From an uncultured virus (IMG/VR IMGVR_UViG_3300034178_000025) (taxonomy: Duplodnaviria > Heunggongvirae > Uroviricota > Caudoviricetes): a stretch of DNA of 64,000 bases. Within the stretch, counting starts at the first letter, position 1, and the number at the start of each line of letters is the position of its first letter. Made by a program: the position numbers and the translations under genes. The stretch is taken from IMG/VR virus record IMGVR_UViG_3300034178_000025. One strand, 5' to 3'. The notes below the pieces were generated by a model, which was not told where the DNA came from, ran no database searches, and was given only the letters and a program-made list of their open reading frames with translations. This document shows positions 1-64,000 of this stretch, piece after piece.

Positions 1-21
1 CCGTTACGCCTAGCGGCGCGG

Positions 22-50
22 TTGACTAAAAGTCAACTAGCCGGTAGGGT
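22..50 (+). promoter_or_regulatory. sigma70/HrdB-type promoter TTGACT-17-TAGGGT within an inverted repeat
   Basis: -35 at 22-27, -10 at 45-50, 17-nt spacer; GTTGACT-AAA-AGTCAAC palindrome overlaps the -35. Confidence 0.6.
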
Positions 51-148
51 GTGACGTAGCGGGTAGATTAGCCCGACGAAATCAAATTAGACTTTTCCCG
101 ACTGGGATAGGGGTCAACTCTGTCCCAGTCGGGGAGTCTAGACGTCGG

Positions 149-178
149 TTGACTTTCTAGGATTACCCGTGATAGGGT
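149..178 (+). promoter_or_regulatory. promoter TTGACT-18-TAGGGT
   Basis: Hexamers at 149-154 and 173-178, about 50 nt upstream of the ATG at 228. Confidence 0.6.
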
Positions 179-209
179 GGTTCTAGTTGGCGAACCGAGA
201 AATCACTAA

Positions 210-223
210 CACCTGGGACGGTG
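210..223 (+). repeat. start-associated motif CACCTGGGACGGTG, copy 1 of 4 (others 908-921, 1208-1221, 2276-2289)
   Basis: Identical 14-mer, each followed by exactly 4 nt and an ATG (228, 926, 1226, 2294). Confidence 0.9.
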
Positions 224-227
224 TATT

Positions 228-620
228 ATGGGAAAAGCAGGTTTACCAAAATCTCCCATCCAGTTCCGTAAACTGTGGAACTGCTGCTGGGGCAACGAGA
301 CGCACGTCATCACGTTTGACTGCGGGAGTCGCCACGCGGTATGCTCAAAGTGTGCAGCTCAGTATACCCGCCAGAACGGTCCCGACTGGGCAGCCGATTT
401 GCTGGCGGACTGTGCCGATGCCGACATCGAAGTAGTCGGCATTCTGGACCCGGACGAGCAGCACGGCATTCCGTGCTACGTTGGTCCGATCGCTCGTGTT
501 CACGAGCAAATTCGGCCTGGCGTGTACCCGTCGGTGGATATGCTCAGCGACGAGATGCAGCTCTGCACGGTCGTGGTCGGGACTGACAAGTCCTATGCGA
601 TTCGGGGCGAGGACAAATGA
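228..620 (+). CDS. early hypothetical protein, Cys-rich N-terminus
   Basis: 130-aa ORF behind a promoter and the repeated motif; ATGA overlap with the next gene. Confidence 0.7.
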   Translation: MGKAGLPKSPIQFRKLWNCCWGNETHVITFDCGSRHAVCSKCAAQYTRQNGPDWAADLLADCADADIEVVGILDPDEQHGIPCYVGPIARVHEQIRPGVYPSVDMLSDEMQLCTVVVGTDKSYAIRGEDK

Positions 621-820
621 CTCTGGCCACTAGGACAGAATTGCTCAAACTTCACGATGCTGCTACGCTGGCTCGTGACGCTGCTCACCGGGCCTACCAG
701 GTGGCGCTGGCCAATCGCCAGAAAGATGGCGACACCGAGCACGCCTACGAGGCACTGCTGGCCGCCAACCGTGTGCGGGACAGCATTTACCGACTGGTCC
801 TAGCAACAACTGGCTCCTAG
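617..820 (+). CDS. hypothetical helical protein
   Basis: 67-aa ORF, ATGA coupling, GAGGA upstream. Confidence 0.65.
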   Translation: MTLATRTELLKLHDAATLARDAAHRAYQVALANRQKDGDTEHAYEALLAANRVRDSIYRLVLATTGS

Positions 821-846
821 ACATCTTCCTACTCATGTGCTAGACT
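818..846 (+). promoter_or_regulatory. promoter TAGACA-17-TAGACT (TG-extended -10)
   Basis: Hexamers at 818-823 and 841-846; -10 lies inside the inverted repeat CTACTCATGT...ACATGAGTAG. Confidence 0.55.
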
Positions 847-925
847 TAGTGCTAGAACATGAGTAGGCGGGGCATCTAGGCCCAAGAAAGCTAGCACTAG
901 CACCTGACACCTGGGACGGTGTAGT

Positions 926-1126
926 ATGAGTGATCTGCCGGTCTTAACGGAACTGTGCGCCGTCAGTGACGCTGGTGCACTGTGCGGCACTCCGACCAAC
1001 GAGATCTGGGATGCCGATGACATGGTGGACGAGGTCAATGCTGTCCTACGGGCGGCTGGCTCGCCCCTGTTCATGACGGGGCCAGCAATCTGCGAAAAGC
1101 ACATGTGGATGATCCCCGAGTTCTAG
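926..1126 (+). CDS. early hypothetical protein
   Basis: 66-aa ORF preceded by the repeated motif. Confidence 0.7.
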   Translation: MSDLPVLTELCAVSDAGALCGTPTNEIWDADDMVDEVNAVLRAAGSPLFMTGPAICEKHMWMIPEF

Positions 1127-1141
1127 ATCTGTGGAAGCTGG

Positions 1142-1170
1142 TTGCGCATCATGCTAGCATCTGCTAGACT
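1142..1170 (+). promoter_or_regulatory. promoter TTGCGC-17-TAGACT (TG-extended -10)
   Basis: Hexamers at 1142-1147 and 1165-1170, on opposite arms of the inverted repeat 1140-1181. Confidence 0.55.
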
Positions 1171-1225
1171 GGTGCGTAACCGGGGCAACACAGCCCTAGT
1201 CAGCACTCACCTGGGACGGTGAAAA

Positions 1226-1933
1226 ATGGACGCGAAAAACATCACCTACTTACCATCTGTGCCAGTCCGGTACAGCTATGCTCAGCCGAGCATGTCGCGT
1301 CGTGGTGGAGTCAGACTTCACCCGGTTGCCGACGGCAGGCTGAACATGGAGGCCAGTCAGCAGTACCTGAGGACCCGTGACTTCGCTGGTAACAAACTGC
1401 GCGACCATGTTAACCCGACCTCGGGCATGTTCACCCACTGCACCAGTCTGATCGAGAGCTCGCCACTGAACCCAGTCGGCACTGCTCCCGAAGACATGAA
1501 GTCGGGCGTGTCTGGTGCTGACAATGCAGCAACTAGATTGCTCCCTAAAAAGACAGTACATACGCCCGCCGGTCGGGTGTATCTGGATGAAGCTGGTCAA
1601 GTGATCCGCACGACCGATATGGGGGACTCCCCCGTAATCGCTCGACCCCGGATTGCCGACCCGTCCACCACTACCAAACCCTCTAAAGGGAGGCGTAGCG
1701 TGTCCGCTAGGGCACCCAAACGGGCCGTCCCGCAAACCCCGGGCGGAACCGGCCCATCCGGTCGCATCACTGATGCCGACGTCGAGGCCTTCGTTCGGGC
1801 TGTGGCCGAGATGCACGGGCGCACGGTTAGCATCGTGACTCCCAACATGCTCCGGGACGGCCGGGAAGCGCTCAAAGCCCTGCGCAAGCAGGCCGAGAAA
1901 GTGCTAGCCAGGCGTACTAGTCGTGGCAAGTGA
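1226..1933 (+). CDS. early hypothetical protein with an E3-binding-like GTGxxGRIxxxDV motif
   Basis: 235-aa ORF preceded by the repeated motif; contains GTGPSGRITDADV. Confidence 0.7.
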   Translation: MDAKNITYLPSVPVRYSYAQPSMSRRGGVRLHPVADGRLNMEASQQYLRTRDFAGNKLRDHVNPTSGMFTHCTSLIESSPLNPVGTAPEDMKSGVSGADNAATRLLPKKTVHTPAGRVYLDEAGQVIRTTDMGDSPVIARPRIADPSTTTKPSKGRRSVSARAPKRAVPQTPGGTGPSGRITDADVEAFVRAVAEMHGRTVSIVTPNMLRDGREALKALRKQAEKVLARRTSRGK

Positions 1934-2098
1934 TGGTACGGTGGTTACCTTTATCTACACGTACCAATTCACCAGCGACTGGTGCTGGTCGGCAATGGCT
2001 GGCGTACTGGCCTCGGTCGCAGTTATCGGTAACCTGCTGGTGGCCGAGCTGGCAAGCCGAAGTCGGAGGAGAAATGCTAGAACGTGAGCAACTGGGCC

Positions 2099-2127
2099 TT
2101 GACAATAGTAGATGGTCCGATTAGACT
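2099..2127 (+). promoter_or_regulatory. near-consensus promoter TTGACA-17-TAGACT
   Basis: Hexamers at 2099-2104 and 2122-2127, just upstream of tRNA-like element A. Confidence 0.75.
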
Positions 2128-2165
2128 GGACCTAGCTAGAAGAACTACCCTAGCTGGAAAGCTAG

Positions 2166-2252
2166 GCGAGATTGCAGGCTAGCCATCCGAAGCTGTGTCG
2201 CCAGAGATGCGCACGGTACGGACGGAGGGGGGTTCGAATCCCCCAATCTCAC
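2166..2252 (+). ncRNA. tRNA-like element A (acceptor stem and T arm; long hairpin in place of an anticodon arm)
   Basis: GAGATT/AATCTC stem abutting GGGGG-TTCGAAT-CCCCC; inner hairpin TCCG..GCTGTG...CACGGT..CGGA; no canonical D arm or 7-nt anticodon loop. Confidence 0.55.
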
Positions 2253-2293
2253 GTAGTAGTAAGTAACCGCTAGTACACCTGGGACGGTGGAAC

Positions 2294-2707
2294 ATGGGAC
2301 ACAGAGGACACGTAGGCAAAACTCTACTCACACCACCAACTGATCTGGCTCGTGCACTGGTCGGCCTCGGCTGTCCGTTGCAGGTAAACGGCGCCGTCTC
2401 GTTGGAGGAGAGCGACCACCTGAACTGCCCCCCGGGCAGCAAGTGGATGCTCGCGGAACGCTGGGTGGATGAGTCCAGGCATGTTGGCGGAGTTGTCAGG
2501 CTGATCGGTGTCACAACGCCGGCTAGCTGGCCGAGTCAGGACGAGCCTGTCACGCACTACCACCTGCACCTGTTTGCCAGGGCGTTCATGCTCGGCCACG
2601 CGTACCCGCTGGGATTCGGACAGGCACACTGCCTGTGCCCGACCGGCGAGTCTGACGTCAAGTGGTACATGCACGAGTATCTGCCCCAACGATGGGACAT
2701 GAGGTAA
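2294..2707 (+). CDS. early hypothetical protein
   Basis: 137-aa ORF preceded by the repeated motif. Confidence 0.65.
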   Translation: MGHRGHVGKTLLTPPTDLARALVGLGCPLQVNGAVSLEESDHLNCPPGSKWMLAERWVDESRHVGGVVRLIGVTTPASWPSQDEPVTHYHLHLFARAFMLGHAYPLGFGQAHCLCPTGESDVKWYMHEYLPQRWDMR

Positions 2708-2899
2708 TCATCATGCACCGTCGAAAGAGGCAGATTAGGCTGGCGAGCTGGATGTTCAGCCTGCTACGCAGCTACCGGCACCAGGCTAGCCACCGTAGCA
2801 ACCCTCACCAGCGGATCCCCGCTCCCAGGTTGTTGCTACAGCTGGAACGTTAGCCGATAGTCCAGCCCTGAAAATCTAGCAAAAACTAGTGGCTAGGGG

Positions 2900-2929
2900 T
2901 TGCGGCGCAGGGGTTAACCCTGCTACAGT
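2900..2929 (+). promoter_or_regulatory. promoter TTGCGG-18-TACAGT with a palindrome in the spacer
   Basis: GCAGGG-GTTAA-CCCTGC overlaps the spacer and extended -10; upstream of the 393-aa gene. Confidence 0.6.
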
Positions 2930-3004
2930 CAACACAGACAACACGGGACGCACATACAAACGTTACCCGGAACTGAACGGACGCGACCACAGGAGGGCGC
3001 AGCA

Positions 3005-4186
3005 ATGAGTGACACCGAACTGGACTTCGACATCGACACGGACGAGTCGGGTGTCGAGGTCGAGCAGGTCAACGATGGTGACATCCCGGGTACCGGCGAT
3101 GTCGAGGTCGAGCTGACCGAGATCGACGACGCCAGCCTGGCGGAGGCGGTCGCCGCAGCCAGCACCGAACCGGTCGAGCTGACCGACGAGCAGAAGGCTG
3201 AGGCAGAGGCGAAGGCTAAGGCAGACGCCGAAGCGGCCGAGTTGGTCGCAACGGAGAAGCTGGACGCCTTCAAGGCAGCCACCGAGGCAGTGCTGGCCAA
3301 CGACGAGCGTACCGACTGGGTGGCCGAGCTGCCCGTTGCCGTGACCGAACCGGTCACCAGCGCGTACAGCGAGCTGGTCGGCTCCAAGGGCAAGGCAGCA
3401 GGCAAGCAGTACCTGGTCGACCGCATGCAGGCCAAGATGATCGAGGGTGCAACCAACCCTGCCTCGTTCACCGATGCCCGCGTGTACATGCTGCTCAACA
3501 GCGCCTTGAAGGACGCCAAGAGCAAGCGTGAGACGGTCGCCAAGCCCAAGGTCGACCCGACTACTGCCTTCGTCGAGCGTGCGGCGGCCCTGATGCTGGC
3601 CGTCAACCTGCTCACCGTCCCGTCGGACGTCGAGGAGGACTGGGCGGACAAGACCGAGAAGCTGGTCAACACGCTGTCCACCGACGTCGCGGCCTACCAC
3701 GCCTGGCAGGCCGAGCTGGTTCGGGTGGCCAAGCACAACGAGGCCAACCCGCCCGCCGAAGGCGAGAAGCCGGTCGAGGTCGAGACGCCCGACATCAGCG
3801 CGGTCGTGCTGGCGGCGGCGAAGATCGCGGCAGGTCGTGCAGTCGGCAGCGCCGGTCGCAAGCCCAGCCAGTCCAGCAAGGAGGGTAGCGCTGGCAGCAC
3901 CAGCGTCCCCCGCGTCAGCACGGCAGGCTCGGGTCACCGAGGCGACATCGCGAAGCACATCCGCGAGGCGATGAACACGGTCGGCATCGGCGAGTTCATG
4001 TCCGTCGCGGACATCGCCAAGGTGGAGACCTCGGAGTACGGAACCGGCGAGGCCCCGCCGCCCAGCCAGGGTGCGATCTCGGCCCGGCTGTTCCCTCGGG
4101 ACGGCAAGGCATGCACGCTGGACTTCGTCCGCCCGGAGGGTCCCGACCAGGGCCAGCCCAAGAAGGGTGCGGTTCGCACTGCCTGA
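3005..4186 (+). CDS. probably abundant protein, acidic N-terminus, possible C-terminal winged-helix
   Basis: AGGAGG RBS, strong GC3 bias, C-terminal MSVADIAK...PSQGAISARL. Confidence 0.85.
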   Translation: MSDTELDFDIDTDESGVEVEQVNDGDIPGTGDVEVELTEIDDASLAEAVAAASTEPVELTDEQKAEAEAKAKADAEAAELVATEKLDAFKAATEAVLANDERTDWVAELPVAVTEPVTSAYSELVGSKGKAAGKQYLVDRMQAKMIEGATNPASFTDARVYMLLNSALKDAKSKRETVAKPKVDPTTAFVERAAALMLAVNLLTVPSDVEEDWADKTEKLVNTLSTDVAAYHAWQAELVRVAKHNEANPPAEGEKPVEVETPDISAVVLAAAKIAAGRAVGSAGRKPSQSSKEGSAGSTSVPRVSTAGSGHRGDIAKHIREAMNTVGIGEFMSVADIAKVETSEYGTGEAPPPSQGAISARLFPRDGKACTLDFVRPEGPDQGQPKKGAVRTA

Positions 4187-4226
4187 GCAGGGCCTGATCG
4201 GTCCCACCGGCACCATCAGCTAGACC

Positions 4227-4276
4227 CCCGACCTGCCGTGGATACGTCTTCGTGCGAAATGAAGCGGCAGGTCGGG
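4227..4276 (+). terminator. GC-rich stem-loop (terminator or processing site)
   Basis: CCCGACCTGCCG...CGGCAGGTCGGG between the gene end and tRNA-like element B. Confidence 0.5.
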
Positions 4277-4289
4277 CTGTAATACACAT

Positions 4290-4415
4290 GGACACGTAGC
4301 TCATCGGCAGAGCAACCCCGTAAACTCCGGGTCAGATACTAGTAGTCTGATTCAGCGAGTCCGGACTCGCAGTGGGAGCTGGGAAGGTATGCTGGTTCAA
4401 ATCCAGCCGTGTCCC
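4290..4415 (+). ncRNA. tRNA-like element B with a branched insert replacing the anticodon loop
   Basis: Perfect acceptor stem GGACACG/CGTGTCC, TA, D arm GCTC-ATCGGCA-GAGC, T arm GCTGG-TTCAAAT-CCAGC; 77 nt between D and T arms, including hairpins TCAGA..TCTGA and GCGAGT-CCGG-ACTCGC. Confidence 0.8.
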
Positions 4416-4554
4416 CGAGGCCAGCCAGTCCGTTTGCGGAGATGGGTTCACAGAGAAGGTCTCTAAGGGAACGACAGTGATGTCCGACCTGTGCATGGGA
4501 ACTCACTCAAAAGGAAACGTGGTAGGGGGTCAGATTATCCCTGGCTACCCTACT

Positions 4555-4639
4555 GTGGGTAATAGCATTACGGCTTAATGCGCCCTGGATAAACCCGTGA
4601 GGGTAAAGGGAGATCGAGGTTCGAATCCTCGTACCTGCG
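4555..4639 (+). ncRNA. tRNA-like element C with a GNRA-capped hairpin in the anticodon position
   Basis: GTGGGTA/TACCTGC, D arm GCATTA-CGGCT-TAATGC, stem CCCT/AGGG enclosing ACCC-GTGA-GGGT, T arm CGAGG-TTCGAAT-CCTCG. Confidence 0.75.
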
Positions 4640-5092
4640 CTCGCAATCTACACGTAGTCGAGGACAGGTGATAGACATGCGATGTTGACAGCCCCTCAGG
4701 GGCCAGCGTAAGGGGACTCGCATCCCCGACAATAAGCAGGGTAGTGCCGTGCCAGCTTAGGGCAGGTACGGGCAAGGCGCACCCTTTCAGTTACCTGGGG
4801 GTGTTAGTGACACAGTTACTCAGTTTGAGAACCCAGCAAAACTACTATACAACTGAACATGCGTGCAGCACCACGGGCGGCCTGGGACGGGCTATTCTCT
4901 GCGGGGTTGACACCCGTTCCAGGTTGTGGTTAGGTAGTACAGCAACACCGCACTGCGGTAATACAGCGCACCGGGAAGGGTGAGCTTTGGATAGCTGGTT
5001 CATCATCAGCATGTGCATCATGGTGCCAGCTATTGTCGTGTTGGCCATCTGTGCATTCATGCCGATGCCGCACAGGCGAAGGGACAGTGACA

Positions 5093-5377
5093 ATGACTGA
5101 CAGCCCCGATGTGAAGAAGTTCGTGCGTGTCGAGCGTTCGCTCCGGTTCGTTCTCGTTGTCGATCTGGATTCGTACCAGGTCGACGGTCGACAGATGACC
5201 GAAACCGAGATCCGTGACTACGAGCACGCAAAGAACGAGGACAAGGCTGCCTCGGTGCAGGACATGTACGAGGTCGTTGGCTTTGCCGATGATGACACCG
5301 TCGAGACAACGACACGGGTCACCTTCGAGGAGACCATTGTGCTGGGAGGCACCAGTGAGCCCGAGTCGGGAGCGTAA
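5093..5377 (+). CDS. hypothetical acidic protein
   Basis: ATG at 5093 with GAAGGGA upstream, in frame with ORF 5033-5377. Confidence 0.65.
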   Translation: MTDSPDVKKFVRVERSLRFVLVVDLDSYQVDGRQMTETEIRDYEHAKNEDKAASVQDMYEVVGFADDDTVETTTRVTFEETIVLGGTSEPESGA

Positions 5378-5615
5378 CCTGTGGCGAACAGGCTTCCTCG
5401 GCCTGACCGTCGGCGCCTTGGTGGCCGAGTGCGTGGGAGCCTGGGACGGCAACCCCAACACCGACCCCTGGACAGACCTCATCACGACGTACGTGCCCTG
5501 GCAGTTGGCACTGACAGTGTTTGCAGCACTGGCTGCATGGGTGCCTGTTCACTTTGTTGTGGCGTACCGACGGCGCGCCAAGAAGAAAGGACCAGCCGAT
5601 GCTGACGTGGCGTGA
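5355..5615 (+). CDS. membrane protein (2 TM)
   Basis: GGAGG then GTG at 5355; two hydrophobic segments and a basic tail. Confidence 0.65.
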   Translation: MSPSRERNLWRTGFLGLTVGALVAECVGAWDGNPNTDPWTDLITTYVPWQLALTVFAALAAWVPVHFVVAYRRRAKKKGPADADVA

Positions 5616-5784
5616 GCTGATCGCCAACGCCCAGGCCAAGGCGGCCGAGCACGGCGACCAGGTACTGGATCTTCCGGTGTATGTCGGACTGAGTGACGAG
5701 AATCAGCTGGCCGACGGCCTGATCTACATCGAAGTCAGCACGGACGAGGAAGAGCAACTCATCCTCACTACCAACTGGGACTAA
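5599..5784 (+). CDS. hypothetical acidic protein
   Basis: AAAGGA RBS, ATG at 5599. Confidence 0.6.
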   Translation: MLTWRELIANAQAKAAEHGDQVLDLPVYVGLSDENQLADGLIYIEVSTDEEEQLILTTNWD

Positions 5785-5926
5785 CTAATCAAGAAGGGAT
5801 AGGCAATGCGGCGCTGGATCGAAGAGAAGCAGATCATGCTTGGTACCTGGGTTATCGTAGCTGTGGCCGTAGCGTTCAGCGCTGCGCCTATCGTCCACTA
5901 ACCTAGCCACACCTGGAGGTAACCAG

Positions 5927-6145
5927 ATGGGCAAGGCTTACGTCCTGCTCGGCGTGCTCATGACGCACGCTCCCAACGGTCGGGCACAGGCGAAGTGTGC
6001 CGAGATCTACAACAAGCTGATCTACGATGGATTCTCTCAGGTGGGAGCTGAGAGAATCCTAGCCCGGATGCTGGTCAACGGTCTCGACCACGATGACTGG
6101 CCGTGGATTCCGGACTACACGGTGCCACTGAACACTCTCAGCTAG
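5927..6145 (+). CDS. hypothetical protein
   Basis: GGAGGT RBS within CACCTGGAGGT, a variant of the repeated motif. Confidence 0.65.
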   Translation: MGKAYVLLGVLMTHAPNGRAQAKCAEIYNKLIYDGFSQVGAERILARMLVNGLDHDDWPWIPDYTVPLNTLS

Positions 6146-6327
6146 AACAAACACAGATCAAACCCGAAGTTCCCTTCCGAGTTGGTATGTACTGTGCTTC
6201 GGCACTACCGTACTAAGCCTTCCGAGTTGGGTCGAGGTCGAGATATTGTCCTCCTGTTCAGACCTCGTTAAACAAAATGTATAGGTACGGGACCGCTCCC
6301 GGGTACAAGTTATGCCGGGGGCGTCAA

Positions 6328-6399
6328 GGGGATCTAGCTCAACGGTAGAGCACTGGCCCTGCAAGCCAGCGGTTAGGGGTTCGAGTCCCCTGGTCTCCA
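6328..6399 (+). tRNA. tRNA-Ala(TGC)
   Basis: Full cloverleaf: GGGGATC/GGTCTCC with G3:U70, A73, D arm GCTC/GAGC, CTGGC-CCTGCAA-GCCAG, AGGGG-TTCGAGT-CCCCT; C at position 33; CCA not encoded. Confidence 0.93.
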
Positions 6400-6683
6400 C
6401 GCACGCCAGCGAGTACCTGATATCTGCTGTTATCAGCATGTAAAGATATTCGGTACTGTGTTTCGAGGGTGCACTAATGAGAAGATAGGGACTGTCGATG
6501 ATCATGTCGATAAGGCCGGTTCAGTGGAGGCGCCAGTGAGATACCACCCAGAGGTTAGCAACTGAATCCAGTAGGTGGGAGCCGGTGAAGCTGTGCACCT
6601 GTAACTCTCGACATGTATCGCGTGGTGAAGGCGACAGAAGGTAGGGTAGAGGGTGATCCCTATCAAATGAAGTTGCAATGCAA

Positions 6684-6790
6684 CACTGACCAGGACAACG
6701 TGCTGGCTGACGGGCCAGCCCAATCCAACTGTACGTCTGTTGGTGGCAGATAGTCCCGGGCACTGGGTTTGAATCCCAGTCTGGTCAGTG
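6684..6790 (+). ncRNA. tRNA-like element E (extended acceptor stem, T-like arm)
   Basis: CACTGACCAG/CTGGTCAGTG abutting ACTGGG-TTTGAAT-CCCAGT; inner arms GCTGGC-TGACGG-GCCAGC and CCAAC-9nt-GTTGG. Confidence 0.6.
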
Positions 6791-7137
6791 TGCAGCACAG
6801 CAAGGCATGGCATGGCCTTATCTCCAATAAAGGGGCAGCGAGTCGGATTAGAGACCCGACTGGATGATCCGCTAATCAGGGTCACCAGGGAAGGCGACTG
6901 CCCCTCCGATAGCAAACTGGACAGTGTCAACCAGTGAGTAGCTATTGACACACAGAGATCCACATGATTGAATGTTGCAGTCACGCTAGCTAGTGCATTG
7001 GCTGCATCGAGTCGCAAACTGTACGTGCAGGGCGGGCATATCACGTCCCAGGGTGCCCGCCTGGCTTTCGCAGCAGCAACTCGGTGCAGTCAATGGACTG
7101 TCTAGAGACTGGTCCATCGCGCAGTTAGTCACCACGG

Positions 7138-8831
7138 ATGCAACAAAGAGAGCCCGGTCGTCTGTACCCTCCCGTACACCGGCCGGGCTTTCTCTTGGAA
7201 GGGTACGGTGCGGAGTTGGGCAACGAGTGGAAAGACGAGAACGAGAAGGACTTCCCTCGCTGGTTGCTGTGGTTGTGCATCATCTTCGTGATCGGCGTGG
7301 TGATTGCCTGGAAGGTCGGGTGGCTCCACTGAAGCTGGACGCATTCGAGCGGTTCACCCTCAACGACTTCATCGCACCGATGGAGGGTTACAAGTACGGC
7401 GCAGTGCACGTAGTGTGTACTGAATGCTACGCCAGGGTGGACGGCAACCAGGAGACTCCCCTGTTCGGGGATGACGAGTACTGGTACTACTGGGTGCCCG
7501 ATGCCATGGCCAGCCAGCTATTCGTCTGGATGTACAGCCACCTGAACAAGTGGCACAACAAGGAAGGGAAGTTGAGTGGGTCTGCACAACAAGCGTGACG
7601 ACTTCAAACTCCTCGCGCTGGCCGTCGGGATCGTGGTCGTGCTGGTTGCGGTCTACATCGGGGTGGTGTACTGGGGTGGGTAAATCATCTGCAAAGAAGT
7701 CCAACGAGAATCCTGACCGGACGTTCTTCAAGATGGTGGCAGGCGCCTGGCTGATGTTCGGCACGGCGGGTGCACTCATCCTGTTGTTCGTCCATGTCCG
7801 GGGCTAGTCATGCGTGGGGCTGACAACGTAGGGCTATCGCTGTTCTGGGTAGCCCTGCTTGTCTTCGGATGTATCGCTATCTTCCTGTTGTGTGGATAGC
7901 CCATCGACCCATCCAAGGGTAGCAAGAAAGGAAGCACGTGCTCCACTACCTGTCCACCCTGCCCTACCGAACCAACATCCCGGTGCCTAACCCGAAGGCG
8001 CCCAACTCGAAGGATGTTGTCAACAAGGGCAACGACCTGTCCGACTGGCTTGCCCACCGAGGCGGGACATTCTGGGCGATCGTCGTGATCCTGGTCGTTG
8101 CCTTGGTTGTCACCTCCCTCCTAAAACGACCCTTCGTCAGGGGGATCGTGATCGGTGGAATCATCCTCGCGATCATCTTCGCAGTACTGAATGGAGGGAG
8201 GTGAACATGAAAAGTTGGTTCTCGATTGCCGTACTCTGGGTGATTGTCATCGCCGCAGGTATCTGGTGGGCCTCCGGCAAGTAGAAGGGACGGCATGAAG
8301 AGGGAACACCACAGAGGCAGGCACGCGTATAACCAGGGAGGTAACTTCGTGAAGAAGAAACCACACGATGGTGCTGCGCTTGCAATCTCTGTAGCAATCA
8401 CTGTAGTACTCATCTTCGTCTTGACCGCCGTACTGGCAGGGTCTTGACCTAACAACCCCCGACAAGCAGGAGTGCAATGGAGTACGGAGTCTGGATACTC
8501 GGGTTGGCGTTCGTCATCCTGGGTCTGCTCGGTACCTGGTATAACGCAGAGCAAAACAAGTACGGCACGGCAGGTGTGTTCCTCTGCCTGGTCGTCATCG
8601 GCGCCGCAATGCTGGTGTTCAGTTGGTTGGCGTGGGCGAGCAGTGTCTGACGGCGGCGGACCCGCGATGCCTGACGGCCCAGTCAATCCGCTCTGGTTCA
8701 TCTTCATGATTGCCATGCTGTGCATCGGTGCGCTGGCGCCCAGTAGATGGATCAAGATTGCCTGCGCGGTAGTAATCGTGCTGACAATCTTTACAATGCT
8801 CGGGTTCCTTCCCCCCGGAGGAATTAGATAG
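7138..8831 (+). other. cluster of small membrane-protein genes (7138-7332, 7576-7683, 7676-7807, 7810-7899, 7938-8204, 8207-8284, 8295-8447, 8477-8650, 8667-8831)
   Basis: Tightly packed 25-88 aa ORFs, several with clear RBSs, each with 1-2 hydrophobic helices. Confidence 0.65.
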
Positions 8832-8861
8832 GTATGGTAAGGCTCCAATGGTTACCCGGAC

Positions 8862-9434
8862 GTGCGCTCACAGATCGGCGCCCGGGACGTAGTTAAGAAC
8901 AGTAAGGGTGAGGTGGTACTCGTGTCAACGATGCGTACCTATCTGTCTCGCGTGGACGAGGCGGGTAGGCTGGTGATCTTCCGGCATGACGGTGTGCCAA
9001 TCACCAAGGAAGAGCAGGACTGGTTCGCACAGACCGTCACTGTCCAACTAAGGACTGACAACATGACTGCGACCCACCAGCACGACACAGTGTCGCTGGA
9101 TCAGCCGGTATTGTCTGGCAGGAACCGCAAGACGGGCGAGGAAGTTCTGGTACACCCCCTCATCCACGAACTCCAAGCGTTGATTCAGGCACGAGGTTGG
9201 CGCCTGGCTGCGGTATCTCGGGCACTCGGCTTCAGGAACTCGGCACTGTCCGAGTGGATGCGGGGAATGTTCCGACCCAACCTGGCTAACGCTGCCGCTG
9301 CGTTCGGCGCAGCTGGATACAGGCTGGTGCCAGTGAGCTTCCGAATCGAGGAAGACGTACGCAAGATGTGCGTCGCCGACGAGCAAGAGATACTTGCTGA
9401 GTACTACACGATCGGCCTGGGACAGGCAGACTGA
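8862..9434 (+). CDS. XRE-family HTH domain protein
   Basis: C-terminal ARGWRLAAVSRALGFRNSALSEWMRGMFRPNL; start uncertain. Confidence 0.7.
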   Translation: MRSQIGARDVVKNSKGEVVLVSTMRTYLSRVDEAGRLVIFRHDGVPITKEEQDWFAQTVTVQLRTDNMTATHQHDTVSLDQPVLSGRNRKTGEEVLVHPLIHELQALIQARGWRLAAVSRALGFRNSALSEWMRGMFRPNLANAAAAFGAAGYRLVPVSFRIEEDVRKMCVADEQEILAEYYTIGLGQAD

Positions 9435-9440
9435 GAGCAC

Positions 9441-9483
9441 AAGGGCCGAACATCTTCCTCCCCGGAAAAGATGTTCGGCCCTT
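9441..9483 (+). terminator. intrinsic terminator-like hairpin
   Basis: AAGGGCCGAACATCTT / AAGATGTTCGGCCCTT, 16 bp, right after a stop codon. Confidence 0.75.
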
Positions 9484-9603
9484 ATGGTGGAGCTGCCCGG
9501 AACCCTACAGGAGTGATGGCATGAAGCCGTCGCTGATCATGGTACGGGCTAGTTAGACAGGTTGCAAACTACAATCTGCTATCGGAGGATTGGAGGGGAA
9601 TCA

Positions 9604-10278
9604 ATGGAAAACAGATATACCGACGAGCACGTGAGGGACGACGAGTCACTGGTTGATCTGGCTACCAAGTACGTCACCCAGTATGCCGGTGAATTCAGTT
9701 TCTTGCTGGGCGTCAAGCGGGCAGTGCTGACTGGCTATACACTGAACGTGCCCACTGTGCGTGGTGTACTGAACTGTATGTTGGGCGACCCAAACGTGCA
9801 GAACATGCCGACGCCAGCCAGTCTTATCTTCGATGCCGACGAACCAGCATACAAGAAACTGGCACGCCGTCGCGATGTCACGGTCAGATCTTCTTCACCA
9901 TACCGGGTGCCTCTGAGGACAACCTGGAAGGCACCGTACGCCGTGTCGATCAGGCCACAGGGGAAGCTCATCCATGGAGTCGACACTAATCGCAGTCGGT
10001 TGGTTGACTGGCGATACAACGACGATCGAGACGACAGGTTCATGTGGGAGGTGGACTGGTTCTGTACGCGTTCGAAGTACATCTCAGCGCGTGGTGACAG
10101 CCAGTACTACACAAAGAATTACCGACTGCTCACCACCAAGCAGGCGTACACCCTTCTCGAGGACGGCATGCTCGGAGACCTGCCCGAGCTGGGTAAGCGA
10201 GAATGGAAGGCGTGTCGGAAATGCACAGAGATGGGTGCGATGGAGCCCCAGCCAATTATTCAGCTCGAGAGTACATAG
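9604..10278 (+). CDS. hypothetical protein, C-terminal CxxC
   Basis: GGAGG RBS before ATG 9604. Confidence 0.7.
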   Translation: MENRYTDEHVRDDESLVDLATKYVTQYAGEFSFLLGVKRAVLTGYTLNVPTVRGVLNCMLGDPNVQNMPTPASLIFDADEPAYKKLARRRDVTVRSSSPYRVPLRTTWKAPYAVSIRPQGKLIHGVDTNRSRLVDWRYNDDRDDRFMWEVDWFCTRSKYISARGDSQYYTKNYRLLTTKQAYTLLEDGMLGDLPELGKREWKACRKCTEMGAMEPQPIIQLEST

Positions 10279-10811
10279 ACGATCTGCCTGTCTACCCAGA
10301 TACGCAGGCCGACGCTTCATCCCGAATGCCCAACCCGTCCGGATATACCCCAACCCAACAGCGGGTTGCCAGTGGACCCGGCTGCATGGTAGTATTGCTA
10401 TGCGCGGTTGCGTTGATAGTAGTGGGATGGGCAATCGCTGCAGTGCAGTACACAGTCGGAACGGTCCGACCGAATTCCAATCAGTCGGAACAGAAAGAAC
10501 CCGAGCCGGCACCCGCAGTAACCGTTACCAAGACGAGGATCGAACTACCAGCCTCCTGTAAGCAGGCGCTGCTAGACTTCGAGAAGTACCTGGATGCAGC
10601 GTCTGCAATCAGCGGGGTGAACAACCAGCAGCTGGACCTGATGGATGAAGCTAATCAAGCCATCCTTAGTCGGGACTGGAAAGGTCTAGCTGCCCTCACT
10701 GAGCGTCAGCGCAAGTTGGAACGTGAACTCGGACCAGCCAGCACAAAGGTACTGCCCGTCTTGATTCAGGTCAAGGAGGGATTGAAGCAGTGCCAATTGG
10801 ACGCAAGCTAG
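10203..10811 (+). CDS. membrane-anchored coiled-coil protein
   Basis: One TM helix, Pro/Thr linker, helical C-terminus; start uncertain. Confidence 0.65.
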   Translation: MEGVSEMHRDGCDGAPANYSAREYIDDLPVYPDTQADASSRMPNPSGYTPTQQRVASGPGCMVVLLCAVALIVVGWAIAAVQYTVGTVRPNSNQSEQKEPEPAPAVTVTKTRIELPASCKQALLDFEKYLDAASAISGVNNQQLDLMDEANQAILSRDWKGLAALTERQRKLERELGPASTKVLPVLIQVKEGLKQCQLDAS

Positions 10812-11431
10812 ATGTCGGCGTGGTCGAGCTGGATCTCGAACAGATGCAGGCCTGGTTCAAACAAGAGAACAGTACGTGCGAGGCGCCTGAGTGTGACGCT
10901 AATCCGCAACCAGCCTTCTGCTGGTACCAGACTCAACACTCGTTCGTGTGGCTGTGTCAGCTACACTTCGAGATGACTATGGTCCTGTCGGGCATGCATC
11001 TGTCAACCTGGAACAGGAAGCTAGCCGAGCACATGTACGAGAAGTTTCTGGTGCGTTCGTATGTGCACCAGAACAACACGAGCGGGTTCGCTCTTGAGGC
11101 GGCTATCGAGGTCAGTCAGCAGGCAGCAAAAGAGATAGCGAGTCTTAACAAGACTGCTGATGCTCGGGCTGCCCGCGAGATTAGGGCAGCAATCAAGAGT
11201 TCACCCGTTCGGATCGGCTCGCCTGACGAGGAGATCTTGACAGCTCGTGGCAGGCAGGACGCACGGGTCGCCGCTGGTAAACCTAGAATTGGCCGACCGA
11301 GTCTGAATGATCCGGTGAAGCGCACCGACAGGTTGGTTACACTGCGTGCGAAGCTGATCGTGCCGTCTGCAAAGATCATCAGCTCATCCATCCAACCATC
11401 TCCGCAACAGGATACACAGGAGACCCAGTGA
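10790..11431 (+). CDS. hypothetical protein, Cys/His motif
   Basis: 213-aa ORF, CEAPEC...CQLH, overlaps both neighbours. Confidence 0.6.
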   Translation: MPIGRKLDVGVVELDLEQMQAWFKQENSTCEAPECDANPQPAFCWYQTQHSFVWLCQLHFEMTMVLSGMHLSTWNRKLAEHMYEKFLVRSYVHQNNTSGFALEAAIEVSQQAAKEIASLNKTADARAAREIRAAIKSSPVRIGSPDEEILTARGRQDARVAAGKPRIGRPSLNDPVKRTDRLVTLRAKLIVPSAKIISSSIQPSPQQDTQETQ

Positions 11432-11691
11432 CTGCACCACCCGAGACGAAGGCGACCTCGCCGCCCACCCCCTCCGACGAATCCGGCACGGAACGAACAG
11501 ACGAGTGGGTGTGTATCAGGATAGTTGACCTGCAAAGGGAACTGATCTGCGGTCAGCCCGCCACTACCGAGAAGCTAGTACGAAACTCTTTTGGAGTATT
11601 CGCCGTATCACTGTGCGCTAGTTGCGCACGAGATCACCTCCGCTTTTACGCGGCCCTGCGCGCTAAGGGTCAGCGACCCCGTAGGCACTAG
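11428..11691 (+). CDS. small putative zinc-binding protein
   Basis: AGGAG RBS, GTGA coupling, C..C...CASC. Confidence 0.6.
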   Translation: MTAPPETKATSPPTPSDESGTERTDEWVCIRIVDLQRELICGQPATTEKLVRNSFGVFAVSLCASCARDHLRFYAALRAKGQRPRRH

Positions 11692-11712
11692 CCAGTACCA
11701 AGGAGAACCCCG

Positions 11713-13338
11713 GTGCCAGTTAACCCCGTCTCTACCAACGCTGTCAACTCTGCTAATGCAGCCAAGAACAGCTGCGCTACCTGCCCCGCCATGTTGAGCA
11801 ACAGCCAGCAATCTACCCATCTGGGTCGGGCAATCGGCGGTCCAGTTTGCGGACTCAAGCTGATCCCGCTGTCCCGGCCCGGTGGTCCTGAGAAGACAAC
11901 GCTCGAGTACTTCGGCAACAAGTGTGATTCGCACGGCAAGGAGGTGGAGTTCCAGCCCGCCGCTCGGACAGCACCGATCGAACTTCAGATCGCATTCCCC
12001 GACATGAGTCTTCCGGCATCGGATGACTGGGAGGCGGAGACGGTTGCATCCTGCACGGGGTGTGCCAATTACATGCCGCCGCAGGCTACCCGCAGGGCGA
12101 CCGGATGGAGCGCGGGCTTCTGCCGCAAGAAGGGTAAGCTCCTACTGGATGACCGACTGAACACGTACGCGCGAACCTGCGAAGACAGGAAGTTCGCGCC
12201 ACGTTCGATGCGGATCTCGGACACCGATCCCACCTCGGGCAGAAGTGTGGTGATCACCATCCTGCCCGAGTACGACCTGATGTTTGGTCGACCCCAGCCG
12301 GTGAACATCCACAAGATCCACAAGGACAACATCGCTACTCCGCCGAGCCAGTACAAGTCGGACCGTCCTGTCACGGAAGCGTACAAGAAGAAGGGTATCC
12401 TCGCGTTCCGTAGGGTGCAGGATCCGAAGTCATACGGTCCTGACCTGTTGATCCCCGTGATGGATGCTGGATTCTTTGACGACGAAGATCGGAAGCGAAT
12501 CCCCCAGTCAGGCGATCCCGAGAAGCCGGAGTATTACTTCGACCACAACGGCGGGGCTTACAAGATCTTCGTGATGTGGATGAAGCTGAAGCAGACCCCC
12601 GCACTGTGGGGCGAGCCCGGCGTCGGCAAGACGGAACTGTTTCGGCATCTGGCCTGGATGATGGGCATGCCGTTCCAGCGGATCTCCATCACCGAGACCA
12701 GCGAGGTCGATGACATGATCGGGAAGATGATGTTCTCCCCCGAGAAGGGTACGTACTTCCAGTACGGACGCATCCCCCGGGGCTGGACTCGCCCGAACAT
12801 CCTGTGCCTCGATGAGCCGAACACCGGCCAGCCCGCGCTGTGGCAGAGGATTCGTCCCCTCACTGACGACAGCAAGCAGATGGTCGTCGACGAGAACAAC
12901 AGTGAGACGTTGCCGAAGCATCCGTTGTGCTACCTGGGTATGGCGATGAACCCTGCCTGGGACCCAAGAAACACGGGTGTTGCACCGTTGGCTGACGCCG
13001 ACGGTAGCCGGCTGATGCACATCAAGATGGAGCTTCCCCCTCCGGAGATCGAGAAGGAGATTCTTCTTGAGACACTGACCGCCGACCGATGGGAGGAGAG
13101 TGACGCAAAGAAGCTGATCCAAGTCCTGATGCTGATCGCCAAGGAGATTCGAACAGTTGGCGAAGAGGGTGGCCACCTGCCTTCGTGGGGAATCCGGAAC
13201 CAGAAGAAGGTGGCTCGCATCAAGAGGTACATGTCCTGGATGGACGCCTTTCGGATGGGTGTGACTGATGCCCTGGAACCGCAGGTTGCCGAGACGATCT
13301 TGGCAATCGTAAGCAGTCGCGCACCCGACGAGAACTGA
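11713..13338 (+). CDS. MoxR/CbbQ/CobS-like AAA+ ATPase with Cys-rich N-terminus
   Basis: Walker A GEPGVGKT, Walker B LCLDE, AMNP sensor-1; two CxxC..C..C clusters at the N-terminus. Confidence 0.9.
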   Translation: MPVNPVSTNAVNSANAAKNSCATCPAMLSNSQQSTHLGRAIGGPVCGLKLIPLSRPGGPEKTTLEYFGNKCDSHGKEVEFQPAARTAPIELQIAFPDMSLPASDDWEAETVASCTGCANYMPPQATRRATGWSAGFCRKKGKLLLDDRLNTYARTCEDRKFAPRSMRISDTDPTSGRSVVITILPEYDLMFGRPQPVNIHKIHKDNIATPPSQYKSDRPVTEAYKKKGILAFRRVQDPKSYGPDLLIPVMDAGFFDDEDRKRIPQSGDPEKPEYYFDHNGGAYKIFVMWMKLKQTPALWGEPGVGKTELFRHLAWMMGMPFQRISITETSEVDDMIGKMMFSPEKGTYFQYGRIPRGWTRPNILCLDEPNTGQPALWQRIRPLTDDSKQMVVDENNSETLPKHPLCYLGMAMNPAWDPRNTGVAPLADADGSRLMHIKMELPPPEIEKEILLETLTADRWEESDAKKLIQVLMLIAKEIRTVGEEGGHLPSWGIRNQKKVARIKRYMSWMDAFRMGVTDALEPQVAETILAIVSSRAPDEN

Positions 13339-13362
13339 CCGCACTACCTACAGGAGAAGAAC

Positions 13363-13587
13363 ATGATCGACCCGAAGGAACTGGACGTCAATGACGCCGA
13401 CCTCGAGAACGGTGCAGACGTTCTGCTGGCCGAGGAGGGGGAGCACCTGGTCAACGCAGCACTGATCATCGGCCAGCTGGACCCGACCGAGATCGACACG
13501 TCCAGCATGCTGCCGCGCTGGACGGACGCGCAGCGAGAGCTGATCAGCCGTGCGCGCGAGCAGCTCGGTGAGTGGCGCGACGAGTAG
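13363..13587 (+). CDS. small acidic protein
   Basis: AGGAG RBS, 74 aa. Confidence 0.65.
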   Translation: MIDPKELDVNDADLENGADVLLAEEGEHLVNAALIIGQLDPTEIDTSSMLPRWTDAQRELISRAREQLGEWRDE

Positions 13588-13859
13588 GTCACCGTAGACA
13601 GGAGTCACATGGACGAACTGTACGCAGCCATCGTCTACATGATGCTGGCTCCCTTCTTCGTTGCAATCTTTGCGGCGTTGAAGCTCACCCATGCACTGAA
13701 GATCGGCGTTATCGCTGCCATCTTCCCGGCAATCGCATGCTATGCTTGGTTGCTGAGTTTGAAACCCTGACTCCCGATGAGTCTGCCGCCCGCACCTGCC
13801 AAGCATTCCCTGCACCTGGCAGGTGCGGGACACAGGTTTATTGAAGAAAGGATAACGAC

Positions 13860-16649
13860 ATGGGACGTGTCGTTCGATCTGCCAAAGGAACACCCCAACC
13901 ACCCAAGCTGGATCCAAAGCAGGAACTCGCTTGGAAGGCAGTCCGAAACTTTAACCGGATGCTTCCCACCCTCACCAGCTTCGCCCGTGCCCTGACCGGC
14001 AACAACAAGGTAACAGTTCGTGCCGGCAAGTCTACCGAGACAGATGGAACCATCATCTGGATGCGTCCGCCGTTGGGACTCGGCGAGACTGTCCGTCACG
14101 AGTCGTCACTGTGTGACCTACGTAACGACACCCTGACTCCACTGTGCCCAGCGTGCCGTCGCAACGACGACGTCTGGGCTGGGCTCCACCACGAGATGTC
14201 TCACATCCTACTGGGTAGCTTCCAGAAGGTGTCCGAGGACATGCGTAAGGCAATGCGTGATCTCGTTGACGATTGGCACCCAGCAGACGCATGCGATCAC
14301 GGGACTGATCTGCACAACAAGATCACTGGTTCTACCGCTTACCTGCCGATGTTCGGCATATTCTCCAAGTACCTGTGGATGATCCACCAGGCACTGGATG
14401 ACTCTCGTGTGGATTCCGGGATGCTCAACATCAAGCCTGGCCTACGCAACCAGTTTTACTCTACCAGCTATCGGGCATTCGCCGAGGGGGTAGAGCAATC
14501 GGACGGGAAGATGTCTCACTGGAGGGACGCACCCGTCAATGCGCAGGTAGTTGTCGGCATGATGCTGATCGCTTCAGGCTGTCACATCCGTGAAGGATGG
14601 CTGCGTCCGGAGGTGCTGGAGATTCTGGATGACGAGACGTTGCAGGATCTTCTGGCCGACGCGACCCACTGGGGCAACGTGGATGGCGCAGCCTGGCGTA
14701 CCATTGCCGCCTTCCGCAGGCTGAACGATATGGGCCTGTGCGTGGTAGAGAAATGCGTACCGCCAGAGCCGACGCCACCCAGCCTGAACAACGACAGCGA
14801 CAAGGAGAAATCGGATGACGGAGATCCCCAGCCCGGAGATGATCCTGTCGGAGATGAAGAAGATGCCTCCGATGGAGATGATGATCCTTCAGGTGACGAC
14901 GAAGAATCTGATTCGGACGGGGGAGATGGTTCCGAATCAGATGGATCTGGCGACGATGATAGCCAAGCATCGCCAGATTCTACGGACGCAGGCGACGAAC
15001 AGTCAGGCGACGGGTCGTTCGGAAACGACTTCGAGAACGAGGACTCGAGTAGCGACGGGTCGGATAAAGAAGGTGGGGATTCCGACTCTCAATCCGAGGA
15101 CGAGTCAGTACCTGATGACGCTGGAGATGAAGACGGCGAGGCTACTGGAGGATCATCCGACCAGCGTGAAGCTGAGCCTGATGAGAACTCTGACGGCGAT
15201 GCAGGTGAAGATCAAGCTGACGCCGTCGACTCCTCTGAGTCTGAAGACGAAGCTGAAGATGGTGAAGCTTCACCTGAAGCGGATCCCCAGGGTGATTCTG
15301 GGTCGTCAACTTCGGGAGAGTCTTCCAACCCTGATGGCAATCGCGATGCACAAGACGGCGACGGGGACGCATCAGGAGAATCTCAAGATCCGGCGGACAA
15401 GGCTGGATACGGCGGCGGAGGCGATGGATCATTCGATCCAGATGAAAGCAAGTCCGCTAGCCAGAGCACTGATGACGACGCGTCCGTTGACGCGGACGGA
15501 GAAGAAGATGTCCGAGAGGATGAACCTCTAGGCGACGAGGTCTGGTCCGAGCAATATGACGACCCCCGCCCGCAGGCTGTACGGTCCATCCCCGGAGATG
15601 AGTTCGGCGATGAGGATCTGGCCGAGGAGTTCTTCGGGAAGTTCACTGGCCACTCTGCGCACGACGAAGATGTCGACGAGCGTCTAGAAGAAGACGACCC
15701 TTACGACGAGCTGGATGATGAGATCCTGGTAGTTCGCCGCAAGGCTGTCGATAATGCTGTCATGCAGGCTGCATTCTTCGATCGATCCAGCGTTGGCGTC
15801 GGCGAGGTAGTGGAATACGAGTTCCCTACCAAGCTGTTTGGCTGGGTTGACCGTGGCTGGATCAGCAGATTCGACAACTTCCTCCCGACCGAGGCAGTGA
15901 TCGGGCGTGCACTGTTGAAGGCACGCATCGTGTTCGCCGAAAACAAGCGCAGTCGTCACGTAACCGGACTCACGTCGGGCCGGGTTAACGGCAGTTCGCT
16001 GGGCAAGCGTGCGGCACTGGGTGATGAGCGTCTGTTCAAGAAGCGGATTGCACCCGGCAAGCGTGACTACATCGTCGGCATCACGGTTGACTGCTCTGGG
16101 TCGACTCAGGGTAACCGCATCGAAAGAATCAAGCGGGCCGTGTTCGCCAAGGCTGAACTGCTGCACAGGCTGGGCGTGAAGTTCTACATCACTGCGCACA
16201 CCGGCGGCATGGAGCGCTGGTGGACCGAGGGTTACGACTACGCTCGGGACTACGGCGACGAGCTAGAGAACCTTATGATCCTGTGGATCAAGAAGCCTGA
16301 TGAGCCGTGGAACAACGCGACCCGGACCAGGTTGGCGACGCTGCCAGCTCTTGCTAACAACTTCGACGGACATACCCTCGAGTTCCATCGCAAGGTTCTA
16401 GAACGTCGTACCGAGACTGACAAGATCCTCATCTACTACACGGACGGCGCGATGCCTGCCGCGAACTACGATGAGGAGTTGGCCATCTTGACGGATGAGT
16501 TGGTCAAGTACAACCGAGCAAAGATCCATAAGCTGGCCGTCGGAATCAACACGGACAGTCCATCAAGGTATGGATTCGATACCGTGCGGGTTGACGGAGA
16601 TGAGGATCTCATCAAGGTTGTCCAGCAACTGGAACGCTACCTCGTCTAG
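13860..16649 (+). CDS. CobT-like VWA protein (HExxH N-domain, long acidic linker, MIDAS VWA)
   Basis: HHEMSH; about 300-aa D/E/S/G-rich tract; VDCSGS and YYTDG. Confidence 0.88.
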   Translation: MGRVVRSAKGTPQPPKLDPKQELAWKAVRNFNRMLPTLTSFARALTGNNKVTVRAGKSTETDGTIIWMRPPLGLGETVRHESSLCDLRNDTLTPLCPACRRNDDVWAGLHHEMSHILLGSFQKVSEDMRKAMRDLVDDWHPADACDHGTDLHNKITGSTAYLPMFGIFSKYLWMIHQALDDSRVDSGMLNIKPGLRNQFYSTSYRAFAEGVEQSDGKMSHWRDAPVNAQVVVGMMLIASGCHIREGWLRPEVLEILDDETLQDLLADATHWGNVDGAAWRTIAAFRRLNDMGLCVVEKCVPPEPTPPSLNNDSDKEKSDDGDPQPGDDPVGDEEDASDGDDDPSGDDEESDSDGGDGSESDGSGDDDSQASPDSTDAGDEQSGDGSFGNDFENEDSSSDGSDKEGGDSDSQSEDESVPDDAGDEDGEATGGSSDQREAEPDENSDGDAGEDQADAVDSSESEDEAEDGEASPEADPQGDSGSSTSGESSNPDGNRDAQDGDGDASGESQDPADKAGYGGGGDGSFDPDESKSASQSTDDDASVDADGEEDVREDEPLGDEVWSEQYDDPRPQAVRSIPGDEFGDEDLAEEFFGKFTGHSAHDEDVDERLEEDDPYDELDDEILVVRRKAVDNAVMQAAFFDRSSVGVGEVVEYEFPTKLFGWVDRGWISRFDNFLPTEAVIGRALLKARIVFAENKRSRHVTGLTSGRVNGSSLGKRAALGDERLFKKRIAPGKRDYIVGITVDCSGSTQGNRIERIKRAVFAKAELLHRLGVKFYITAHTGGMERWWTEGYDYARDYGDELENLMILWIKKPDEPWNNATRTRLATLPALANNFDGHTLEFHRKVLERRTETDKILIYYTDGAMPAANYDEELAILTDELVKYNRAKIHKLAVGINTDSPSRYGFDTVRVDGDEDLIKVVQQLERYLV

Positions 16650-16657
16650 GGAGACGA

Positions 16658-17032
16658 ATGGAAATCAGAACCAAAGATCTTCCTGGACTGGTCGGCAAGC
16701 AGGTAGTTGTTGAAACTGACTATGCCACTATCGAGGGTGAGGTGCTGGCCACCACGTCTGATGCTATCGTGCTTCGGACCAAGGCCGGCACCTCGGTGGT
16801 CGAGCTGTCCAGGATGATCGACATCAGGCTAGCCGATCCAGCCACGAAGATAGTCCGTCGGAAGATCAGACCAGCTACTATCCAGCTAGTCAGGCAGCAT
16901 CTGCTGGACCGACACGGCATGCAGTGGGATCTCATGAAGCTCACCAGCCCATCGTCAGCGCTAGCGTTGCACGAACTGACGGACCATACCAACCTCGGCC
17001 ACCAACACCGCGCGGATACAGAGGAGGAGTAG
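16658..17032 (+). CDS. hypothetical protein, possible Sm/LSm-like N-domain and His-rich C-terminus
   Basis: LVGKQVVVET..IEGEVL...AIVL pattern; RQHLLDRHG...LGHQH. Confidence 0.7.
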   Translation: MEIRTKDLPGLVGKQVVVETDYATIEGEVLATTSDAIVLRTKAGTSVVELSRMIDIRLADPATKIVRRKIRPATIQLVRQHLLDRHGMQWDLMKLTSPSSALALHELTDHTNLGHQHRADTEEE

Positions 17033-17219
17033 ATGAACGCATTCTACTGGGTGGCGGAGCAAGTTTTCATACTTGCCAGGGGTTACCTTCTTGCTTGGGT
17101 GATTATATACCTTGTTAACTTCATCTTTCGGCCTAGAAAGAAGGAAGAATGATCCTCCCCGTACTGCTCGGCCTAGCCGTTCTTACGCTGATCCTATACG
17201 TTATCCTCGGGGGAAGGTA

Positions 17220-17933
17220 ATGGATACGCCTGCGAGCTCGGCCGATCCGGAGCACTACTACAAGATGCCACCCGTAGGGATGACAACTACTCGGGCCAGC
17301 CTCAACGGTCGAGTGATTCACAGCTACACGGTACGCTGCGGAAGTATTAACTGCTGGTTCGTCGGTCACGGTGGCACCAGTCAGGATGCACAGTTCGTAC
17401 TGGACGAGCACAAGTGCCCGACGCTTCCGATTCGCAATGAGCTACCGACGGGTCGGTCGACGCTGGAAAAGCTCTGGGACGAGATGGACGACGTCACTGC
17501 TGCGCTGATAGACGGGCACGAGTACAACGGAATGACTGGAGATTCCCTCAAGGGATACGCGAAGGGGATTGCGTTCAACCTCAGCATGATGACGCACCCG
17601 TACTTCCGTACCATAAAGGAGATAGCCAGGGAGGCCGGCGCTCGCAACAAGATGAGCAAGGGTGTCATGCCCTGGCGACCAACCCCCAGCTACCGGCACA
17701 ACCCAACACCCGAGGTGCTGACAGCAAACGTGATCAGCACGGTGCCTGCCGAGAAGCGCGCACCCACCAAGAGGACACCTGTCAAGGCTGCGTCGAAGCC
17801 GGTCGTGAACCTGGAACCGCAGAATGCTGCGGCCATTCGGGCGGGGATGGGATCTGGAATGTTCTCCATGGCCGAGCTGGCCGAAATGTACGGGGTCACC
17901 GTTGAGCAGGTGAAGATGCTGACCAGCAAGTAG
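17220..17933 (+). CDS. hypothetical protein with C-terminal HTH
   Basis: SMAELAEMYGVTVEQV; GGAAGG RBS. Confidence 0.65.
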   Translation: MDTPASSADPEHYYKMPPVGMTTTRASLNGRVIHSYTVRCGSINCWFVGHGGTSQDAQFVLDEHKCPTLPIRNELPTGRSTLEKLWDEMDDVTAALIDGHEYNGMTGDSLKGYAKGIAFNLSMMTHPYFRTIKEIAREAGARNKMSKGVMPWRPTPSYRHNPTPEVLTANVISTVPAEKRAPTKRTPVKAASKPVVNLEPQNAAAIRAGMGSGMFSMAELAEMYGVTVEQVKMLTSK

Positions 17934-17937
17934 TCGC

Positions 17938-17966
17938 TTGACATCGCTGTGTAGATGTGATAGGAT
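17938..17966 (+). promoter_or_regulatory. promoter TTGACA-17-TAGGAT
   Basis: Near-consensus hexamers upstream of ATG 17991 and its GGAGG RBS. Confidence 0.7.
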
Positions 17967-17990
17967 GGGTACATCCTGGGAGGTGGAGCG

Positions 17991-18413
17991 ATGGCGCGGA
18001 ATACTGCTGATGCCTGCATGTTTTGTACGCAGAACCCCTGCAAGTGTGGCAAGCCAGCTCGGCCAGCAAAAGCTGCACCCAGAAGAACTACACAAGCCAC
18101 ACCGGCTCCGTCGCGTGTCGAGGCCACGCTTGATGGAGCGCCTAGCGAGGTTGGGTCGTCTACAGTAGGGACATCTGCTGTAGGCCCTGCTGCTACCCCC
18201 TCAGTACAGGGTAGACCCAACCTCGCTAGTGTGGAACGGGTACGAGATCAAGACGCAGAAGCACTGGCGTATGCTATTACTTGCTTTGCCGAGAAGGACA
18301 TGCTGCATCGTGACACACTCGAGGAGTATCGACATCTGATCAGGCTTCCTGATTCAAAGATTCGATCGATGATCTGGAAGCAGGACAATGCCGACTCAGT
18401 TCAACGACAGTAA
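17991..18413 (+). CDS. hypothetical protein, N-terminal CxxCxxxPCxC
   Basis: GGAGGTGG RBS; 140 aa. Confidence 0.7.
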   Translation: MARNTADACMFCTQNPCKCGKPARPAKAAPRRTTQATPAPSRVEATLDGAPSEVGSSTVGTSAVGPAATPSVQGRPNLASVERVRDQDAEALAYAITCFAEKDMLHRDTLEEYRHLIRLPDSKIRSMIWKQDNADSVQRQ

Positions 18414-19428
18414 TCCAACCATCACGGCTGTAGAATACATAAGCAAAGTACGGCACAAGGGCATACCCGACCTCTTTAGATACATCACCGACCAGGGACT
18501 GTGGACGGGGATGGAGTATCCCGAGAGGATGCGGGAGATTCAGGTAGAGAGGATCAGTAATTTCTTCAATGACTCCACTCGTTGGAGGATAGACTTCCAG
18601 TACTTTACTGGGGGCGGTACACCTTACGTGGTAAAGATGGCAGTCGAGATGGTCGGTGACAGCCTGGCCATTAGAAGGCCAACCGAGTTCTCGATCACCA
18701 ATCTGGATTCCGGAGAGACCACCAAACTGGAATTCAGTTCTGACGGTGTCGTAGTCCGTCAGGCAGTGAGCTCGATGCGAGACCTTACTGCGCCTACCCA
18801 GAGAAACCCTGGCCAGGTAGTCTTCCTGGTTGACCGGTGGGTATGCAAGTGCTGGCTGCTTACTGAGAACTGGTGCAGCCACATCGCCTCGTTCTTTGAA
18901 CGCAACGGCGACACAGACAAGATTCGGGAAATCTGTGATATACAGCAACAGCAGATGTGGCGTGGTGATACGCCATCATTGCGTACCCTGAAGTACCCGA
19001 TGGCGCATGGACTCGTGCTTGTTGGCCTAGTCTTGCAGGGATTCCCCGAGAAGGATATCCTCGGCGAGGGTGATGGCATGGTCCACAGTCTAGTCGCTTC
19101 AGAGGACGTCTACCTCTGGCTGGCGGGCGGCGAATCTGGCATGATGCTCATCAGGCAGATAGAGGAGATTGTCAAGGCATCCCCTCGGTATGAATTCTGG
19201 CACGAGGCAGCATTCATGCTGAAGCGATTCAGGAAGTGTCTAAACTCCAGGCACAACGTAAATGATACAAGAAACTTCTTGGATCAGTGTCGCGATACTG
19301 AAGGAGATCACGACAAACTAGAGGACATCGCGTTCATGAACACCTACTACGAGGTGTTTTATGATCGATGCAAATCGTGCTTTGACTTCATGCAGAACGT
19401 AGTAGGGAAGGATGTGCCGCAGTTCTGA
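18388..19428 (+). CDS. SWIM zinc-finger-like protein
   Basis: WVCKC-7aa-CSH fits CxC...CxH. Confidence 0.65.
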   Translation: MPTQFNDSNPTITAVEYISKVRHKGIPDLFRYITDQGLWTGMEYPERMREIQVERISNFFNDSTRWRIDFQYFTGGGTPYVVKMAVEMVGDSLAIRRPTEFSITNLDSGETTKLEFSSDGVVVRQAVSSMRDLTAPTQRNPGQVVFLVDRWVCKCWLLTENWCSHIASFFERNGDTDKIREICDIQQQQMWRGDTPSLRTLKYPMAHGLVLVGLVLQGFPEKDILGEGDGMVHSLVASEDVYLWLAGGESGMMLIRQIEEIVKASPRYEFWHEAAFMLKRFRKCLNSRHNVNDTRNFLDQCRDTEGDHDKLEDIAFMNTYYEVFYDRCKSCFDFMQNVVGKDVPQF

Positions 19429-19673
19429 TGCCACACTACTCAGAAGATAGGTGCTCTGGCTGCGGCAAGCTGTGCAGTCCTGAGCTGTTGACGATCAAGC
19501 GAGCCACCTTTTCTGCGCGTACCGCTTCATCTAAGATCATACGGTCTAGGGTGATGGCGTGGTACTGTGAAGCCTGTCTCGCAATAGACCCAGACTGGAA
19601 CCGCCGAGCCTACTCGAGTCCCGGCATGACGAGCGAGGCACTCGAACGAGTGCGAAATGGAGACGTTATCTAA
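19428..19673 (+). CDS. zinc-ribbon protein
   Basis: CSGC...CEAC; TGATG coupling. Confidence 0.65.
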   Translation: MPHYSEDRCSGCGKLCSPELLTIKRATFSARTASSKIIRSRVMAWYCEACLAIDPDWNRRAYSSPGMTSEALERVRNGDVI

Positions 19674-20197
19674 TGGCTGCATGGACACCTGGATTCCGTC
19701 GCCCCCCGCCCGGACAGAAGTCCAGAGTCGGACAGCACGTGATCGCGATGCTCAACCTGCATCGGCAGAAAGTGGGCATCTACAAGAACCCGTCGCTGGC
19801 ATCCGAGTCGGACGTCGACGACGATACGCCTGTCGAGCCCGGCGACAATATCGTCATCGCCTTCGATAGTGGCTACAAGAAATTCGCAGTCAATCTGTCA
19901 GCCATGACTACCGAGGAGCTGCTCATGTGGCAGCAGGCGATAGGTATCGCCATCGAGTGGGCTGCACCCATCGTCCAAGAGCGGGATCGAGTAGCAAGGG
20001 AGGCTGCCGACAATGGCAACGATATCTTTTACCGCCGCCACCGAGCGGCTCCGAAACTTTCTGTCTTCCAAAGGCAGAGCCGACCACACGCTGAAGGCGT
20101 ACCTGACGGACCTAAAGATGTTCTGGCAGGAGATGGATCTGGACCTGCTGAATCTGGAGGACCTGGAGGATCTGGCGGCCCTGTGGCTGAACACTAA
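19673..20197 (+). CDS. hypothetical protein overlapping the recombinase 5' end
   Basis: TAATG coupling; 174 aa. Confidence 0.6.
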   Translation: MAAWTPGFRRPPPGQKSRVGQHVIAMLNLHRQKVGIYKNPSLASESDVDDDTPVEPGDNIVIAFDSGYKKFAVNLSAMTTEELLMWQQAIGIAIEWAAPIVQERDRVAREAADNGNDIFYRRHRAAPKLSVFQRQSRPHAEGVPDGPKDVLAGDGSGPAESGGPGGSGGPVAEH

Positions 20198-20843
20198 CCG
20201 ACGGGTCGTTGCCCCCAAGACAACGGGGCGTAGGCTGACGGCGATGAAGAATCTGGGGCTTGCCTACAAGCAGGCGGTACTCATCGACTATTCGCCGCCG
20301 ACTGCCGCGCAACCCAAACCGCACCCTCTCCCCGGGGGTTTTGCGGACCTACAGAAACTTCTCGACTCCTGCCACCAAGAAGAACACCGAACCGTGATAG
20401 CCCTCACCGGGCTGGTCGGCGCCCGCATCTCGGAAGCTCGGGAGATTCAGGCGTCAAGCTTCAACATGCACGACAAGACCGTGAGGATCTGGGGTAAGGG
20501 CGACAAAGAAAGAGTTGTCCCGGTCAGTGATATGGCCTGGCGAATCTTGATGCCGACCCTTGTCGATCGCCTCACGACTGGTCATGGTGATGTCCCACTC
20601 GTCAGCATGGGAGACCGCACTGCCCGCGAACTGATCACCCGGCTAGGCGTGCGAGCTCGCATCAATAGATCCATCAGCTCGCACGACCTGCGTGCCACCT
20701 TTGCGACTGAGGCTTACCGTCGCACCAAGGACATTCGAGCAGTCCAGGTATTGCTCGGCCACGCCAGTAGCAAGCAGACCGAGCTTTACATCCTCGTCGA
20801 GGATGACGCGATGCGGGCCGCAGCAAACTTCATGGAGACGTAA
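20013..20843 (+). CDS. tyrosine recombinase/integrase (XerC/D-like)
   Basis: GARISE, GKGDK, HDLR, LGH and TELY catalytic set; GGAGG RBS. Confidence 0.93.
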   Translation: MATISFTAATERLRNFLSSKGRADHTLKAYLTDLKMFWQEMDLDLLNLEDLEDLAALWLNTNRRVVAPKTTGRRLTAMKNLGLAYKQAVLIDYSPPTAAQPKPHPLPGGFADLQKLLDSCHQEEHRTVIALTGLVGARISEAREIQASSFNMHDKTVRIWGKGDKERVVPVSDMAWRILMPTLVDRLTTGHGDVPLVSMGDRTARELITRLGVRARINRSISSHDLRATFATEAYRRTKDIRAVQVLLGHASSKQTELYILVEDDAMRAAANFMET

Positions 20844-21504
20844 TGGTAACTAGACTGTTCGGCATCATCCTGATTATCGGGGGCCTATTCATCTGGGCGA
20901 TGATGCACGTAAGTACCTACAATGGTGTTGGAATCTTTATCGCGCTCTTCGCGATTCTTGTTGGTGCATGGATTGCCCTCAACCCGCCGGACCGTGGGGG
21001 TAGGTAATGATGGGGATAGCCCTTAGAACGTTGGGCACCATGCTTCTGATGGTCGGGCTGGTCATCCTTGTTCTGTTGGCCTCGCAGGGATTCACGCCAT
21101 TCGGCATCTTTGTCGTGTCGGTCTGCTTCGTACTCGGCATTGTGTGTCACGTATCTGCACCGAGAGGAGGAGAGTGATGGACGGAAAGTGGGGATACGTT
21201 GCGGCTATCGGACTGATCGTGGTGATGGGAATCATCACGATTGCTATCGGCCTGGCGATGAGGTAGGCATGGGCAGGTTTACTAGGGCGTACGGTCCCTT
21301 CTGTCGCGAGCCGTACGTCGGCGAGTGCAGGCAGTTCAGCACCGATGGTACGCGACTGGGTGCTGAAATTGCACACGAGTTTTCTACAACCGACGAGGAG
21401 GAGATTAAAGAAACTAACGAAACTGGAACTATCAGAGACAACGTGAAGCGTCTTACCGGAATGGACGCCGAACAGCCCGAGTGGGAATCAACTGATAGCG
21501 AGGC

Positions 21505-22194
21505 ATGGGGCGCGTGGTGACCGAGGTCAAGGCGAAGCCGATCGCCAAGAAGGAAGAGTCGTCTTACCAGTCGGGGTTCTGTACCGTCGGCAGCCACGAG
21601 AACACCCAGAACAAGGGGCCGAGTGGAGCTATCCTGAAGGCGTGCCCTGTCGCTGGTCGCTTCGAGATGTTCGGATACAATCAGCCAATGATCGGCGTCG
21701 CCGAATGCACGTGCTTCTGCCACGTCATGAGTCGACAGATGGAGGAATTGTCTGGCGTGAAGTTTCCCGTCCGATCCTCCATTCGGGACGGCTCGGCGTT
21801 GTCTGGCCTGGGTTTGCTCGGGACCACTAGCCCGTACACGAATACCGGTAAAGCGGCCGTTAGCGACGAAGCTAGCCGCCCTACCGTAGCCGTTGCGTCG
21901 GGCGCCACGTTCGTAGCGACGCCGTCCGGTCGGGCAGCACGTGGTCAACTTGAGGAGCAGGTCCGACACGTCATCTCGGTGCAGGTGAATGCAGGGGGTT
22001 CCGAGATGATCGCCATGCTTGGGCTAATGCCGAGCACCCTCGGCCTGATGATCGATGCAGACGATCCGCCTAGCTCGGGCGCGATCTACGCGGTCTTGAA
22101 GCGCTGGGAGAAGCAGGCGTTGGTGGACCTAGCCGAGTCGCCTTTCAGATTCGTGAGGTTTACCGAACGAGGGACGCGTGATCTGCTGCGATGA
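21505..22194 (+). CDS. hypothetical protein with C-terminal winged-helix-like domain
   Basis: PPSSGAIYAVLKRWEKQALV...FTERG; start uncertain. Confidence 0.7.
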   Translation: MGRVVTEVKAKPIAKKEESSYQSGFCTVGSHENTQNKGPSGAILKACPVAGRFEMFGYNQPMIGVAECTCFCHVMSRQMEELSGVKFPVRSSIRDGSALSGLGLLGTTSPYTNTGKAAVSDEASRPTVAVASGATFVATPSGRAARGQLEEQVRHVISVQVNAGGSEMIAMLGLMPSTLGLMIDADDPPSSGAIYAVLKRWEKQALVDLAESPFRFVRFTERGTRDLLR

Positions 22195-22496
22195 CCCAGC
22201 CTGAGAAGCACGAGAAGATTGAACAGCCCGAGAAGCTGGGCCTGCCGCCCATGCCGTTCTTTTACCATCTGGATCAGGTGGCGGTATTTCTCAACCAGAC
22301 GGTAGAGGATCTGTGTGAGACCAGGATCTTCTTCGCCGGTCGGTCCATTGGTAAGCCAACGATCATGCAACTGAGGGCGGTCAACATTGCCGTTGATCCA
22401 GACGACACACCTGACTGGCGAATCACCCAGGGAGAGCTGATTCGCTGGCTCAAGGTGTTGGGCATTCGGGTTTACTCCCGTGGCCGAGTAGTGTAG
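22191..22496 (+). CDS. small putative DNA-binding protein
   Basis: ATGA coupling; YHLDQVAVFL...WRITQGELIRWL, excisionase-like pattern. Confidence 0.6.
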   Translation: MTQPEKHEKIEQPEKLGLPPMPFFYHLDQVAVFLNQTVEDLCETRIFFAGRSIGKPTIMQLRAVNIAVDPDDTPDWRITQGELIRWLKVLGIRVYSRGRVV

Positions 22497-22524
22497 CTCG
22501 ACCACGCCGATAGAAACTCCCGCC

Positions 22525-22553
22525 TAGACAAATCGGTCATGGTGGGGTAGGGT
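22525..22553 (+). promoter_or_regulatory. promoter TAGACA-17-TAGGGT
   Basis: Same hexamer types as the left-end promoters, upstream of ATG 22579. Confidence 0.55.
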
Positions 22554-22578
22554 ATTACAGTACGAAGGGACGCAAGAC

Positions 22579-23079
22579 ATGACCAACGCACTCAACTCGC
22601 CGAGCCTCCGAAGGACCGCCGCGATGCGGTTCGTGCTCGACGAGATGAACGTCGCCGACCTGATGCAGCGCCTCGAGGAGGCACACGAGATCGTCGGCGG
22701 TCTGGGCGGAACGGCCGAGAAACTGGCCGGCGCCCACCAGGACTACGATATGGCTAAGTCGTACCTCGAAGCGCGACGCGCCGAACTCACTCTCGAGACC
22801 GCCGCGGATGTCCTGGCGGGCGATCCGAAGGCTTCGCAGGCCTCGATCGATCGGGCCGTAAAGGCCGTCCTGGCCACCGACAAGGGGTACCTCGAGAAAG
22901 ACGAACGCGTCCTCGAGGAGAAGAACGACCTCGACGACGCACAGGGCAACCACGACGCAGCCAAGTCCAACCAGCGTACGCTGCTGGCCAAGGCGCAGTT
23001 GACGGCGGCGACCCTGCAGTTCCTGTCGGCCAGCAAGACGGCACGCGCCACGGCGCTGGCGCATCTGGCTGACCTGTAG
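22579..23079 (+). CDS. coiled-coil protein, possibly UvsY-like recombination mediator
   Basis: All-helical 166 aa, strong codon bias; the family guess is weak. Confidence 0.75.
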   Translation: MTNALNSPSLRRTAAMRFVLDEMNVADLMQRLEEAHEIVGGLGGTAEKLAGAHQDYDMAKSYLEARRAELTLETAADVLAGDPKASQASIDRAVKAVLATDKGYLEKDERVLEEKNDLDDAQGNHDAAKSNQRTLLAKAQLTAATLQFLSASKTARATALAHLADL

Positions 23080-23256
23080 TCCACCTTCCTGGTTCAGGAA
23101 GGGGTTGGAAAAGTAGCCCGGGAAACTGGGGTGCGAAGGTAGGGCCGGTTGCGCCTGATCTGATGGCCAAGGTTAACAGTCTGTATTGCGAGACTAACCG
23201 GGAGCGGGAGGGTACCCCGCATCTACCAGAGTTCTACCGGCAACAAGAGGGGCAGC

Positions 23257-24018
23257 ATGAACAAGATCAAGAAGATTCTGGTCAGTGCGGGCTCGGCGCT
23301 CGCACTGATCGCGTCGACCCTGGTGGTCGGCGGTACGCCCGCCCAGGCGGCACTGACGTACCTCTACGCCCAGGGAGCGGAGACTAAGACCGAAACGGGC
23401 GCGGCTGTTCTCATCACGGTGGCGTCGCCGACTGTGACGGCGGGCGACTTCCACTCACTCGCTCAGATGGCCGTCTTCTCGTCCGACCTGCAGCAGGTCG
23501 TGGAGGTCGGCTGGTCGGTCGACCCTGCTACATTCAGCGACAACAACCCCCACCTCTTCGCCACGCGGTGGACCAACGGCGCGTTCGGCGGGTACTCGGA
23601 CACGAGCTGGGTGGACTACGCACCGAACGCTGTAAACAAGGGCGCCAGCCTTGCGCTGGATGTCGGCTCGCTGAAGGCATTCCAGATCTCGTTCGACGGA
23701 TCCAACAACATCTGGGTCTACTACAACGGTGTAGCAGTCGGACACTTCCCGGCGTCTGACTGGACGTCTCCGACCTTCACGACTGGCAGTAAGTGGAAGT
23801 TCTGGGGGGAGGTGGCGGCCAACGTCGCCAGCCCGACAACCCTGATGGGTACTGGTACTTGTTCGGCGGCGGCGGGAGCGGCGAAGTTCTCCAGCGTTAC
23901 GTACGCTGACTCCTCAACTGGAAACCTGTCGTTGTCGGCGACGGACACCAGCAAGTACACAACTACGGCCATCTCCGCCAAGTCGTTCTACTTCGGCGGC
24001 GACGGCTCCTGCCCGTAG
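23257..24018 (+). CDS. secreted neprosin-family (glutamic prolyl) peptidase
   Basis: Signal peptide ending AQA; VEVGWSVDP, IWVYYNG..VGHFP, FWGEV and MGTG motifs with both putative catalytic Glu. Confidence 0.82.
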   Translation: MNKIKKILVSAGSALALIASTLVVGGTPAQAALTYLYAQGAETKTETGAAVLITVASPTVTAGDFHSLAQMAVFSSDLQQVVEVGWSVDPATFSDNNPHLFATRWTNGAFGGYSDTSWVDYAPNAVNKGASLALDVGSLKAFQISFDGSNNIWVYYNGVAVGHFPASDWTSPTFTTGSKWKFWGEVAANVASPTTLMGTGTCSAAAGAAKFSSVTYADSSTGNLSLSATDTSKYTTTAISAKSFYFGGDGSCP

Positions 24019-24141
24019 GTCGTACCTAGCAATAAAGGGCCCGGCGGGTCCAGCTTCATCGCAGCGCCGCCGGGTACGCTAGAAGGTTAGCACAGCACCA
24101 AGGAGTCCATAAGAGTCCATGCGAAGCGAAAAGAGTTCAGC

Positions 24142-25116
24142 ATGACTGCACCGAACCTGCCTGCCAGGGTGACGGAAGAGTACGGCACCGGCCTCGAGGA
24201 CATCGAGGACGAGGTAGGCGCACTACCCCGAATCGGGATCAACCACCCCGGTGGAACCTTCAAGGATACCCTGTCTGGCGAAGAGTTCCCCGAGATCCAC
24301 GGAGTCGCCTTGGGCCTGATCAAGCAGCGGGTCATGTGGGCGCCCGTGGTAGAGGACGGCGCCAAGCCCCTCTGCAAATCGCAGGACGCGACGACCGGGT
24401 ATCCGAACGCTGCAGGCGAGAAGGAAGGCGGGTTCCCCTGGTCGGAGGCCTCCGGTCTGGATCCGAACACGTCGGCCAAGGATGAGCACGGCCGCATCGT
24501 GATCAACTGCGAGGGGTGTCCGTTCAGTGAGTGGATTCCCGACGCAAAGACCGGCAAGCGGAAGCCTCCGCCCTGCAAGGAGCGGCACACCTACCCCATC
24601 ATCTTCAACAGGAGCGGCGGAAATACTTACGAACCGCCGTACATGGAGTCTGGGATCGTCTCGTTCCAGTCCTCGGGCATCGGCCCTTCGAAGAAGTACC
24701 TGTCGGCGTTCGTGCGCAACAAGCGTCCGCTGTACTCGGCGGTCGTGCGCATCACGCTCGACACGAACAAGCGTGGCATGGTGACCTATTCGGTCCCGGC
24801 ATTCGCGAAGATGGCCGAGGTTCCCGAGGACGAATGGGAACTGTACGCCCGGGAGTACGCACCGCTTCGCGATTACCTGCGACAGCCGCCTCGGCCGGGC
24901 GACGACGCCGATCCGCTGAAGGCGCCGCAGCAGACCGCTGCGCAGGCGGCAGCTAACGCGGGGGTGACGCAGGCTACCGTGGTCTCGTCGACCTACTCGA
25001 CGTACGAGTCGCCTGCCACGGCGGCGGTCAATCCGGCCGCAGCAGCTGCATCGGTTCAGGAGTACGTACCTCCGGCGCCGACTGCCGTCCCGGACGACGA
25101 CGAACTCCCCTTCTAG
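24142..25116 (+). CDS. phage single-stranded DNA-binding protein
   Basis: Ends in DDDELPF (SSB tail); Cys motif; replication-module context. Confidence 0.7.
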   Translation: MTAPNLPARVTEEYGTGLEDIEDEVGALPRIGINHPGGTFKDTLSGEEFPEIHGVALGLIKQRVMWAPVVEDGAKPLCKSQDATTGYPNAAGEKEGGFPWSEASGLDPNTSAKDEHGRIVINCEGCPFSEWIPDAKTGKRKPPPCKERHTYPIIFNRSGGNTYEPPYMESGIVSFQSSGIGPSKKYLSAFVRNKRPLYSAVVRITLDTNKRGMVTYSVPAFAKMAEVPEDEWELYAREYAPLRDYLRQPPRPGDDADPLKAPQQTAAQAAANAGVTQATVVSSTYSTYESPATAAVNPAAAAASVQEYVPPAPTAVPDDDELPF

Positions 25117-25125
25117 TTCATCTAC

Positions 25126-25158
25126 GGAGCGCCCTCGTTCGCCCAACGGGGGCGCTCC
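25126..25158 (+). terminator. stem-loop after SSB
   Basis: GGAGCGCCC...GGGCGCTCC. Confidence 0.6.
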
Positions 25159-25175
25159 AATCTTACAGGAGTGAA

Positions 25176-25715
25176 ATGAGCAGCATGTTCTTTCCGATGG
25201 ACCCCGAGGAAGCTCAGCGTCATGTCGAGATGCACCAGATGGCAACCGAATCTGTGACGCACAGTATCCTCTCGTTCATCGAGAACTTGAACGAAGACCA
25301 GCTCGACACGATGTCGAGCATTCTTCTGAGTGTCGGTGGCGAGAACGGTGACCTTCTCGGGGCGCAGCTCAACGGCATGATCCGGCAGATCGTCAAGTTC
25401 AGGTACGGTCGATGCCAGTGCGGCAAGCGTCACGAGTCGCTCGACGGCATCAGCCTGGACGGGACTGCCGTGAGGCCCGAACCGGTTGTGAACGCTGGGC
25501 CGGTCGAGCCACCCCAGCCAGCCGATCCGCTGATTCTGTTGGCTGCGGCATCCGAGAAGGAGGTCAGCTTGCTGAAGCAGTACAACCTGTACAAGCATTC
25601 CAGCGGAAAGTTGACATGCGTCGGCTGCGGTCTGGAATACATCAGCCTGCGGGATCGCATGGTCAAGGAGCCTGACGACTGTCACGGCTGCAAGCTCAAA
25701 GCTGGACACGGATAA
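25176..25715 (+). CDS. Cys-rich hypothetical protein
   Basis: AGGAG RBS; CQCGKRH, CVGC, CHGC. Confidence 0.7.
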   Translation: MSSMFFPMDPEEAQRHVEMHQMATESVTHSILSFIENLNEDQLDTMSSILLSVGGENGDLLGAQLNGMIRQIVKFRYGRCQCGKRHESLDGISLDGTAVRPEPVVNAGPVEPPQPADPLILLAAASEKEVSLLKQYNLYKHSSGKLTCVGCGLEYISLRDRMVKEPDDCHGCKLKAGHG

Positions 25716-25725
25716 GGAGACTGTC

Positions 25726-25938
25726 ATGCCGATCCCACTTCATCTGGCCAATGCTCCCCTCGAGGAATGGCCTGATCTTCTCACGCCAACCGAAGTTTCA
25801 CTTATCTTTGGTGTCGATCCGAAGACAGTGACGCGCTGGGCTCAGTCCGGAAGGATTCACGCGACCCGCACCCTGGGTGGACATCGCCGGTTCCCGCGCC
25901 AGGATGTCTGGGACGCCCGAGAGAAGCATAACCCGTGA
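25726..25938 (+). CDS. bldC: BldC-family MerR-like DNA-binding protein
   Basis: LLTPTEVSLIFGVDPKTVTRWAQSGRIHATRTLGGHRRF closely follows the BldC signature LLTPxEVAxxFxVDPKTVTRWAxxGxLxxxRTLGGHRRY. Confidence 0.8.
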   Translation: MPIPLHLANAPLEEWPDLLTPTEVSLIFGVDPKTVTRWAQSGRIHATRTLGGHRRFPRQDVWDAREKHNP

Positions 25939-26246
25939 GCTCGGCAGATGACCCGCTCTTCTATGGCGGCGGACAAGCTACGCCGATCATCTCCGAAGAG
26001 GGGGTGTCGGTACAGTACGTTGCCGAGGGAATCATCTTGGCTAACGAGTTCGAACTGTCTGTCGCCAAACCGGGAGAGTTGGATGCAGCCCAGGACCAGC
26101 CAGCCTGGCTGATCACCTTCAAGGGCAGAGCCAACCTGTCGCGTGAACTTACTGCCGTTACGCTGGTCTGCGATACGGCAATGGCAACCGCGCTGATCAA
26201 GACGATGCGCCTCAAGCTGACACAGTTGCCAATCCAATTCCGCTAG
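25935..26246 (+). CDS. hypothetical protein
   Basis: GTGA coupling, 103 aa. Confidence 0.6.
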   Translation: MSSADDPLFYGGGQATPIISEEGVSVQYVAEGIILANEFELSVAKPGELDAAQDQPAWLITFKGRANLSRELTAVTLVCDTAMATALIKTMRLKLTQLPIQFR

Positions 26247-26254
26247 GGGATTAA

Positions 26255-27742
26255 GTGACTAGCCCATCTCCACCACGCAAGTCACTTGAACCGTTCCTTC
26301 GTGACAGCGTGATGTATTACAACCACCAGATACCCGCCATTCGAAGAATGGCGAAGATGGATTCGTTCCTCTTGGCTGACGACATGGGACTTGGGAAATC
26401 CCTGCAGGCGCTAACCGTGTTCTGCATCGACGTCAAGATGGGCAAGGCCGAGACGATGATCGTAGTGTGCACCACAACGCTACGAGAGAACTGGGTAGAC
26501 GAGATCGAGAAGTTCACTCGACTGCCCTATACCCTGCTGGGCGAGGTGCCGCATCCTACTCGAAAGGGTGAAACAAAAAAGCTAACCCCCGCTGCACGCG
26601 AGGCTCAGCTGATTGATTTCACCCAGCAGGCTGGGCCAAGAATTCTTATCTGTAACTACGAGCAGCTTGTCAACGTACAGCACGCGGTTACCCTGCGGGG
26701 GTTCAGATTCAGTGTTGCACTGTACGACGAGTGCCACTACATCAAGAACGCAAAGGCAAAGCGAACTGTTGCAGCACTGACCATCAGGTCAGGTAGGTCG
26801 TTCATGCTGACCGGCACGCCGATGCTTAATCAGGTGAACGAACTGTGGACGATCCTGCATCGGATTAGCCCTAGGGAGTTCCCGAAGTACTGGACGTTCG
26901 TCAACCGGTACTGCGTATTTGGTGGCTACGAGAATCGTCAGATAATCGGTGTGAAGAACGAAGCCGAATTGAAGAAGATTCTCGGACGCTTCATGATTAG
27001 GCGCCTGAAGAACGACGTGCTGGATCGAGACAAGCCTACCTATATCCAACACAAGGTTGGCCTGTCTGATTTGCAGCGCAAACTCTACGACCAGATAGAG
27101 AACGAGATGTTCCTGCAAGACGGGAACGGAGTCGAACTGGACGTAGAGAATTCGTTGACGAAGTTCCTCAGGCAGAAACAAATCTGCAACACGCCTTACT
27201 CGATCGACAGTAGCCTGCCGGACGACAGTCTCAAGCTTGACCGCGTGATCGAGGTGACTAGCGAAATTTCGGACCAGAACAACAAGTTCGTGCTATTCAC
27301 CCAATTCCGTGGTACAATGGAAGCGGTAACGAACCGGTTCCGTAAAGCTGGACTCACTAGATTCTGGCAGCTCAACGGTGATGTTCCCGCCAAGGAACGC
27401 GTGCCGATCGTAAAGTCTTGGGGAAGCGCAACCGGTGACGGAATACTGCTGTGCATGACCCAGGTTGCTGGCGTTGGACTCAACATGACAGCATCCAGTC
27501 AGTGTGGGTTCATCGACAAGCTGTTCGTACCTGGTCTCAACAGGCAGGCGGTCGACCGACTCGATCGAATCGGTCAGACCGATCCAGTGATGGTGCACGA
27601 GTTCATCACGAAGGGTACCGTGGAGGCTCGTGTAGAAGCCATCCTGTCTTCCAAGGAAGCACTGAGCGAAGACATCATCGAGGGTGGAGTCGGCATGCGC
27701 AAGCTCATCGAACTACTGAAGCAGCAGATGGAGGAAGAGTGA
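26255..27742 (+). CDS. SNF2-family helicase
   Basis: DDMGLGKS, DECH, LTGTP, GVGLN, QAVDRLDRIGQ. Confidence 0.95.
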   Translation: MTSPSPPRKSLEPFLRDSVMYYNHQIPAIRRMAKMDSFLLADDMGLGKSLQALTVFCIDVKMGKAETMIVVCTTTLRENWVDEIEKFTRLPYTLLGEVPHPTRKGETKKLTPAAREAQLIDFTQQAGPRILICNYEQLVNVQHAVTLRGFRFSVALYDECHYIKNAKAKRTVAALTIRSGRSFMLTGTPMLNQVNELWTILHRISPREFPKYWTFVNRYCVFGGYENRQIIGVKNEAELKKILGRFMIRRLKNDVLDRDKPTYIQHKVGLSDLQRKLYDQIENEMFLQDGNGVELDVENSLTKFLRQKQICNTPYSIDSSLPDDSLKLDRVIEVTSEISDQNNKFVLFTQFRGTMEAVTNRFRKAGLTRFWQLNGDVPAKERVPIVKSWGSATGDGILLCMTQVAGVGLNMTASSQCGFIDKLFVPGLNRQAVDRLDRIGQTDPVMVHEFITKGTVEARVEAILSSKEALSEDIIEGGVGMRKLIELLKQQMEEE

Positions 27743-27870
27743 TCTGCAATCCGTGCAGTAAGGGTCACCACAAAGCGTGCAAGAAGCGCAACGAAGGAAA
27801 GCAAGGACTCTTCTGCGACTGCCAGCACCGCAAGCCCAAGGGAAAAACAAATGGAGACACCGACAGCTAA
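27739..27870 (+). CDS. small Cys/His-rich protein
   Basis: GGAGG RBS, GTGA coupling, CNPC..HHKAC..CDCQH. Confidence 0.55.
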   Translation: MICNPCSKGHHKACKKRNEGKQGLFCDCQHRKPKGKTNGDTDS

Positions 27871-28045
27871 GATAGAACGACAGTACCGCCCGGTCGAGGT
27901 TGCCGCCCTCATGAAGCGTGACACTCGAACTGTGCGTGCGTGGCTGAGGGACCCCGATCATCCCCTCACTGGCGTACAGATCCAGGGCCAGTGGTACATC
28001 CCCGAAACTCACCTCGCAAAATTCCTCAATGGAGACTTTGAATGA
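27851..28045 (+). CDS. excisionase-like HTH protein
   Basis: YRPVEVAALMKRDTRTVRAWL...WYIP. Confidence 0.75.
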   Translation: METPTAKIERQYRPVEVAALMKRDTRTVRAWLRDPDHPLTGVQIQGQWYIPETHLAKFLNGDFE

Positions 28046-28683
28046 CTGCATCGCACGGTCCTTACGGCATGGAAGTTATCGTCCCCCCCGGCGATGATCT
28101 CATCGAGTCGGAGATGGCCTGGATCGACATGGAGACGACCGGCCTCGACCACGATGCCAGCGATGTCCCACTTGAGGTCGGCTGCATCATCACTGACCAG
28201 GATGGAAACGAGAAAGCGACGTTGCGATCTCTGATCATCTGCAACGACTGGGAGTTCAGGCTGGATCGGGCCGTTCCGTTCGTGGTCGACATGCACCTGA
28301 AGAACAATCTCAAGTACGACCTGTCGGTTGCCGCCGACAATTCCGACCTGCGACGTAGCCTGAGCTTCAATCGGGTCGACATTGAGCTGAGGGGGTTCCT
28401 GGAAACATTCGCAGGCAAAGACGGCGTCATGCCGATGTGTGGAAGCACGATCAACTTCGATCGGAACTTCATGAAGTTCCTGCCGATGAGTCTTCAGTGG
28501 TTCCATTACCGGAACATGGATGTCACGTCACTGATGAACTTCTGTCGGATGCTTAACCCGGCGATCTACGAAGCATCGCCGAACGTCCCGGCTGACAAGA
28601 AGAAGCATCGCGTCCTGGAAGACATTCGGGACAGTATCAGCTTGTACAAGTTCTACAAGGACAACTTCTTGTTCGTCGCCTAG
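28042..28683 (+). CDS. orn: oligoribonuclease-like DEDDh exonuclease
   Basis: WIDMETTGLD, GSTINFDRNF, FHYRNMDVTSL, HRVLEDIRDSI. Confidence 0.85.
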   Translation: MTASHGPYGMEVIVPPGDDLIESEMAWIDMETTGLDHDASDVPLEVGCIITDQDGNEKATLRSLIICNDWEFRLDRAVPFVVDMHLKNNLKYDLSVAADNSDLRRSLSFNRVDIELRGFLETFAGKDGVMPMCGSTINFDRNFMKFLPMSLQWFHYRNMDVTSLMNFCRMLNPAIYEASPNVPADKKKHRVLEDIRDSISLYKFYKDNFLFVA

Positions 28684-28997
28684 CGATGAACAGGGTTGCT
28701 GTACGTATCATCCGACGGGGTGACAAGTACCATGTCGTCGGACGGAAAACTACAGTAATTTGCGACACGTTCGAGCAGGCCTGGGAAGAATCAATTCCGT
28801 ACTTCGCTGGGAGAAAGAGGTGACATGGAACCTGGAGAATTCCTTCAAAGGCTGATGGATGCCATCGGCAACAACTCGGCCTTCTGTGAGGAACTGGGGA
28901 TTAACTCCATCGAGAAGATGAAAGACGAGCGAGCAACGCTTGCCATCGAACTCGACGATGGGGACGATATCTTCCTGCACATAGAAAGGTAGGCAGC

Positions 28998-30122
28998 GTG
29001 ACGTCAGTAACATTCGAAACGGCGACAATCGCTGACGCCGTACGTCGCGCCGCGAGGGTTGCTCCCGGCAAGGCTGGTCACGCCTTCGACAAGGCAGCCG
29101 GGATGTTCTTCGAGATCAACCCTACGGGCGATGTCGTGTGCATCATCAGGGCTACCAACCTGGATGCATTCCACACCGAGATCATCGCAACAGTAGCAGC
29201 TGATGGCCCGCCCAGCCGATGGCGCCTGCCAAGCCGACTCATAGCTGACGTAGTTGGCAGTCTTCCTCCAAAGTCTGGCGCCCAGGTGAAGTTCATGCAA
29301 GAGGGCAGGAAGATCACTATCCAGCAGGGACGGATGAAGTCATCGATGAACCTGATCGACGACGATTCGTATCCCGACTGGGACATGTTCGATGCCAGCA
29401 CTCTGAAGATGGTCCAGGGTCTGGGTCAGCGCGTTGGCATGGTCGAGTGGGCTGCAGCCAGTGACGGTACGCCTCCATTGGGAGGCGTTTACCTGGATGG
29501 AGAGTACGCGTACGCAACCGACAGGTACAAGCTTGCCAGGGTGCCATGCAAGATAGATCTGGTTAAGCCAATCACCATTCCGTCGGGCATTCTGGGACAG
29601 TGCCTGAAGTCGATGGGCGACACTGCAATGGGGGTCAGTGCAACCCAGCTACTACTGGCTCCGGATGACTGGACACAACTCAAGACGGTGATCTACGACA
29701 TCCAGTACTTCCCAGTGAAGATGCTCTTCGATACTACCAAGTACGAATTCACCTGCGAAGTGAACAAGTCGGACTTCCTGGACAAGCTGAACAGAGCTGG
29801 ATCGTACGCTGGCGCGGAGCGCAACCCACTGCTCACCACCTACTGGGGCAAAGGTGAGATAGCGGTTGTGATGGAGAATCCAGAGGTTGGCCTGTTCGGT
29901 GACGTGGTTGAGTGTCCAGGTTACCTCGACCACAAGCGTGTGGTGATCCGGTTCACGCCAAAGAACCTGATTGATGCGCTCACCAATGCACCCGATGCAA
30001 AGGTGACACTGCATTACGACCTGGAACCAGATGCAGCAATCTCCAAGAACATAAAGGTGACCGGAGGTGCAGGCTTCGAATGCATCGTCATGAAGCGACA
30101 GGAGACAAAACCGTCAGCATGA
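28998..30122 (+). CDS. dnaN: DNA polymerase III beta sliding clamp
   Basis: 374 aa; ATNLD, LGGVYL, ATDRYKLA and FTPKNLIDAL clamp motifs. Confidence 0.85.
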   Translation: MTSVTFETATIADAVRRAARVAPGKAGHAFDKAAGMFFEINPTGDVVCIIRATNLDAFHTEIIATVAADGPPSRWRLPSRLIADVVGSLPPKSGAQVKFMQEGRKITIQQGRMKSSMNLIDDDSYPDWDMFDASTLKMVQGLGQRVGMVEWAAASDGTPPLGGVYLDGEYAYATDRYKLARVPCKIDLVKPITIPSGILGQCLKSMGDTAMGVSATQLLLAPDDWTQLKTVIYDIQYFPVKMLFDTTKYEFTCEVNKSDFLDKLNRAGSYAGAERNPLLTTYWGKGEIAVVMENPEVGLFGDVVECPGYLDHKRVVIRFTPKNLIDALTNAPDAKVTLHYDLEPDAAISKNIKVTGGAGFECIVMKRQETKPSA

Positions 30123-30472
30123 AATACTATCTCGCCGGCCCAATGACTGGACTTCCCGACTACAACTTTCCGATGTTCGAGAAGGTGGCGAACTACCTTC
30201 GAGACATCGGCATCGATGTCGCTTCGCCTCACGAAATCGACCACGGCGAGACGCCGGAGACCAAGGGGCAGCTTCCCTATGGTGTTTACATCAGGGCTGG
30301 ACTGAAGATGCTGCTCGAGTGTGACGGCATCATCATGCTGCCCAACTGGAAAGACAGCAAGGGGGCGAAGATCGAGCTGTATGTAGCAAACGCCTGCGAC
30401 ATGCAGCTGTTCAAGTTCCACGAGGAGACCGGACACGTTGTAACTCTTTCCGACTGGGAGGTGGCGAAGTGA
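30119..30472 (+). CDS. DUF4406 / nucleoside deoxyribosyltransferase-like protein
   Basis: YLAGPMTG..YNFPMF...LECDGIIMLPNWKDSKGAKIE. Confidence 0.85.
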   Translation: MKYYLAGPMTGLPDYNFPMFEKVANYLRDIGIDVASPHEIDHGETPETKGQLPYGVYIRAGLKMLLECDGIIMLPNWKDSKGAKIELYVANACDMQLFKFHEETGHVVTLSDWEVAK

Positions 30473-31008
30473 ACAGATTCTTCGTGATCGGTCTGAACGC
30501 CGAACCCTGGGCGATCGGGCCGCTGGGACTCGGTCGCAAGGCTGGGAAGCCCTATCCGTACATCGGACCCAACCAGAAGGTGCAGGCGTACCAAGAGGCC
30601 CTGAGGGAACAACTCGAGGGGTCCGGTGTACTGGATGGCGAGGTTGAGGTTAACCTCTACATCTGGCGCAAGATCGAGACCATGTTGATCGCCGGTGGCC
30701 GGAATCGAAAGGGAAAGTCGGCCGACGCAACCAACATACAGAAGGCAACTGAGGACGCCCTACAGGGCGTGCTCATTACGAACGACCGCCTCGTTCGGCG
30801 TATCTCTACGGAGGTAATGCAGCAGGACGAGAACACCGAACCGTGCATCGTCATCCAAGTGAGGCCATATGTCGGGTCAACTCCGGAACTCCCGGATCAC
30901 ATCTGGGATCAAGTGGATTCAGTCGCTGGTCGTCCTACGCCGGATACACTCTTTGTTCCGGTGGCTGGTGGATCTACTGAAGAGGTAGATTCGGCGGGCG
31001 TGTTCTAG
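30469..31008 (+). CDS. RusA-like Holliday junction resolvase
   Basis: DATNIQKATEDALQGVLITND. Confidence 0.8.
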   Translation: MNRFFVIGLNAEPWAIGPLGLGRKAGKPYPYIGPNQKVQAYQEALREQLEGSGVLDGEVEVNLYIWRKIETMLIAGGRNRKGKSADATNIQKATEDALQGVLITNDRLVRRISTEVMQQDENTEPCIVIQVRPYVGSTPELPDHIWDQVDSVAGRPTPDTLFVPVAGGSTEEVDSAGVF

Positions 31009-31716
31009 ATGAAGGTTGTCCAGGACATCTGGCACGGAGACAGTCGAGTCCTGTGCCAGAGGCTGAAGCCCAACAGTGTGGGTTGCGTGATCACCGACCC
31101 ACCCTTTGGAGTAGACAATCAGTCTCACTCTTCCGTCACGGTCGAAGGCAAGATGAATGCCCGGAAGATTGCAAACGACGAATCTCCTGAGCAAGCTATC
31201 TCTGTCTTTAACGAGGTGATGGATGTCCTGCTGCCCAAGACAAAGGAACATGCTGACCTATACATCTTCACAGCTCATCAGGTTCTGAATGAATGGCTTG
31301 ACGTCGCCGATAGTTTGTCTAGACACGGGTACACCCGACGGGGTATCCTGGTGTGGGAGAAGACTGGACCGGGGATGGGCGACACGGACTCATGGGGGAT
31401 GTCCCATGAATTCTGCATCTTCCTCAAGAAGGGCAGACGCCTAAGGAGTGACACTCGACGATCGGGTGTTATCCACATTCCACAGGTTCGACCGGATAAG
31501 CTCATCCACCCCCACGAGAAGCCACTTGCTCTTATCGAGTTGCTACTCAAACACAGCACAAGTCCTGGTGATCTTGCGGTTGATCCTTTCGGTGGCAGTG
31601 GGACGCTGGCCCGCGCCTGCAAGAACATCGGACGGTCCGGACTCTCCATGGAGTACGACAAGCTAAATTTCGATAGAGCATACGAGGCGCTGCACAGTGC
31701 CGATGGACTATTCTAA
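31009..31716 (+). CDS. amino (N6-A/N4-C) DNA methyltransferase, beta class
   Basis: TDPPF, HPHEKP, DPFGGSGT. Confidence 0.92.
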   Translation: MKVVQDIWHGDSRVLCQRLKPNSVGCVITDPPFGVDNQSHSSVTVEGKMNARKIANDESPEQAISVFNEVMDVLLPKTKEHADLYIFTAHQVLNEWLDVADSLSRHGYTRRGILVWEKTGPGMGDTDSWGMSHEFCIFLKKGRRLRSDTRRSGVIHIPQVRPDKLIHPHEKPLALIELLLKHSTSPGDLAVDPFGGSGTLARACKNIGRSGLSMEYDKLNFDRAYEALHSADGLF

Positions 31717-31731
31717 CCAAGGAGAGATGCA

Positions 31732-32082
31732 ATGCAGTTGATACGCCCAGTTATCTGGCTCAGTCGCAATGCTGGCCAGGACCCGGAAAGTCCTGTGAAG
31801 GATTTCCGCCCAGCCAACACGGCACCTGTCGAATCCACTGCCGACATCGCGGTGGCAATCGAGGCCGTCGAAGTGTCTGTGACGGTGGAGGAGGAGCCTG
31901 ACCCAAAAGGCTCATCTGCACAGGGATCTGCGTTGACCTCCAGCGACGACAAGAAAGAGATGGAGTCGCAAACCCCCTTGTTGCCGGTGTCCGAGGATCT
32001 CCCTGTGGATGCGGCGAAGGCGAAGTTGTTGCATCCGTCTTCAGTGAAGACTGGGAAGCCCGGGCAGCCTGCGGCGGCGTAG
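31732..32082 (+). CDS. low-complexity protein; possible N-terminal part of a frameshift fusion with WhiB
   Basis: AAGGAG RBS 7 nt before the ATG; contains C-CCA-AAA at 31902-31908. Confidence 0.6.
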   Translation: MQLIRPVIWLSRNAGQDPESPVKDFRPANTAPVESTADIAVAIEAVEVSVTVEEEPDPKGSSAQGSALTSSDDKKEMESQTPLLPVSEDLPVDAAKAKLLHPSSVKTGKPGQPAAA

Positions 32083-32258
32083 CACTTATCCGAACGGCCG
32101 CTGGGAAGAATGATATATTCTTTCCTCCGGCCGGGGAGGATGTAGAGGCGGTTGTTGACTACTGCCTCAAGTGTACGGTTCGCGCCGAGTGCGACGACAA
32201 GGCAAACAGATTTAAAGTCGAGTTCGGAATCTGGGGCGGGACAAGGAGGAAGAAGTAG
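31902..32258 (+). CDS. WhiB-family Fe-S transcription factor domain (no in-frame ATG/GTG/TTG)
   Basis: Frame absent from the ORF track reads DWEARAAC...DIFFP...YCLKCTVRAEC...FGIWGG; the frame opens after TGA 31899-31901. Confidence 0.85.
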   Translation, partial: PKRLICTGICVDLQRRQERDGVANPLVAGVRGSPCGCGEGEVVASVFSEDWEARAACGGVALIRTAAGKNDIFFPPAGEDVEAVVDYCLKCTVRAECDDKANRFKVEFGIWGGTRRKK

Positions 32259-33415
32259 TGGACCCATATTCATTCAGTGCAACGTCACTGCAGGTGGCCA
32301 GCCTGTGTCTCGCTCGCTATAAAGCTGAGTACATCGATCGAGGTGCAAACGTCCAGGGGACTGCAGCCAACGTTGGCATTGTCTGTCATGGAACGTTTGA
32401 AGACTTTCTTCGCGCGGTGTTCATCCGGAAGGATGCGCCGTGGGACGAAGAGGTGTTCTGGAATATCTTTCACCAGCACTCGGACGCTGTGCTGGGGCCG
32501 GACCGCACCTCCGAGCTTTACAAGGACGCATACGACCTGTGCTTCAAATGGTTCCATACCAAGGATCGATACGAAGATCTCTCGTCGATTGAGATCCTGT
32601 CATTGGAATCCAAGAACAGCTTTCCGATCAAGACCAGCATCGGCGTCAAGCCTGTCAACTACATCATGGACAGGCTTGACCGGATCGGTCCGAAGGAGTA
32701 CAGAGTAGTCGACTACAAGTCGAATCGAATCGGACTGACCGCGGCGCAGCTTCGCAAGAAGCTTCAAGCTCGACTGTACGCTTTGATGGTGCAGATCAAG
32801 TACAAGGATGCCGAACGGATCTGGGTGCAGTTCGAGTTCCTCCGCCACGGACAGGTCGAGGTGCTGTTCACTCGTGACGACAACATCACGATGTACCGCG
32901 AGCTACAGCGTCGCACCGAGGGGATTGTTCAGACTCCGGACAACAAGGTTCCCGAGACCCTCAACGAGGAGTGCGGGTACTGCGTCCGGAAGGCTAGCTG
33001 CAAGAAGATGACTAGCCACATCCAGGTCGGCGGAATCCTCAGTAAGACTCCCGACGAACTGGCCGAGATTCACTACGAGATCGCCAACCAGGCGAAGGCA
33101 CAGAAGCTTCTGTTGGATCAGGTTGAAGACCTGCTCCTGCAGTACGCGATCCAAGAGGAGCTCACCGAGTTCGACACGCCGTTCGGCGAAGTCAAGGTTG
33201 TCCTGCCGATGCGTCGGTCAGTGAACAACGAGATGGCTGCAGCCGTCTTGGGTCCGTCGGGATTGTTGCAGGATTATCAGCACTTCTCGGTGACCGACCT
33301 GGACAGGATCATCAAGAACAAGTTGCTACCTCAGGGTCAGCTTGATCTTCTGAAACTGTGCATCGTCAAAAAAGCCGGTGACCCTACCGTGAAGGTGGAC
33401 CACAGTGGAAAGTGA
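32258..33415 (+). CDS. Cas4/RecB-like PD-(D/E)xK exonuclease
   Basis: MDRLD, VVDYKS, QARLYA, CGYCVRKASC plus an N-terminal Cys. Confidence 0.88.
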   Translation: MDPYSFSATSLQVASLCLARYKAEYIDRGANVQGTAANVGIVCHGTFEDFLRAVFIRKDAPWDEEVFWNIFHQHSDAVLGPDRTSELYKDAYDLCFKWFHTKDRYEDLSSIEILSLESKNSFPIKTSIGVKPVNYIMDRLDRIGPKEYRVVDYKSNRIGLTAAQLRKKLQARLYALMVQIKYKDAERIWVQFEFLRHGQVEVLFTRDDNITMYRELQRRTEGIVQTPDNKVPETLNEECGYCVRKASCKKMTSHIQVGGILSKTPDELAEIHYEIANQAKAQKLLLDQVEDLLLQYAIQEELTEFDTPFGEVKVVLPMRRSVNNEMAAAVLGPSGLLQDYQHFSVTDLDRIIKNKLLPQGQLDLLKLCIVKKAGDPTVKVDHSGK

Positions 33416-33608
33416 ACAGCACACTCAGAAGTGTCCCGCTGTATGCACGTGTCGTGGTGCGGGCAACGACACCCAGGAGCAACAGCAACCCTCGGATGAC
33501 CACGGTAGACCGGTCAGCGACGGCCCGGCACAGACGCATGCCAACGCGGACACGACGCACACGGCGACCCCGAAGGCCAGACTCACCCACGAGTTCTAGC
33601 CCACAAGC

Positions 33609-33650
33609 GAACAGGCACCATACCTCATCGGAGAGGTATGGTGCCTGTTC
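33609..33650. terminator. bidirectional terminator between the convergent arms
   Basis: Perfect 18-bp stem GAACAGGCACCATACCTC / GAGGTATGGTGCCTGTTC. Confidence 0.85.
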
Positions 33651-33656
33651 TTGCTT

Positions 33657-33968
33657 CTAGTTCGGCGATCTGTCCGGAGCTGGAGTCACTGGTGGCACTG
33701 TGTGCGCACAATGAAACCCTTCCCGCAGATCATGGATCTGTATGGCAAACTGCTTCGCCTCGGGTGCTGCGTCTCGTGGCAGAGACTGGTACCTATCGTC
33801 CAGGCTTGTCATGAGTGAACACCATTTCTGATTGTTCACATCTTGACTGTGGGCGGTGTACCAGAAGTTCAGCGATACAACAAAGACAACTCCGACAAGG
33901 CCAATCACTGCCTGAATGATCCGAGTGTTTCGCTGAACCTCGTACTTCTTTATATCGTCTAGCGTCAC
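33657..33968 (-). CDS. lysis-cassette membrane protein
   Basis: GTG at 33968 with GAGGG upstream; single TM. Confidence 0.7.
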   Translation of the reverse strand: MTLDDIKKYEVQRNTRIIQAVIGLVGVVFVVSLNFWYTAHSQDVNNQKWCSLMTSLDDRYQSLPRDAAPEAKQFAIQIHDLREGFHCAHTVPPVTPAPDRSPN

Positions 33969-33984
33969 CCGGTTACCGCCCTCA

Positions 33985-34236
33985 CTATTGCTGCGGCGAT
34001 GACGGCTGCGGTTCCGCCGACGGAGGCGATGAGGATTGCCCGATTGTATTCTGGCCACTGCTGCTGCGCTGCGCCAAGAGTGCGGCCCCCGCCGGTCCCA
34101 ACAGAAGAGTCAGAAATGCTGGGACGAGGATGGGACTGACTGGACCGACGAACGTCTGCTCCAGCATTCCGACCGCTCCGATTGCGATGCAACTTACGTC
34201 CCGAATCAGAATGACTCGCCGTTGACTTTTGTCCAC
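33985..34236 (-). CDS. lysis-cassette membrane protein (2 TM)
   Basis: 83 aa, two hydrophobic segments, follows the endolysin. Confidence 0.7.
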   Translation of the reverse strand: MDKSQRRVILIRDVSCIAIGAVGMLEQTFVGPVSPILVPAFLTLLLGPAGAALLAQRSSSGQNTIGQSSSPPSAEPQPSSPQQ

Positions 34237-34295
34237 TCATGTTCCAACTTCCTGGCACAATGCCGATCATCCGGGGACTCGGGGTGATCTGACCG

Positions 34296-35243
34296 TTAGA
34301 CCGCTGGGGGTGTTTCGCTGGATGCTGCGAGCTCACGCAACGCGCCCACGACTGCGGACTGCAGTTGCGCCTCGGTTACCTGAGCACCCGGCGGAAGCGC
34401 CTGAGCCAGAAGGGTGGACAGTGCCTTCTCGTCGACGGCGTCCTTGTCCCGAGCCTGCGCTGCGTAGGTTCGCGCCGAGACGGATGCGTTGTAGTTGTTG
34501 AGCATGAACCCCCAGGCGGTCCAGAACTCGTTGGGCTTGCCGTCGGCACTCAGACTTCCGGCCGGGGCCGGCAGCACTCCGTCGGTGTAGTTCACTGCCC
34601 GACACAGGGCGGCGCGAACCTCGGGGTCCGCCAGCCACTCGATGAAATCCTTCTTGGTCATGTCGTCCTCCATCTCGGCCCGGACCATGTCCAGGAATAC
34701 GTCCCACGGAAAGTCTTTCCCTGGGTCAGTGTGGTCGCCTCCGTCTTCCGGGTAGGCATTCGTGCAGTCGACGTGCCCGACGATTCCCTTCGGGCCACTC
34801 GGGAATCTGTCCCACGCCTCACGGGTCTCGGCCACCGACAGACGCCGAACGGGAATGTCGTACTTCTTGCAGTCCCGTGCCACCTGTCGTGCAGCGTTCT
34901 GGAGTGTCGGCAGGCTAGCTGCATCGAGCCACTGCGCACGAGTCTGGGCCGTGCCGCACAGCTCGTACTGGATGCCGAGTCGGTTGCCTTTGTTGCGTGC
35001 AGCATTGCCTCGGTTCTTGGTCGGGACGCACTGGATGATACTGTTGCTGTCGACGAAGTAGTGCGTACTTGTGCCATCCGTGCGGTGCTGGTCGTAGGCT
35101 GCGCCATCCTCGGCCGACGTGCTTCGTTCAGCTCCGGCAGTGTAGTGGATGACGATGTAACGGACCGCCTTGCCGTCGCGTCCAGTGCCGTACGCTGCTG
35201 GCGACATCCACTTGAGGTCTGGATATTCTTCTGACTGGGTCAC
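34296..35243 (-). CDS. endolysin, N-acetylmuramoyl-L-alanine amidase (Amidase_2)
   Basis: IVIHYTA, STHYFVD, IQYELCG, GHVD, HTDPG.FPW. Confidence 0.92.
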   Translation of the reverse strand: MTQSEEYPDLKWMSPAAYGTGRDGKAVRYIVIHYTAGAERSTSAEDGAAYDQHRTDGTSTHYFVDSNSIIQCVPTKNRGNAARNKGNRLGIQYELCGTAQTRAQWLDAASLPTLQNAARQVARDCKKYDIPVRRLSVAETREAWDRFPSGPKGIVGHVDCTNAYPEDGGDHTDPGKDFPWDVFLDMVRAEMEDDMTKKDFIEWLADPEVRAALCRAVNYTDGVLPAPAGSLSADGKPNEFWTAWGFMLNNYNASVSARTYAAQARDKDAVDEKALSTLLAQALPPGAQVTEAQLQSAVVGALRELAASSETPPAV

Positions 35244-35250
35244 GCTAGAC

Positions 35251-35583
35251 TCACTCTCCTCGCTGGCTTGCCGCTTGGAGGATGTCGTCGGCCGGAGCGT
35301 TCTCGGGAACTGCCTGTCCGGCCGCCACGACGTTGGGGGCGTTGACCGGGTCAGGAACCGAGACGACTACCTTTGCGTTGGGCGTCACTGCAGACCTCGT
35401 CCACAGTCCCTGCGCGATAGGCAGCAGGGCGATTACGACGAGGAAGACTGCGTCCGGCACATCTGGCGCCACCTTGATTCCAGCTGCGGCCAGCAGTACA
35501 ACGACCGCTGTTACGATACCGCGCCAGGTTGCGGGCTGGAGATTTACCAGCTTCCACCAGATGGTATCTTTGGGTGTGTTCAT
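35251..35583 (-). CDS. holin-like protein
   Basis: Two TMs and an RSAVTP motif, adjacent to the endolysin. Confidence 0.75.
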   Translation of the reverse strand: MNTPKDTIWWKLVNLQPATWRGIVTAVVVLLAAAGIKVAPDVPDAVFLVVIALLPIAQGLWTRSAVTPNAKVVVSVPDPVNAPNVVAAGQAVPENAPADDILQAASQRGE

Positions 35584-35669
35584 GGGTTTCTTCTCCCTTG
35601 TTGGAGCAGCCCTATCGAACCATGCTAGCTCGAACCTTATGTTTGTGCAACTAGGGCTTTCCTAGCTAA

Positions 35670-37655
35670 CTACGTCAGGTGCGGCCAAGATGCATACTTG
35701 GATGATGGCCCACACTCGTCAGCCCTAACGATAGAGGGCGAGGTGGAGCTGGATGTCCTCGTCCACGTGTTGGCGGCCGTCGTGTTACTCTGTCCAGTGA
35801 TACACAGCTGCGTTGTGATGTCACTGGTAGTGTCGTTGACAATGAATGCTCTTCCGGTCGCCTGGCAGGTAGCTGTGGTTGAGCTGACAACAATGGGAAT
35901 CCGATAGAACTCTGTCAGTAGAGTTCCAGCTGCGGTTGCACCCTTGCGTAGTCTCCACATGATCGCCGAGTCGAACGACGAAACCTGTCCAGCCTTCCAG
36001 AAGATATCGTAAGCAGTCTTCTTCCTGTACTTGAAGGAAGCAAGAACAAGCGTCTCAGTCTCGTCGCTTCCAACGATACCGCTGTGGCTGGAAGTGTATT
36101 GCGCTTCGATGTACTTGGTTCGGTCGTCCAGTTCCGCCTGGACGCTGTGGTTGCAGATGTTTATCTCTTGGCGTTCGCCGTTCGCTGTCCAGGATCGACT
36201 GGCAATCGGGATCGCCCACTCCGGCAGCGCGTATGCATGTACCGAGGATGCGTACGTCTTGCTGTCGACGATGAAGAACGTGTTGCGCACATCCATCCAG
36301 CTTGTCACACCACCAGTACCCATGCCTGGACACAAGCCATAGTAGAGCGTCTCGCCTGGATTGAGCAAGATGCCGCCGGATGTAGATCTGATCTGCGTGG
36401 CAAAGTTTCCAGTGTCGGACGGAAGAACCGGAATGGCGCCTGTTGGATTTGGAAACCCAACAGTCAGTGCTCCACCTGGAATGATGTTGTAGTGCGCACC
36501 GATTCCGGTGAAGACGATGTCGCCTTCCCAGAGAAGCTTGCTATCTGTTCCCCAGATCCATTGACCGGTCGCGCGCCACAGCGGACGCAAGTCATTTGCA
36601 GCTCTTGGCGCGGACGCCCTGTAGGAACCAGACGACCACTCACCATTGTGGTAGTAAGTTCCAATCGGGAACGCGCCAATTTCATCAGCCTCTGTCCAGG
36701 CGTGACCGGCGTTGTTGAATCCAATCCAACCCTGTAGAGGATCGGCGGTGGTTTGCTTGATGGCGATGATTCGTCCGGTGGCCGGGTCACCCACGTTGAA
36801 AGCGGAACCATATGTCTTTACTGACATCGTGTACGTCGTGGCCGCCGCGGTCGTCTGGACCGGCACGAGTCGAATCCAAAACTCGATGACCGCCCGAATG
36901 CCCGTCTTGACCAGCGCGACATCGACGGCAAGTTCTGCATCAGGGTCACGCGACAGGTTAGTCTCAGGAAGTACCCGCATCCAGAACGCCTTGTTCCCCT
37001 CGTCTCCTTCGAGGTCAACCACCATCCGGTCTGAGACAGAGAACTGATACTTCCTGCAGTTGTTGGAGTACGTAATGACTAGCTCGATAATGCCGTCGAT
37101 CATCGAGCCATCGTTGGTCCCAGCCCAGGGCCCTACCAGCATGGCCGAGCCAACCGCCAGGTCTGGTGCTTCCAGGTTGATGTTGACGTGTCGCTCATAG
37201 ATGTTGGTCACTGGCGCACCCAGCAGGGTGCCCTGCCTGGTCGCGTTAAACGTCAGGTGAGTAAGGCCGGCCACCTGCTGATTGAGTGTGTACTCGCCGC
37301 CGCTAAGGATGCGAGTGATGTAGGGCTGGCCACGAAAGTTCTCGACATAGACCAGTCCTCCAGTGCCAATGGTACTGGTCTCAACCAGTGTAGTCGTGCG
37401 GTAGTTGCCCAGGTCCTTGGGGATCGACCCAGGAAAGATTCCGACCTCGGTCGGACCGTCATCGCCAGTGAACCAAACCGAGGCTCTGAGTCTCGCGATG
37501 TCTACGTTCATCACTCGACCGACGTTCGGGTTGGTGCCGACCGTGTTTGCAGCTTCAGTACTGGCTATCTTTCTGAACACGTCCCGCGCCCGCATTGCCA
37601 CAGTTGGATCGGCGAAGCTAAGTCCCTGGAGCGAGGGGTTAGTATCTCCAGCCAT
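35670..37655 (-). CDS. minor tail / tail-tip protein
   Basis: 661 aa, beta-rich, last tail gene before lysis. Confidence 0.75.
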   Translation of the reverse strand: MAGDTNPSLQGLSFADPTVAMRARDVFRKIASTEAANTVGTNPNVGRVMNVDIARLRASVWFTGDDGPTEVGIFPGSIPKDLGNYRTTTLVETSTIGTGGLVYVENFRGQPYITRILSGGEYTLNQQVAGLTHLTFNATRQGTLLGAPVTNIYERHVNINLEAPDLAVGSAMLVGPWAGTNDGSMIDGIIELVITYSNNCRKYQFSVSDRMVVDLEGDEGNKAFWMRVLPETNLSRDPDAELAVDVALVKTGIRAVIEFWIRLVPVQTTAAATTYTMSVKTYGSAFNVGDPATGRIIAIKQTTADPLQGWIGFNNAGHAWTEADEIGAFPIGTYYHNGEWSSGSYRASAPRAANDLRPLWRATGQWIWGTDSKLLWEGDIVFTGIGAHYNIIPGGALTVGFPNPTGAIPVLPSDTGNFATQIRSTSGGILLNPGETLYYGLCPGMGTGGVTSWMDVRNTFFIVDSKTYASSVHAYALPEWAIPIASRSWTANGERQEINICNHSVQAELDDRTKYIEAQYTSSHSGIVGSDETETLVLASFKYRKKTAYDIFWKAGQVSSFDSAIMWRLRKGATAAGTLLTEFYRIPIVVSSTTATCQATGRAFIVNDTTSDITTQLCITGQSNTTAANTWTRTSSSTSPSIVRADECGPSSKYASWPHLT

Positions 37656-40102
37656 TACTCAAACTCCAATACATTCTTTGTGCCGACAACTGTCACACGT
37701 CGGGCCGTTCCGGACATCGAGCCAAGTGCCATCGGGATCGTGAAGCTCGTCAACAAGAATCTGTTCGGCGTATACAAATCGTCACTCGGCTGCTTGATCT
37801 CTACGATCTGACTGGCGTCCAGCCAGGGCAGGATCAGGGATTCGAAGCTGATCGAGTACTCTTCCAGCGACGAGATCCTCAACATCGTGTCAGCGTACGC
37901 CTGGGCCTGCTCGACCGTAGTAAACAGGTCTGATTCAAACGGCAGTACTCTGTCGCCGATCCTGGATATTCTGGTGGGCGAGCCCTCGACGGTGTTCTTT
38001 GCCTCGGCGAAGATTACCTGGCTCACCGAATTGCCCGTGACCGCTCCGCCCAGTTCGTCGGGTTCTCCGCCAAGGGTTGCGCCGGTTACGAAGATGTGGT
38101 TGAACACTTGTGAGTCATTACTAGACTTGGCATAGTTCACCAGTGAACCGCCAGCATCCTGGGTGAACGACCACGCCAGCGGAGCGGTCGAAGGGTCCGG
38201 ATAAGGCTGCATGGTCAACCTGCCGTCACCCCTAAAGAAGACTTCATAGCCGATCGCGTCAGCTATCTTCTTCATTACCTCCCAGCGCTCCGTGCTCCGC
38301 GTGAAGACTAGGTCCCTTGTGTATGCCTGGCCGGTGGTTGGCATCGCGAACTTGGTAATGCCAGCGTTTGCTGCCAAGGCGATGATGATGTCCTCGACTA
38401 GCGAACCGATCGGAAAGCTCATGGTGTTGGCAATCCGAGACACGATACACTTCTTCGCGTAGTCTCGTCCCGTTACCTTTACCTTGTTCGGGAACCTGTC
38501 CGAGTCGATTCGGTCAATCATGAACTCGCCGAGCTGGGTCTCCCATCTCCGCCACCGATTGGTGGTCTCGTCAAAGTACCTGATACCCCACATGCACTTC
38601 AGGATCTTGTCGTACCAGAATCCGTCGTGTGGATTGTCGTCAAGAGCTTTGTCGGTATTGTCGAGCATGAACTCGCACGTTCGCTTCTCGTCACGCTCGC
38701 GGTCAACCGTGACCGAGCCTTCCAATAGACGCTTGTCCCAGTTCGGAGCGTCGAACGGGGTAACTGCGTCTGCCTCGTAGATCTCTACCCTACGATAGAT
38801 TCTTACGAGGCCGCCCGTCAGCTCCTGGATAATCCTAGCAGGCGGAAACCCAAGAGTTGGAAGGACTGGCTCGAGTCGGTTGACGCTTGGCGGGATGTTG
38901 AAGTTAGTGATTGATAGACTTTCAACTGGAGCGACTAATCCCAGGATAGCCCATCGCAGGTCCAGACTCTTTGTTGTCTGTCCGAAGCTAGTCCACCGCA
39001 AGTCTAGACTTTTAGTAACGCTAGCCAGCACAGACCAGCGTAGATCAGAACTCTTGGTGACCGAAGACAGTACGGCCCATCGGAGATCTGAACTCTTGCT
39101 GATCCTGTTCAATACCTGCCAGCGTAGGTCGAGACTCTTTGGGACCTGTGCAAAGCTAGTCCACCGCAAGTCCAGACTCTTAGTGACAGAAGCCTGCACG
39201 GCCCAGCGCAGGTCTGAACTCTTGGTGACCGTAGACAGTACACTCCACCGCAAGTCTATACTCTTGGTAACCGTACCCCCGACGCCCCACCGCAGATCCA
39301 GACTCTTCGCAACCTGGGCAAAGCTAGTCCAACGCAGGTCCAAACTCTTGGAGATGGCGGCCAGCACCGACCAGCGCAAGTCTAGACTCTTAGTAACTGA
39401 AGCCAGCACCTGCCAGCGCAGATCTGAACTCTTGCTGATCCTGTTCAGTACCTGCCAGCGAAGGTCTGAACTCTTGCTGATCGTGTTCAGGGTTTGCCAA
39501 CGCAGGTCGAGACTCTTGGTTACCGGAGTTGTCCCGATCGTGTTGACGTTGTCAAACTCAGCGAAGTTGTTAGTGCCGTTGTTGCGACCGGACTCGAAGT
39601 ACAACTGCAGATCAGTGGCGGCCGTCAGCCACGCCGGGGCGGCCAGCGTTCTGCGGGTAGTCCAGGTGGTGCCATCCGGCGCCGTCTGGAAGAGGATGTT
39701 CGATCCAGACTTGAGGATCCTCATCCACGCGTGGGTGGTTGCGCTGTAGGTAATCGCAGATGCCGTCGCATCGAAGAAGCTAGTTCTCGAGACGCAGTAG
39801 AAAACTCCACCGACCATGTCGATGTAGAATCCAACGTCTGTTCCCGCCGCCTGTCCGGCGGAGTACAGAAGCATCTCGAGATAGCAGTCGGTGGTAGCGC
39901 TGGCCACTGCAGGTGGATACAGCTTTGCGTAGACGTCGTTCCAGGTGTACGTGGTCGCAGTGGCCCACCCGTTAGAGCCAGTATTGCACGTTACTCGGGC
40001 GCGCCCTCCTGTCTCACTGACCGTGCCGTAGTTGTTCGGCCAGATTCCAGTGTTAATACTGTTATCGTCAAAGTTGTCAACGATAGTACTAGTGTTAGCC
40101 AC
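37655..40102 (-). CDS. minor tail protein: lectin-like N-domain, 14x14-aa repeats, hub-like C-domain
   Basis: 815 aa; KS(L/S/I)DLRW repeats; C-terminal GSVTVDR..RT, LGEFMI, VTGRDY. Confidence 0.8.
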   Translation of the reverse strand: MANTSTIVDNFDDNSINTGIWPNNYGTVSETGGRARVTCNTGSNGWATATTYTWNDVYAKLYPPAVASATTDCYLEMLLYSAGQAAGTDVGFYIDMVGGVFYCVSRTSFFDATASAITYSATTHAWMRILKSGSNILFQTAPDGTTWTTRRTLAAPAWLTAATDLQLYFESGRNNGTNNFAEFDNVNTIGTTPVTKSLDLRWQTLNTISKSSDLRWQVLNRISKSSDLRWQVLASVTKSLDLRWSVLAAISKSLDLRWTSFAQVAKSLDLRWGVGGTVTKSIDLRWSVLSTVTKSSDLRWAVQASVTKSLDLRWTSFAQVPKSLDLRWQVLNRISKSSDLRWAVLSSVTKSSDLRWSVLASVTKSLDLRWTSFGQTTKSLDLRWAILGLVAPVESLSITNFNIPPSVNRLEPVLPTLGFPPARIIQELTGGLVRIYRRVEIYEADAVTPFDAPNWDKRLLEGSVTVDRERDEKRTCEFMLDNTDKALDDNPHDGFWYDKILKCMWGIRYFDETTNRWRRWETQLGEFMIDRIDSDRFPNKVKVTGRDYAKKCIVSRIANTMSFPIGSLVEDIIIALAANAGITKFAMPTTGQAYTRDLVFTRSTERWEVMKKIADAIGYEVFFRGDGRLTMQPYPDPSTAPLAWSFTQDAGGSLVNYAKSSNDSQVFNHIFVTGATLGGEPDELGGAVTGNSVSQVIFAEAKNTVEGSPTRISRIGDRVLPFESDLFTTVEQAQAYADTMLRISSLEEYSISFESLILPWLDASQIVEIKQPSDDLYTPNRFLLTSFTIPMALGSMSGTARRVTVVGTKNVLEFE
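38936..39523 (-). repeat. 14 tandem 42-bp coding repeats (xxKS[LSI]DLRWxxxxx)
   Basis: Counted in the translation; synonymous codon variation between units. Confidence 0.92.
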
Positions 40103-40117
40103 TGCGTCCCACTCTCG

Positions 40118-40645
40118 TTATGGCAGGGTGTCGCCAGTGAACCCGAGGATCACACCGTCGGGGTTCAGGGCGCCTGCGCCTGCTGTAACGATCCGCTTGA
40201 CCCAGATCGCCTTGACCGACCCGGCCGCGATATCGCCAATCGTCAGTGGACCAGCTCCGAAGGTACCGACGCCGGATGGCGCAGTCGTTTCGTTAGCGAC
40301 CACTGCTGCCTGCGCGGAGCCGGACCCCTTTGCCGACACGGCGATGTTGTCCAGGGCGATGGTGATGTCACCGCCGCCTGATGTCTGACTCGAGATCGTG
40401 ACCGCTGCTGCCTGGTACGTAAGGGTTGCGTGGTTGTTGTGGATGAAGAAGCATCGGTACTCGGTCGAGCCAGCAGCTGCTTCGGCGCCGCTCACGTTGT
40501 CGAACAAGTTGTTCAGAGTTGCGTCCGTGAGTTGCGTGGTACTGATCTGGTCACCGAGGCTGGTAGCTGCCGTGCCTGCGGTAGTGTCACCGGCCGCAGC
40601 ACTGACACTGAACTTGAGCAGGATATCGCTTCCGGCGATTGCCAT
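40118..40645 (-). CDS. virion structural / minor tail protein
   Basis: GGGAG RBS; NNLFDNVS..E...G.TEYRC motif; tail context. Confidence 0.75.
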   Translation of the reverse strand: MAIAGSDILLKFSVSAAAGDTTAGTAATSLGDQISTTQLTDATLNNLFDNVSGAEAAAGSTEYRCFFIHNNHATLTYQAAAVTISSQTSGGGDITIALDNIAVSAKGSGSAQAAVVANETTAPSGVGTFGAGPLTIGDIAAGSVKAIWVKRIVTAGAGALNPDGVILGFTGDTLP

Positions 40646-40654
40646 TACTACTCC

Positions 40655-43600
40655 CTAGATGGTAGCGCTGCGAGTGGTGAGTTCTTCGTCAATGATCTGA
40701 AGATAAGGAACGGTGATGTCAACGAAGTCAGCGTGACCACCAAATCCTGCAATACGAGATGATTGGATATTTCCGAGGGCAATCAAGATCACATCACCAA
40801 ATGGTGTCTTGATGTAAACACTGTTGTACTGTGCGGAGATGAGCTCGAAGAACTCTCGATCCCTGCGGGCGGTGGCTGGGTTGCGCTGCTTGATGGTCAA
40901 CGTTCCAGAGTACCCAAGATCGTCACCCACCTGCACCTGGCGGCCACGGCCAACCACGTGCAGAGTCTCCTGCTCGATCTCCCTGGAGAAGTTGTCACCC
41001 GTCACGCTAGCTGCCTGGAAACTTACGATGCCACCCAGCAGAACCTGAGGTACGAAGTAGTACCGATCAGCCGACATCGTGACTGTCTGGAAGGTAGTAA
41101 TGTCAGACTCGATCAGTGATCCGAATCGGTCAGCCAGCTGGACCACCACGTAGTCGACAGGTATGTTGAGTGGCACGAGATAGTCATCGAAGCTGTAATT
41201 CGTAAGACTCTCGCCCGTCTCGAACATAAGGTACCACGTGTTGGCTGTGTTGTCAATATCGAACGCAGCGATAGATGTCTTCATGTACCTACGGTACACT
41301 CGGTAACCGACCCAGTCGGAGTCCTGTGCAGCGTTGGTCCAGGAAACATTCACCTTGAACTCGTTCGGTATGGTGACCGTCAGCCCAGATCCAAGCGCCG
41401 GACCTGACCAGTTAGTAGTAAAGTACTCAGTCGTCTCAGTGATCAGCCCGCCGGTATCCTGCACCTGGACAGTGACACCGTACGCGCCGCCGTCTTCGAG
41501 AACCTGCGAGGGTGGAGTGTAAGCGACCGCACTACCCTCCTGCCAGTAGCTATCCAGCAGGGTAGTGGTAGCAGAAACGGACGGCAGATGCAGCGACACC
41601 TGGTCGACGTAGGCTGTGTCAGTTCCAGCGGGCGTACTGGTTACTCCCGCCACTAGGGCACAGGTAACTGCACCAACGGGAGCCACGGCAGTGAGTGTCA
41701 AATACTGCCAGGTGCCCGCCAATGCTGCAACTGTAGTGGTCGAGGCAGAGATGAACACGGCGCTCGCATCATACCAGTTGATGCCGATCAGCGCTGGCTT
41801 GTTCGCGGTGGTCGGACGAACCCACCCCTCGACAGTACGCGATTCACCAGGGTTTACTGCCGGCCTGTTACCTACTGCAGACACGACACTAGGAGTAACT
41901 CCAGAACCGTTCGGCGTAATGAATCCCGAGAATCCACCACGCTTGAACTGTGTACTGGACTGCACTGCCGTGCCGTCCACCTGGTCCCAGCCGGTCATGC
42001 CGGACTCGAAGGATGCGTTAGTCAGCAGGTTAGGTGTCGTGTTGTCGTAAACCGATACACGATAGGCCTTCTGCGTACGCAGTCCGAATCCAGTAAACGT
42101 CCAGGTAAAGGTGGGCAAGGCAGTATCGACAACTGTCACACCGTCTGGGTAGATGATGTCGAGAGTTGCCTTGTTTCCGATCGTGAACTGAACAGGCGTT
42201 GATGCAAGTCCAGCGACTCCGTCAGCATCCTTCAGCTGGACCGACCAGTCCAACGGCACATCCACGATGCCGAGAGTTACGGCATCAATGGTGACTGCTA
42301 CAGTGTTCGCACTCGAGCTGACGTATCCCGTCGAGACGATGTTGGTCACTGTATCCAGGCGACGCACGATGAGGCTGTACGCCGTCTGTGTATCGGTCGG
42401 CTCCGTGTCGCTACGCGCCCAGGTGAACGTGTAGCTGTTGGCCGAAGTGAACGCTACCACACTTGCGGGAGTCGGAGTAATCGGAGTCGCAGACGGAGGG
42501 TGACTCACAGTGAAGGTAGTGGTTGTCGACCAGGCGCCCGGCGAGTCCTTGTCGGAAACGACACGTGCCCGCCAATACCAGACGCCCTGCGTCAAGGCCT
42601 GACTAGCGTCCTGGGTAGCGATGGCTACCTGCTTGCTGCCGCCAGTGAGTCCATCCTGACTTCCGAAGTACTGGAAGTCGCTATCGGGCTGGATGATCGT
42701 CTTGAGGCTCGTAGTGAAGATGCTATTGGTAGCTACGTTAACTTCAATCTTGCCATACAAGTTTGGTTGAAGGTTAACGTTATCTACCCTGACGCGGTAG
42801 GTCGGTCGACTGGTTGGTTCGACGTAGTACGGAGTCAACAGCGTCGGTGCGTCGAAAGTATCTTCCGAAACGAACCTAAGTCTCCGCGGGATTGTGGTCG
42901 AGACTGTGTTACCAGCCGGACCATATAGCCCAACGAAGTTGTAGTATTTCAGACTTGCCTGGGTCCTCCTGTTGTCGCCACCGTAGACGGCTATCGGTCC
43001 ACCGTCACCGTAAAAGGCGCTGTCTAGCGGCCTAGGGATGGCGTCAATGGTCGGCTTGGCGGACGTCGTACCGACCGCCGCCCAGCTCATGCTGACCTCT
43101 CGATACATTCTCGGGGCATCGCCAGCACCAACACCTGCAAATCCGAACAGCAGCCGGTTGTCCTTGTAGGATGCACTCCAGTAGGTTCGAGCATTCGCCG
43201 ATGGATCTATCTTGAAGTAGTTGGACAACGAGATGGTAGACACGTACCCGGCCGTAGAAACAACGGGGGCAGTGTAGACTCCTGTCGCCAACTTGGTAGC
43301 AAAGAACTTTGGTACCCCTGCACCGATGACCCCGGCTACCAAGTACAGGGTGGTATTGAGAGTGAACAGCATTGCTCGACGAGTACCAGCCGCCTGGTCC
43401 TTGTTGAACTCCGTCGCCCATGTTCCCACATTAGTTGCAGAATCGGTTGTCCCCGTAGAGACGTTGTAGCTGTACTCCCGAAGGAGATCGCCAACGTCTA
43501 CCGTACTATAGACCCGGGTGCCATACAGCAGGAGTCGACCGACGTTTGAGACAATCCCATCTCCACGCCAGACTACCGATACGTCTTCGCTTGAAGTTCG

Positions 43601-44185
43601 GATAAAGCCACCGGTGTTCAGGTTCTCGAAGCTAAGAGCACGAACCCACGAGGCTGAGTTATTTCTGACATAGACTCGCAGGAATGCTCCACTTCCAGAA
43701 GTTGCCTGCGCTTCGTAAACGGCAACCGCGACACTACTGTTTCCAGTAACATCGATGTCGACTGAACGGAACCGGTCGGCGATTGCTCCCGATGCGACCA
43801 CCGTCTCGGTGGCAGAGAAGGTAACGGTACCTGCACTGTATGTCCACTTCGTGACATACAGTGCATTGTCCACTCCCTGCCAGGCGACCCAGATCGAGTT
43901 GTCTGCACCGAGGGTCATACTGGCTCTGGCCGCTCGCGTGGACGAGGCGGGCGCAACGGCAGGCGTAAGTGACGTAGCCAAGGTGAACGCCGTACGACTC
44001 ACGTCATTCGAGACATACAGGTGAATCTTGGCTACGCCAGTTACATCCGTACCAGACGAAGATGCAAGGTTCGTGTCGATCGCAAGTGATACGGTGCGTC
44101 CGTCCGACAGTGTTGCGATGCCACGCTTGATGACCGGCGCGAACTGGGCAGTCGTGCCCATCTGCCTTAGTTGCGTACCTGCCAT
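40655..44185 (-). CDS. large minor tail protein with FN3-like and CBM4/9-like domains
   Basis: ATG 44185 with AAGGA RBS; WYWRARV; NLLTNASFESGMTGW; follows the tape measure. Confidence 0.8.
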   Translation of the reverse strand: MAGTQLRQMGTTAQFAPVIKRGIATLSDGRTVSLAIDTNLASSSGTDVTGVAKIHLYVSNDVSRTAFTLATSLTPAVAPASSTRAARASMTLGADNSIWVAWQGVDNALYVTKWTYSAGTVTFSATETVVASGAIADRFRSVDIDVTGNSSVAVAVYEAQATSGSGAFLRVYVRNNSASWVRALSFENLNTGGFIRTSSEDVSVVWRGDGIVSNVGRLLLYGTRVYSTVDVGDLLREYSYNVSTGTTDSATNVGTWATEFNKDQAAGTRRAMLFTLNTTLYLVAGVIGAGVPKFFATKLATGVYTAPVVSTAGYVSTISLSNYFKIDPSANARTYWSASYKDNRLLFGFAGVGAGDAPRMYREVSMSWAAVGTTSAKPTIDAIPRPLDSAFYGDGGPIAVYGGDNRRTQASLKYYNFVGLYGPAGNTVSTTIPRRLRFVSEDTFDAPTLLTPYYVEPTSRPTYRVRVDNVNLQPNLYGKIEVNVATNSIFTTSLKTIIQPDSDFQYFGSQDGLTGGSKQVAIATQDASQALTQGVWYWRARVVSDKDSPGAWSTTTTFTVSHPPSATPITPTPASVVAFTSANSYTFTWARSDTEPTDTQTAYSLIVRRLDTVTNIVSTGYVSSSANTVAVTIDAVTLGIVDVPLDWSVQLKDADGVAGLASTPVQFTIGNKATLDIIYPDGVTVVDTALPTFTWTFTGFGLRTQKAYRVSVYDNTTPNLLTNASFESGMTGWDQVDGTAVQSSTQFKRGGFSGFITPNGSGVTPSVVSAVGNRPAVNPGESRTVEGWVRPTTANKPALIGINWYDASAVFISASTTTVAALAGTWQYLTLTAVAPVGAVTCALVAGVTSTPAGTDTAYVDQVSLHLPSVSATTTLLDSYWQEGSAVAYTPPSQVLEDGGAYGVTVQVQDTGGLITETTEYFTTNWSGPALGSGLTVTIPNEFKVNVSWTNAAQDSDWVGYRVYRRYMKTSIAAFDIDNTANTWYLMFETGESLTNYSFDDYLVPLNIPVDYVVVQLADRFGSLIESDITTFQTVTMSADRYYFVPQVLLGGIVSFQAASVTGDNFSREIEQETLHVVGRGRQVQVGDDLGYSGTLTIKQRNPATARRDREFFELISAQYNSVYIKTPFGDVILIALGNIQSSRIAGFGGHADFVDITVPYLQIIDEELTTRSATI

Positions 44186-44189
44186 GTCC

Positions 44190-47100
44190 TTATCCCCTGA
44201 CCATTGCTTCGAGGTTGAGCAGGAACTCTTCCGCGTCCCCGCCGTCACTGATGTTCGGGAACTCGAGATCCCCGTAGAAGTTGTAGGTGCTTCCACCCGC
44301 CGACGAGTTGGTGTTGTATCCTGCGGCGCGGTTCTGGTTCATGATCGAACCGTTAGTCTGGGTAGCCAGCATGCTATCTAGCCGCTTGCTGGCTGCCATC
44401 GTGTCAGTGATCTGGTTTGACACGCCAGCCAACCAACCCTCAACACCACCCCAGTTCCGTCGGAGGCCAGTGCCGAGGCCATCCATGATGGCACCGCCTT
44501 CAGGAACTAGCAGTACCTTGTCCTTCTCGATTGGACCCTTGAGGTCCTTGATCTTCTGGCCGAGGCCCGACAGGAACGTCTTCGTGCTCTCCCATGCCGC
44601 CTTCAATCCGTCCAGCAGGGAATTCATGATAGACTTGCCGATCCCTGTTAGCAGGCTTGTCACGCTGCCGATCGCAGACTTGATACGACCAGCCATGCCG
44701 CCCAGCCAGTCCTTTGCGGATTCCCACTTGCTAGTGAATCCATCCTTCAGGGACTGCATTGCATCTTTCGCCTTGCTGCCGAATGCGCTGACGATGGCTG
44801 CAATCTTTCCAACCGCCTCTGCCGGACGATTGATCAACCAGTCGGTTACGACCCTCCAGCCCGCTACGGCAGCATCCTTGAATGCTGTCATTGCCGACTT
44901 CGCACGATCGGTGAACTTGCCTGCCAGGCTAGTCAATGCGTTCCAGACCTTACCCGGAAGACTTGCAATCCAGGCGATAATCGCATTCACCAGATCGGGG
45001 ATGATACTGTGGCCGACCAGCTCGTCATACAGTTGCGTGAAGAATCCAATGAAGCCTGATACGAATCCGCTAATCAATCCCCAGATTGCTTTGACGGAGT
45101 TAGACAGGATTCCCCAGATGGCATCCCAAATGCCACCGAAGATATCCTTGATGCCCTTCCAGGCCATACCCCAGTCGCCACTGAATACTCCAGTGATGAA
45201 CTCAACCAGGCCACGAATTACCTTGACGAGTCCAGCGATCAGTGCTCCGATACCCTCGATGACTGGACCAATGACGCCGGTGAACGCACGCAGCAGACCC
45301 TTGACGATGGCCGCAATCAGAGCGATAACAACCAGCAAGATCGGCTTCGTGAAGTTAAACGTCTTGCCAATTAGTTCACCGATCGGTCCAACCAGATCTC
45401 TGAACTTGGCAAGTTCTGGCTGAATATCCTTGAACGCCTTCTGCAGGCTAGCCCAAGCTTCTTTGCCTAGGCTGACAACCTCTGGACCAATGTACTTCCA
45501 GATGTATTTGCCAACCGTCTCGACGACCGAGCCGATCTCCTTCAGGGTGCTCAGCCACGTTCCCGCGCCCTTGAACAGATCCATCTTGCCAAGTGCATTA
45601 CCTACTGTAGTTCCGAACGCGCTAAATGCCGGACCAATGTTGGTCTTAACCCATCCCCAAGCAGTGTTCCAACCCTTCTTGATCGGATCCAAGAAGTTGA
45701 AGATGCCGAACATGTTCTTTGTTTTGTCGGCCATCTCCTTCGTAAAGTCATCGATCATTTTGGACTGGTCAGCCAGTCCACCCTCGCGACCGATCTGCGC
45801 AAAGCCACCAGGATCGCCGAAGTTACCACCAGCACCAGCCTTGAAGTTCTCCGCACCCGGCGTCAGGGACCCGCCGCTCTTCTTTCGTCCTAGTGTATCG
45901 GCTGCCGATCCGGCATCCTTCAGTGCCTGTTCGATGTCACGAATCCGTGACTCATATTTATCGTACTGGTCCTGAAGTTTCTGTAGCCCCTTCGACTCGG
46001 CGTCGTATCTGGCCTGCACTGCATCTCGCTGTGCCGTGTACTGGTCAACGATTCCCTGCTGCTTGTCAGCAGCAGCCTTCGCCTGATCGTATGCAGTCGT
46101 GAGGCGATCGACCTCCGCCTTGTTTGCTGTAATCCCGGCAATGATCTGATCGAACGGCAACTCTTGCATAGAGTTGGCGACGTCATCAATCTGTCGCTTC
46201 AGTGGGTCAAACTGAAGCGAGTTCTGTAGATCGAGTTCATCTGCCTTCCGGCCGAGTTCATCGATCTGGTTATTCAAATTCTGTAGCGGTGCTACCTGAG
46301 CCTGGATGGCTTGCTGCTGATCTTCGAGTGCTTTGATCTGCTGATCGTACTGTCCGAGGATCTCGCTACCCGCGCCCGCATTACGCAGTTCAGTTTGCTT
46401 TCCTCTGAGCATTTCGATCTGACCATTGATCGCTTGGATTCGAGACTGAATGTCACCCAGCGGACCAACGGCGTCTTCCATCTGCATCATCTCGAGACGC
46501 AGTTGCTTCTGCTGCATCTCGTTCTCGAAGATGGCATCAGACATTGCCTTCATGCCCTTGATGGGGGCGTTGGCAAAGCCGTCCAACTTCGCCTGCGCAG
46601 CCTGCAGTTGATTCTGATAGTTGTCAGTTACCTTTGACAGGCCATCCAGAATCTTCTGCTGAGCATCAAGTGCATCATTGGCTGCGTCTAGCTTGTCCTT
46701 CCATGTTGAGACCACCGCAACCTGTGCGTCCAGCGCAGGCTTCATGCTCAGTAAATTGTTCTTCAGCGTCGGCAGGATCCTTACGAGCCTGTCGTAACTA
46801 GCCAGCGCACCCGGGTCGATTGCCTTAATCTGCTTACGCATGTCTGCGTAGTCGGAGGCGTTCGCCTTTGCCTGCAGGCTGGCAAGTACCTTACCAAAAC
46901 GCTGCATGTCGTTGTATGCAGACTTGAAGACGTTACCAAAGTTCTTCGCTCGATTGAACGCCTTCTCTACCGCAGCCATACCCGTGGTAACATTCTCCAC
47001 TAGTGAAGGCGAGTGGTGCGCCCAGGGGTTCAGGTAGCTGAACAACCTGTAGACAGCCATCACTGCCTGGTAGACAATATTAACCACGGCCGTCAGGGCG

Positions 47101-49106
47101 CCCTTGATGCCAGCCGGCAAAGCGTTGAACGCAGCGACCGTACCGCGAACAACTGCATGCCAAAGCTTCTTCAGGTCATCCCAGAATGCAACAAGTAGAA
47201 CGATCACTGTTGCGATCGCTATACCCCACGGTCCGGTGGCTGCAGCAACTGCCGCGCCACTGAAGGAACGGATGACAACCAGGAACCTAGTGAACAGTCC
47301 AGCGATTCCAGTAAACCCTGCGGCAACGATGGTTCCGATCCGAATCATGACTGTTCGCCACGACACAGCCATCACTGCGGACCAGGCGTTCTGCATCAGA
47401 GCTATGGCTACGAGACCAGTTCGCCACACAACACCTACAGCGTACGTGGCGGCAAGGATCGCAGTCTGAACATACATCAGACCACGGCGCCACAGTACGC
47501 CAATCGTGGCGAGTCCACCGCCAGTGATCGTCGCCAGCAATCCCATTCCTGACGCCCAGATTCTGCCGGCAATAGATGCACCAGTAAGCAAGGCTACCTG
47601 GAGTCCGCCCATGGCGCGAGTGACGCCACCCGTGAGGGCGTACATCGCTACAACTCCACCGCGAGCCATGAATCCCATGCTGTTCAAGAACAGCATTACC
47701 GGCATCCTAATAAGACCGCCAAGTGCAGTAGCTACCCGCACGATAGGTCCAACAAAGAATCCGAATAGGTTTGAAACCTCCGCCACGAGCAGGGCCGTGG
47801 CGCCAAAGATTCTGACGAGCGGTCCGAGGATCGCCATGAAAGCTAGAAGTCCAAGGATACCTAGCTGGATTGGCTGCGGAAGACTGCTGAACGAAGTGAT
47901 CAGGTTCTGTAGACTCTGTGCCAGGTACAGGATCAGCGGGATCATCGGAGTGATGATGTCCGCTGCTGCGTTCTGCAGCATAGTCCAGATGATCTGGAGT
48001 CGACGAGGGTTGCTCGTAAGAACAGCCGTCAACTCCTTGTTCATCTGATTGAAGACGTCAGTGTCGTGGGCGGTAGCCTGTAGAGCTTTCTGGTAATAGC
48101 CGTTGGTGTTAATGAGATCCCGCATGAGGACCTCGAACTTGTTAACCTGCCAACGACTAGCTGCGACAGAGCTGACAACACCCTTCTGGGCGTCGGACAG
48201 TCCCTCAAACTTCTTCGCCATCGTGATGAGGCGATCGGTCATCGTCGCGGACTTCCAAGACACGTCTTTGATGCTGATGCCCATCAGGCCAAGGACCTGA
48301 GTAGTCTCCTTGGTGGGCGAGATGAGTCGAGAGAAGATCGTCTTGAGTGCATTACCAGCCTGGCCGGCAGATCCAGTTGCAGGAGTAAGCGCAGCAAGCA
48401 TAGCTGCAAGGTGTCGAACATCGACGCCAGTACTTCGGGCGATACCTGCCGATCGCTCAAAACCCTGAACTAGACCGGCCAGCGAAATGCCAGTCTGGTT
48501 CTCCACCATGTTCAAGACCGCGATAGTCTTGGTAAGGTCTGCAACACCAAAGCCATACTGTGCCTGAATCGAAATCAGGGCCCGCGTAGCTTCGGTTGCA
48601 TCCATCTCGCCAAGGATCATGGTCTGCATGGTGAGATCAACAGACTTGGCTAGCGCAATTCCAGACGCACCAGCAGCTGCCCAGCCAGCTGCCACGTTCA
48701 GGACTTCAGCTTGGTTTACGCCGTAGGCGTTGGACAGCGCCTCAAAGTTATTCTTGAGTGAGCTGACTTCCTTGGCGTAGAAAGTCGCATCGTGCGTTGC
48801 GTCGCCATACACCTTGGTGATCCGCGTGAAGGCTGCCTCATTATTGAGAGCTAGCTTCATTGCCGCAGCACCGGCGACTAGAATCGGTAGAGTGAAGTTG
48901 TACTCTAGCTGACGACCCGCCCACTGAATGCGACTACCAAAGGCAGCAAGACCCATGCCATTCAGTACGCCGCCGAATCCAGCGCCAGCACGTGCTGATC
49001 TATTGAATGCACCTTGGAGGCCATTAAGTCGAGTGTTCATCGCGGCGAGCTGGGCCTGAGCCTGAGCTGCAAGCACGCGGACTTGAACATTGACAAAGGC
49101 ATTGAT
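44190..49106 (-). CDS. tape measure protein (start uncertain: ATC 49106, ATG 49205 or ATG 49040)
   Basis: Over 1600 aa, helical; AGNALKTIFSRL, TM-like stretch, coiled coils, amphipathic W/F repeats. Confidence 0.93.
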   Translation of the reverse strand: MNAFVNVQVRVLAAQAQAQLAAMNTRLNGLQGAFNRSARAGAGFGGVLNGMGLAAFGSRIQWAGRQLEYNFTLPILVAGAAAMKLALNNEAAFTRITKVYGDATHDATFYAKEVSSLKNNFEALSNAYGVNQAEVLNVAAGWAAAGASGIALAKSVDLTMQTMILGEMDATEATRALISIQAQYGFGVADLTKTIAVLNMVENQTGISLAGLVQGFERSAGIARSTGVDVRHLAAMLAALTPATGSAGQAGNALKTIFSRLISPTKETTQVLGLMGISIKDVSWKSATMTDRLITMAKKFEGLSDAQKGVVSSVAASRWQVNKFEVLMRDLINTNGYYQKALQATAHDTDVFNQMNKELTAVLTSNPRRLQIIWTMLQNAAADIITPMIPLILYLAQSLQNLITSFSSLPQPIQLGILGLLAFMAILGPLVRIFGATALLVAEVSNLFGFFVGPIVRVATALGGLIRMPVMLFLNSMGFMARGGVVAMYALTGGVTRAMGGLQVALLTGASIAGRIWASGMGLLATITGGGLATIGVLWRRGLMYVQTAILAATYAVGVVWRTGLVAIALMQNAWSAVMAVSWRTVMIRIGTIVAAGFTGIAGLFTRFLVVIRSFSGAAVAAATGPWGIAIATVIVLLVAFWDDLKKLWHAVVRGTVAAFNALPAGIKGALTAVVNIVYQAVMAVYRLFSYLNPWAHHSPSLVENVTTGMAAVEKAFNRAKNFGNVFKSAYNDMQRFGKVLASLQAKANASDYADMRKQIKAIDPGALASYDRLVRILPTLKNNLLSMKPALDAQVAVVSTWKDKLDAANDALDAQQKILDGLSKVTDNYQNQLQAAQAKLDGFANAPIKGMKAMSDAIFENEMQQKQLRLEMMQMEDAVGPLGDIQSRIQAINGQIEMLRGKQTELRNAGAGSEILGQYDQQIKALEDQQQAIQAQVAPLQNLNNQIDELGRKADELDLQNSLQFDPLKRQIDDVANSMQELPFDQIIAGITANKAEVDRLTTAYDQAKAAADKQQGIVDQYTAQRDAVQARYDAESKGLQKLQDQYDKYESRIRDIEQALKDAGSAADTLGRKKSGGSLTPGAENFKAGAGGNFGDPGGFAQIGREGGLADQSKMIDDFTKEMADKTKNMFGIFNFLDPIKKGWNTAWGWVKTNIGPAFSAFGTTVGNALGKMDLFKGAGTWLSTLKEIGSVVETVGKYIWKYIGPEVVSLGKEAWASLQKAFKDIQPELAKFRDLVGPIGELIGKTFNFTKPILLVVIALIAAIVKGLLRAFTGVIGPVIEGIGALIAGLVKVIRGLVEFITGVFSGDWGMAWKGIKDIFGGIWDAIWGILSNSVKAIWGLISGFVSGFIGFFTQLYDELVGHSIIPDLVNAIIAWIASLPGKVWNALTSLAGKFTDRAKSAMTAFKDAAVAGWRVVTDWLINRPAEAVGKIAAIVSAFGSKAKDAMQSLKDGFTSKWESAKDWLGGMAGRIKSAIGSVTSLLTGIGKSIMNSLLDGLKAAWESTKTFLSGLGQKIKDLKGPIEKDKVLLVPEGGAIMDGLGTGLRRNWGGVEGWLAGVSNQITDTMAASKRLDSMLATQTNGSIMNQNRAAGYNTNSSAGGSTYNFYGDLEFPNISDGGDAEEFLLNLEAMVRG

Positions 49107-49108
49107 AG

Positions 49109-49570
49109 CTACTGCCCTCCATGCTTTATTAGGTACATAACTGCAGATAGGAGGATTTCTGGATCTTCCTTTGCCTTGCCAATGATTGTGTTGCAAAGCA
49201 TGCAAAGTAGACCACGAACTTTTTTCGTATTGTGATCATGATCTACCTGCAAAGTCGATAGGGCAAGTGGGCCGGATGTAAAAGTCTTACAGATAGCACA
49301 TTTGCCATCTTGTTCTTTAAGCATCCGATCAAAGTCGTCTGGCGTCAATCCATACTTTCGGATACGCTGATATGCAGCCTGTGCGGCTACATATTCTGGA
49401 TCGTTTTCTCTCTTGCTGCGCTGCCAGATTAGGTTAGCGGCAAGGCAACATTTCTTGCATTTTGTCTTGAGGCTCGGATAGAATTCACAGCCCCACTTCA
49501 TGCAGTCACAATGCTTACAGAGTTTTACTTCGCAGCCAGACTGAACATGGTCGTGCTCAACTTCAGACAC
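49109..49570 (-). CDS. endonuclease VII-like HNH endonuclease (free-standing homing-type)
   Basis: KYGLT...QDGKCAIC...VDHDH...VRGLLC..CN; visibly AT-richer than flanks. Confidence 0.9.
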   Translation of the reverse strand: MSEVEHDHVQSGCEVKLCKHCDCMKWGCEFYPSLKTKCKKCCLAANLIWQRSKRENDPEYVAAQAAYQRIRKYGLTPDDFDRMLKEQDGKCAICKTFTSGPLALSTLQVDHDHNTKKVRGLLCMLCNTIIGKAKEDPEILLSAVMYLIKHGGQ

Positions 49571-49628
49571 GCATTGCCCCTTAGTTAGAGCCTAATGGGC
49601 CTCCAGTGCCCGACGTTGACAACGTACA

Positions 49629-49664
49629 GGAACGGCCCTGGGACGTCAACCCCAGGGCCGTTCC
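49629..49664 (-). terminator. stem-loop after the tail chaperone
   Basis: GGAACGGCCCTGGG / CCCAGGGCCGTTCC. Confidence 0.7.
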
Positions 49665-49668
49665 GTTA

Positions 49669-49950
49669 TTACCGTTTACCTCGACGAGATGATGCTCTCT
49701 TGTTCTTGGTGTCTTGATTCTTTCGGTTCCGCTCTTCCTCTTCGTTTCGACGAAATTCTTCTTCGTCTAGCTTTCGGAAGATGTATTCGAACTTGTCAAG
49801 CAGATCCGGGTCTTGGTCGTACAGTCCACCATCAACCGGTAGATGACTCCACTTCATATTCCTACAAAGTGAAAATAATCTTATTGCCGGATGCGGCCCG
49901 ATGGTTGACTCGCCCTTTACCCACCGATCTACCTGGAGACGAAATTTCCC
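49669..49950 (-). CDS. tail assembly chaperone, -1 frameshift extension (GT-like)
   Basis: G-GGA-AAT at 49950-49944; the -1 frame is open into LPVDGGLYDQ and stops at 49669. Confidence 0.85.
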   Translation of the reverse strand, partial: GKFRLQVDRWVKGESTIGPHPAIRLFSLCRNMKWSHLPVDGGLYDQDPDLLDKFEYIFRKLDEEEFRRNEEEERNRKNQDTKNKRASSRRGKR

Positions 49951-50504
49951 TCTTCGGCTTCACGCTTCTCTGCCACGGCGCGGAGTTCCTGGAGGTCGGC
50001 GATCTCCTTGTCGATCTGCTCGACGGACATCTCGTTGAGCAGCCATGGGTTCGCCTTGCGGATGGCCTTCTCGAGCTGCGCCAGCACGGCCGGGTTTGCC
50101 CGATCGATCCACTGAGCCAGCGATCCACCAGGCGTCTTGCCGGGATTGAAGGGGATCAGCTGCGGCTGGCCGTTGGTGAACATCACCATGTGCCAGTTGC
50201 AGATGGAGTGCAACAGCAACTCCTTGCGATCTGCCGACTGGTCGAACGGGATACGTGCCTCGCCGGACTTCTGGTTGAGGTGCACGTCCGACCGGGTCGC
50301 CTTGAGGTACTTCGCCCGATCGCCCTCGGTGAGTTTCTTGAACTCGATCCACTGGCGGCCGTCCGGGAAGGTCCACTTCTCGACCTCGTCGAACGAGTAG
50401 TAGTTCTCGTATCCGTTGAACGGATCGATGTTCTCGTGAGGGACGGCGACATCACTCGGCGTGACGTAGCTGTCTCCGCCGCCTGCGGTGGGATAAGGTT
50501 GCAT
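49929..50504 (-). CDS. tail assembly chaperone (G-like)
   Basis: Between tail tube and tape measure; ends EEGNFVSR over the slippery site. Confidence 0.85.
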   Translation of the reverse strand: MQPYPTAGGGDSYVTPSDVAVPHENIDPFNGYENYYSFDEVEKWTFPDGRQWIEFKKLTEGDRAKYLKATRSDVHLNQKSGEARIPFDQSADRKELLLHSICNWHMVMFTNGQPQLIPFNPGKTPGGSLAQWIDRANPAVLAQLEKAIRKANPWLLNEMSVEQIDKEIADLQELRAVAEKREAEEGNFVSR

Positions 50505-50552
50505 CGTCAGTAGGGCCTCTCTGTGTCCATTGCGACGTTTTACTTACATGGT

Positions 50553-50589
50553 GTGGGGCCAGGCTCCGGACGCTAGAGCCTGGCCCCAC
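50553..50589 (-). terminator. stem-loop after the major tail gene
   Basis: GTGGGGCCAGGCTC / GAGCCTGGCCCCAC. Confidence 0.7.
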
Positions 50590-50604
50590 GATTACCGAGT
50601 GAAG

Positions 50605-51948
50605 CTACGCGACCGTTGCGAGGTCGGTTGCAACCTCTGCGTACATGATCTTCCGCTGCGGATTCGGCCGCAGCGCCTGGTACTCGAGATCCGACTCGAT
50701 GATGTCGTCGCCGGACGCCTCGAGGGTGAACGGCTTGAGTGCCACCTGCGGGAACGTCAGCTCGAGCGTGTACTTGAGCGTGCCGCCTGCGCCGGGAATC
50801 GCCTCGTAGGTCTGCATGTTGATGACGACCGGCTGCTTTGTCGACAGTCCGCCAGGCTGGGTTGCCGCAGCAGAACCGTAGGTCGCCTGCCGCCAGATCG
50901 AACTGTCCTGCTCGCGAATCGTCAGGCCGAGTGTGACCTCGCGACGCTTCGGAGTCAGGTCGCCGAGGTAGAAGCTACCGAGACGGAAGTCGTCATCCTC
51001 GTAATTGTTGTTGATGTCGACGCTGAACGACTTGCCTGGAATCGTGATGCCGTTGTACGAGAACGTGATGTTCGTTCCGACCACCATCGGCAGGTTGTCA
51101 AACGCCGAGGCGATGCCCGGCATGCCAGTGATTCCAGCCTCCTGCTTGCGAGCGATGATGCCAGCGGTACCCATCAGGTAACCGTCGGCGTCAGCCTCCA
51201 AGTGGAAGGTGTTGATCACTGCGTCGGTGTAGTTGTACGTCTCGAGCGAAGCGCCGATCCGCTCCTGGATCGCGATGAACGGAAGCTGTGCACCGTCGCT
51301 CGGAACGAACGTGTGAGTACTTGCACCCGTGTAGGCAGCACCGGCCGTGGTCGTAGTCGGCGTCAGCAGGGGCGACGTACCACCAGTGAACGACGGAGTC
51401 ACCGTCGGGTTGGTGATCACGCCTGCAAGCGTGCCGTACCACGTGATGGTCACCGGCGCCGTCAACAGCGGGCCGCCGTTGCAGTCGACTTCACCTTCGG
51501 CGATGTTGCTCAGTGCCTCCAGTGCCGACTGGATCTGCGCTGCCGTGGCGTTGTACGGAATCGCTGCAGTTGTCTGTGCGCTGTACGTCAGCGTGAAGCT
51601 ACCACCGGTGGGCGCACCCGTCAGAGTAAGCGTCGTGACGTGGTTGGTGCCGCCAGGAGTCTTGACGTACTTGATGCCAAGCGCGCCGTACAGAAGCGTG
51701 AGCATCGCGTTGAAGCGACCATAGAACTCCAGGTCACCCGCCCATGAAACAGCGCCGAGATATGCGTCGTTGACATCCCGACCGCCGCCGATCTCCGGAT
51801 CGGGGATCATCAGCTCTCGGTTGGTACCGATGCCTCCCGATCGAAGCTTCATGCCGATCGCAGTCGAGTTGAAGCTGCCCGGGAAGGTGTCAGGTGTGGG
51901 CTGGGTCATGAAAGCGACATAGCCCGCTTGCGAACTCTGACCTGCCAT
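50605..51948 (-). CDS. major tail tube protein with inserted surface domain
   Basis: 447 aa, strong codon bias, position; FSVDINNN..D...LGS; insert GGSFTLTY..QTT.AIPYNATAAQIQSALEAL. Confidence 0.85.
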   Translation of the reverse strand: MAGQSSQAGYVAFMTQPTPDTFPGSFNSTAIGMKLRSGGIGTNRELMIPDPEIGGGRDVNDAYLGAVSWAGDLEFYGRFNAMLTLLYGALGIKYVKTPGGTNHVTTLTLTGAPTGGSFTLTYSAQTTAAIPYNATAAQIQSALEALSNIAEGEVDCNGGPLLTAPVTITWYGTLAGVITNPTVTPSFTGGTSPLLTPTTTTAGAAYTGASTHTFVPSDGAQLPFIAIQERIGASLETYNYTDAVINTFHLEADADGYLMGTAGIIARKQEAGITGMPGIASAFDNLPMVVGTNITFSYNGITIPGKSFSVDINNNYEDDDFRLGSFYLGDLTPKRREVTLGLTIREQDSSIWRQATYGSAAATQPGGLSTKQPVVINMQTYEAIPGAGGTLKYTLELTFPQVALKPFTLEASGDDIIESDLEYQALRPNPQRKIMYAEVATDLATVA

Positions 51949-52325
51949 TACTTGCTACCCCCCGTCTTCTTCGTAGTCGTGTTCGACTGGGCGGACTCGG
52001 CCGGTTCAGCTGGATCGGTCATCGGAAGATCCTCGGCGGGTTCGACCTTCACCTGCGACTCCGCCGTGGTCACCTGAGCTTCGATGGCCGCCTGCATGAT
52101 GTCGAGTGCGCCGGCCGTACTGTTGACGGCGATGTCACGCTGCCGAAGGGCTTCGTCACGGTCTCGCTTGAGACGAAGAACTTCAGAAACGAGCTTCGCG
52201 TCTTCCAGCTCCTGGGCCTTGTCCACGAGTGCGAGGTCGCGTTCGGCAGTAAGAGACGACACGTCGGCGCGCAACTCCCCTGCCTGGGCTAGCAGCAGTT
52301 GTCGCTGCTCTTGACTCAATGTCAT
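51948..52325 (-). CDS. hypothetical coiled-coil protein
   Basis: ATG 52325 with GGAG RBS overlapping the upstream stop. Confidence 0.6.
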   Translation of the reverse strand: MTLSQEQRQLLLAQAGELRADVSSLTAERDLALVDKAQELEDAKLVSEVLRLKRDRDEALRQRDIAVNSTAGALDIMQAAIEAQVTTAESQVKVEPAEDLPMTDPAEPAESAQSNTTTKKTGGSK

Positions 52326-52834
52326 GATGTCTCCACAGTCTCCGTCTCGAACCAGCATTCGATCCATGAAGTCTGGATGTAGGTCCCTTTGATCTCGTTG
52401 CTAAGGTAACGCTGAAGTTCGATACCTCGGCGACCCATGCGTTCGCGGGTATTATCTACGTCCACGGCCAGCGCAGTCAACCCCATGTGCAGTGGCAAAT
52501 CACGGTAGAACATCCGCCACAGTCGGTTACTCAGGATTGAATGTACCGAGATACACGCAGCTTCGTCGGTGTCCTGAACAATCGTCTGAAGGATAACGCT
52601 GTATCGTTTGAGGGTTGGCTCAAGAGACAAGTGCTCGATCGACGTGTTGTCAGGACGCTTCATTGCCGGAAAGATTCCAACTGCTTGAGTAGGATCACTT
52701 GTCCGTAGTTCTCGGCGATACACCTTCAGTTGCTCTTCGCCAACGTCCAGATCCGAATCACAGTACGTTGGAATTCTTGCAGCCAGTAGTGCGATTACGT
52801 TGTTAGGAAACTCCGTATCACCTGCGACAATCAT
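52322..52834 (-). CDS. putative tail terminator
   Basis: 170 aa, position upstream of the tail tube. Confidence 0.6.
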   Translation of the reverse strand: MIVAGDTEFPNNVIALLAARIPTYCDSDLDVGEEQLKVYRRELRTSDPTQAVGIFPAMKRPDNTSIEHLSLEPTLKRYSVILQTIVQDTDEAACISVHSILSNRLWRMFYRDLPLHMGLTALAVDVDNTRERMGRRGIELQRYLSNEIKGTYIQTSWIECWFETETVETS

Positions 52835-53331
52835 ATCATACCCTCCGTAATGTATACAACCAGTTCGGAAGTTATGAACAGAACGTCGTTTTCATTCACG
52901 CCGATCACTGGTCTTGCAGGAGTTGAAGGTGACGCCCTGCCGCCCTGGGCGGTAGCTATCTTCTGACTCAATGCCGCACTGGCGGTCAACGGTGGATGCA
53001 TGAGTTCTGCACCGATCCCCGTCATAACCACGTCCGATTGAGTATTGACCAGAAAGTCTTGCATCTCTCCAGTTCGTACATTTATCGGATGGTCGGGAGG
53101 GTATCCGTAGGCTGCACGGATTTGTTGAGTCGCCTGCTCTAGCGGATGCCAAGCCCCAGAGACGTCGTCACCCTCTGAGGTGAATCTCCCTTGAATCCGG
53201 TTTCGAATGAAAGGATCAACGATGCCCTGCAGGAAGGTAGCTAGACCAGCAGGACTTAGCCTGGTCTGCAACTGGAGAATTACTGCAGCAGCTTCGGTTG
53301 TATCCGCATCGATCTCTACATAGAAGCTCAC
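52831..53331 (-). CDS. virion morphogenesis / tail completion protein (Mu gpG-like)
   Basis: RFTSEG...W.PL, INVRTG, PARPVIG. Confidence 0.75.
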   Translation of the reverse strand: MSFYVEIDADTTEAAAVILQLQTRLSPAGLATFLQGIVDPFIRNRIQGRFTSEGDDVSGAWHPLEQATQQIRAAYGYPPDHPINVRTGEMQDFLVNTQSDVVMTGIGAELMHPPLTASAALSQKIATAQGGRASPSTPARPVIGVNENDVLFITSELVVYITEGMI

Positions 53332-53339
53332 GTCAGCTC

Positions 53340-53852
53340 CTAGTAGGTGTACGGACTACGTCCGCCAAAGTAAGCAGGAGGACGGCAGGCGAGCAGCGAA
53401 GACTGTGCGGGATTTCCGAACACAACACCGAACTGCTCAACCGCCGAGACATCATCCGCGAACGAAGCCTGCGGCCCAGTCGTTCGCTGATTGTCGCCAG
53501 GGTTCACCGGGTCCGCGCCCGGCAGAATGATGGTTCCGTCGACTATCTGATTGAGAGCCATCATGGCCTGCTCAACAAGATACTTGGCGTACTGATGCAG
53601 CTGATCATCCTCCCCGCCAGCGTCAAGCGCCATCAGGAGTCGACCACTTGCCAACCAAGCGTTGATACGCTTCAGTAGCAGCGCGCCAGCCCGCTGCGCC
53701 TGAATACCTACGTCGAGAACGATGGGGGTGACGTACTGCAGGCCGAGGATCGAGTCCATCTCGTCAGCCGTCGACTGAACGTAAGTCGCAGCGGAAGATG
53801 GAGTCGGAACATTGCCAAGCAGCAAATCACCGACCGCGCAGTACGTCGCCAT
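53340..53852 (-). CDS. head-tail adaptor (Mu gp36-like)
   Basis: YCAVGDL...ADEMDSILG.QYVTP...ALNQIVDG. Confidence 0.75.
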   Translation of the reverse strand: MATYCAVGDLLLGNVPTPSSAATYVQSTADEMDSILGLQYVTPIVLDVGIQAQRAGALLLKRINAWLASGRLLMALDAGGEDDQLHQYAKYLVEQAMMALNQIVDGTIILPGADPVNPGDNQRTTGPQASFADDVSAVEQFGVVFGNPAQSSLLACRPPAYFGGRSPYTY

Positions 53853-53861
53853 CCGATTTCC

Positions 53862-54191
53862 TTACTTGTCGATCGTGGGCGCGGGAGTCGAAGAACCAGT
53901 GGTCTTCGCCTTCCCCTTGTCCGCCTCGACCGGCTCCTGTCGCGGCGAAGTCCGAGCGTTCTCGGCCGTCATCTTCTCGACGTCGGTCGGAAGACCGGAG
54001 CGAACCAGGAGATCCACATCCTCCTGAGACAGGAACGGCTTCTCGGTGTCGCTCGCGTAGGTACGGTACTCCGCCGAGACGCCGATATACCCGTCGACGT
54101 TGTTTCCCGCAACTCGGAAGTCTCGTCCGACAGTGCGAACGACAAAGTCTCCGTCGGGGGTTTGGTCCTGAGTGTTTGCCTTGTCCGCCAT
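53862..54191 (-). CDS. hypothetical head-region protein
   Basis: GAGGGA RBS, 109 aa. Confidence 0.65.
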   Translation of the reverse strand: MADKANTQDQTPDGDFVVRTVGRDFRVAGNNVDGYIGVSAEYRTYASDTEKPFLSQEDVDLLVRSGLPTDVEKMTAENARTSPRQEPVEADKGKAKTTGSSTPAPTIDK

Positions 54192-54217
54192 CGGACGATT
54201 CCCTCTCTGAAACAGAA

Positions 54218-54245
54218 GGGGGGTCGGTAGTCTAACCGACCCCCC
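54218..54245 (-). terminator. intrinsic terminator after the capsid genes
   Basis: GGGGGGTCGGT / ACCGACCCCCC followed by TTCTGTTT on the minus strand. Confidence 0.75.
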
Positions 54246-54260
54246 TGCGTGTTCGACCTG

Positions 54261-54458
54261 TCAGCGCTCGGTGACGGCGACGACTCGCCAGCCCGTCCCC
54301 TTGCGACCGGTGCCGGTGAAGACGAGTCCGCCTCCGCCGCCGTTCTCTCCATGGAACGCGGTCGTCATGTACTTGCCGGTTCCAGTCCCGCGTGCGTACT
54401 GCGGAAGCTGGCCCGGAGTCTTGACGACCACCGTTCCATCGGCATTGCGCTTTGCCAT
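54261..54458 (-). CDS. small Gly-rich protein
   Basis: GGAGG RBS immediately after the capsid stop. Confidence 0.65.
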   Translation of the reverse strand: MAKRNADGTVVVKTPGQLPQYARGTGTGKYMTTAFHGENGGGGGLVFTGTGRKGTGWRVVAVTER

Positions 54459-54467
54459 TGCTGCCTC

Positions 54468-55709
54468 CTAGTACACGTCGTACGTGAAGGTGTACTCCAT
54501 GTGCGGGAAGACCGGGAACGTCTTGATCCCGGTACCCATGTCCAGGCCCCAGGGGTCCACCCCGAAGTCCTTCTCCCACTCGTAGAAGCCGGGAGTCCAC
54601 AGACCCGCCGGGTGCGGCGAGGTGAGGAACCGGCCGAGGCCGAGTCCAGTCTCGTCGAAATCGTTGATGTCCGACTCTTCGGGAAGGAAGATGACCCGGT
54701 TCTCCGGAACGAACCGGTTCAGCGTGAAGGTCGTCGCGCCGACTGCCCGCGTACGGTACACGCTGTCGTACTCCGTGAACGTCAAGCCGGTCTGCTGCTC
54801 GACGATCGCCTGCGCAGCGTTCGGACCCCAGCCGTCGACCAGGTACCGCGGGTCCCCCATCAGGGGGGTGGCACCGGGGTTCAGGACCAGGCCGGTTCGC
54901 TGTGCGAAGAACGCGCTGTTCAGGATGTTGCTGAGCGCCTGACGCGAGATCAGCGCCCGAGTGATCCGGATGCCGTAGACGTTCCAGGCGTACTGCTGAA
55001 TCTTGGTGATGTCACCGATCGGGTCCGAAGTGTTGTTCGGAGTCGTGTTCCAGGCGGAACCGAAGGCACCCATGCCCAGCGGGTTTGCGGCCGGAGCCAT
55101 CGCCTGCTGCGCCGAGGGCCGACCCCAGTCCACCGTGAACTTGATCTTGCCGTCGTTGTAGGCGTACACCCCAGTCGACAGCGAGGTCATGCCGAGATCT
55201 TCGATCCGGTTGTCGAGCTTCCGACGCCGACGCATGGTGTCACGCGCCATCTTGACGTTGAACTCGGAGGTCATCGAGTTGACCGTCAGGGCCAGCTCGT
55301 TCGAATCCCGCATGACCTCCTGGATGCTCAGCCAGTCGCGGTACCGCGAGACATCCGAGGCCACGTAGTGGTCCTTGACTGCCCAGTCGATGACCGACGC
55401 CCGAGCCTCGCCGCCGAAGATGTCATCCTTCTGCGCGAGCTCCGACTCTGCATCCTCGGCGCGCGCCGGGGCCAGGCCGTCGGTGATGCCACGAGCATAC
55501 TGGAAGATGACGTCGTCAGTCGCAACTTCCATGAATGGGAAGAGTTGCAGCGCGATGTGCATTTCCGGGGGGACGATCTCGCGAACGACACCCAGCGCCG
55601 TCTCCTGCCGAACCAGGCGGTCACGCCCGATCGGGGAAGCGAACTGCGAGCCGGAAGGCCCACCTGCGAGCCCGGCGGCAGCCGAGCCAGCCAGTCCGTT
55701 GATGTTCAT
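54468..55709 (-). CDS. major capsid protein (lambda gpE-like family)
   Basis: 413 aa, strong codon bias; LDNRIE, VDWG, SDPIGDI; follows protease and decoration genes. Confidence 0.9.
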   Translation of the reverse strand: MNINGLAGSAAAGLAGGPSGSQFASPIGRDRLVRQETALGVVREIVPPEMHIALQLFPFMEVATDDVIFQYARGITDGLAPARAEDAESELAQKDDIFGGEARASVIDWAVKDHYVASDVSRYRDWLSIQEVMRDSNELALTVNSMTSEFNVKMARDTMRRRRKLDNRIEDLGMTSLSTGVYAYNDGKIKFTVDWGRPSAQQAMAPAANPLGMGAFGSAWNTTPNNTSDPIGDITKIQQYAWNVYGIRITRALISRQALSNILNSAFFAQRTGLVLNPGATPLMGDPRYLVDGWGPNAAQAIVEQQTGLTFTEYDSVYRTRAVGATTFTLNRFVPENRVIFLPEESDINDFDETGLGLGRFLTSPHPAGLWTPGFYEWEKDFGVDPWGLDMGTGIKTFPVFPHMEYTFTYDVY

Positions 55710-55723
55710 GCTTGCCTTCCTGC

Positions 55724-56485
55724 TTACTTGAAGGTGACGTCGAGGCCCTTGGTGGACCTCATCGCGTCGGCGGTCGTGTTGGTCAGAACGACGTAGGTGT
55801 TATCCGCCTGCATTTCCAGGCACCAACCCTGGACCGCCGTCCCGATGTACATCGCCGCGACCTCACGGTCCGACTCCATGAGCTGCCACGGAAGGAACGT
55901 GTCGTTCAGACCGACGATGTTCGCCAGCGTCTGACGGCCGTCCGCCGCACCAGCAACACCGGCCGTGGTCGTAGTGACCGCCAGCGTACCGGTAAGACTT
56001 GCGTTGCTCACCGTCATCTGGGTGACGTTGCCGATCTGGTTGCCGTAGAAGGTGACCGTGACTGCGGTGGTGTTGATCGGTCCACCGGCTGCCACGATGT
56101 CACCAGGCACGATGTTGTTCAGCGCTTCCAGCGCCGCCTGGATGACGGCCGCCGTCGCATTGAAGGCGATGTTCGCAGTCGTCTGACCGTTGTAGGTCAG
56201 CGTGAACGTACCTGCCGTGACCGTGGTCGGCGTAATCGTCTGAACCTCGGCTGTGCCGGAACCCTGGAACGGACCGATCTTGCCGCTATCAGGACCTGAC
56301 GTGATCTTCGCCATCACGACGCCGCGCTGCAGACTCTTCTGTCCGCCGACGTTGTCGATCGTGACCGCAGGGATGGTGGCCGCAGCGACCGTGTACGACT
56401 CGAACTTGCAGCCGGCAGACGAACGGAGGTATTCGTTCCGTCCGAACGGAGTGTTGATTGCAGTGTTCTTGGTGAACGATGCCAT
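55724..56485 (-). CDS. head decoration protein with inserted surface domain
   Basis: GVVMAKITSG..SGKIGPF...ADGRQT..NIVG split by an EVQTIT..GTFTLTY insert. Confidence 0.8.
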   Translation of the reverse strand: MASFTKNTAINTPFGRNEYLRSSAGCKFESYTVAAATIPAVTIDNVGGQKSLQRGVVMAKITSGPDSGKIGPFQGSGTAEVQTITPTTVTAGTFTLTYNGQTTANIAFNATAAVIQAALEALNNIVPGDIVAAGGPINTTAVTVTFYGNQIGNVTQMTVSNASLTGTLAVTTTTAGVAGAADGRQTLANIVGLNDTFLPWQLMESDREVAAMYIGTAVQGWCLEMQADNTYVVLTNTTADAMRSTKGLDVTFK

Positions 56486-56529
56486 GCTGTTTCTGTCCTC
56501 TCCCTGGCTCTACTCGCGCCGAGCCCTGG

Positions 56530-57759
56530 TTAGAGCTTGTAGGACGGGTTGAGCGCGACGAGGCGCTTGTACGAATCCATCTTCTCGATGACCTTGTTGG
56601 GCGTGCCGGCGTTCTTGTGCATACCGACCTGCTCCGTGAGGATCATCAGCTCGCTGGCCGTACTGGCAGCCACAGCCTGCTGGGCGGGCGCCTGGCCACC
56701 GTTTGCCACGCCACCGCCGTGCTGGCCGAGGAGTGCCGGAACCTCCATGCCATCGAAGGTCTCGGTCCAGGCCGTGTACTGAGCCGGCGAAAGACCGAGC
56801 GCGAACTTCTCGTACGACTCCGTCTTGGGGGCCGGAAGCTTGTTGGATGCCACCAGCGCCGCGACGAAGTTCTTTCGGTTGGCTTCCTGCGTATCGGCCT
56901 GGAACTTCTCCAGCGCGGTGATGTGTGCCTGCACGGCAGTGAAGTCGGAGGTGTTTGCGCCATTCACCGAGAACACGAACGGCTGGGCGGATGCCGCCGG
57001 AGCCCCGTGCTGAACGGGAGCCTGAACGGCCGGAACCTGAGGCGTCACGGCCGGAACCCCTGCAGTCACGGCCGGAACGGCCAGAACAGGTGCGGTCACG
57101 TCCTTCTCCTTGCTGTTGTCGAACATGACGTAAACCCTGGGGGACTGACCCCCGGTCTTTGATGCAGCGAAGTTTAGACCCTCCACTGCCGGAATGTCAA
57201 CATAGGCAACACCCATGTAAACGGGCCAATGTTCGGCCTCAGCGTTGGTTGTGTAGCCACCGACCTCCGACGATCGATTCAGCCACAGACCAGAATCGAC
57301 ATCCCGTTGGGCGTCGGGGTCGAGGATCTCGTAGTCGGCCAGCAGGTAGTCGTACGTCTCGCCATCGTGCGGGGCCGTCATGCTCTTGACCGACAGTCCG
57401 GTGTGCCACCCGACAACCTTGCCGGTTCCTGGCGTGCCATTGATCAGCCAGCCGGGGTGTCCGTCTCGTACCGGAACGTTCGCAAAGGTCCCGTTGTTCC
57501 GAAGGTAGTCGAAGTTGGTTACCATCTGGTTGAGGTGGATAGCCTCCCAGGTGTTCTGGTAACCCATGCTGTCCCGGAAGGTGCCAGTTCTGAAAACCGC
57601 AACCCCCTCCATCGCGAGTACCGATCCCTTGTCGGTTGTCTTCTTGTACTTCTTCGGCTCAATACCGAACCCGTTGTGAATCGCGAAGGTAGATGCGCGC
57701 CGGTTGTTATCGAGCGCAGCCTGCCCTGGGTCAGTTACCGCCAACACTGGCGCAGTCAT
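56530..57759 (-). CDS. capsid maturation protease / scaffold
   Basis: VFRTGTF, DGH, RSSEV, GVAYVDIPAVEGL, then an Ala/Pro-rich scaffold region. Confidence 0.85.
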   Translation of the reverse strand: MTAPVLAVTDPGQAALDNNRRASTFAIHNGFGIEPKKYKKTTDKGSVLAMEGVAVFRTGTFRDSMGYQNTWEAIHLNQMVTNFDYLRNNGTFANVPVRDGHPGWLINGTPGTGKVVGWHTGLSVKSMTAPHDGETYDYLLADYEILDPDAQRDVDSGLWLNRSSEVGGYTTNAEAEHWPVYMGVAYVDIPAVEGLNFAASKTGGQSPRVYVMFDNSKEKDVTAPVLAVPAVTAGVPAVTPQVPAVQAPVQHGAPAASAQPFVFSVNGANTSDFTAVQAHITALEKFQADTQEANRKNFVAALVASNKLPAPKTESYEKFALGLSPAQYTAWTETFDGMEVPALLGQHGGGVANGGQAPAQQAVAASTASELMILTEQVGMHKNAGTPNKVIEKMDSYKRLVALNPSYKL

Positions 57760-58030
57760 CTAACTTCTCCTCTTCAACTTCAGGTGGGATTTCAGTTTCT
57801 CTGAGTTCGGCCTTCCCGGAGGATGACCTGAAAACTATCGTGTGCCAACGGAAGCATTCACGGCAGTTGATTGCAACTTCGCCACCAAACGCAATCAGAT
57901 CGGCAAACACTCTCTGTTGCTTGAAGACCTTTACGTGAACATAAAGTCTACCCCTAGCGTCCAAGCCATACATTGCAAGTAATGGCTTGCGTACGCAGAA
58001 GCAGTTTAATCTATGCTTCGTTCGTTCCAC
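57731..58030 (-). CDS. small zinc-ribbon protein
   Basis: CFC...CREC..WH, between portal and protease. Confidence 0.65.
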   Translation of the reverse strand: MERTKHRLNCFCVRKPLLAMYGLDARGRLYVHVKVFKQQRVFADLIAFGGEVAINCRECFRWHTIVFRSSSGKAELRETEIPPEVEEEKLDDCASVGGN

Positions 58031-58031
58031 A

Positions 58032-59768
58032 TCACACCCGCTCGATTGCGATTTCGAGTCCCCGCTTTAGGGCGTGACCCTGTGCCACGGCTGAGCCAAA
58101 GGCACTCGAGCCAGCCGAAACGACATCCGCTACGTAGGCTGTAGCCCGCTCGTAGGCGGCTTCGGCGCGAACACGACCGGCCCCCTCATCCACGAGGGCG
58201 GACACGAACTGCTTTCGGTATCCCAGATCCGGCGTATAGCCGTGACCGAGAGTTCCATCCCGACTGGCCTTGGAGAGCTGAGTGATGATGCGTTCGTGCA
58301 TTGCCTCAGCGACGCGCCGAGAGCTCTGGCTCGTTCCGTCGCCCGTGGAATCCGAGTTTCCGGTTTTGCCAGCAGGATCATTGCCCGTCGGATCTTCTGT
58401 GGCGGGGTCAGCTGTTGGGTCACTCGTTACCTCCTGGACTTCGGCTAGGCTAAGCCCAGCGATGTCACCGAGTTCAACAAGGTTTGGCTTCACGGTCTTG
58501 TTGGACAGCATCTGCTGAAGCATCACCTTCACCAGGTCCATCTTGTCGTCGCCGAGTTTGCGAAACTTAATTCGAGCTCGCGGACTGGTGGGGCTGAAGT
58601 TTACATCGACCATCCGACTAAGGATGTACTCGTTGATGTACTGTGCCCAGTCACCCGCGAGCGCATTCAGCATCTGAAGGTAAACCTGTGCGTGCGTAGT
58701 GCCCAGGTTATAGCTACCCACATCAGCTGTACGCAGCATCAGCAACGGCGTGAACAGGGACAGGCTTATCTCTTCGTCCAGACGAGTCAAGTATCGATCG
58801 AAGTCGGCACCCCTCATCTGGGATTCCAAGTACTCGATGCTGTAGTCGTACGCAGTCTCGGTACCTTGTGTGCTTCGCTCGCTAGGCAGCACCACTGCAC
58901 CGCGGTTACGCAGATTCTGCAAGATGCCCATCATGACTGTTGTGCCAGGCACCTGCTCGCCGTTGACACCGAGTGTGTCATCATATGGCGCCCTTGCGAC
59001 CGGCAGCGGCTCGCCAAACCGCTCGTAGTACCTGTTGCTAAACAGGTGGATGATGATACTGAAGAACCAGCTAGAGAACGCAGGCCGTAGCAGCTTGCGT
59101 CCGTACCAGTCTCCATTCTCCATCAACAGCGGATACCACAGTGTGTTCTCTACTGGAACTGGCCATCCAGCACCAATCTGCTGGATGCCATCGTACACCT
59201 TGATCTTCGGCTTCGGCCTGCCCGGAGGTGCCCAGCCTTCCACGTTCTTCCAGTTGACGCAGGAGTCTTCCGGAACTAGATCCTTGATCTTTGTGAGCTG
59301 GACCGTCTTCCCAGTGATATCGTTTTCCCACTGAAGAATAGACGGAGAGTACCCTGCCCAGAACGCCTGACTGAGAGCACGAACAAGCCTCGTCCACATA
59401 CCGTCCAGGTTGGCCTGGCAGTGGTCACGAATCTTGGCATTGTCGCACTCGATCCTCCAGTCCAGCTGGTGCATCATGAACGTGAGGACAGAAAGAGATG
59501 CGTTTATCTGGTAGTGATCCCGCATCATCCTGAAGTCAGAAAGCGTAAGCCGACTGAGATCAAACTGCATGATCCCACCACCAGGCAGCGTGTAGTAACT
59601 TCTGTCGACACCCTGCCAACTAGGACCAAACGCCTCTCCCAACTTCGGAGGGGCTGCCTTTTTGTAATTGACAGTCTTCGTAGAAGTGCTGGCGCTACTC
59701 GCACTGGTCGTCTTCGGCAGAATCTTCGCCTTGAGCCTACTTGCTCCGCTTGATCCCAAGTCCGTCAT
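58032..59768 (-). CDS. portal protein (Mu gp29/DUF935-like)
   Basis: ATG 59768; YGRKLLRPA, ERFGEP, GSYNLG..H. Confidence 0.88.
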   Translation of the reverse strand: MTDLGSSGASRLKAKILPKTTSASSASTSTKTVNYKKAAPPKLGEAFGPSWQGVDRSYYTLPGGGIMQFDLSRLTLSDFRMMRDHYQINASLSVLTFMMHQLDWRIECDNAKIRDHCQANLDGMWTRLVRALSQAFWAGYSPSILQWENDITGKTVQLTKIKDLVPEDSCVNWKNVEGWAPPGRPKPKIKVYDGIQQIGAGWPVPVENTLWYPLLMENGDWYGRKLLRPAFSSWFFSIIIHLFSNRYYERFGEPLPVARAPYDDTLGVNGEQVPGTTVMMGILQNLRNRGAVVLPSERSTQGTETAYDYSIEYLESQMRGADFDRYLTRLDEEISLSLFTPLLMLRTADVGSYNLGTTHAQVYLQMLNALAGDWAQYINEYILSRMVDVNFSPTSPRARIKFRKLGDDKMDLVKVMLQQMLSNKTVKPNLVELGDIAGLSLAEVQEVTSDPTADPATEDPTGNDPAGKTGNSDSTGDGTSQSSRRVAEAMHERIITQLSKASRDGTLGHGYTPDLGYRKQFVSALVDEGAGRVRAEAAYERATAYVADVVSAGSSAFGSAVAQGHALKRGLEIAIERV

Positions 59769-61644
59769 AGATGTCCCCACCTGGTAGCAGACCGTTTTGC
59801 CCAGACAAGTTAACAGGCGCAAAGGAAGGAATCTGTCGACCGTCGAGAGAATCGTTCCTGTTCTTCTGAAGAACTGTAGGGTCATACGCATCTGGCATGT
59901 TTTGCAGATCACCTCTAGGGTGCTCGGAGGATGGTCGCACACCACGCCGATATTGTCTATCCCCTGCTAGCAACGAACATACGCCAGCCATCCCATCGGC
60001 CACGTCCTTGCTGCCACGCTCCGGGTGATCCACCTTCTTGCCAGTATCGATCAGCCGACTTAGCTCTTGATAGGCAATCTCAACTAGCTTAGAATCGCCA
60101 TGCTTCATGTACGTATAGTACTTTGGAAATTCGATTCGCTCTTCGTAAATCGCATCTCGTAGGTCCTGATACGGAAGCATGTTACGATCAACGAAAAGGT
60201 AGTCTGCATCGAATCGACGCTTGTTCAGCTGCTGAATGGTATCCGTACTTTGAAATCCATCCAGCGTCACCTTCTTGATGTTGAATCCCAGATCATCTCG
60301 TAGATGATAGATGATCTTTCGAACATCTCCGAGAATGATCTCCCGACCAGGCATCGGTCTCATTCGTAGGAGCATGTCGAATACGATGACCGGCTGTAGG
60401 TCGCCATCGATTTCCTTTAGCTCCCGAACGTGACCCATCGCTATACCTAGAGCGTCACCGTCCGCACTGTACGCGATGTCGATGTGCACCACCCGCTTGA
60501 GCTTGTCCTTAGCCACAAACCAGGGAGCAAACTCCGCCCTTTCGAGAGTCGGCAGCACTGGCGACGAATCGACACCGAACCTCTCGTGCCAACGCTCACG
60601 TGCTGAATCTATCTTGAAGGTCATCCCAATGAAGGGATTGCCAACCAGTGGCGGAATGCCTGCAAGATCCTTAAGTGCCTTGTCTGGGTCGTTAGTAAAT
60701 TGCTTCTTGTAAAGATTTGGAATCTCGATCAGGTCGTCGTTAACAAGCACCTGGGCAATTAGGTCAGGTACTATCATCTTCCGGCGGGTATCGAACCAGA
60801 AACTGTCGTGCGTCCCGTCGGCCTTGAGGTATTTGTCCCAGCCGAACGACTCCCAGATAGTCATTCGACTTACGTATGATTCAGGATCGCTTACAAACTC
60901 TTCATACTTTACGGCAGCAAAACCGCTAGACTTCTTCATCTGACCAATCAGGATTAGAAGTCCTCTATCCCCGAACCGAGACGTAATACGATTGCTGATC
61001 GTATTGTAACCCTCGAGAGCGTAATCCTTCTTGGGCGTAACTCGGTGAGAGTCCATCTCATCGAGCACACCACCAAGGATGTTGTATCCCTCAAATGTAG
61101 TTTCCGCGCTATCCCCTGGTACAATCCAGATATCCTTCTGTGGCCAACGAATCTGATTCTTGAATGCAGGATCCTGTGGCCACTTCTTAAACCATACAGA
61201 GTGCTTGATCCGGGCGACCACGTCAGCGAAGATAACCTCACGAGCTTGATCCTCCGAAGTCGACATCATCATGAACGCGATCCTGGAGCCCGGCATAAAG
61301 CTAAAGAATGCCTGCGGATCCTTGAGGCACAGAACCCAGTGCACCATGTACGGCAGCACGATACTGGCAAAGGTTGTCTTGCCAATACCGATTGCGCCAG
61401 TCATCATGGCTTCTTTGAACTTCGCCAAGCTGTATGGCTGAGACTCCTCGCCGAAGATGTCAATCAAAACCTGACGAAGGCCCGGCCGAACATTGGCATC
61501 AATGTTCAGATATCCAGGTCCCAGGAACTCTGCGATGCTAGCCGGTCGCTCCTCGAAATCTGGATTGTTCTTTAGCCAGTCAAGCTCACGCAGTGTCGCC
61601 TTGAACTGCTCGTCCGTGATCGAGGGCGGACCGGAAAGGGTCAT
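59737..61644 (-). CDS. terminase large subunit
   Basis: GAIGIGKT, VLDE, HIDIA...D, DGFQS, SKDVADG. Confidence 0.93.
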   Translation of the reverse strand: MTLSGPPSITDEQFKATLRELDWLKNNPDFEERPASIAEFLGPGYLNIDANVRPGLRQVLIDIFGEESQPYSLAKFKEAMMTGAIGIGKTTFASIVLPYMVHWVLCLKDPQAFFSFMPGSRIAFMMMSTSEDQAREVIFADVVARIKHSVWFKKWPQDPAFKNQIRWPQKDIWIVPGDSAETTFEGYNILGGVLDEMDSHRVTPKKDYALEGYNTISNRITSRFGDRGLLILIGQMKKSSGFAAVKYEEFVSDPESYVSRMTIWESFGWDKYLKADGTHDSFWFDTRRKMIVPDLIAQVLVNDDLIEIPNLYKKQFTNDPDKALKDLAGIPPLVGNPFIGMTFKIDSARERWHERFGVDSSPVLPTLERAEFAPWFVAKDKLKRVVHIDIAYSADGDALGIAMGHVRELKEIDGDLQPVIVFDMLLRMRPMPGREIILGDVRKIIYHLRDDLGFNIKKVTLDGFQSTDTIQQLNKRRFDADYLFVDRNMLPYQDLRDAIYEERIEFPKYYTYMKHGDSKLVEIAYQELSRLIDTGKKVDHPERGSKDVADGMAGVCSLLAGDRQYRRGVRPSSEHPRGDLQNMPDAYDPTVLQKNRNDSLDGRQIPSFAPVNLSGQNGLLPGGDIYDGLGIKRSK

Positions 61645-63113
61645 GTTGCTGTACCCTCAATTGTCTTCGGCCGTGTCGACTGAACGGGTACAGATATTTG
61701 CTGCGCAGCAACAGCAGTACTGATTGCCTGCTGCTTCGGCACGTTAGCCATGTTGCGCAACACGCCCTTGATCATGTTGCCGTCGATCTTCTCGCGGGGT
61801 ATGCCAGCCGCCTCCAGCTCCGCCACGAGCGTAGCCACCAGCTGCTTTGGGTCCGCCCCAGAGATGCCGACGTTTGCCTGCCCGCCTGCAGCGACGCCGA
61901 CGTTTACCTGAACCTTGGGTCCACCGGCCTTGGATGGATCGATCAGCTTAACCAGCTTCGTACCCTGATCAAACACCATCTTGCTGAGTTTGGTTACCTC
62001 GGGATCGAGTTCGCCGGATGCCTTCTCCTCTGCCATCGCGTCTTCTAGACGTTCAGCGTTGCGATGAAGAAGATTACTCAAACCGGTCATGATTACGTCG
62101 GCGCTGCGAGAGCCAAACGCGTCTGCTAGAGCCACTGCGTCAGATCCCTTCACTGTGCAGACGCTACCCTCGCGGTAGAGTGTGCAGGCGTTATGAACAA
62201 TACAGGTGTCACAAGTGAACTGATCAAGTTCGCCAGTCTGGAAGCCGATGTTCCGCATCAATCGCCGACGAGCCGCGGGAAGGATGAAATCCTTATCGCT
62301 AATCATGCGGAACTCTGTTGGCCTGAATACGGTGTTCCGTCCAGCTTTTGTGTTTTGTATAACGAACGGCGTAACCGATTGAAAGTTACGCCTGGCCCAA
62401 GCGGCAGCTCGCAGACAAACTCTCACCTGATCGTCGAGGTTATGGATATCCTCCTGCGCCAATCCGATGAGAGTGAACCAATCCTTATATCTCTTGTCGT
62501 AGGTGATGTGACCAACTAGCTGCTTGCCGGTAGGAAGAATAGTTCTATCCTTCGCTGCACCGGTAGGAGACAGAGCGTGCGGATAGTAATCAACCGCCTT
62601 CAAGCCGATACCGAACAGGTCGGAGAACCTATTTGCTCCCGACACAAATAGCTCTACATCAGGATACTTTAGCTGCACCTCGCGCATTTGCAGCATGAAG
62701 TCCTGACGTTCCTGCCCGGACGGCGGAATCCTGTGCACAACAACTCGATGCTTCTGTCCATAGACTGGACGCATCTGCATGTGAATTCCTGCGTCAGTGC
62801 AGAGCTTCTTGTCCAGGCCGACATGATTTTCCATAAGCCATTCAAGGGCGTCCCATCCCTCGTCCGGCGACCAGGTCGGATAGACCGCCAGTGGCTTGTC
62901 ATATCCAGCAAAAGTGCTATACTCTGCTGCTCCGGAATGATCAATGATCATCACTTGAACTGGACCGTACGCAGAAGAGTGCGCACGCACCCAGGAGAAC
63001 ATCTCATGCTTTGATGTAAGCAGCCTGGCTGCGTGCCAGGTAAACTTACGAAAGCCTTCTTCCAGAGCCACATCAATGTACCTCTGGGACTGCATAAGCC
63101 ATAGGTCGACCAT
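61641..63113 (-). CDS. 490-aa protein upstream of terminase; C-terminus possibly a terminase small subunit
   Basis: First gene of the leftward operon; CDTC...C...C cluster then a helical region; ATGA coupling to terL. Confidence 0.7.
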   Translation of the reverse strand: MVDLWLMQSQRYIDVALEEGFRKFTWHAARLLTSKHEMFSWVRAHSSAYGPVQVMIIDHSGAAEYSTFAGYDKPLAVYPTWSPDEGWDALEWLMENHVGLDKKLCTDAGIHMQMRPVYGQKHRVVVHRIPPSGQERQDFMLQMREVQLKYPDVELFVSGANRFSDLFGIGLKAVDYYPHALSPTGAAKDRTILPTGKQLVGHITYDKRYKDWFTLIGLAQEDIHNLDDQVRVCLRAAAWARRNFQSVTPFVIQNTKAGRNTVFRPTEFRMISDKDFILPAARRRLMRNIGFQTGELDQFTCDTCIVHNACTLYREGSVCTVKGSDAVALADAFGSRSADVIMTGLSNLLHRNAERLEDAMAEEKASGELDPEVTKLSKMVFDQGTKLVKLIDPSKAGGPKVQVNVGVAAGGQANVGISGADPKQLVATLVAELEAAGIPREKIDGNMIKGVLRNMANVPKQQAISTAVAAQQISVPVQSTRPKTIEGTAT

Positions 63114-63241
63114 AGCAACTGACCCTTACTAGGTTATGTGTCCGACAGAAAACAGGGCCAGCGCTAATTGCCTGCGGGAAGGCAACAGCACTGGCCCTGC
63201 GGGAAGGGTGAGACAGGCGCGTGACTTCCAGTCCCGTACTG

Positions 63242-63270
63242 ACTATACATGATCACGACGATATCCGCAA
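63242..63270 (-). promoter_or_regulatory. leftward promoter TTGCGG-17-TATAGT for the virion operon
   Basis: TG-extended -10; a leader hairpin at about 63154-63199 precedes the first gene. Confidence 0.65.
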
Positions 63271-63281
63271 CAAGTTGGGGG

Positions 63282-63310
63282 TTGCTATTCATATCATTTT
63301 GCGGTACGAT
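63282..63310 (+). promoter_or_regulatory. rightward promoter TTGCTA-17-TACGAT
   Basis: Back-to-back with the leftward promoter, upstream of the primase. Confidence 0.6.
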
Positions 63311-63367
63311 CATGGTGCGGGTGACGCTCTGTGCTATCGGAGTGTCTTGTGATCGGAAGGGTGAACT

Positions 63368-64000
63368 GTGGCAATTGAGGCACCAAAGAATGATGTAGAG
63401 ATTGCGAAACTTTTCGCAAAGATGATGATCGCCCGGCCAGAGATTATGGCTGTCCAGACGGACAATGGCGAGTATCGGCCGTTGCGTGGCGCGCCGTTCA
63501 AGCTCCCCGATCTACTCGACCACATCAGCGGATCCAAGACATACGGACACTACCTGGTAAACGCCGAAGATAGAGTCAAGCTGTTCTGCTTCGACATCGA
63601 CCTGAAGAAGATCGGCAGCCTGCCAATCACGAAGAACGGAATGGGACAGTTCTTCGGATTTCAAGAAACAAATCCTCGCGAGGTGTGGGGGTCACGGAAG
63701 CCTGGGGCGGCACGTGACTTCATGAAGCTGAAGATGAAGATTCTTGCGAATCAACTCATGAGCGTCATCTCTAGGGAACTAGAGATCCACACTGCGGCTG
63801 CATACTCTGGCAGCAAGGGTGTGCACGTCTATGGGTTCACCGGTAAGACCTCGGCCAACTTGGCGCGCCAGGCAGCATCGATAGTTCTTGATGCGCTGGT
63901 CGAGCGCGATCTAGGTCACTGGAAGTTGATCAGAGGTAATAACTTCTACGGCTACTCGGTGAACGCCAATCAGATAAATGATCCCGGCGAAAACTATCAC
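63368..64000 (+). CDS. AEP-superfamily primase/polymerase, truncated by the window end
   Basis: GTG 63368 after GGAAGG; open to the end; FCFDID and YSGSKGVHVYG motifs; absent from the ORF track. Confidence 0.85.
   Translation, partial: MAIEAPKNDVEIAKLFAKMMIARPEIMAVQTDNGEYRPLRGAPFKLPDLLDHISGSKTYGHYLVNAEDRVKLFCFDIDLKKIGSLPITKNGMGQFFGFQETNPREVWGSRKPGAARDFMKLKMKILANQLMSVISRELEIHTAAAYSGSKGVHVYGFTGKTSANLARQAASIVLDALVERDLGHWKLIRGNNFYGYSVNANQINDPGENYH

Follow-up and report, generated by a model that had tools for sequence, protein, structure and literature searches.

What could a phage gain from RNAs that keep the acceptor end of a tRNA and lack the arm that reads codons? The question is raised by the early region of the uncultured virus IMGVR_UViG_3300034178_000025, a phage kin to Gordonia phages, of which a stretch of 64,000 nt (the window) was analysed. 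Four elements, termed A, B, C and E, had been described there in an initial annotation, and both the sequence and the predicted folds bear out their coordinates and T loops (Table 1). All four are located between genes of the early region, on the gene strand and near a true tRNA-Ala, and in each an acceptor stem is stacked on a T arm. The modelled folds indicate that A, B, C and E are real tRNA-shaped structures that are unable to decode.

Table 1 Features of the early region discussed in the text.
Feature	Position	Strand	Description
Sigma-70-like promoter	2099..2127	+	TTGACA, 17 nt, TAGACT; 10/12 matches; ~37 nt upstream of A
Element A	2166..2252	+	6-7 bp acceptor, long hairpin, T arm TTCGAAT; seen from folds and homologues
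Hairpin motif CACCTGGGACGGTG	2276..2289	+	4 nt before ATG of gene 2294-2707; borders 3' flank of A
Early gene, 393 aa	3005..4186	+	phrog_6708, function unassigned; tRNA-like elements 3' of homologues in several relatives
Hairpin, 12 bp	4227..4276	+	between 393-aa gene and B; conserved in L025
Element B	4290..4415	+	canonical acceptor, D arm and T arm (TTCAAAT); stem with two hairpins replaces anticodon arm
Hairpin H	4417..4463	+	starts 2 nt after B; conserved; loops nearly invariant in three phages
Element C	4555..4640	+	acceptor; D stem of 6 bp; irregular, GUGA-capped arm; T arm TTCGAAT
tRNA-Ala (UGC)	6328..6400	+	true tRNA; 66.3 bits; ARAGORN; conserved in L025 and G001
Element E	6684..6790	+	7-bp acceptor (6688-6694 with 6780-6786) plus 4 leader-trailer pairs; T arm TTTGAAT

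Detection and architecture of the elements

Both strands of the 64 kb were scanned for an acceptor stem with 7/7 pairs adjoining a T stem with 5/5 pairs and a T-loop motif. The scan returned four distinct T arms, belonging to B, C, E and the tRNA-Ala and confined to positions 4290-6790 of the + strand, compared with a mean of 0.5 rows in 30 Markov shuffles; A is absent because its acceptor/T stack has 11 bp and not 12. The motif GGTTCRANYCC occurs four times (A, B, C and tRNA-Ala) against 0.64 expected, a count of at least four being reached in 0 of 100 shuffles, and the T arm of E differs from it by one mismatch. Fold z-scores of the single elements are modest, from -2.1 to -3.0.

ARAGORN calls only the tRNA-Ala and C in this region, the latter as an undetermined 'tRNA-???' with a two-letter 'anticodon', and leaves A, B and E uncalled, in line with the pseudo or undetermined calls that had been anticipated. 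The search of Rfam with Infernal, also proposed at that stage, gave a divided outcome. B scores 39.3 bits with the tRNA model (RF00005), above its gathering score of 29, in an alignment that places 66 nt in the anticodon arm, where the model has 13, and that includes two non-standard flanking pairs. The best score of A is 20.8 bits to tRNA-Sec (E 1.4; gathering score 47), C and E have no Rfam match at E<=10 (1900-7300 searched), and A, C and E have no match to the tRNA model at E<=10.

The interiors agree with the earlier description: a long hairpin in A, a branched domain of about 66 nt in B, a GUGA-capped hairpin in C, and a 9-nt loop with a long linker in E. GG-containing D-like loops are likewise present in B, C and E, and a GG-containing loop replaces the D arm of A, which has no D stem. 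In E, a D-like stem of 6-7 bp with its GG loop is followed by the stem with the 9-nt loop, a 16-nt linker and the T arm. None of A, B, C or E has an anticodon stem of 5 bp closed by a 7-nt loop with U33 and R37. The claim that a 7-nt anticodon loop is missing therefore stands in that there is no usable anticodon arm, but it needs amending, as A and B do contain 7-nt loops, though these are not arranged as in an anticodon arm and have neither U33 nor a purine at position 37. The primary sequences are unrelated, as had been noted: 36 pairwise comparisons among nine elements yielded a single match, of 11 nt at the T loop. None of the elements encodes CCA. The 3' trailers of A, B and C, of the true tRNA-Ala and of X, an element of a related phage described below, start with C, mostly CG.

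Conservation in related phages

Relatives were recovered from viral contigs with the AAA-ATPase and with an alignment of the 393-aa family, the 393-aa protein alone retrieving none, and the nearest two, L025 and G001, were used for comparison. The sequencing runs listed as containing this DNA include no RNA run; of the DNA runs, two are identical to the window across the element region. Searches against GenBank phages gave no match for 2000-7200 (megablast) or 4186-5094 (sensitive blastn), and for 6146-7200 (sensitive blastn) only tRNA genes, matching the tRNA-Ala part. PHROGs and Pfam yield no function for the early genes.

Homologues of A occupy matching places in L025 and G001. Across the three phages 4 of 26 pairs are changed on both sides, with 86.8% of cells paired compared with 33-52% when slid; between the window and L025, compensatory changes affect two acceptor pairs, and in G001 the acceptor still pairs although its sequence is entirely different. 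The A of L025 has C at T-loop position 55. In the window, the trailer of A begins A-C-G and its 3' end lies 43 nt ahead of an ATG; the homologue in G001 ends about 50 nt ahead of a GTG. The promoter ahead of A scores best within 1-7400, and a -35 TTGACA also precedes A in L025 and G001, where both sites fall below promoter-tool thresholds. The hairpin motif CACCTGGGACGGTG has four copies in the window (210, 908, 1208 and 2276) against 0.03 expected. G001 keeps A, the upstream TTGACA box and the downstream start-site motif, and its downstream gene is unrelated to that of the window.

B also has homologues at matching places in both relatives, with 92.7% of cells paired and double changes in 5 of 37 pairs, among them a T-stem pair (U-A to A-U) and the closing pair of hairpin 2 (G-C to A-U). 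Hairpin 1 is swapped for a different hairpin in G001, and hairpin 2 is invariant in sequence. The B of L025 has a U.U mismatch at pair 3:70, and the discriminator bases vary (C, A, A). Hairpin H has 18 pairs, two of them compensatory in the outer stem, and its conservation exceeds that of the interior of B. On the other side of B, the place of the 12-bp hairpin is taken in G001 by X, a 73-nt tRNA-like element that forms a different cloverleaf with an 8-nt loop. With three sequences only, the covariation statistics for A and B are weak, 15-19 of 500 shuffles reaching the observed double-change count. The comparison nevertheless indicates that both A and B are under selection, and it answers the objection, raised at the outset, that relatives might carry normal tRNAs at these loci with no covariation: for A and B, the relatives have the same anticodon-less elements.

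The pattern formed by the T arm and acceptor of B was found among viral contigs only in G001 and in two tRNA-Met(CAT) genes of ordinary type, from low-GC phages that are unrelated, and among genomes at 23 loci, 21 of them from archaeal and 2 from bacterial, non-actinomycete, bins; no host parent tRNA for B was identified by this pattern in the genomes. Its palindromic hairpin 2 was also considered as a repeated operator, a proposal rejected on finding one exact copy and near-matches at chance level.

C and E have no counterpart in L025 or G001; they are private to the phage of the window and sit in window-specific indel segments, and selection on them is not supported by the sequence comparison, which offers no homologues. 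In a variant from another metagenome, E and its surroundings show 2 differences in 266 nt (0.8%), compared with 2-10% in the five other listed pieces. The acceptor of C, and of C only, has a G3.U70 pair, within chance for one in four elements.

The tRNA-Ala and E lie within a cluster of conserved structured RNAs (6146-7200). This cluster also holds a 128-nt hairpin (6985-7112) whose loop exactly complements that of the CACCTGGGACGGTG ribosome-site hairpin, which stands before four early genes. Pairing between this hairpin and the early 5' UTRs was examined and set aside, as duplex energies were no better than those of shuffles or control starts, only the exact loop complement standing.

More distant phages have unannotated anticodon-less elements of their own: the Gordonia Woes-type phages, phage contig L066 and Rhodococcus phage ReqiDocB7. 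The element follows the homologue of the 393-aa gene in the Woes-type phages and ReqiDocB7, and lies about 1 kb downstream of it in L066. The L066 element matches the Woes-type model, with 9 of 24 pairs compensated between the two, and ends 34 nt before an ATG; all 25 of the 25 GenBank records of Woes-type phages lack an annotation of their element. True tRNA-Leu genes occur in comparable spots of L056 and L004, that of L056 ending 50 nt before an ATG; the latter is not claimed as a positional homologue of A, its flanking genes being non-homologous to those of the window. The covariance model did not convincingly place the window elements in the Woes-type family (A scores 14.9 bits, E-value 0.3, no higher than true tRNAs do). 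L005 and L006 have weak, 17-bit matches to that model right after their 393-aa homologues, with folds no better than shuffles.

Candidate roles of the elements

We tentatively favour, at somewhat less than even confidence, a reading in which the elements are cutting marks for RNase P and RNase Z, similar to the t-elements of plant mitochondria, that set where adjoining mRNAs and small structured RNAs begin or end. Among the roles first proposed, such processing punctuation is the best fit, on anatomical grounds, because the tRNA-Ala and E sit amid conserved structured RNAs, H trails B by 2 nt, and a start codon follows the 3' end of A at 43 nt. A, B, C and E would be tRNA-derived modules transcribed within early phage transcripts, retaining the parts that tRNA end-processing enzymes read (the acceptor/T stack, the T loop and mostly a GG-containing D loop) but no longer the arm that decodes. 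Their 5' side would be cut by host RNase P and their 3' side by RNase Z. At A, cutting would leave the leader next to the promoter on one side and, on the other, the following gene with its short 5' UTR and ribosome-site hairpin; B would mark the end of the mRNA of the 393-aa gene and free H, and the tRNA-Ala and E would punctuate the structured-RNA cluster. Stable tRNA-shaped by-products would be released by the cutting, with a possible benefit to the phage.

Several observations lead to this reading: substrate features of RNase P and RNase Z are retained while the interiors vary freely; the elements are intergenic, on the gene strand, and a terminator scan detected none on the + strand that would separate them from adjoining features; compensated pairs accompany the conservation of A and B; conserved H starts 2 nt behind the discriminator of B; A, its G001 homologue, the L066 element and the tRNA-Leu of L056 end short distances (34 to about 50 nt) before start codons; the 3' trailers begin with C, mostly CG; and relatives have their own anticodon-less elements near the 393-aa homologue. 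It draws as well on t-elements with GGTTCRANYCC, which have been shown to guide RNase P and RNase Z in cleaving at the ends of mRNAs (PMC1920247). Some details go against a processing mark. For A, a cut site only ~37 nt past the promoter is odd. The 11-bp stack of A, the U.U mismatch in B of L025 and the C at position 55 in A of L025 also count against it. Since A and its flanking motifs are kept in G001 despite the unrelated gene, a self-standing RNA gene fits at least as well there; and hairpin 2 of B and H are sequence-invariant, which is more than a cut mark requires.

These last points connect to an alternative to which we give a minor share of probability, namely that the elements are stand-alone, stable early tRNA mimics that bind host factors recognising the top half of a tRNA, cutting serving only to release them. 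Such factors might be toxins or nucleases of defence systems that target the acceptor stem, a synthetase, enzymes that modify tRNA or add CCA, or partners resembling SmpB. The position of A directly behind a strong promoter, its retention with its flanking motifs in G001 and the invariance of hairpin 2 and the trailer of B would suit this alternative. So would the G3.U70 pair of C, the mark that alanyl-tRNA synthetase reads, except that one such pair in four elements is at chance level. No target is indicated, however: among the 85 ORFs of the window, Pfam gives 0 matches to a tRNA-related enzyme or Ro60/TROVE protein, CCA is not encoded and the discriminators of B vary. A precedent is offered by an RNA of phage DS6A, little beyond the tRNA-like domain of tmRNA, which has been suggested to titrate SmpB (PMC4131195).

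About as unlikely, in our estimate, is that some elements, chiefly C and E, and X in G001, are functionless tRNA genes in decay or remodelling under fast phage tRNA turnover. C and E could be decaying, as they are private to the window phage and lie within its indel segments; X beside B and the true tRNA-Leu genes in comparable spots of L056 and L004 also speak for turnover. Against this, every stem of C and E is intact, which decay would not preserve, and both fall beyond E=10 on the tRNA model and are therefore not lightly damaged tRNAs; the 266 nt around E are also less diverged than the other pieces of the variant. The initial argument from intact stems against simple decay thus holds for A and B, which are conserved and covary, also inside their inserts, and is weaker for C and E, which have no comparators.

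A wider reading is rather improbable: an RNA-based kit for host takeover and regulation, its parts cut apart by host tRNA enzymes, in which the look-alikes would act both as processing handles and as stable decoys against acceptor-end attackers or modifiers, and the released RNAs would include H and the 128-nt hairpin, the latter providing a kissing-loop switch for early-gene translation.

That the inserts are introns, spliced to give ordinary decoding tRNAs, is very improbable. B fits the tRNA model end to end with a single 66-nt insertion in the anticodon arm, but no anticodon stem with a 7-nt U33 loop flanks that insert; a local hairpin can form there in the window and in L025 but is missing in G001, and the three B homologues have no conserved anticodon stem. 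No group I intron or other ribozyme matched at E<=10, and bacterial tRNA introns are far longer than these inserts. Chance stem-loops in GC-rich non-coding DNA, which the modest z-scores might suggest, are close to negligible given four strict matches clustered on one strand, the excess of the T-arm motif and the conservation of A and B.

If RNase P and RNase Z do cut the elements, tailed phages of Actinomycetota would use tRNA punctuation of the mitochondrial type on early transcripts, freeing small regulatory RNAs, and this layer of expression would be wholly missed by current annotation, as in the Woes-type records. The Woes-type element occurs in cultivable phages of Gordonia terrae 3612, so a direct test of the idea is feasible. 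As decoys, the elements would represent a new kind of RNA counter-defence. Either way, caution is due before phage 'tRNA-???' or pseudo-tRNA calls are dismissed as junk.

Comparison with known systems

Literature searches found no description of this family of phage elements. The locus had been ranked as the strongest candidate for an undescribed system, which overstates the case: processing signals of tRNA-like shape have already been described from plant mitochondria. Compared with canonical tRNAs, all four elements share the acceptor, T arm and T loop, B has a D arm, and C and E have looser D-like arms; none has the 5-bp anticodon stem with a 7-nt U33/R37 loop, and A lacks a D stem.

The elements resemble the tRNA-like domain of tmRNA, as listed for an actinophage, in being the top half of a tRNA without an anticodon; the G3.U70 pair occurs in C only, within chance for one in four. 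The tmRNA domain has no D stem, whereas C has one of 6 bp; no tmRNA was found by ARAGORN or Rfam, and no tag reading frame. Phage T4 has two small stable RNAs, species 1 and 2, in its tRNA cluster; like the tRNA-miRNA units of murine gammaherpesvirus 68, they are virus-encoded, tRNA-shaped or tRNA-linked RNAs that tRNA enzymes process and that take no part in decoding. The likeness of both to the present elements is one of description. For mycobacteriophage DS6A, a 'TLD only' tmRNA gene is listed, with the suggestion of SmpB titration (Hudson et al. 2014, PMC4131195). Bacterial and phage Y RNAs of the YrlA type, whose genes lie beside Ro60, are described as combining an acceptor-like stem with D and T arms like those of tRNA; in M. 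smegmatis, RNase P cuts YrlA and CCA is added to it (Chen et al. 2014, PMC4201824). The phage elements differ in that their own 5' and 3' ends form the acceptor stem, TROVE is missing from the 85 ORFs, and 1900-7300 has no Rfam match to YrlA at E<=10.

The closest parallel is with the t-elements of plant mitochondria, reported as RNase P and RNase Z substrates, of which some remain in stable form as small RNAs (Forner et al. 2007, PMC1920247). These belong to an organelle and the present elements to a phage of Actinomycetota, and no common descent is implied. The t-elements are co-transcribed with genes (PMC1920247), whereas co-transcription and cleavage are predictions for the phage elements, and B and its trailer hold invariant sequence that a mere cut mark does not need. 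Yet both are non-canonical tRNA-like folds with GGTTCRANYCC that adjoin mRNA ends (PMC1920247), and A, B and C each have this motif in such a fold, in intergenic DNA on the gene strand, E departing from it by its single mismatch.

The phage genome and its tRNA-like elements

The genome in the 64-kb window is that of a tailed phage. Its + strand genes (1-34 kb) encode an AAA_5 ATPase, a CobT-like vWA protein, a tyrosine recombinase, an SNF2 helicase, RusA and a DNA methylase, and its - strand genes encode lysin, tail, capsid, portal and terminase-region proteins. A search of GenBank phages with the ATPase matched 117 records, all below 60% identity (best ~38%) and almost all from Gordonia, Tsukamurella and Rhodococcus phages, pointing to an actinomycete as the probable host. 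DNA of the window is present in sediment metagenomes. Its three nearest relatives are the viral contig G001 (73 kb, terminal repeats present; 66-78% nucleotide identity), the metagenome contig L025 (25.9 kb; 70-94%) and L026, an identical fragment.

Re-examination of the sequence and folds of the four anticodon-less tRNA-like elements, A, B, C and E, gave positions and an appearance in agreement with the initial annotation. ARAGORN called C undetermined, a type of call that had been anticipated, and besides that only tRNA-Ala(UGC). With the Rfam tRNA model, tRNA-Ala scored 66.3 bits. B exceeded the gathering score of 29, reaching 39.3 bits, and has 66 nt where the anticodon arm belongs; A scored at noise level, and C and E gave zero Rfam matches at E<=10. 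A strict scan of both strands of the 64 kb required a T-loop motif on a 5-bp T stem and, directly next to that stem, a 7-bp acceptor, both perfectly paired. It revealed four T arms, those of B, C, tRNA-Ala and E, on the + strand only and all inside 2.5 kb; 30 Markov shuffles gave a mean of 0.5 rows. An acceptor/T stack of 11 bp is the sole reason why the scan missed element A. GGTTCRANYCC, the T-arm motif, is present once each in A, B, C and tRNA-Ala; 0.64 copies would be expected, and none of 100 shuffles had as many as four. The clustering of tRNA-like folds is not due to chance. The primary sequences, described earlier as unrelated, indeed yielded a single trivial 11-nt match in 36 pairwise comparisons.

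Positions of the tRNA-like elements and neighbouring features
Feature	Position	Strand	Description
Element A	2166-2252	+	anticodon-less tRNA-like
393-aa gene	3005-4186	+	early gene
Element B	4290-4415	+	anticodon-less tRNA-like
Hairpin H	4417-4463	+	47 nt, starts two nucleotides past B
Element C	4555-4640	+	anticodon-less tRNA-like
tRNA-Ala	6328-6400	+	true tRNA
Element E	6684-6790	+	anticodon-less tRNA-like
Element X	L016 (G001) 2597-2669		73-nt cloverleaf, 13 nt upstream of B
CACCTGGGACGGTG	210-223, 908-921, 1208-1221, 2276-2289	+	14 nt, precedes ATG of four early genes by 4-5 nt
Conserved block	6159-6327	+	contains duplicated CCTTCCGAGTTGG
Conserved block	6517-6590	+	
Conserved block	~6826-6912	+	closing stem GGGGCAG/CTGCCCC; other sequence, still pairing, in G001
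Long hairpin RNA candidate	6985-7112	+	MFE -69 kcal/mol, very stable
Long hairpin RNA candidate	L025 2697-2826	-	
Long hairpin RNA candidate	L001 (third phage) 1072-1206	+	
Terminator-like hairpin, then TTTCTCTT	~7150-7197	+	end of the 6146-7200 stretch

Conservation of the elements in related phages

The best sigma-70-like promoter of the first 7.4 kb (TTGACA, 17 nt, TAGACT) precedes element A by ~37 nt. The ATG of gene 2294-2707 follows 43 nt past the end of A, with the hairpin motif CACCTGGGACGGTG between the two. Only the window's site passed the thresholds of the promoter scan; L025 and G001 retain the -35 hexamer and have weaker -10 boxes. The L025 homologue occupies the same position, with two acceptor pairs doubly changed (A-U to G-C, and U-A to C-G), one pair changed to G.U and one G.U of the long hairpin flipped to U.G. 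The positional homologue in G001 has 9 of 11 letters in common in the loop replacing the D arm; its acceptor sequence is wholly different yet pairs, and its long hairpin and T arm also differ. In the three-sequence alignment, 86.8% of cells are paired, versus 33-52% with partners slid, and both sides changed in 4 of 26 pairs, a count reached by 19 of 500 shuffles. Since the gene 3' of A in G001 is unrelated to that of the window, the conserved unit comprises the TTGACA box, A and the start-site motif and excludes the gene downstream. At window position 2227, one G of a G-run on the 5' side of A's T stem is absent from contigs of two other runs and likewise from L025; the length of this run is therefore polymorphic.

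The 393-aa gene, whose product is phrog_6708, without assigned function, is followed by a 12-bp hairpin and then by B, which was found in all three phages. The acceptor, D arm, variable loop and T arm of B are near-invariant. A T-stem pair changes from U-A to A-U in G001, the closing pair of interior hairpin 2 changes from G-C to A-U in L025, and interior hairpin 1 of G001, though different throughout in sequence, again folds as a hairpin. In the alignment, 92.7% of cells are paired and both sides changed in 5 of 37 pairs (reached by 15 of 500 shuffles); departures from the model in L025 are a U.U mismatch at pair 3:70 and one broken basal-stem pair. Hairpin H is better conserved than B's interior, being near-invariant in the three phages, including its 9-nt internal loop, with two compensated pairs in the outer stem.

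Both C and E are absent from L025 and G001, and lie within window-specific segments of ~350 and ~120 nt, respectively. C has a G3.U70 pair, which could arise by chance in one of four elements. Element X of G001 comprises a 7-bp acceptor, a 6-bp D stem, a 5-bp stem with an 8-nt loop and a T arm, and received no ARAGORN call; its place in the window and L025 is taken by a 12-bp hairpin. A 31-nt repeat was observed in L025 (4710-4740 and 2970-3000, minus strand), its two copies identical at 30 of 31 letters and located at the two sites that hold C and E in the window; neither the window nor G001 has this repeat.

Other structured RNAs and the wider family

Four copies of CACCTGGGACGGTG were found, versus 0.03 expected by chance, and copies occur likewise in L025 and G001. 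The motif can fold into a CACC/GGTG stem with a 6-nt loop, a fold that would hide the GGTG, which could pair with the 16S rRNA 3' end. The 6985-7112 hairpin is kept in three phages, with 8 of 46 predicted pairs compensated. Its invariant apical region contains the exact reverse complement of the CACCTGGGACGGTG start-site hairpin core, over 9 nt in the window and over 10 nt in both L025 and G001. The start-site loop TGGGAC and the 6985-7112 loop GTCCCA could form a kissing interaction, and the long hairpin may act in trans to regulate the translation of early genes; its duplex energies were no better than those of shuffles. The ~1 kb at 6146-7200 (+) is non-coding, with several blocks besides tRNA-Ala shared with L025 and/or G001, and looks like a non-coding RNA operon. 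An Rfam search of this stretch found only the tRNA.

In Gordonia phage Woes, an 83-nt anticodon-less element lies 3' of a homologue of the 393-aa gene (31% identity), after gene 88 at about 69,515-69,597 of NC_030905; it occurs in 25 records, none of which annotates it. Gordonia terrae 3612 is a host of Woes. Rhodococcus phage ReqiDocB7 has a 129-nt element in an unannotated gap, again after a homologue of this gene. In L066, a contig taken from a 74,431-nt IMG viral record, the Woes-element homologue is ~1 kb further downstream, with a start codon 34 nt later. Comparison of Woes and L066 revealed compensated changes at 9 of 24 pairs, and oversized loops of 9-12 nt take the place of the anticodon loop in both. 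Because a Woes-type covariance model did not convincingly capture the window's elements, we claim for the two groups a common habit and position, not membership of one homologous family. The family reaches cultivable Gordonia phages and is testable there.

True tRNAs occupy comparable spots in some relatives, with a tRNA-Leu in each of the more distant phage contigs L056 and L004. The 74-nt tRNA-Leu(UAA) of L056 (891-964) has no long variable arm, which is unusual for a leucine tRNA; a start codon lies 50 nt downstream, and its trailer ACGTAG is similar to that of A. L004 also contains a weak type II hammerhead ribozyme match (9316-9379; 30.4 bits, below the gathering score of 37; E 0.039), ~600 nt upstream of the ATPase gene.

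Possible functions and comparison with known RNAs

RNase P, RNase Z and CCA-adding enzyme read the tRNA parts retained here, and the decoding part of the elements is gone or freely variable. The elements are intergenic and on the gene strand, and a terminator scan found no + strand terminators around them. Conserved RNA features adjoin them, namely a short 5' UTR with the start-site hairpin, hairpin H and the structured-RNA cluster at 6146-7200. By analogy, we tentatively favour their being t-element-like marks for RNase P and RNase Z cuts.

The main rival, which we consider unlikely, is that the excised RNAs are the product itself, acting as decoys or sponges. Consistent with this, A has its own promoter and survives the swap of its downstream gene, and B's interior is invariant; mycobacteriophage DS6A, for which a 'TLD only' tmRNA gene is listed and titration of SmpB proposed (PMC4131195), offers a precedent. 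Processing marks and decoys are mutually compatible.

For C, E and X, functionless decay is a doubtful alternative. Two other runs contain contigs that match the window exactly throughout the region. A third run is more divergent: among the differences listed for it, 2 of 266 positions are changed in the piece with E and five other pieces are 2-10% different, a low divergence that weakly hints at constraint on E. Roles outside those named seem slightly less probable again. The proposal that the inserts are introns is contradicted and very improbable; an anticodon-like stem-loop is not conserved among the three B homologues, a local hairpin being possible in the window and L025 and absent from G001. 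Chance folding is likewise contradicted and scarcely credible.

Canonical tRNA identity was ruled out because the anticodon arm fails, and tmRNA identity by the ARAGORN and Rfam results. The elements are not YrlA-type Y RNAs, since their topology differs and both a Ro60 gene and an Rfam match are absent. Possible parallels are species 1 and 2 RNAs of phage T4 and herpesvirus tRNA-miRNA units. Literature searches, judged mostly by titles and abstract openings, found neither such actinophage elements nor phage t-elements described. The anatomy of the phage elements matches that of plant-mitochondrial t-elements, which, as described in passages of PMC1920247, have the same T-arm motif and direct RNase P and RNase Z cuts at mRNA ends.

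Follow-up and report, generated by a model that had tools for sequence, protein, structure and literature searches.

A modular non-coding RNA cassette with tRNA-shaped RNAs behind a conserved gene of an actinobacteriophage-like genome

The stretch of DNA analysed here (the window) comprises 64 kb out of a phage of about 73 kb, and DNA near-identical to it is contained in three sediment sequencing runs, one of which may be its source. Pfam searches on its 70 open reading frames (ORFs) revealed a portal protein, a capsid, a tail tube, a tape measure, an amidase, a helicase and an AAA/VWA pair, and the terminase was identified via PHROGs. By sequence, the phage behind the window appears to be an actinobacteriophage related to Gordonia, Rhodococcus and Tsukamurella phages. 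The gene at 3005–4186 on the plus strand, referred to here as the anchor gene, encodes a protein of 393 amino acids that belongs to phrog_6708, a family without an assigned function. It is located upstream of the AAA/VWA genes, an order that is kept among the cultured-phage relatives. Among cultured phages the anchor protein has 97 matches, and since these are confined to Gordonia, Tsukamurella and Rhodococcus phages the host would be an actinobacterium. The protein has an acidic and disordered N-terminus, a helical middle part and a small α/β domain at its C-terminus. A fold search with its predicted model (pLDDT 66, pTM 0.33) gave no match at E ≤ 0.001, and an RNA-binding role can therefore not be claimed for it. 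Bacterial genomes gave just two weak matches to the anchor protein, and the window carries a tyrosine recombinase gene (PF00589) at 20013–20843. A further phage gene, at 23257–24018, combines a Neprosin domain (PF03080, E = 1.8e-15) with a signal-like N-terminal stretch.

Behind the anchor gene lies an island of 796 nt (4190–4985) which had been described in a preliminary description as about 800 nt of stacked hairpins with no credible gene. Both its existence and its non-coding nature hold up, but the island consists of separate modules in a row rather than of uniform hairpins. All eight of the stems named earlier are present at the coordinates given for them. Conservation is lacking over approximately a quarter of the island, and the picture of stacked hairpins overlooks the nature of the conserved units, namely tRNA-shaped RNAs and one motif linked to the 3′ side of a tRNA. 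The ACAG/CTGT stem exists in the window and its pair is not retained in three homologues. The structured region also ends slightly earlier than had been proposed, as the last 12 nt (4974–4985) represent a ribosome-binding site and not a non-coding RNA; the purine run at 4974–4983 (plus strand), which precedes the next small ORF (4987–5100), is conserved in the window and in the homologous genomes L037 and G001. Alignment with relatives, which had been suggested as a check, matched 383 of the 796 nt and left 413 nt unmatched in six relatives. The homologous loci were gathered through the anchor protein; one of them, L036, is identical to the window and hence not independent. That the island is non-coding, structured and in part conserved is supported by this comparison, by a disrupted reading frame and by the matches of the individual modules.

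The folding energy by itself is weak evidence, and it is conservation that carries the case. Comparison with shuffled sequence, also among the earlier suggestions, gave a modest excess: the minimum free energy (MFE) of the whole island has a z-score of −2.01, with one of 20 shuffles equally good. Perfect 5-bp stems number 54 compared with 34.4 in shuffles (1/200 as high). In 120-nt windows the island folds no better than coding controls (mean z of −0.90 over 12 windows, versus −0.86 in the upstream gene and −1.30 in the tape-measure gene). Two T arms occur on the plus strand within the 796 nt, an arrangement found in none of 5000 shuffles, 60 of which have one; in the window, five of the six T-arm motifs lie on the plus strand between 2.2 and 6.8 kb.

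The possibility that ORF 4372–4578 or ORF 4744–4983 encodes a small protein is scarcely credible, and to this extent the absence of a gene holds as previously claimed. Their codon log-odds per codon are +0.10 and −0.14, respectively (−0.20 for ORF 4575–4775 on the minus strand), whereas the clearest neighbouring genes reach +0.32 to +0.38. The slightly positive value of ORF 4372 is shared by some real early ORFs, which score just about +0.1, but its frame is broken in 3/3 homologues, by stops in two and a frameshift in the third, though the DNA is near-invariant. Moreover, neither plus-strand ORF has a match in Pfam or PHROG, and ORF 4372 runs across three of the RNA modules (B, D and C) described below.

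Compared by blastn with 50,697 phage records, the island gave nothing but T-arm words. Exact-pattern scans for modules B and D gave only G001 in viral contigs, with five further matches being unrelated, and no match in genome contigs. Hairpin, twister and hatchet ribozymes, group I cores, T-box stem I and CRISPR repeats were dropped as candidates on judgement by eye and for want of Rfam matches. A literature search brought up no account of such RNAs from actinophages, although motif lists in supplements could still contain them.

The first module, A (4227–4276, plus strand), is a GC-rich hairpin of 12 bp that encloses a further stem-loop (z = −3.68 for the hairpin 4227/4265). In L037 all 12 pairs are kept, with one two-sided and one one-sided change. 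Module B (4290–4415, plus strand) is a tRNA-shaped RNA and the sole match of the island in the Rfam search (cmscan) that had been proposed as a check: it scores 39.3 bits (E = 4.3e-6) against the tRNA family, with an anticodon arm that cannot be aligned. It possesses a 7-bp acceptor stem, a 4-bp D stem, a 5-bp T stem and a canonical T loop, so that its acceptor, D arm and T arm are those of a decoding tRNA. In place of a 5-bp anticodon stem with a 7-nt loop, U33 and purine 37, module B has a branched 58-nt insert consisting of a stem, a junction and two hairpins, one of which is a perfect 16-bp palindrome (4355–4370). The distance from the D arm to the T arm is 77 nt, compared with 23 nt in the tRNA-Ala of the phage. 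Homologues are present in L037 (94% over 4209–4462) and in the complete phage G001/L096 (78% over 4290–4467), and a search with model R1 across 58 sources revealed no fourth. In the alignment of the homologues, 62 of the 63 cells of the frame and the second hairpin are paired; the second hairpin is invariant in the three genomes, and the discriminator varies (C, A, A). A likeness of the palindrome to RNase P RNA was dropped, as the shared word occurs in just three of 22 actinobacterial RNase P RNAs. An antisense alignment of B with RNase P RNA, matched by 0/200 shuffles among 32 comparisons, was not reproduced with a second RNase P RNA.

When introns are allowed, ARAGORN assigns module B to a tRNA-Pro(GGG) interrupted by a 51-nt intron, both in the window (as L036) and in L037, and a loop in which position 33 is U and position 37 a purine is constructible. 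That B is an intron-containing tRNA which is spliced into a working one is nevertheless highly improbable. The reading fails because the orthologue in G001 implies another amino acid, Ser(GGA), and cannot give the canonical loop, U33 resulting from none of eight splice registers. The variable region of B, at 7–8 nt, also counts against it, as does the lack of an RtcB ligase in 5/5 related genomes and among the 70 window ORFs. A group I intron would require a much longer insert.

Module C (4555–4639, plus strand) is a second tRNA-shaped RNA, which ARAGORN reports as tRNA-??? (4555–4640, no readable anticodon). Its cloverleaf is both the MFE and the centroid structure (z = −1.71). As in module B, the acceptor, D and T arms agree with those of a decoding tRNA, whereas the anticodon stem, 7-nt loop, U33 and purine 37 do not: an internal loop lengthens the anticodon arm, which ends in a hairpin with a GNRA-type tetraloop. 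No homologue of C was found among the loci fetched. The module is spanned by the contig of a close relative in sequencing run X5, which retains 4327–4641 and 4863 onwards and in which the segment between is replaced. The replaced segment corresponds to a variable, hairpin-rich and lineage-specific spacer (4641–4860, plus strand) which holds several of the stems noticed earlier and is not conserved: from 4641 to about 4863 the relative has 189 other nucleotides instead, and six relatives have no match. The spacer folds with an MFE z of −2.3 (4/200 shuffles as good), a value for a region picked post hoc, and z-scores of its stems are −1.12 (4641–4682), −1.37 (4691–4727) and −2.12 (4738–4785). 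Near its end, a short A/C-rich single-stranded motif (4849–4858) precedes the next structured module; the motif recurs in front of structured modules at L039:2249, L058:6035, L059:957 and L098:5877.

Module E (4870–4930, plus strand) is a long bulged hairpin (4881/4913; z = −3.44, 0/200 shuffles) with homologues in L037 and G001. Across the three genomes 89% of the cells are paired and three pairs show two-sided change, but 88 of 500 shuffles reach as high, and the covariation is not above the shuffle control. A −35-like hexamer at 4907 opens the 3′ arm and is conserved in all three. This hexamer, together with the perfect palindromes of 14–24 bp in B of the three genomes, would suit a reading in which parts of the island act as DNA, the palindromes binding protein and E serving as promoter and operator for the genes from 4987. 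We regard this as very unlikely, and it could cover module E at most: no −10 box lies 16–19 nt from the hexamer in any of the three genomes, the stems contain G–U pairs and one-sided changes, the T loops are strand-specific and palindromes of at least 12 bp number 20 across the window. Four early genes share a start-associated repeat that stands 5–6 nt upstream of their ATG (208–222, 906–920, 1206–1220 and 2274–2288); the core of this repeat recurs as the 5′ arm of module E at 4881.

Module D (4419–4510, plus strand) is a conserved motif located directly behind the tRNA-shaped module B. It consists of a 37-nt head and a variable interior, which ranges from short to three hairpins across genomes, with a predicted closing helix at 4443–4449/4499–4505. 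Homologues are present in L037, G001 and L039, and the overall length varies from 92 to 164 nt. The head is identical in the window, L037 and G001 and lacks one base in L039, whereas identity between genomes is 73–78% over the final 300 nt of the anchor gene. In all four genomes that have D, it starts 3, 3, 3 or 5 nt past the discriminator of a tRNA-shaped RNA, which in L039 is not of the B type. The fold of D itself is less clear: its folding is no better than that of shuffles (z = +0.71; −0.27 for 4440–4510), and the probability of the closing helix in the four genomes is 0.8, 0.5, 0.13 and 0.08. RNAalifold proposes 18 pairs, none with two-sided change, in a fold that competes with the closing helix; as the paired columns are invariant, covariation does not prove a structure. 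Module D matches no Rfam family and no ribozyme (none at E ≤ 10). Several candidate identities were considered and rejected. The position 3′ of a tRNA is that of a theta (HDV-like) ribozyme, but the nested double pseudoknot (P1, P3, L3, P1.1) is lacking, and our own HDV-fold descriptor, used without a positive control, gave no match in the four D regions. With RNase P RNA, local alignments did not exceed those of shuffles, a 22-sequence profile, from which genomes marked as unpublished had been omitted, gave no match and RF00010 was absent from the Rfam search.

The island is not the only place in the window where tRNA-type elements occur. A tRNA-shaped element with its own promoter-like site (2099–2127) is present at 2167–2252 and is conserved in L037. 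The only canonical tRNA, tRNA-Ala(UGC), is encoded at 6328–6400 and also occurs in L006/G001, L037, L038, L039, L041 and L063. A fourth tRNA-shaped element, at 6686–6788, has an 8-bp acceptor stem and altered D and anticodon arms. All three lie on the plus strand, as does the island, and within 2.2 kb of it. The latter two form part of a second non-coding island (6145–7210), which holds a further conserved RNA at approximately 6993–7105, preceded by a promoter-like site and also found in G001, L037, L038 and L063. Among the closest loci with enough DNA, tRNA-Ala(UGC) is kept in 7/7 and no other true tRNA was seen. Two further elements are absent from the window: a structured motif just upstream of tRNA-Ala (L038:2370–2420, L039:2525–2600 and L063:1720–1790) and a 31-nt element with one copy in each island of L037 (6755–6785 and 8504–8534).

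The slot downstream of the anchor gene was compared by scanning 700 nt for the T-arm motif in the window and 47 hand-picked loci, three of which were dropped as they offered less than 400 nt; of the roughly 100 loci fetched, those that were duplicates or weak, partial matches had been set aside beforehand. The motif is present downstream in 16 of 45 loci, as opposed to 0/42 in the 700 nt upstream; for these counts the search expression had been loosened at one position in the light of the phage Hollow, and the match in L048 (one of the 16) is weak. The motif occurs in all seven of the closest loci with enough DNA; as 29 of the 45 loci lack it, the cassette is dispensable for the lineage. What fills the slot differs. 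Distant relatives carry canonical tRNAs, including Gly and Met (L058, L098 and L099); tRNA frames with inserts are found in the window, L037, G001, L038, L063 and the Rhodococcus phage ReqiDocB7 (L003:8901–9030), and reduced acceptor-plus-T forms in Hollow (L005:3312–3352), Woes (L152:1535–1615), L041 and L099. In four of 31 loci scanned the slot holds a pistol ribozyme, namely at L004:8795–8875 (the Tsukamurella phage TIN2), L012:6046–6116, L074:935–1005 and L076:368–432, and in some relatives it holds hairpins only. These ribozymes begin about 15 to 100 nt past the anchor stop codon (15 nt in TIN2). They are followed by 300–400 nt of ORF-poor structured sequence; in the window, the pistol family (RF02679) has no match anywhere. 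The elements of Woes, Hollow, ReqiDocB7 and TIN2 are unannotated in their records. In L099, at least seven copies of a 40–50-nt acceptor-plus-T mini-element stand amid small early genes (696–4760) and are possibly a set of RNase P processing sites.

What is kept is indicated by three related tRNA frames from the slot (G001, L038 and L063), which form a sister family. All 63 frame cells pair and eight of the 21 pairs are changed on both sides, while the anticodon 'loop' has 8, 11 or 49 nt and both the 1–72 pair and the discriminator differ. A pattern for this family otherwise returned two chance matches. Because the frame pairs while the loop, the 1–72 pair and the discriminator vary, selection appears to keep the shape and not the decoding or charging identity, and the variation of identity positions between homologues would argue against a single synthetase. 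The inserts of the tRNA frames terminate in closed tetraloops or palindromic hairpins. With just three to four homologues per module, the covariation is not statistically strong. The canonical tRNAs in the slot of distant relatives, the changing content between genomes and the unconserved segment 4641–4860 could also be explained by decaying tRNA genes and chance hairpins, i.e. by functionless relics of an older tRNA cluster. This explanation is unlikely and already weakened, as the 37-nt head of D is invariant next to coding DNA of 73–78% identity, two-sided changes keep the helices and the insertions are folded rather than random.

A sigma-70-type promoter-like site (−35, 18 nt, −10) at 2900–2929 (plus strand), upstream of the anchor gene, probably drives the island as well and is the proposed start of read-through. 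Such a site is present in 11 of 14 other loci scanned; two Gordonia-phage loci have none and one has no upstream DNA. On the plus strand of the island itself there is neither a promoter-like site nor a U-tailed terminator; actinobacterial terminators may be without a U tail. In relatives, at least in TIN2, read-through follows from the position of the pistol ribozyme just past the anchor stop codon. The proposal in the preliminary description of a polycistronic precursor read through from the 3005–4186 gene thus gains indirect support from the promoter placement, the lack of an internal promoter or terminator and the pistol ribozymes. That relatives can have a true tRNA, a tRNA-shaped RNA or a pistol ribozyme in one and the same slot further supports read-through and processing. 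Since the phage does not encode the CCA end even of its true tRNA, maturation by the host is required in any case. RNase P, RNase Z and the CCA-adding enzyme recognize the acceptor stem, the T arm and the elbow.

The island is non-coding, modular and conserved, its tRNA frames are devoid of an anticodon loop and its slot is common to tRNAs and the pistol ribozyme. Our best reading of these features, to which we assign a probability of roughly 0.55, is that the tRNA-shaped RNAs are natural 'tRNA scaffolds' that are excised by host tRNA-maturation enzymes, stabilized and made to bear an RNA cargo. The island would constitute the 3′-terminal part of the anchor transcript and form a cassette of non-coding RNAs, in which B and C would retain the acceptor stem, D arm and T arm for RNase P, 3′-maturing nucleases and the CCA-adding enzyme, and would bear a swappable folded insert in place of the anticodon loop. 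Host maturation would cut the precursor at B and C, both of which would become nuclease-resistant, stable carriers of their inserts, and would release the companions A, D and E with defined ends, D being bounded by the 3′ cut of B and the 5′ cut of C. From this architecture we infer transcription, processing by host enzymes and stability. The products would not decode; they may serve as abundant early RNA ligands for host factors in takeover or counter-defence, acting through the inserts and D. By analogy, their job is most likely to be on host factors early in infection, and their targets are a guess on our part. The free variation of the inserts between genomes counts against the scaffold reading and would also fit decay.

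The same features could be read the other way round, with the tRNA frame as the active part: B and C would be decoys that soak up defence enzymes acting on the acceptor end or the elbow (toxSAS pyrophosphorylases, MenT nucleotidyltransferases or tRNA nucleases), and the inserts would merely remove a cleavable anticodon loop. The conserved top half, the closed hairpins that replace the anticodon loop and the existence of minimal acceptor-plus-T forms are in keeping with this. Acceptor-end toxins are described, Mycobacterium included (in parts of PMC11559606 and PMC11541572), and phage tRNAs are discussed as decoy or supplement in a section of PMC13096335. We nevertheless consider decoys rather unlikely, since FaRel2, as far as the source describes it, selects on acceptor-stem identity, whereas acceptor identity varies in these RNAs, and the second hairpin of B, which a mere cap would not need, is invariant in three genomes; D and the pistol ribozymes would also be left unexplained. 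A more speculative and unlikely extension of the scaffold reading concerns module D, which might be an uncatalogued catalytic or processing RNA that frees the 3′ ends of tRNA-shaped RNAs, a counterpart of theta ribozymes with a different fold. The slot would then be a self-processing cassette in which tRNA scaffolds, the pistol ribozyme and D interchange to release cargo from an early mRNA.

These observations bear on a long-standing class of RNAs: in T4 and T5, stable RNAs of tRNA-like form continue to be annotated without a function. The lineage studied here provides a natural comparison series in one fixed slot, comprising a true tRNA, a frame with a swappable insert, an acceptor-plus-T minihelix, a pistol ribozyme and plain hairpins. 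Cultured carriers (the Gordonia phages Woes and Hollow, the Rhodococcus phage ReqiDocB7 and the Tsukamurella phage TIN2) make the purpose of tRNA mimics testable, and module D, a sharply conserved RNA motif without a family, is cheap to assay for self-cleavage.

Among known systems, the island RNAs resemble T5 RNA1/RNA2 and T4 species 1 by architecture and not by sequence homology. In the T5 record (NC_005859), RNA1 and RNA2 are annotated as 'tRNA-like stable RNA with unknown functions', with the companion RNAs I, III, IV, 2H and X. As in RNA1 (144 nt, with a 40-nt insert according to ARAGORN), acceptor, D and T arms are combined with an anticodon arm that has taken up a large folded insert, and in both phages tRNA-shaped RNAs are interleaved with non-tRNA structured RNAs in a tRNA region. 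There is no sequence likeness beyond the T arm, and T5 has 25 annotated tRNAs around its RNAs, whereas in the window mimics outnumber the single true tRNA by 4 to 1. Further differences from T5 are that CCA is not encoded, that the host is probably actinobacterial and that the slot is interchangeable with a pistol ribozyme. The T4 species 1 and 2 RNAs (rnaC and rnaD) are likewise comparable, and rnaC ends in a T arm and an acceptor-like strand. According to PMC2330249, the T4 tRNA-region RNAs, species 1 and 2 included, are cut from one precursor; PMC9697503, in its relevant passage, lists species 1 and 2 as still without known function. Unlike the island RNAs, with which they share no significant sequence match, those of T4 are late RNAs and lie in a cluster together with eight real tRNAs. 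Applied to T4 and T5, model R1 scores their true tRNAs alone and no stable RNA.

The design of B and C is also that of an engineered tRNA scaffold in which the acceptor, T and D arms are kept and the anticodon stem-loop is the insertion site, and which, as an excerpt of PMC3753655 states, is processed and protected by the host in E. coli. That scaffold is artificial and made for E. coli, whereas B and C are natural, and their inserts would be the cargo. The position of D directly 3′ of a tRNA-shaped RNA recalls the theta (HDV-like) ribozymes behind phage tRNAs outlined in PMC10879173, but no HDV-like fold and no Rfam ribozyme match was found in D. GOLLD and ROOL, as summarized in PMC12286853, are phage non-coding RNAs of similar length near tRNA genes; they were rejected as identities, as there is no Rfam match and the island modules are gained and lost singly rather than forming one large fold. 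Y RNA (YrlA) was rejected too, with no Rfam match on the island or its homologues and TROVE absent from 5/5 related genomes and from the 70 window ORFs. The irregular tRNA polycistrons and allo-tRNAs, in the part of PMC5389517 that treats them, offer odd tRNA-like polycistrons, some possibly non-translating; the acceptor branch of B and C is of the 7/5 type and both lack an anticodon loop, in contrast to allo-tRNAs, which decode and have an 8/4 or 9/3 branch. Compared with all of these, the island is new as an actinophage variant of the phage tRNA-like stable RNAs, with an uncatalogued motif, D, and with tRNA frames and a pistol ribozyme as alternative occupants of one slot.

Follow-up and report, generated by a model that had tools for sequence, protein, structure and literature searches.

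How is a WhiB domain translated from a reading frame that holds no start codon? The question is raised by positions 31732-32258 of a 64,000-nucleotide stretch of DNA from an uncultivated sediment phage (the whole stretch is referred to as the window), where the WhiB frame overlaps with another open reading frame, ORF1. A preliminary description, made from the letters of the window, had proposed that the WhiB frame is reached by a programmed -1 frameshift. This reading is strongly supported by the heptamer, the two-frame layout and the frame switch in relatives, and we conclude that the locus very probably harbours a genuine programmed -1 frameshift that is conserved and has gone unannotated, with ORF1 and the start-less WhiB frame constituting what would be one recoded gene.

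Layout of the locus and the encoded WhiB domain

All features of the locus lie on the plus strand. ORF1 (frame 0; 31732-32082) runs from ATG 31732 to TAG 32080-32082 and encodes an unshifted product of 116 aa; its ribosome-binding site, AGGAGAG (31720-31726), was read from the sequence 5 nt before the ATG. ORF1 codons 1-59, up to AAA 31906-31908, make up the shared N-terminus, consisting of a P-V-x-[FW]...DFRP motif and an acidic linker, and beyond the slip site the frame-0 tail has a high content of Ser, Pro and Glu. The -1 frame (31902-32258) comprises 118 codons plus TAG 32256-32258, with no ATG, GTG or TTG among them, and is closed by TGA 31899-31901 immediately 5' of the heptamer C CCA AAA (31902-31908), which follows the pattern X XXY YYZ and is in phase with ORF1. 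This placement, at the exact opening of the WhiB frame and in the phase of ORF1, matches the preliminary description letter for letter. The preliminary description calls CCCAAAA a described phage slippery sequence, for which the literature searched gave no confirmation. After a slip, reading would continue from AGG 31908, and the predicted fusion computes to 59 + 116 = 175 residues, in agreement with the earlier estimate of about 175 aa. A Shine-Dalgarno (SD)-like stretch, GGAGGAGGAG, is located at 31887-31896 as had been described, with its first GGAGG ending 10 nt upstream of the heptamer, and represents a candidate upstream stimulator of the -1 slip. At its 3' end, the -1 frame stop shares its G with the GTG start of a PD-(D/E)XK (Cas4-like) nuclease gene (32258-33415) directly downstream of the WhiB frame; this TAGTG overlap (32256-32260) is a usual coupling arrangement.

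Scanning 28 other long ORFs of the window revealed 19 in-phase X XXY YYZ heptamers in 13,490 codons (0.14% per codon), none of them being CCCAAAA. Because in-phase heptamers are this rare, a chance heptamer at the first codon of a start-less frame is unlikely, and its conservation in relatives (below) puts chance far out of reach.

The integrity of the locus was checked on contigs of sequencing runs rather than on raw reads, and no indel across the site was found in the contigs of three runs. Contigs of runs X1 and X2, possibly the source sample, extend across 31650-32350 with no gaps, and run X3, which belongs to a different study, contributes a gap-free contig over 31650-32112 that carries a single substitution (31710 A>G). 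Contigs of a fourth run, X4, contain parts of the stretch and a piece of a diverged relative, with cover absent over 31890-32225. A look-up of RNA sequencing runs containing the stretch returned none.

Wbl proteins are recognised by four cluster cysteines arranged as C...C-x2-C-x5-C and a G-[IV]-W-G-G turn. In the -1 frame, the WhiB (Wbl) domain occupies 32052-32249 and carries C57, C88, C91 and C97, the GIWGG turn at residues 109-113 and the basic tail TRRKK. The Pfam family Whib (PF02467) matched residues 51-116 with an E-value of 1.9e-10 (41.5 bits, cut-off 23.6), bearing out the claim that a complete WhiB signature lies in a frame, open over 31902-32258, that is devoid of ATG, GTG and TTG. 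The -1-frame protein matched phrog_472 in PHROGs, and a PDB sequence search returned WhiB chains (best 8dy7_H, 6.9e-16). An AlphaFold model covering the -1-frame protein alone gave block pLDDT values of 84/59/83/91/93/88/87 over residues 51-118, with the dip to 59 at residues 61-70. When this model was compared with the PDB using Foldseek, the 14 best matches were all Wbl chains, with 13 entry descriptions naming sigma-A region 4 or RNA polymerase; the best E-value was 1.3e-3, none reaching 0.001, and target-normalised TM scores were 0.54-0.68. By analogy with its family, the WhiB domain would carry a [4Fe-4S] cluster and bind sigma-A region 4.

The WhiB domain is preceded in the -1 frame by an extra four-cysteine module (31917-32021) with the layout C-x3-C (C6, C10) ... 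C-x-C-G-E-G (C35, C37, G40). No solved relative of this module was retrieved by PDB sequence search, AlphaFold confidence over it was low, and its four cysteines probably form a metal-binding knuckle pair. The ESM Atlas contained no usable match for -1-frame residues 1-52 or for ORF1, and its own model of the ORF1 product is disordered (pLDDT 0.43). Neither Pfam nor NCBIfam has a family for the ORF1 product, nor NCBIfam one for the -1-frame protein, and in PHROGs the ORF1 product gave just a weak match to a family of unknown function.

Conservation of the heptamer, the two-frame layout and the frame switch

A tblastn search of phages with the -1 frame matched 193 records, 104 of which cover at least 80% of the query, including the part before the WhiB domain. 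For the conservation test, 12 loci of Gordonia, Rhodococcus and Tsukamurella phages, picked by protein similarity alone and blind to the heptamer, were examined. In 12/12, the WhiB frame lies at -1 relative to an upstream frame-0 ORF, and an in-phase X XXY YYZ heptamer occupies the homologous position. Six of these loci carry CCCAAAA (Orchid, RobinSparkles, ReqiDocB7, Camerico, GMA3 and Reynauld) and six carry CCCTTTA (Damp, GTE7, Chelms, TIN4, Butterball and Monty). Viral contigs found via peptide patterns within the WhiB domain and matching over the full length showed CCCTTTA in 8/8 cases, most of the eight being records of the same clade-2 phages or close relatives. The slippery pattern is thus kept while its letters and the encoded residue (Lys versus Leu/Phe) differ.

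Scans with the heptamer pattern added the same layout in 9/9 viral contigs and 26/49 metagenome matches, and 33 distinct CCCAAAA sites were collected; these scans required the heptamer, and the conservation test thus draws solely on the 12 loci and 8 contigs described above. In the nine viral contigs and the window, no ATG, GTG or TTG is present in the -1 frame from the heptamer to +147 nt (0/10 loci), and a -1-frame stop lies 0-30 nt before the heptamer in 8/10. In clade 2, the first -1-frame start falls within the WhiB domain, past the first cluster cysteine. Exceptions are the metagenome loci L038, L040 and L057 (the latter two alike), which carry -1-frame starts far upstream of the heptamer.

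A single-ORF form of the protein was not found among the best 150 matches of a profile of 10 family proteins against 1.84 billion representative proteins. None of these 150 covers profile positions 1-20, and the top match, of the Orchid type, is a gene call with an internal start. As controls served the ordinary WhiB genes of Xula, Kromp and viral contigs L090-L097 (eight contigs, six of which are identical in sequence); they have their own starts and do not contain the four-cysteine module. Thus, the comparison with relatives that the preliminary description had itself proposed comes out in its favour: the heptamer and the two-frame layout occur in every family member examined, and a stand-alone gene with its own start, which the preliminary description had named as evidence against it, is absent from the family.

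Scanning genome contigs for the heptamer pattern revealed no prophage copy; the nine matches, all from non-actinobacterial genomes and with short -1 frames, were discarded as chance. No match was obtained with megablast of 31000-33500 or tblastn of ORF1 against phages, with a word-based protein search using the -1 frame, or with a single-protein locus search in viral contigs.

The change of coding frame at the heptamer is evident from protein and nucleotide alignments. Upstream, conservation follows frame 0, in which 17 aligned loci from both clades share the motif x-P-V-x-F...DFRP. Downstream, the -1 frame is intact throughout 26 aligned relatives, which are 32-42% identical to the -1-frame protein of the window, and P1, K2, C6, G8, C10, C35, C37 and G40 are invariant in the 27 aligned proteins. 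C57, C88, C91 and C97 are invariant as well, giving eight invariant cysteines. Substitutions 5' of the site are most frequent at the third positions of frame 0 in the Monty-like clade (0.188/0.195/0.457), whose codon-position signal after the site is weak (0.268/0.239/0.317). In the GMA3-like group, substitutions after the site peak at third positions of the -1 frame (0.383/0.277/0.497). The frame-0 tail is open for at least 39 codons past the site in every family locus seen, whereas the matching shifted frame of ordinary genes is open that far at just 1.5-46% of positions.

Proposed mechanism, stimulators and rival explanations

In the proposed mechanism, ribosomes would initiate at ATG 31732 and read 59 codons, comprising the conserved N-terminal motif and the acidic linker. 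At C CCA AAA (31902-31908), a fraction would slip by -1, with tRNA-Pro moving from CCA to CCC and tRNA-Lys from AAA to AAA. Slipping would probably be aided by pairing of the 16S rRNA 3' end with GGAGGAGGAG, 6-10 nt upstream, and perhaps also by AAA being a rare Lys codon here. Shifted ribosomes would yield the 175-aa protein, made of the N-terminal motif, the four extra cysteines and the WhiB [4Fe-4S] domain, the last of which would bind region 4 of the host main sigma factor. Unshifted ribosomes would yield the 116-aa protein, probably disordered and with an N-terminus identical to that of the long product. The slip frequency would therefore determine how much WhiB regulator is made and in what ratio to the short product.

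At dnaX-type sites, the internal SD is spaced about 10 nt upstream of the heptamer. The best duplex of GGAGGAGGAG with the 16S 3' end has an energy of -11.7 kcal/mol, a value reached by 1% of random 22-nt windows, and is spaced 6 nt from the heptamer. Among the 33 distinct sites, an SD-like stretch of -8 kcal/mol or lower is present in 18, versus 0/33 in a control stretch, and is weaker in 15; spacings range between 3 nt and 13 nt or more. The putative upstream stimulator thus pairs strongly in the window, but in relatives the stretch is enriched only and variable in spacing. The enrichment may be partly a by-product of Glu codons in the acidic linker, where the 11 codons before the site contain 80 Glu versus 46 Asp.

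No conserved hairpin or pseudoknot was detected in the 90 nt after the site in 16 loci (z -2.6 to +1.7; window +0.62), and RNAalifold downstream of the site gave -0.35 kcal/mol with no compensatory pairs. A 121-nt segment containing the window's site showed no structure signal (z -0.30), and Rfam had no match in 31400-32500 at E-values up to 1.

Codon counts in the source phage revealed AAA to account for 62/621 Lys codons and TTA for 6/1,079 Leu codons, TTA being the rarest Leu codon there. A rare A-site codon as a general rule was set aside, as relatives such as Orchid have just 46% G+C in the region.

An alternative to the frameshift is that the protein with the four cysteines and the WhiB domain is made alone from a non-standard start just past 31902, such as ATC 31914 or 31926, with GGAGGAGGAG as its ribosome-binding site and ORF1 as a separate gene. 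The strong SD-like stretch 6 nt before 31902 would fit such a start. However, the conserved -1-frame peptide P-K-R-L begins before either ATC, the matching codons in relatives are GTT, GTC, ATA and ATC, so that no start is conserved, and 15 of the 33 sites have a weak SD-like stretch or none. Furthermore, an in-phase CCCAAAA or CCCTTTA plays no part in initiation, and the stops shortly before the heptamer in 8 of the 10 loci close the -1 frame at this place. We consider this alternative very unlikely, including initiation at ATC 31914 or 31926, which the preliminary description had listed as counter-evidence.

Slippage of RNA polymerase within the heptamer, on its run of A or T, by which some transcripts would gain one base and then be read normally, would give an identical fusion protein, and the sequences analysed look alike under both routes. 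Known polymerase slippage sites use longer runs. The runs here are merely four A or three T, and what is conserved in the 12 phage loci is a two-triplet pattern in fixed codon phase, which matters to tRNAs and not to a polymerase. The contigs are free of length variation, though DNA contigs would not reveal slippage of this kind. Altogether, polymerase slippage seems very improbable to us.

A third alternative, in which the WhiB frame stems from gene decay or an assembly error and no WhiB protein is made, agrees with the missing start codon and the metagenomic origin of the window, but it already looks refuted by conservation and is hardly credible. The layout recurs in finished genomes of cultured phages and in dozens of divergent contigs, the -1 frame with its eight cysteines is intact at 32-42% identity, and contigs of three runs from three studies agree with no gaps.

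Returning to the programmed frameshift, the openness of the frame-0 tail over 39 or more codons in all family loci, against 1.5-46% ordinarily, suggests that the short product is selected; the 116-aa protein could then compete with the long product or be its partner. On this basis, we tentatively consider a two-output switch, which we regard as possible but rather doubtful, in which a disordered Ser/Pro/Glu-rich protein and an eight-cysteine WhiB regulator, possibly with two metal centres, would be produced at a ratio set by the slip. It is likewise conceivable, with similar reserve, that the shared N-terminal motif serves as a docking motif in both products. The product ratio could follow the translational state of the host, because the A-site codons AAA (Lys, in this phage) and TTA (Leu, in clade 2) are rare; the rarity of TTA in the clade-2 phages themselves is assumed from the codon counts of the window's phage.

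Comparison with known systems and implications

To our knowledge, programmed frameshifts of tailed phages are textbook matter for tail chaperones and some capsid proteins, and not for transcription regulators. The closest such case is the -1 frameshift of the tail assembly chaperone G/GT in lambda-like dsDNA phages (Levin 1993; Xu, Hendrix and Duda 2004; reviewed by Atkins et al. 2016, PMC5009743). The WhiB locus resembles G/GT in that a -1 slip at X XXY YYZ in a small phage gene would give two products with a common N-terminus, and in that the site is kept across divergent phages despite sequence differences. Unlike G/GT, it concerns a non-structural regulator in the early/replication arm, places a whole functional domain (the four cysteines and WhiB) in the -1 part, where it is not makeable otherwise, and has a frame 0 that runs on for at least 39 codons past the site. 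A candidate G/GT-type site, G GGA AAT T (49950, minus strand), is present in the window as well.

For the tau/gamma -1 frameshift of E. coli dnaX, an upstream internal SD is named as stimulator in PMC5600365. The WhiB locus shares with dnaX a Lys codon in the A-site and an SD-like stretch that precedes the heptamer by a few to about 10 nt. It differs in that dnaX also uses a downstream hairpin, whereas none is conserved in the WhiB family, that the shifted product of dnaX is shorter and that of the WhiB locus longer and domain-bearing, and that the SD-like stretch is not universal in the WhiB family.

With Wbl proteins, namely Streptomyces WhiB, mycobacterial WhiB1, WhiB3, WhiB4 and WhiB7, and WhiBTM4, the window's domain has in common the four cluster cysteines, the G-[IV]-W-G-G turn and the basic tail. 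In contrast to these, it has no start codon of its own and follows a conserved N-terminal motif and four further cysteines that are invariant; in Xula, Kromp and L090-L097, the ordinary phage WhiB genes start normally and have neither the extra cysteines nor the motif. WhiBTM4 of mycobacteriophage TM4 was reported to interfere with host whiB2 and septation (Bush 2018, PMC6282962).

A non-structural actinophage gene pair is also concerned in Bxb1, where the authors of PMC12646305 propose that the primase halves gp50 and gp51 form one protein via programmed frameshift or bypassing. The protein family is a different one, and a slippery heptamer or mechanism is not defined for Bxb1 in that work.

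In the literature searched, which did not extend to subscription journals, no report of a frameshift-made WhiB was found, and papers containing both WhiB and frameshift use the words in unrelated contexts. Likewise, CCCAAAA or C CCA AAA as a frameshift site was not found, including in 300,000 of the 449,034 characters of the Atkins 2016 review.

If the frameshift is as proposed, a whole regulator domain would hinge on recoding across a large group of actinobacterial phages, given 104 public phage records that match over the full length. For mechanistic studies, the locus would provide a naturally occurring actinobacterial site of frameshifting at which two heptamers are interchangeable, and the family makes up a WhiB subfamily marked by the four additional invariant cysteines and the common N-terminal motif. 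A correct gene model would alter what gets cloned in overexpression screens of such phages: in the 12 public annotations that were read, the region is either empty or occupied by a 33-residue stub or an internally started fragment.

Two-frame layout and putative slip site

The upstream gene, ORF1, was found to start at ATG 31732, 5 nt 3' of an AGGAGAG motif, and to end at TAG 32080–32082, encoding 116 aa. One base behind it, the −1 frame runs without a stop codon from 31902 up to TAG 32256–32258, follows immediately on TGA 31899–31901 and contains no ATG, GTG or TTG, and its residues 51–116 matched Pfam Whib with an E-value of 1.9e-10. The first seven bases of this frame, C CCA AAA (31902–31908), lie in the phase of ORF1, with GGAGGAGGAG upstream at 31887–31896. 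The start-less WhiB frame opening at an in-phase heptamer, as claimed in the preliminary description, was thereby borne out. The −1 slip product would comprise 59 ORF1 codons and 116 −1-frame codons, 175 residues altogether. As background, 19 in-phase X XXY YYZ heptamers were counted in the 13,490 codons of 28 further long ORFs in the window, none of them being CCCAAAA, and AAA accounts for 62 of the 621 Lys codons of this phage.

An assembly indel, which the preliminary description had named as a point to be checked, was not seen. Contigs of two sequencing runs, X1 and X2, which are possibly the source runs, cover 31650–32350 without gaps, and a contig of a third study (X3) covers 31650–32112 with one substitution and no gap.

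Conservation of the heptamer and of the reading frames

Using the −1 frame as the query, tblastn against 50,697 phage records matched 193 records, 104 of them with a query cover of at least 80%, so that the matches extend over the 50 residues N-terminal to the WhiB domain. These 104 records were from Gordonia, Tsukamurella and Rhodococcus phages of ~72–82 kb; the matches in Mycobacterium phages were confined to the WhiB domain. Twelve Gordonia, Rhodococcus and Tsukamurella phage loci, picked by protein similarity and thus without reference to the heptamer, were read in detail, revealing an upstream ORF in frame 0, the WhiB frame at −1 and an in-phase X XXY YYZ heptamer at the homologous position in every case; such a check of relatives had been proposed in the preliminary description. 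Six of the loci (Orchid, RobinSparkles, ReqiDocB7, Camerico, GMA3 and Reynauld) have CCCAAAA, and the other six (Damp, GTE7, Chelms, TIN4, Butterball and Monty) have CCCTTTA. A locus search by peptide patterns within the WhiB domain yielded 17 viral contigs, of which eight were full-length matches, all with CCCTTTA, and eight (six being one same sequence) carry ordinary WhiB genes, which have a start of their own and lack the extra cysteines; the remaining contig, cut by the contig end, was left out of the analysis. The WhiB genes of Xula and Kromp are likewise ordinary. Since family loci, ordinary WhiB genes apart, carry either CCCAAAA or CCCTTTA, the sequences indicate that the slippery pattern is preserved while its letters and the encoded residue vary; protein-level selection on "PK" would not yield a conserved slippery pattern with differing letters.

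Scans with the heptamer pattern tested the layout only and not the heptamer itself. The layout was present in all nine viral contigs thus found, and a long −1 frame followed in 27 of 49 metagenome matches, 26 of which are family members, including a contig identical to the window at the locus (L042). The exception (L031) was excluded as a chance match in a membrane protein. The remaining 22 matches, in which the frame is short, were rejected as chance matches, which the information content of the pattern predicts, or as cut by the contig end (L056). When a single genome of each prokaryotic species was scanned, the pattern retrieved nine chance matches and no family member. Combining the scans, 33 distinct CCCAAAA sites were obtained.

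The aligned family proteins are 32–42% identical to that of the window, and no DNA-level match to the window's locus was found among the phage records; the copy in the window is a new, distantly related member of the family. In both clades, frame 0 encodes 5' of the heptamer the motif x-P-[VI]-x-F, followed after ~7–12 residues by DFRP and then by a variable acidic linker. The −1 frame encodes 3' of it P-K-[RS]-[LF]-[IV]-C-[TS]-G-x-C, a variable spacer, C-x-C-G-E-G and the WhiB domain, with P1, K2, C6, G8, C10, C35, C37, G40, W51, C57, C88, C91, V93, C97 and G109 (numbered along the −1 frame) invariant in 27 aligned proteins. Pairwise differences per codon position were 0.188/0.195/0.457 over the 30 frame-0 codons before the site in the Monty-like clade and 0.383/0.277/0.497 over the 50 −1-frame codons after it in the GMA3-like group; after the site, the signal in the Monty-like clade was weak (0.268/0.239/0.317). 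Codon-position differences and conserved motifs agree in indicating that the coding frame switches at the heptamer.

Within the window and the nine viral contigs of the pattern scan, no −1-frame start codon was found before +147 nt, and in eight of these ten loci a −1-frame stop lies 0–30 nt 5' of the heptamer. In the phages with CCCTTTA, the first −1-frame start falls within the WhiB domain, at C-x2-C. On this evidence, the conserved part cannot come from any start codon. Three metagenome family members (L038, L040, L057) have a −1 frame open to ~200 nt upstream of the heptamer, with starts ~160–220 nt upstream that overlap the frame-0 N-terminus bearing the conserved motif; these starts may be fortuitous or may offer another way into the −1 frame. 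Searching 1.84 billion representative proteins with a profile of 10 family proteins gave 26,585 WhiB-domain proteins, and no unsplit form was found, as evident from profile positions 1–20 being covered by none of the best 150 matches, all of which a full-length match would outscore. The top match (P0003) is a gene call of the Orchid type that starts internally. In public annotations, the lack of a start shows up as gaps, stubs and fragments: no gene is annotated over the WhiB region in Orchid, Camerico, GTE7 and TIN4, a Cas4 call is stretched over part of it in Chelms, Damp, Butterball and Monty have a 33-residue stub, and ReqiDocB7, GMA3, RobinSparkles and Reynauld have internally started fragments. 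In RefSeq copies of relatives' records, the upstream ORF is labelled 'endonuclease'.

Putative stimulator and predicted products

Comparison of the family loci revealed no conserved downstream RNA structure, and Rfam gave no match at the locus. Upstream, the SD-like stretch of the window was the strongest seen, with −11.7 kcal/mol at 6 nt 5' of the heptamer, calculated with an assumed 16S 3' end sequence; no more than 1% of random windows form a duplex of that strength. Averaged across the 33 sites, the SD-like energy was −8.2 kcal/mol versus −2.9 kcal/mol in a control stretch, −8 kcal/mol being reached at 18 sites versus none of 33 controls, and the spacing to the heptamer ranged from 3 nt to at least 13 nt. 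Summed over these sites, the 11 codons preceding the heptamer include 80 Glu and 46 Asp codons, and the genes of the window's phage overall show the reverse bias (883 Asp, 679 Glu). The Glu excess fits selection for GAG/GGAGG-type letters, without proving it.

For the −1 frame, the AlphaFold model based on a 27-sequence alignment had a mean pLDDT of 72.7, with block means of 83–93 in the WhiB part, a dip to 59 at residues 61–70, and poor values (49–70) in the four-cysteine part. With this model, the 14 best Foldseek matches in the PDB were all Wbl chains, none reaching an E-value of 0.001; 13 of the 14 entries are, by their descriptions, complexes containing sigma-A region 4 or RNA polymerase, and target-normalised TM scores of the first 13 matches were 0.54–0.68. 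A PDB sequence search matched Streptomyces WhiB (6.9e-16) and WhiB1, 3, 4 and 7, in all cases only from profile position 52 on, and neither this nor an ESM Atlas search detected a relative of the four-cysteine module, the additional C-x3-C and C-x-C-G-E-G preceding the WhiB domain. WhiBTM4 is reported to displace host WhiB2 from the whiB2 promoter and to block septation (PMC6282962); by analogy, a probable role of the long product is to redirect host transcription through sigma-A.

For the unshifted product of 116 aa, disorder is predicted, and its tail (31909–32082) is rich in Ser, Pro and Glu. In every family locus seen, frame 0 stays open after the site for at least 39 codons (range 120–321 nt). 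The equally shifted frame of ordinary genes is that open at 20% of positions in the window and at 1.5–46% in the loci of six relatives. Because this openness exceeds what is usual for such frames, the short product with its tail may also be under selection.

The proposed mechanism of the slip is that of G/GT-type phage frameshifts, with a candidate upstream helper resembling that of dnaX, and the Wbl domain itself is ordinary. What appears to be new is the combination: a transcription regulator that would be made exclusively by trans-frame translation and that carries four additional invariant cysteines as a separate module. A literature search found no prior report of a frameshifted WhiB, and the accessible portion of the Atkins 2016 review (PMC5009743) makes no mention of WhiB. 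The only other non-structural actinophage case found is the proposed frameshift or bypass in the Bxb1 primase (PMC12646305).

Gene neighbourhood

The window, whose DNA occurs in sediment metagenome runs, represents all or much of a tailed-phage genome. Genes for a Mu-type portal, an E-type major capsid protein, a tail tube and a tape measure of 1671 aa lie in a minus-strand block (~34 to 64 kb). Those for an SNF2 helicase, an AAA_5 ATPase, a CobT-like VWA protein, RusA and a DNA methylase lie in a plus-strand block (~1 to 33.4 kb), towards the end of which the gene order is RusA (30469–31008), DNA methylase (31009–31716), ORF1 (31732–32082), the overlapping start-less WhiB frame (31902–32258) and a PD-(D/E)XK Cas4-like nuclease (32258–33415). 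Beyond the nuclease, at the convergence point of the two blocks, a hairpin of 18 perfectly paired bp with T-rich sequence behind it (33609–33650) is likely a two-way terminator. In the early arm, the AAA_5 (MoxR-like) ATPase gene (11713–13338) and the gene of the 929-aa CobT-type VWA protein (13860–16649) are separated by ~520 nt.

In-phase heptamers were also noted in the SNF2 helicase gene (A AAA AAG, 26575–26581) and in the RusA gene (G GGA AAG, 30711–30717), both of which may be due to chance. Between the genes for the tail tube and the tape measure, a G-like ORF (50504 to 49929, minus strand) ends just past in-phase G GGA AAT (49950) and A AAT TTC (49947), and a −1 ORF spans 49959 to 49669 on the same strand, making 49669–50504 a candidate for the canonical tail-chaperone frameshift. 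Between these chaperone genes and the tape measure gene lies a 153-aa Cys-rich ORF (49109–49570, minus strand) with several C-x2-C motifs and DHDH..., which is HNH-like by eye only.
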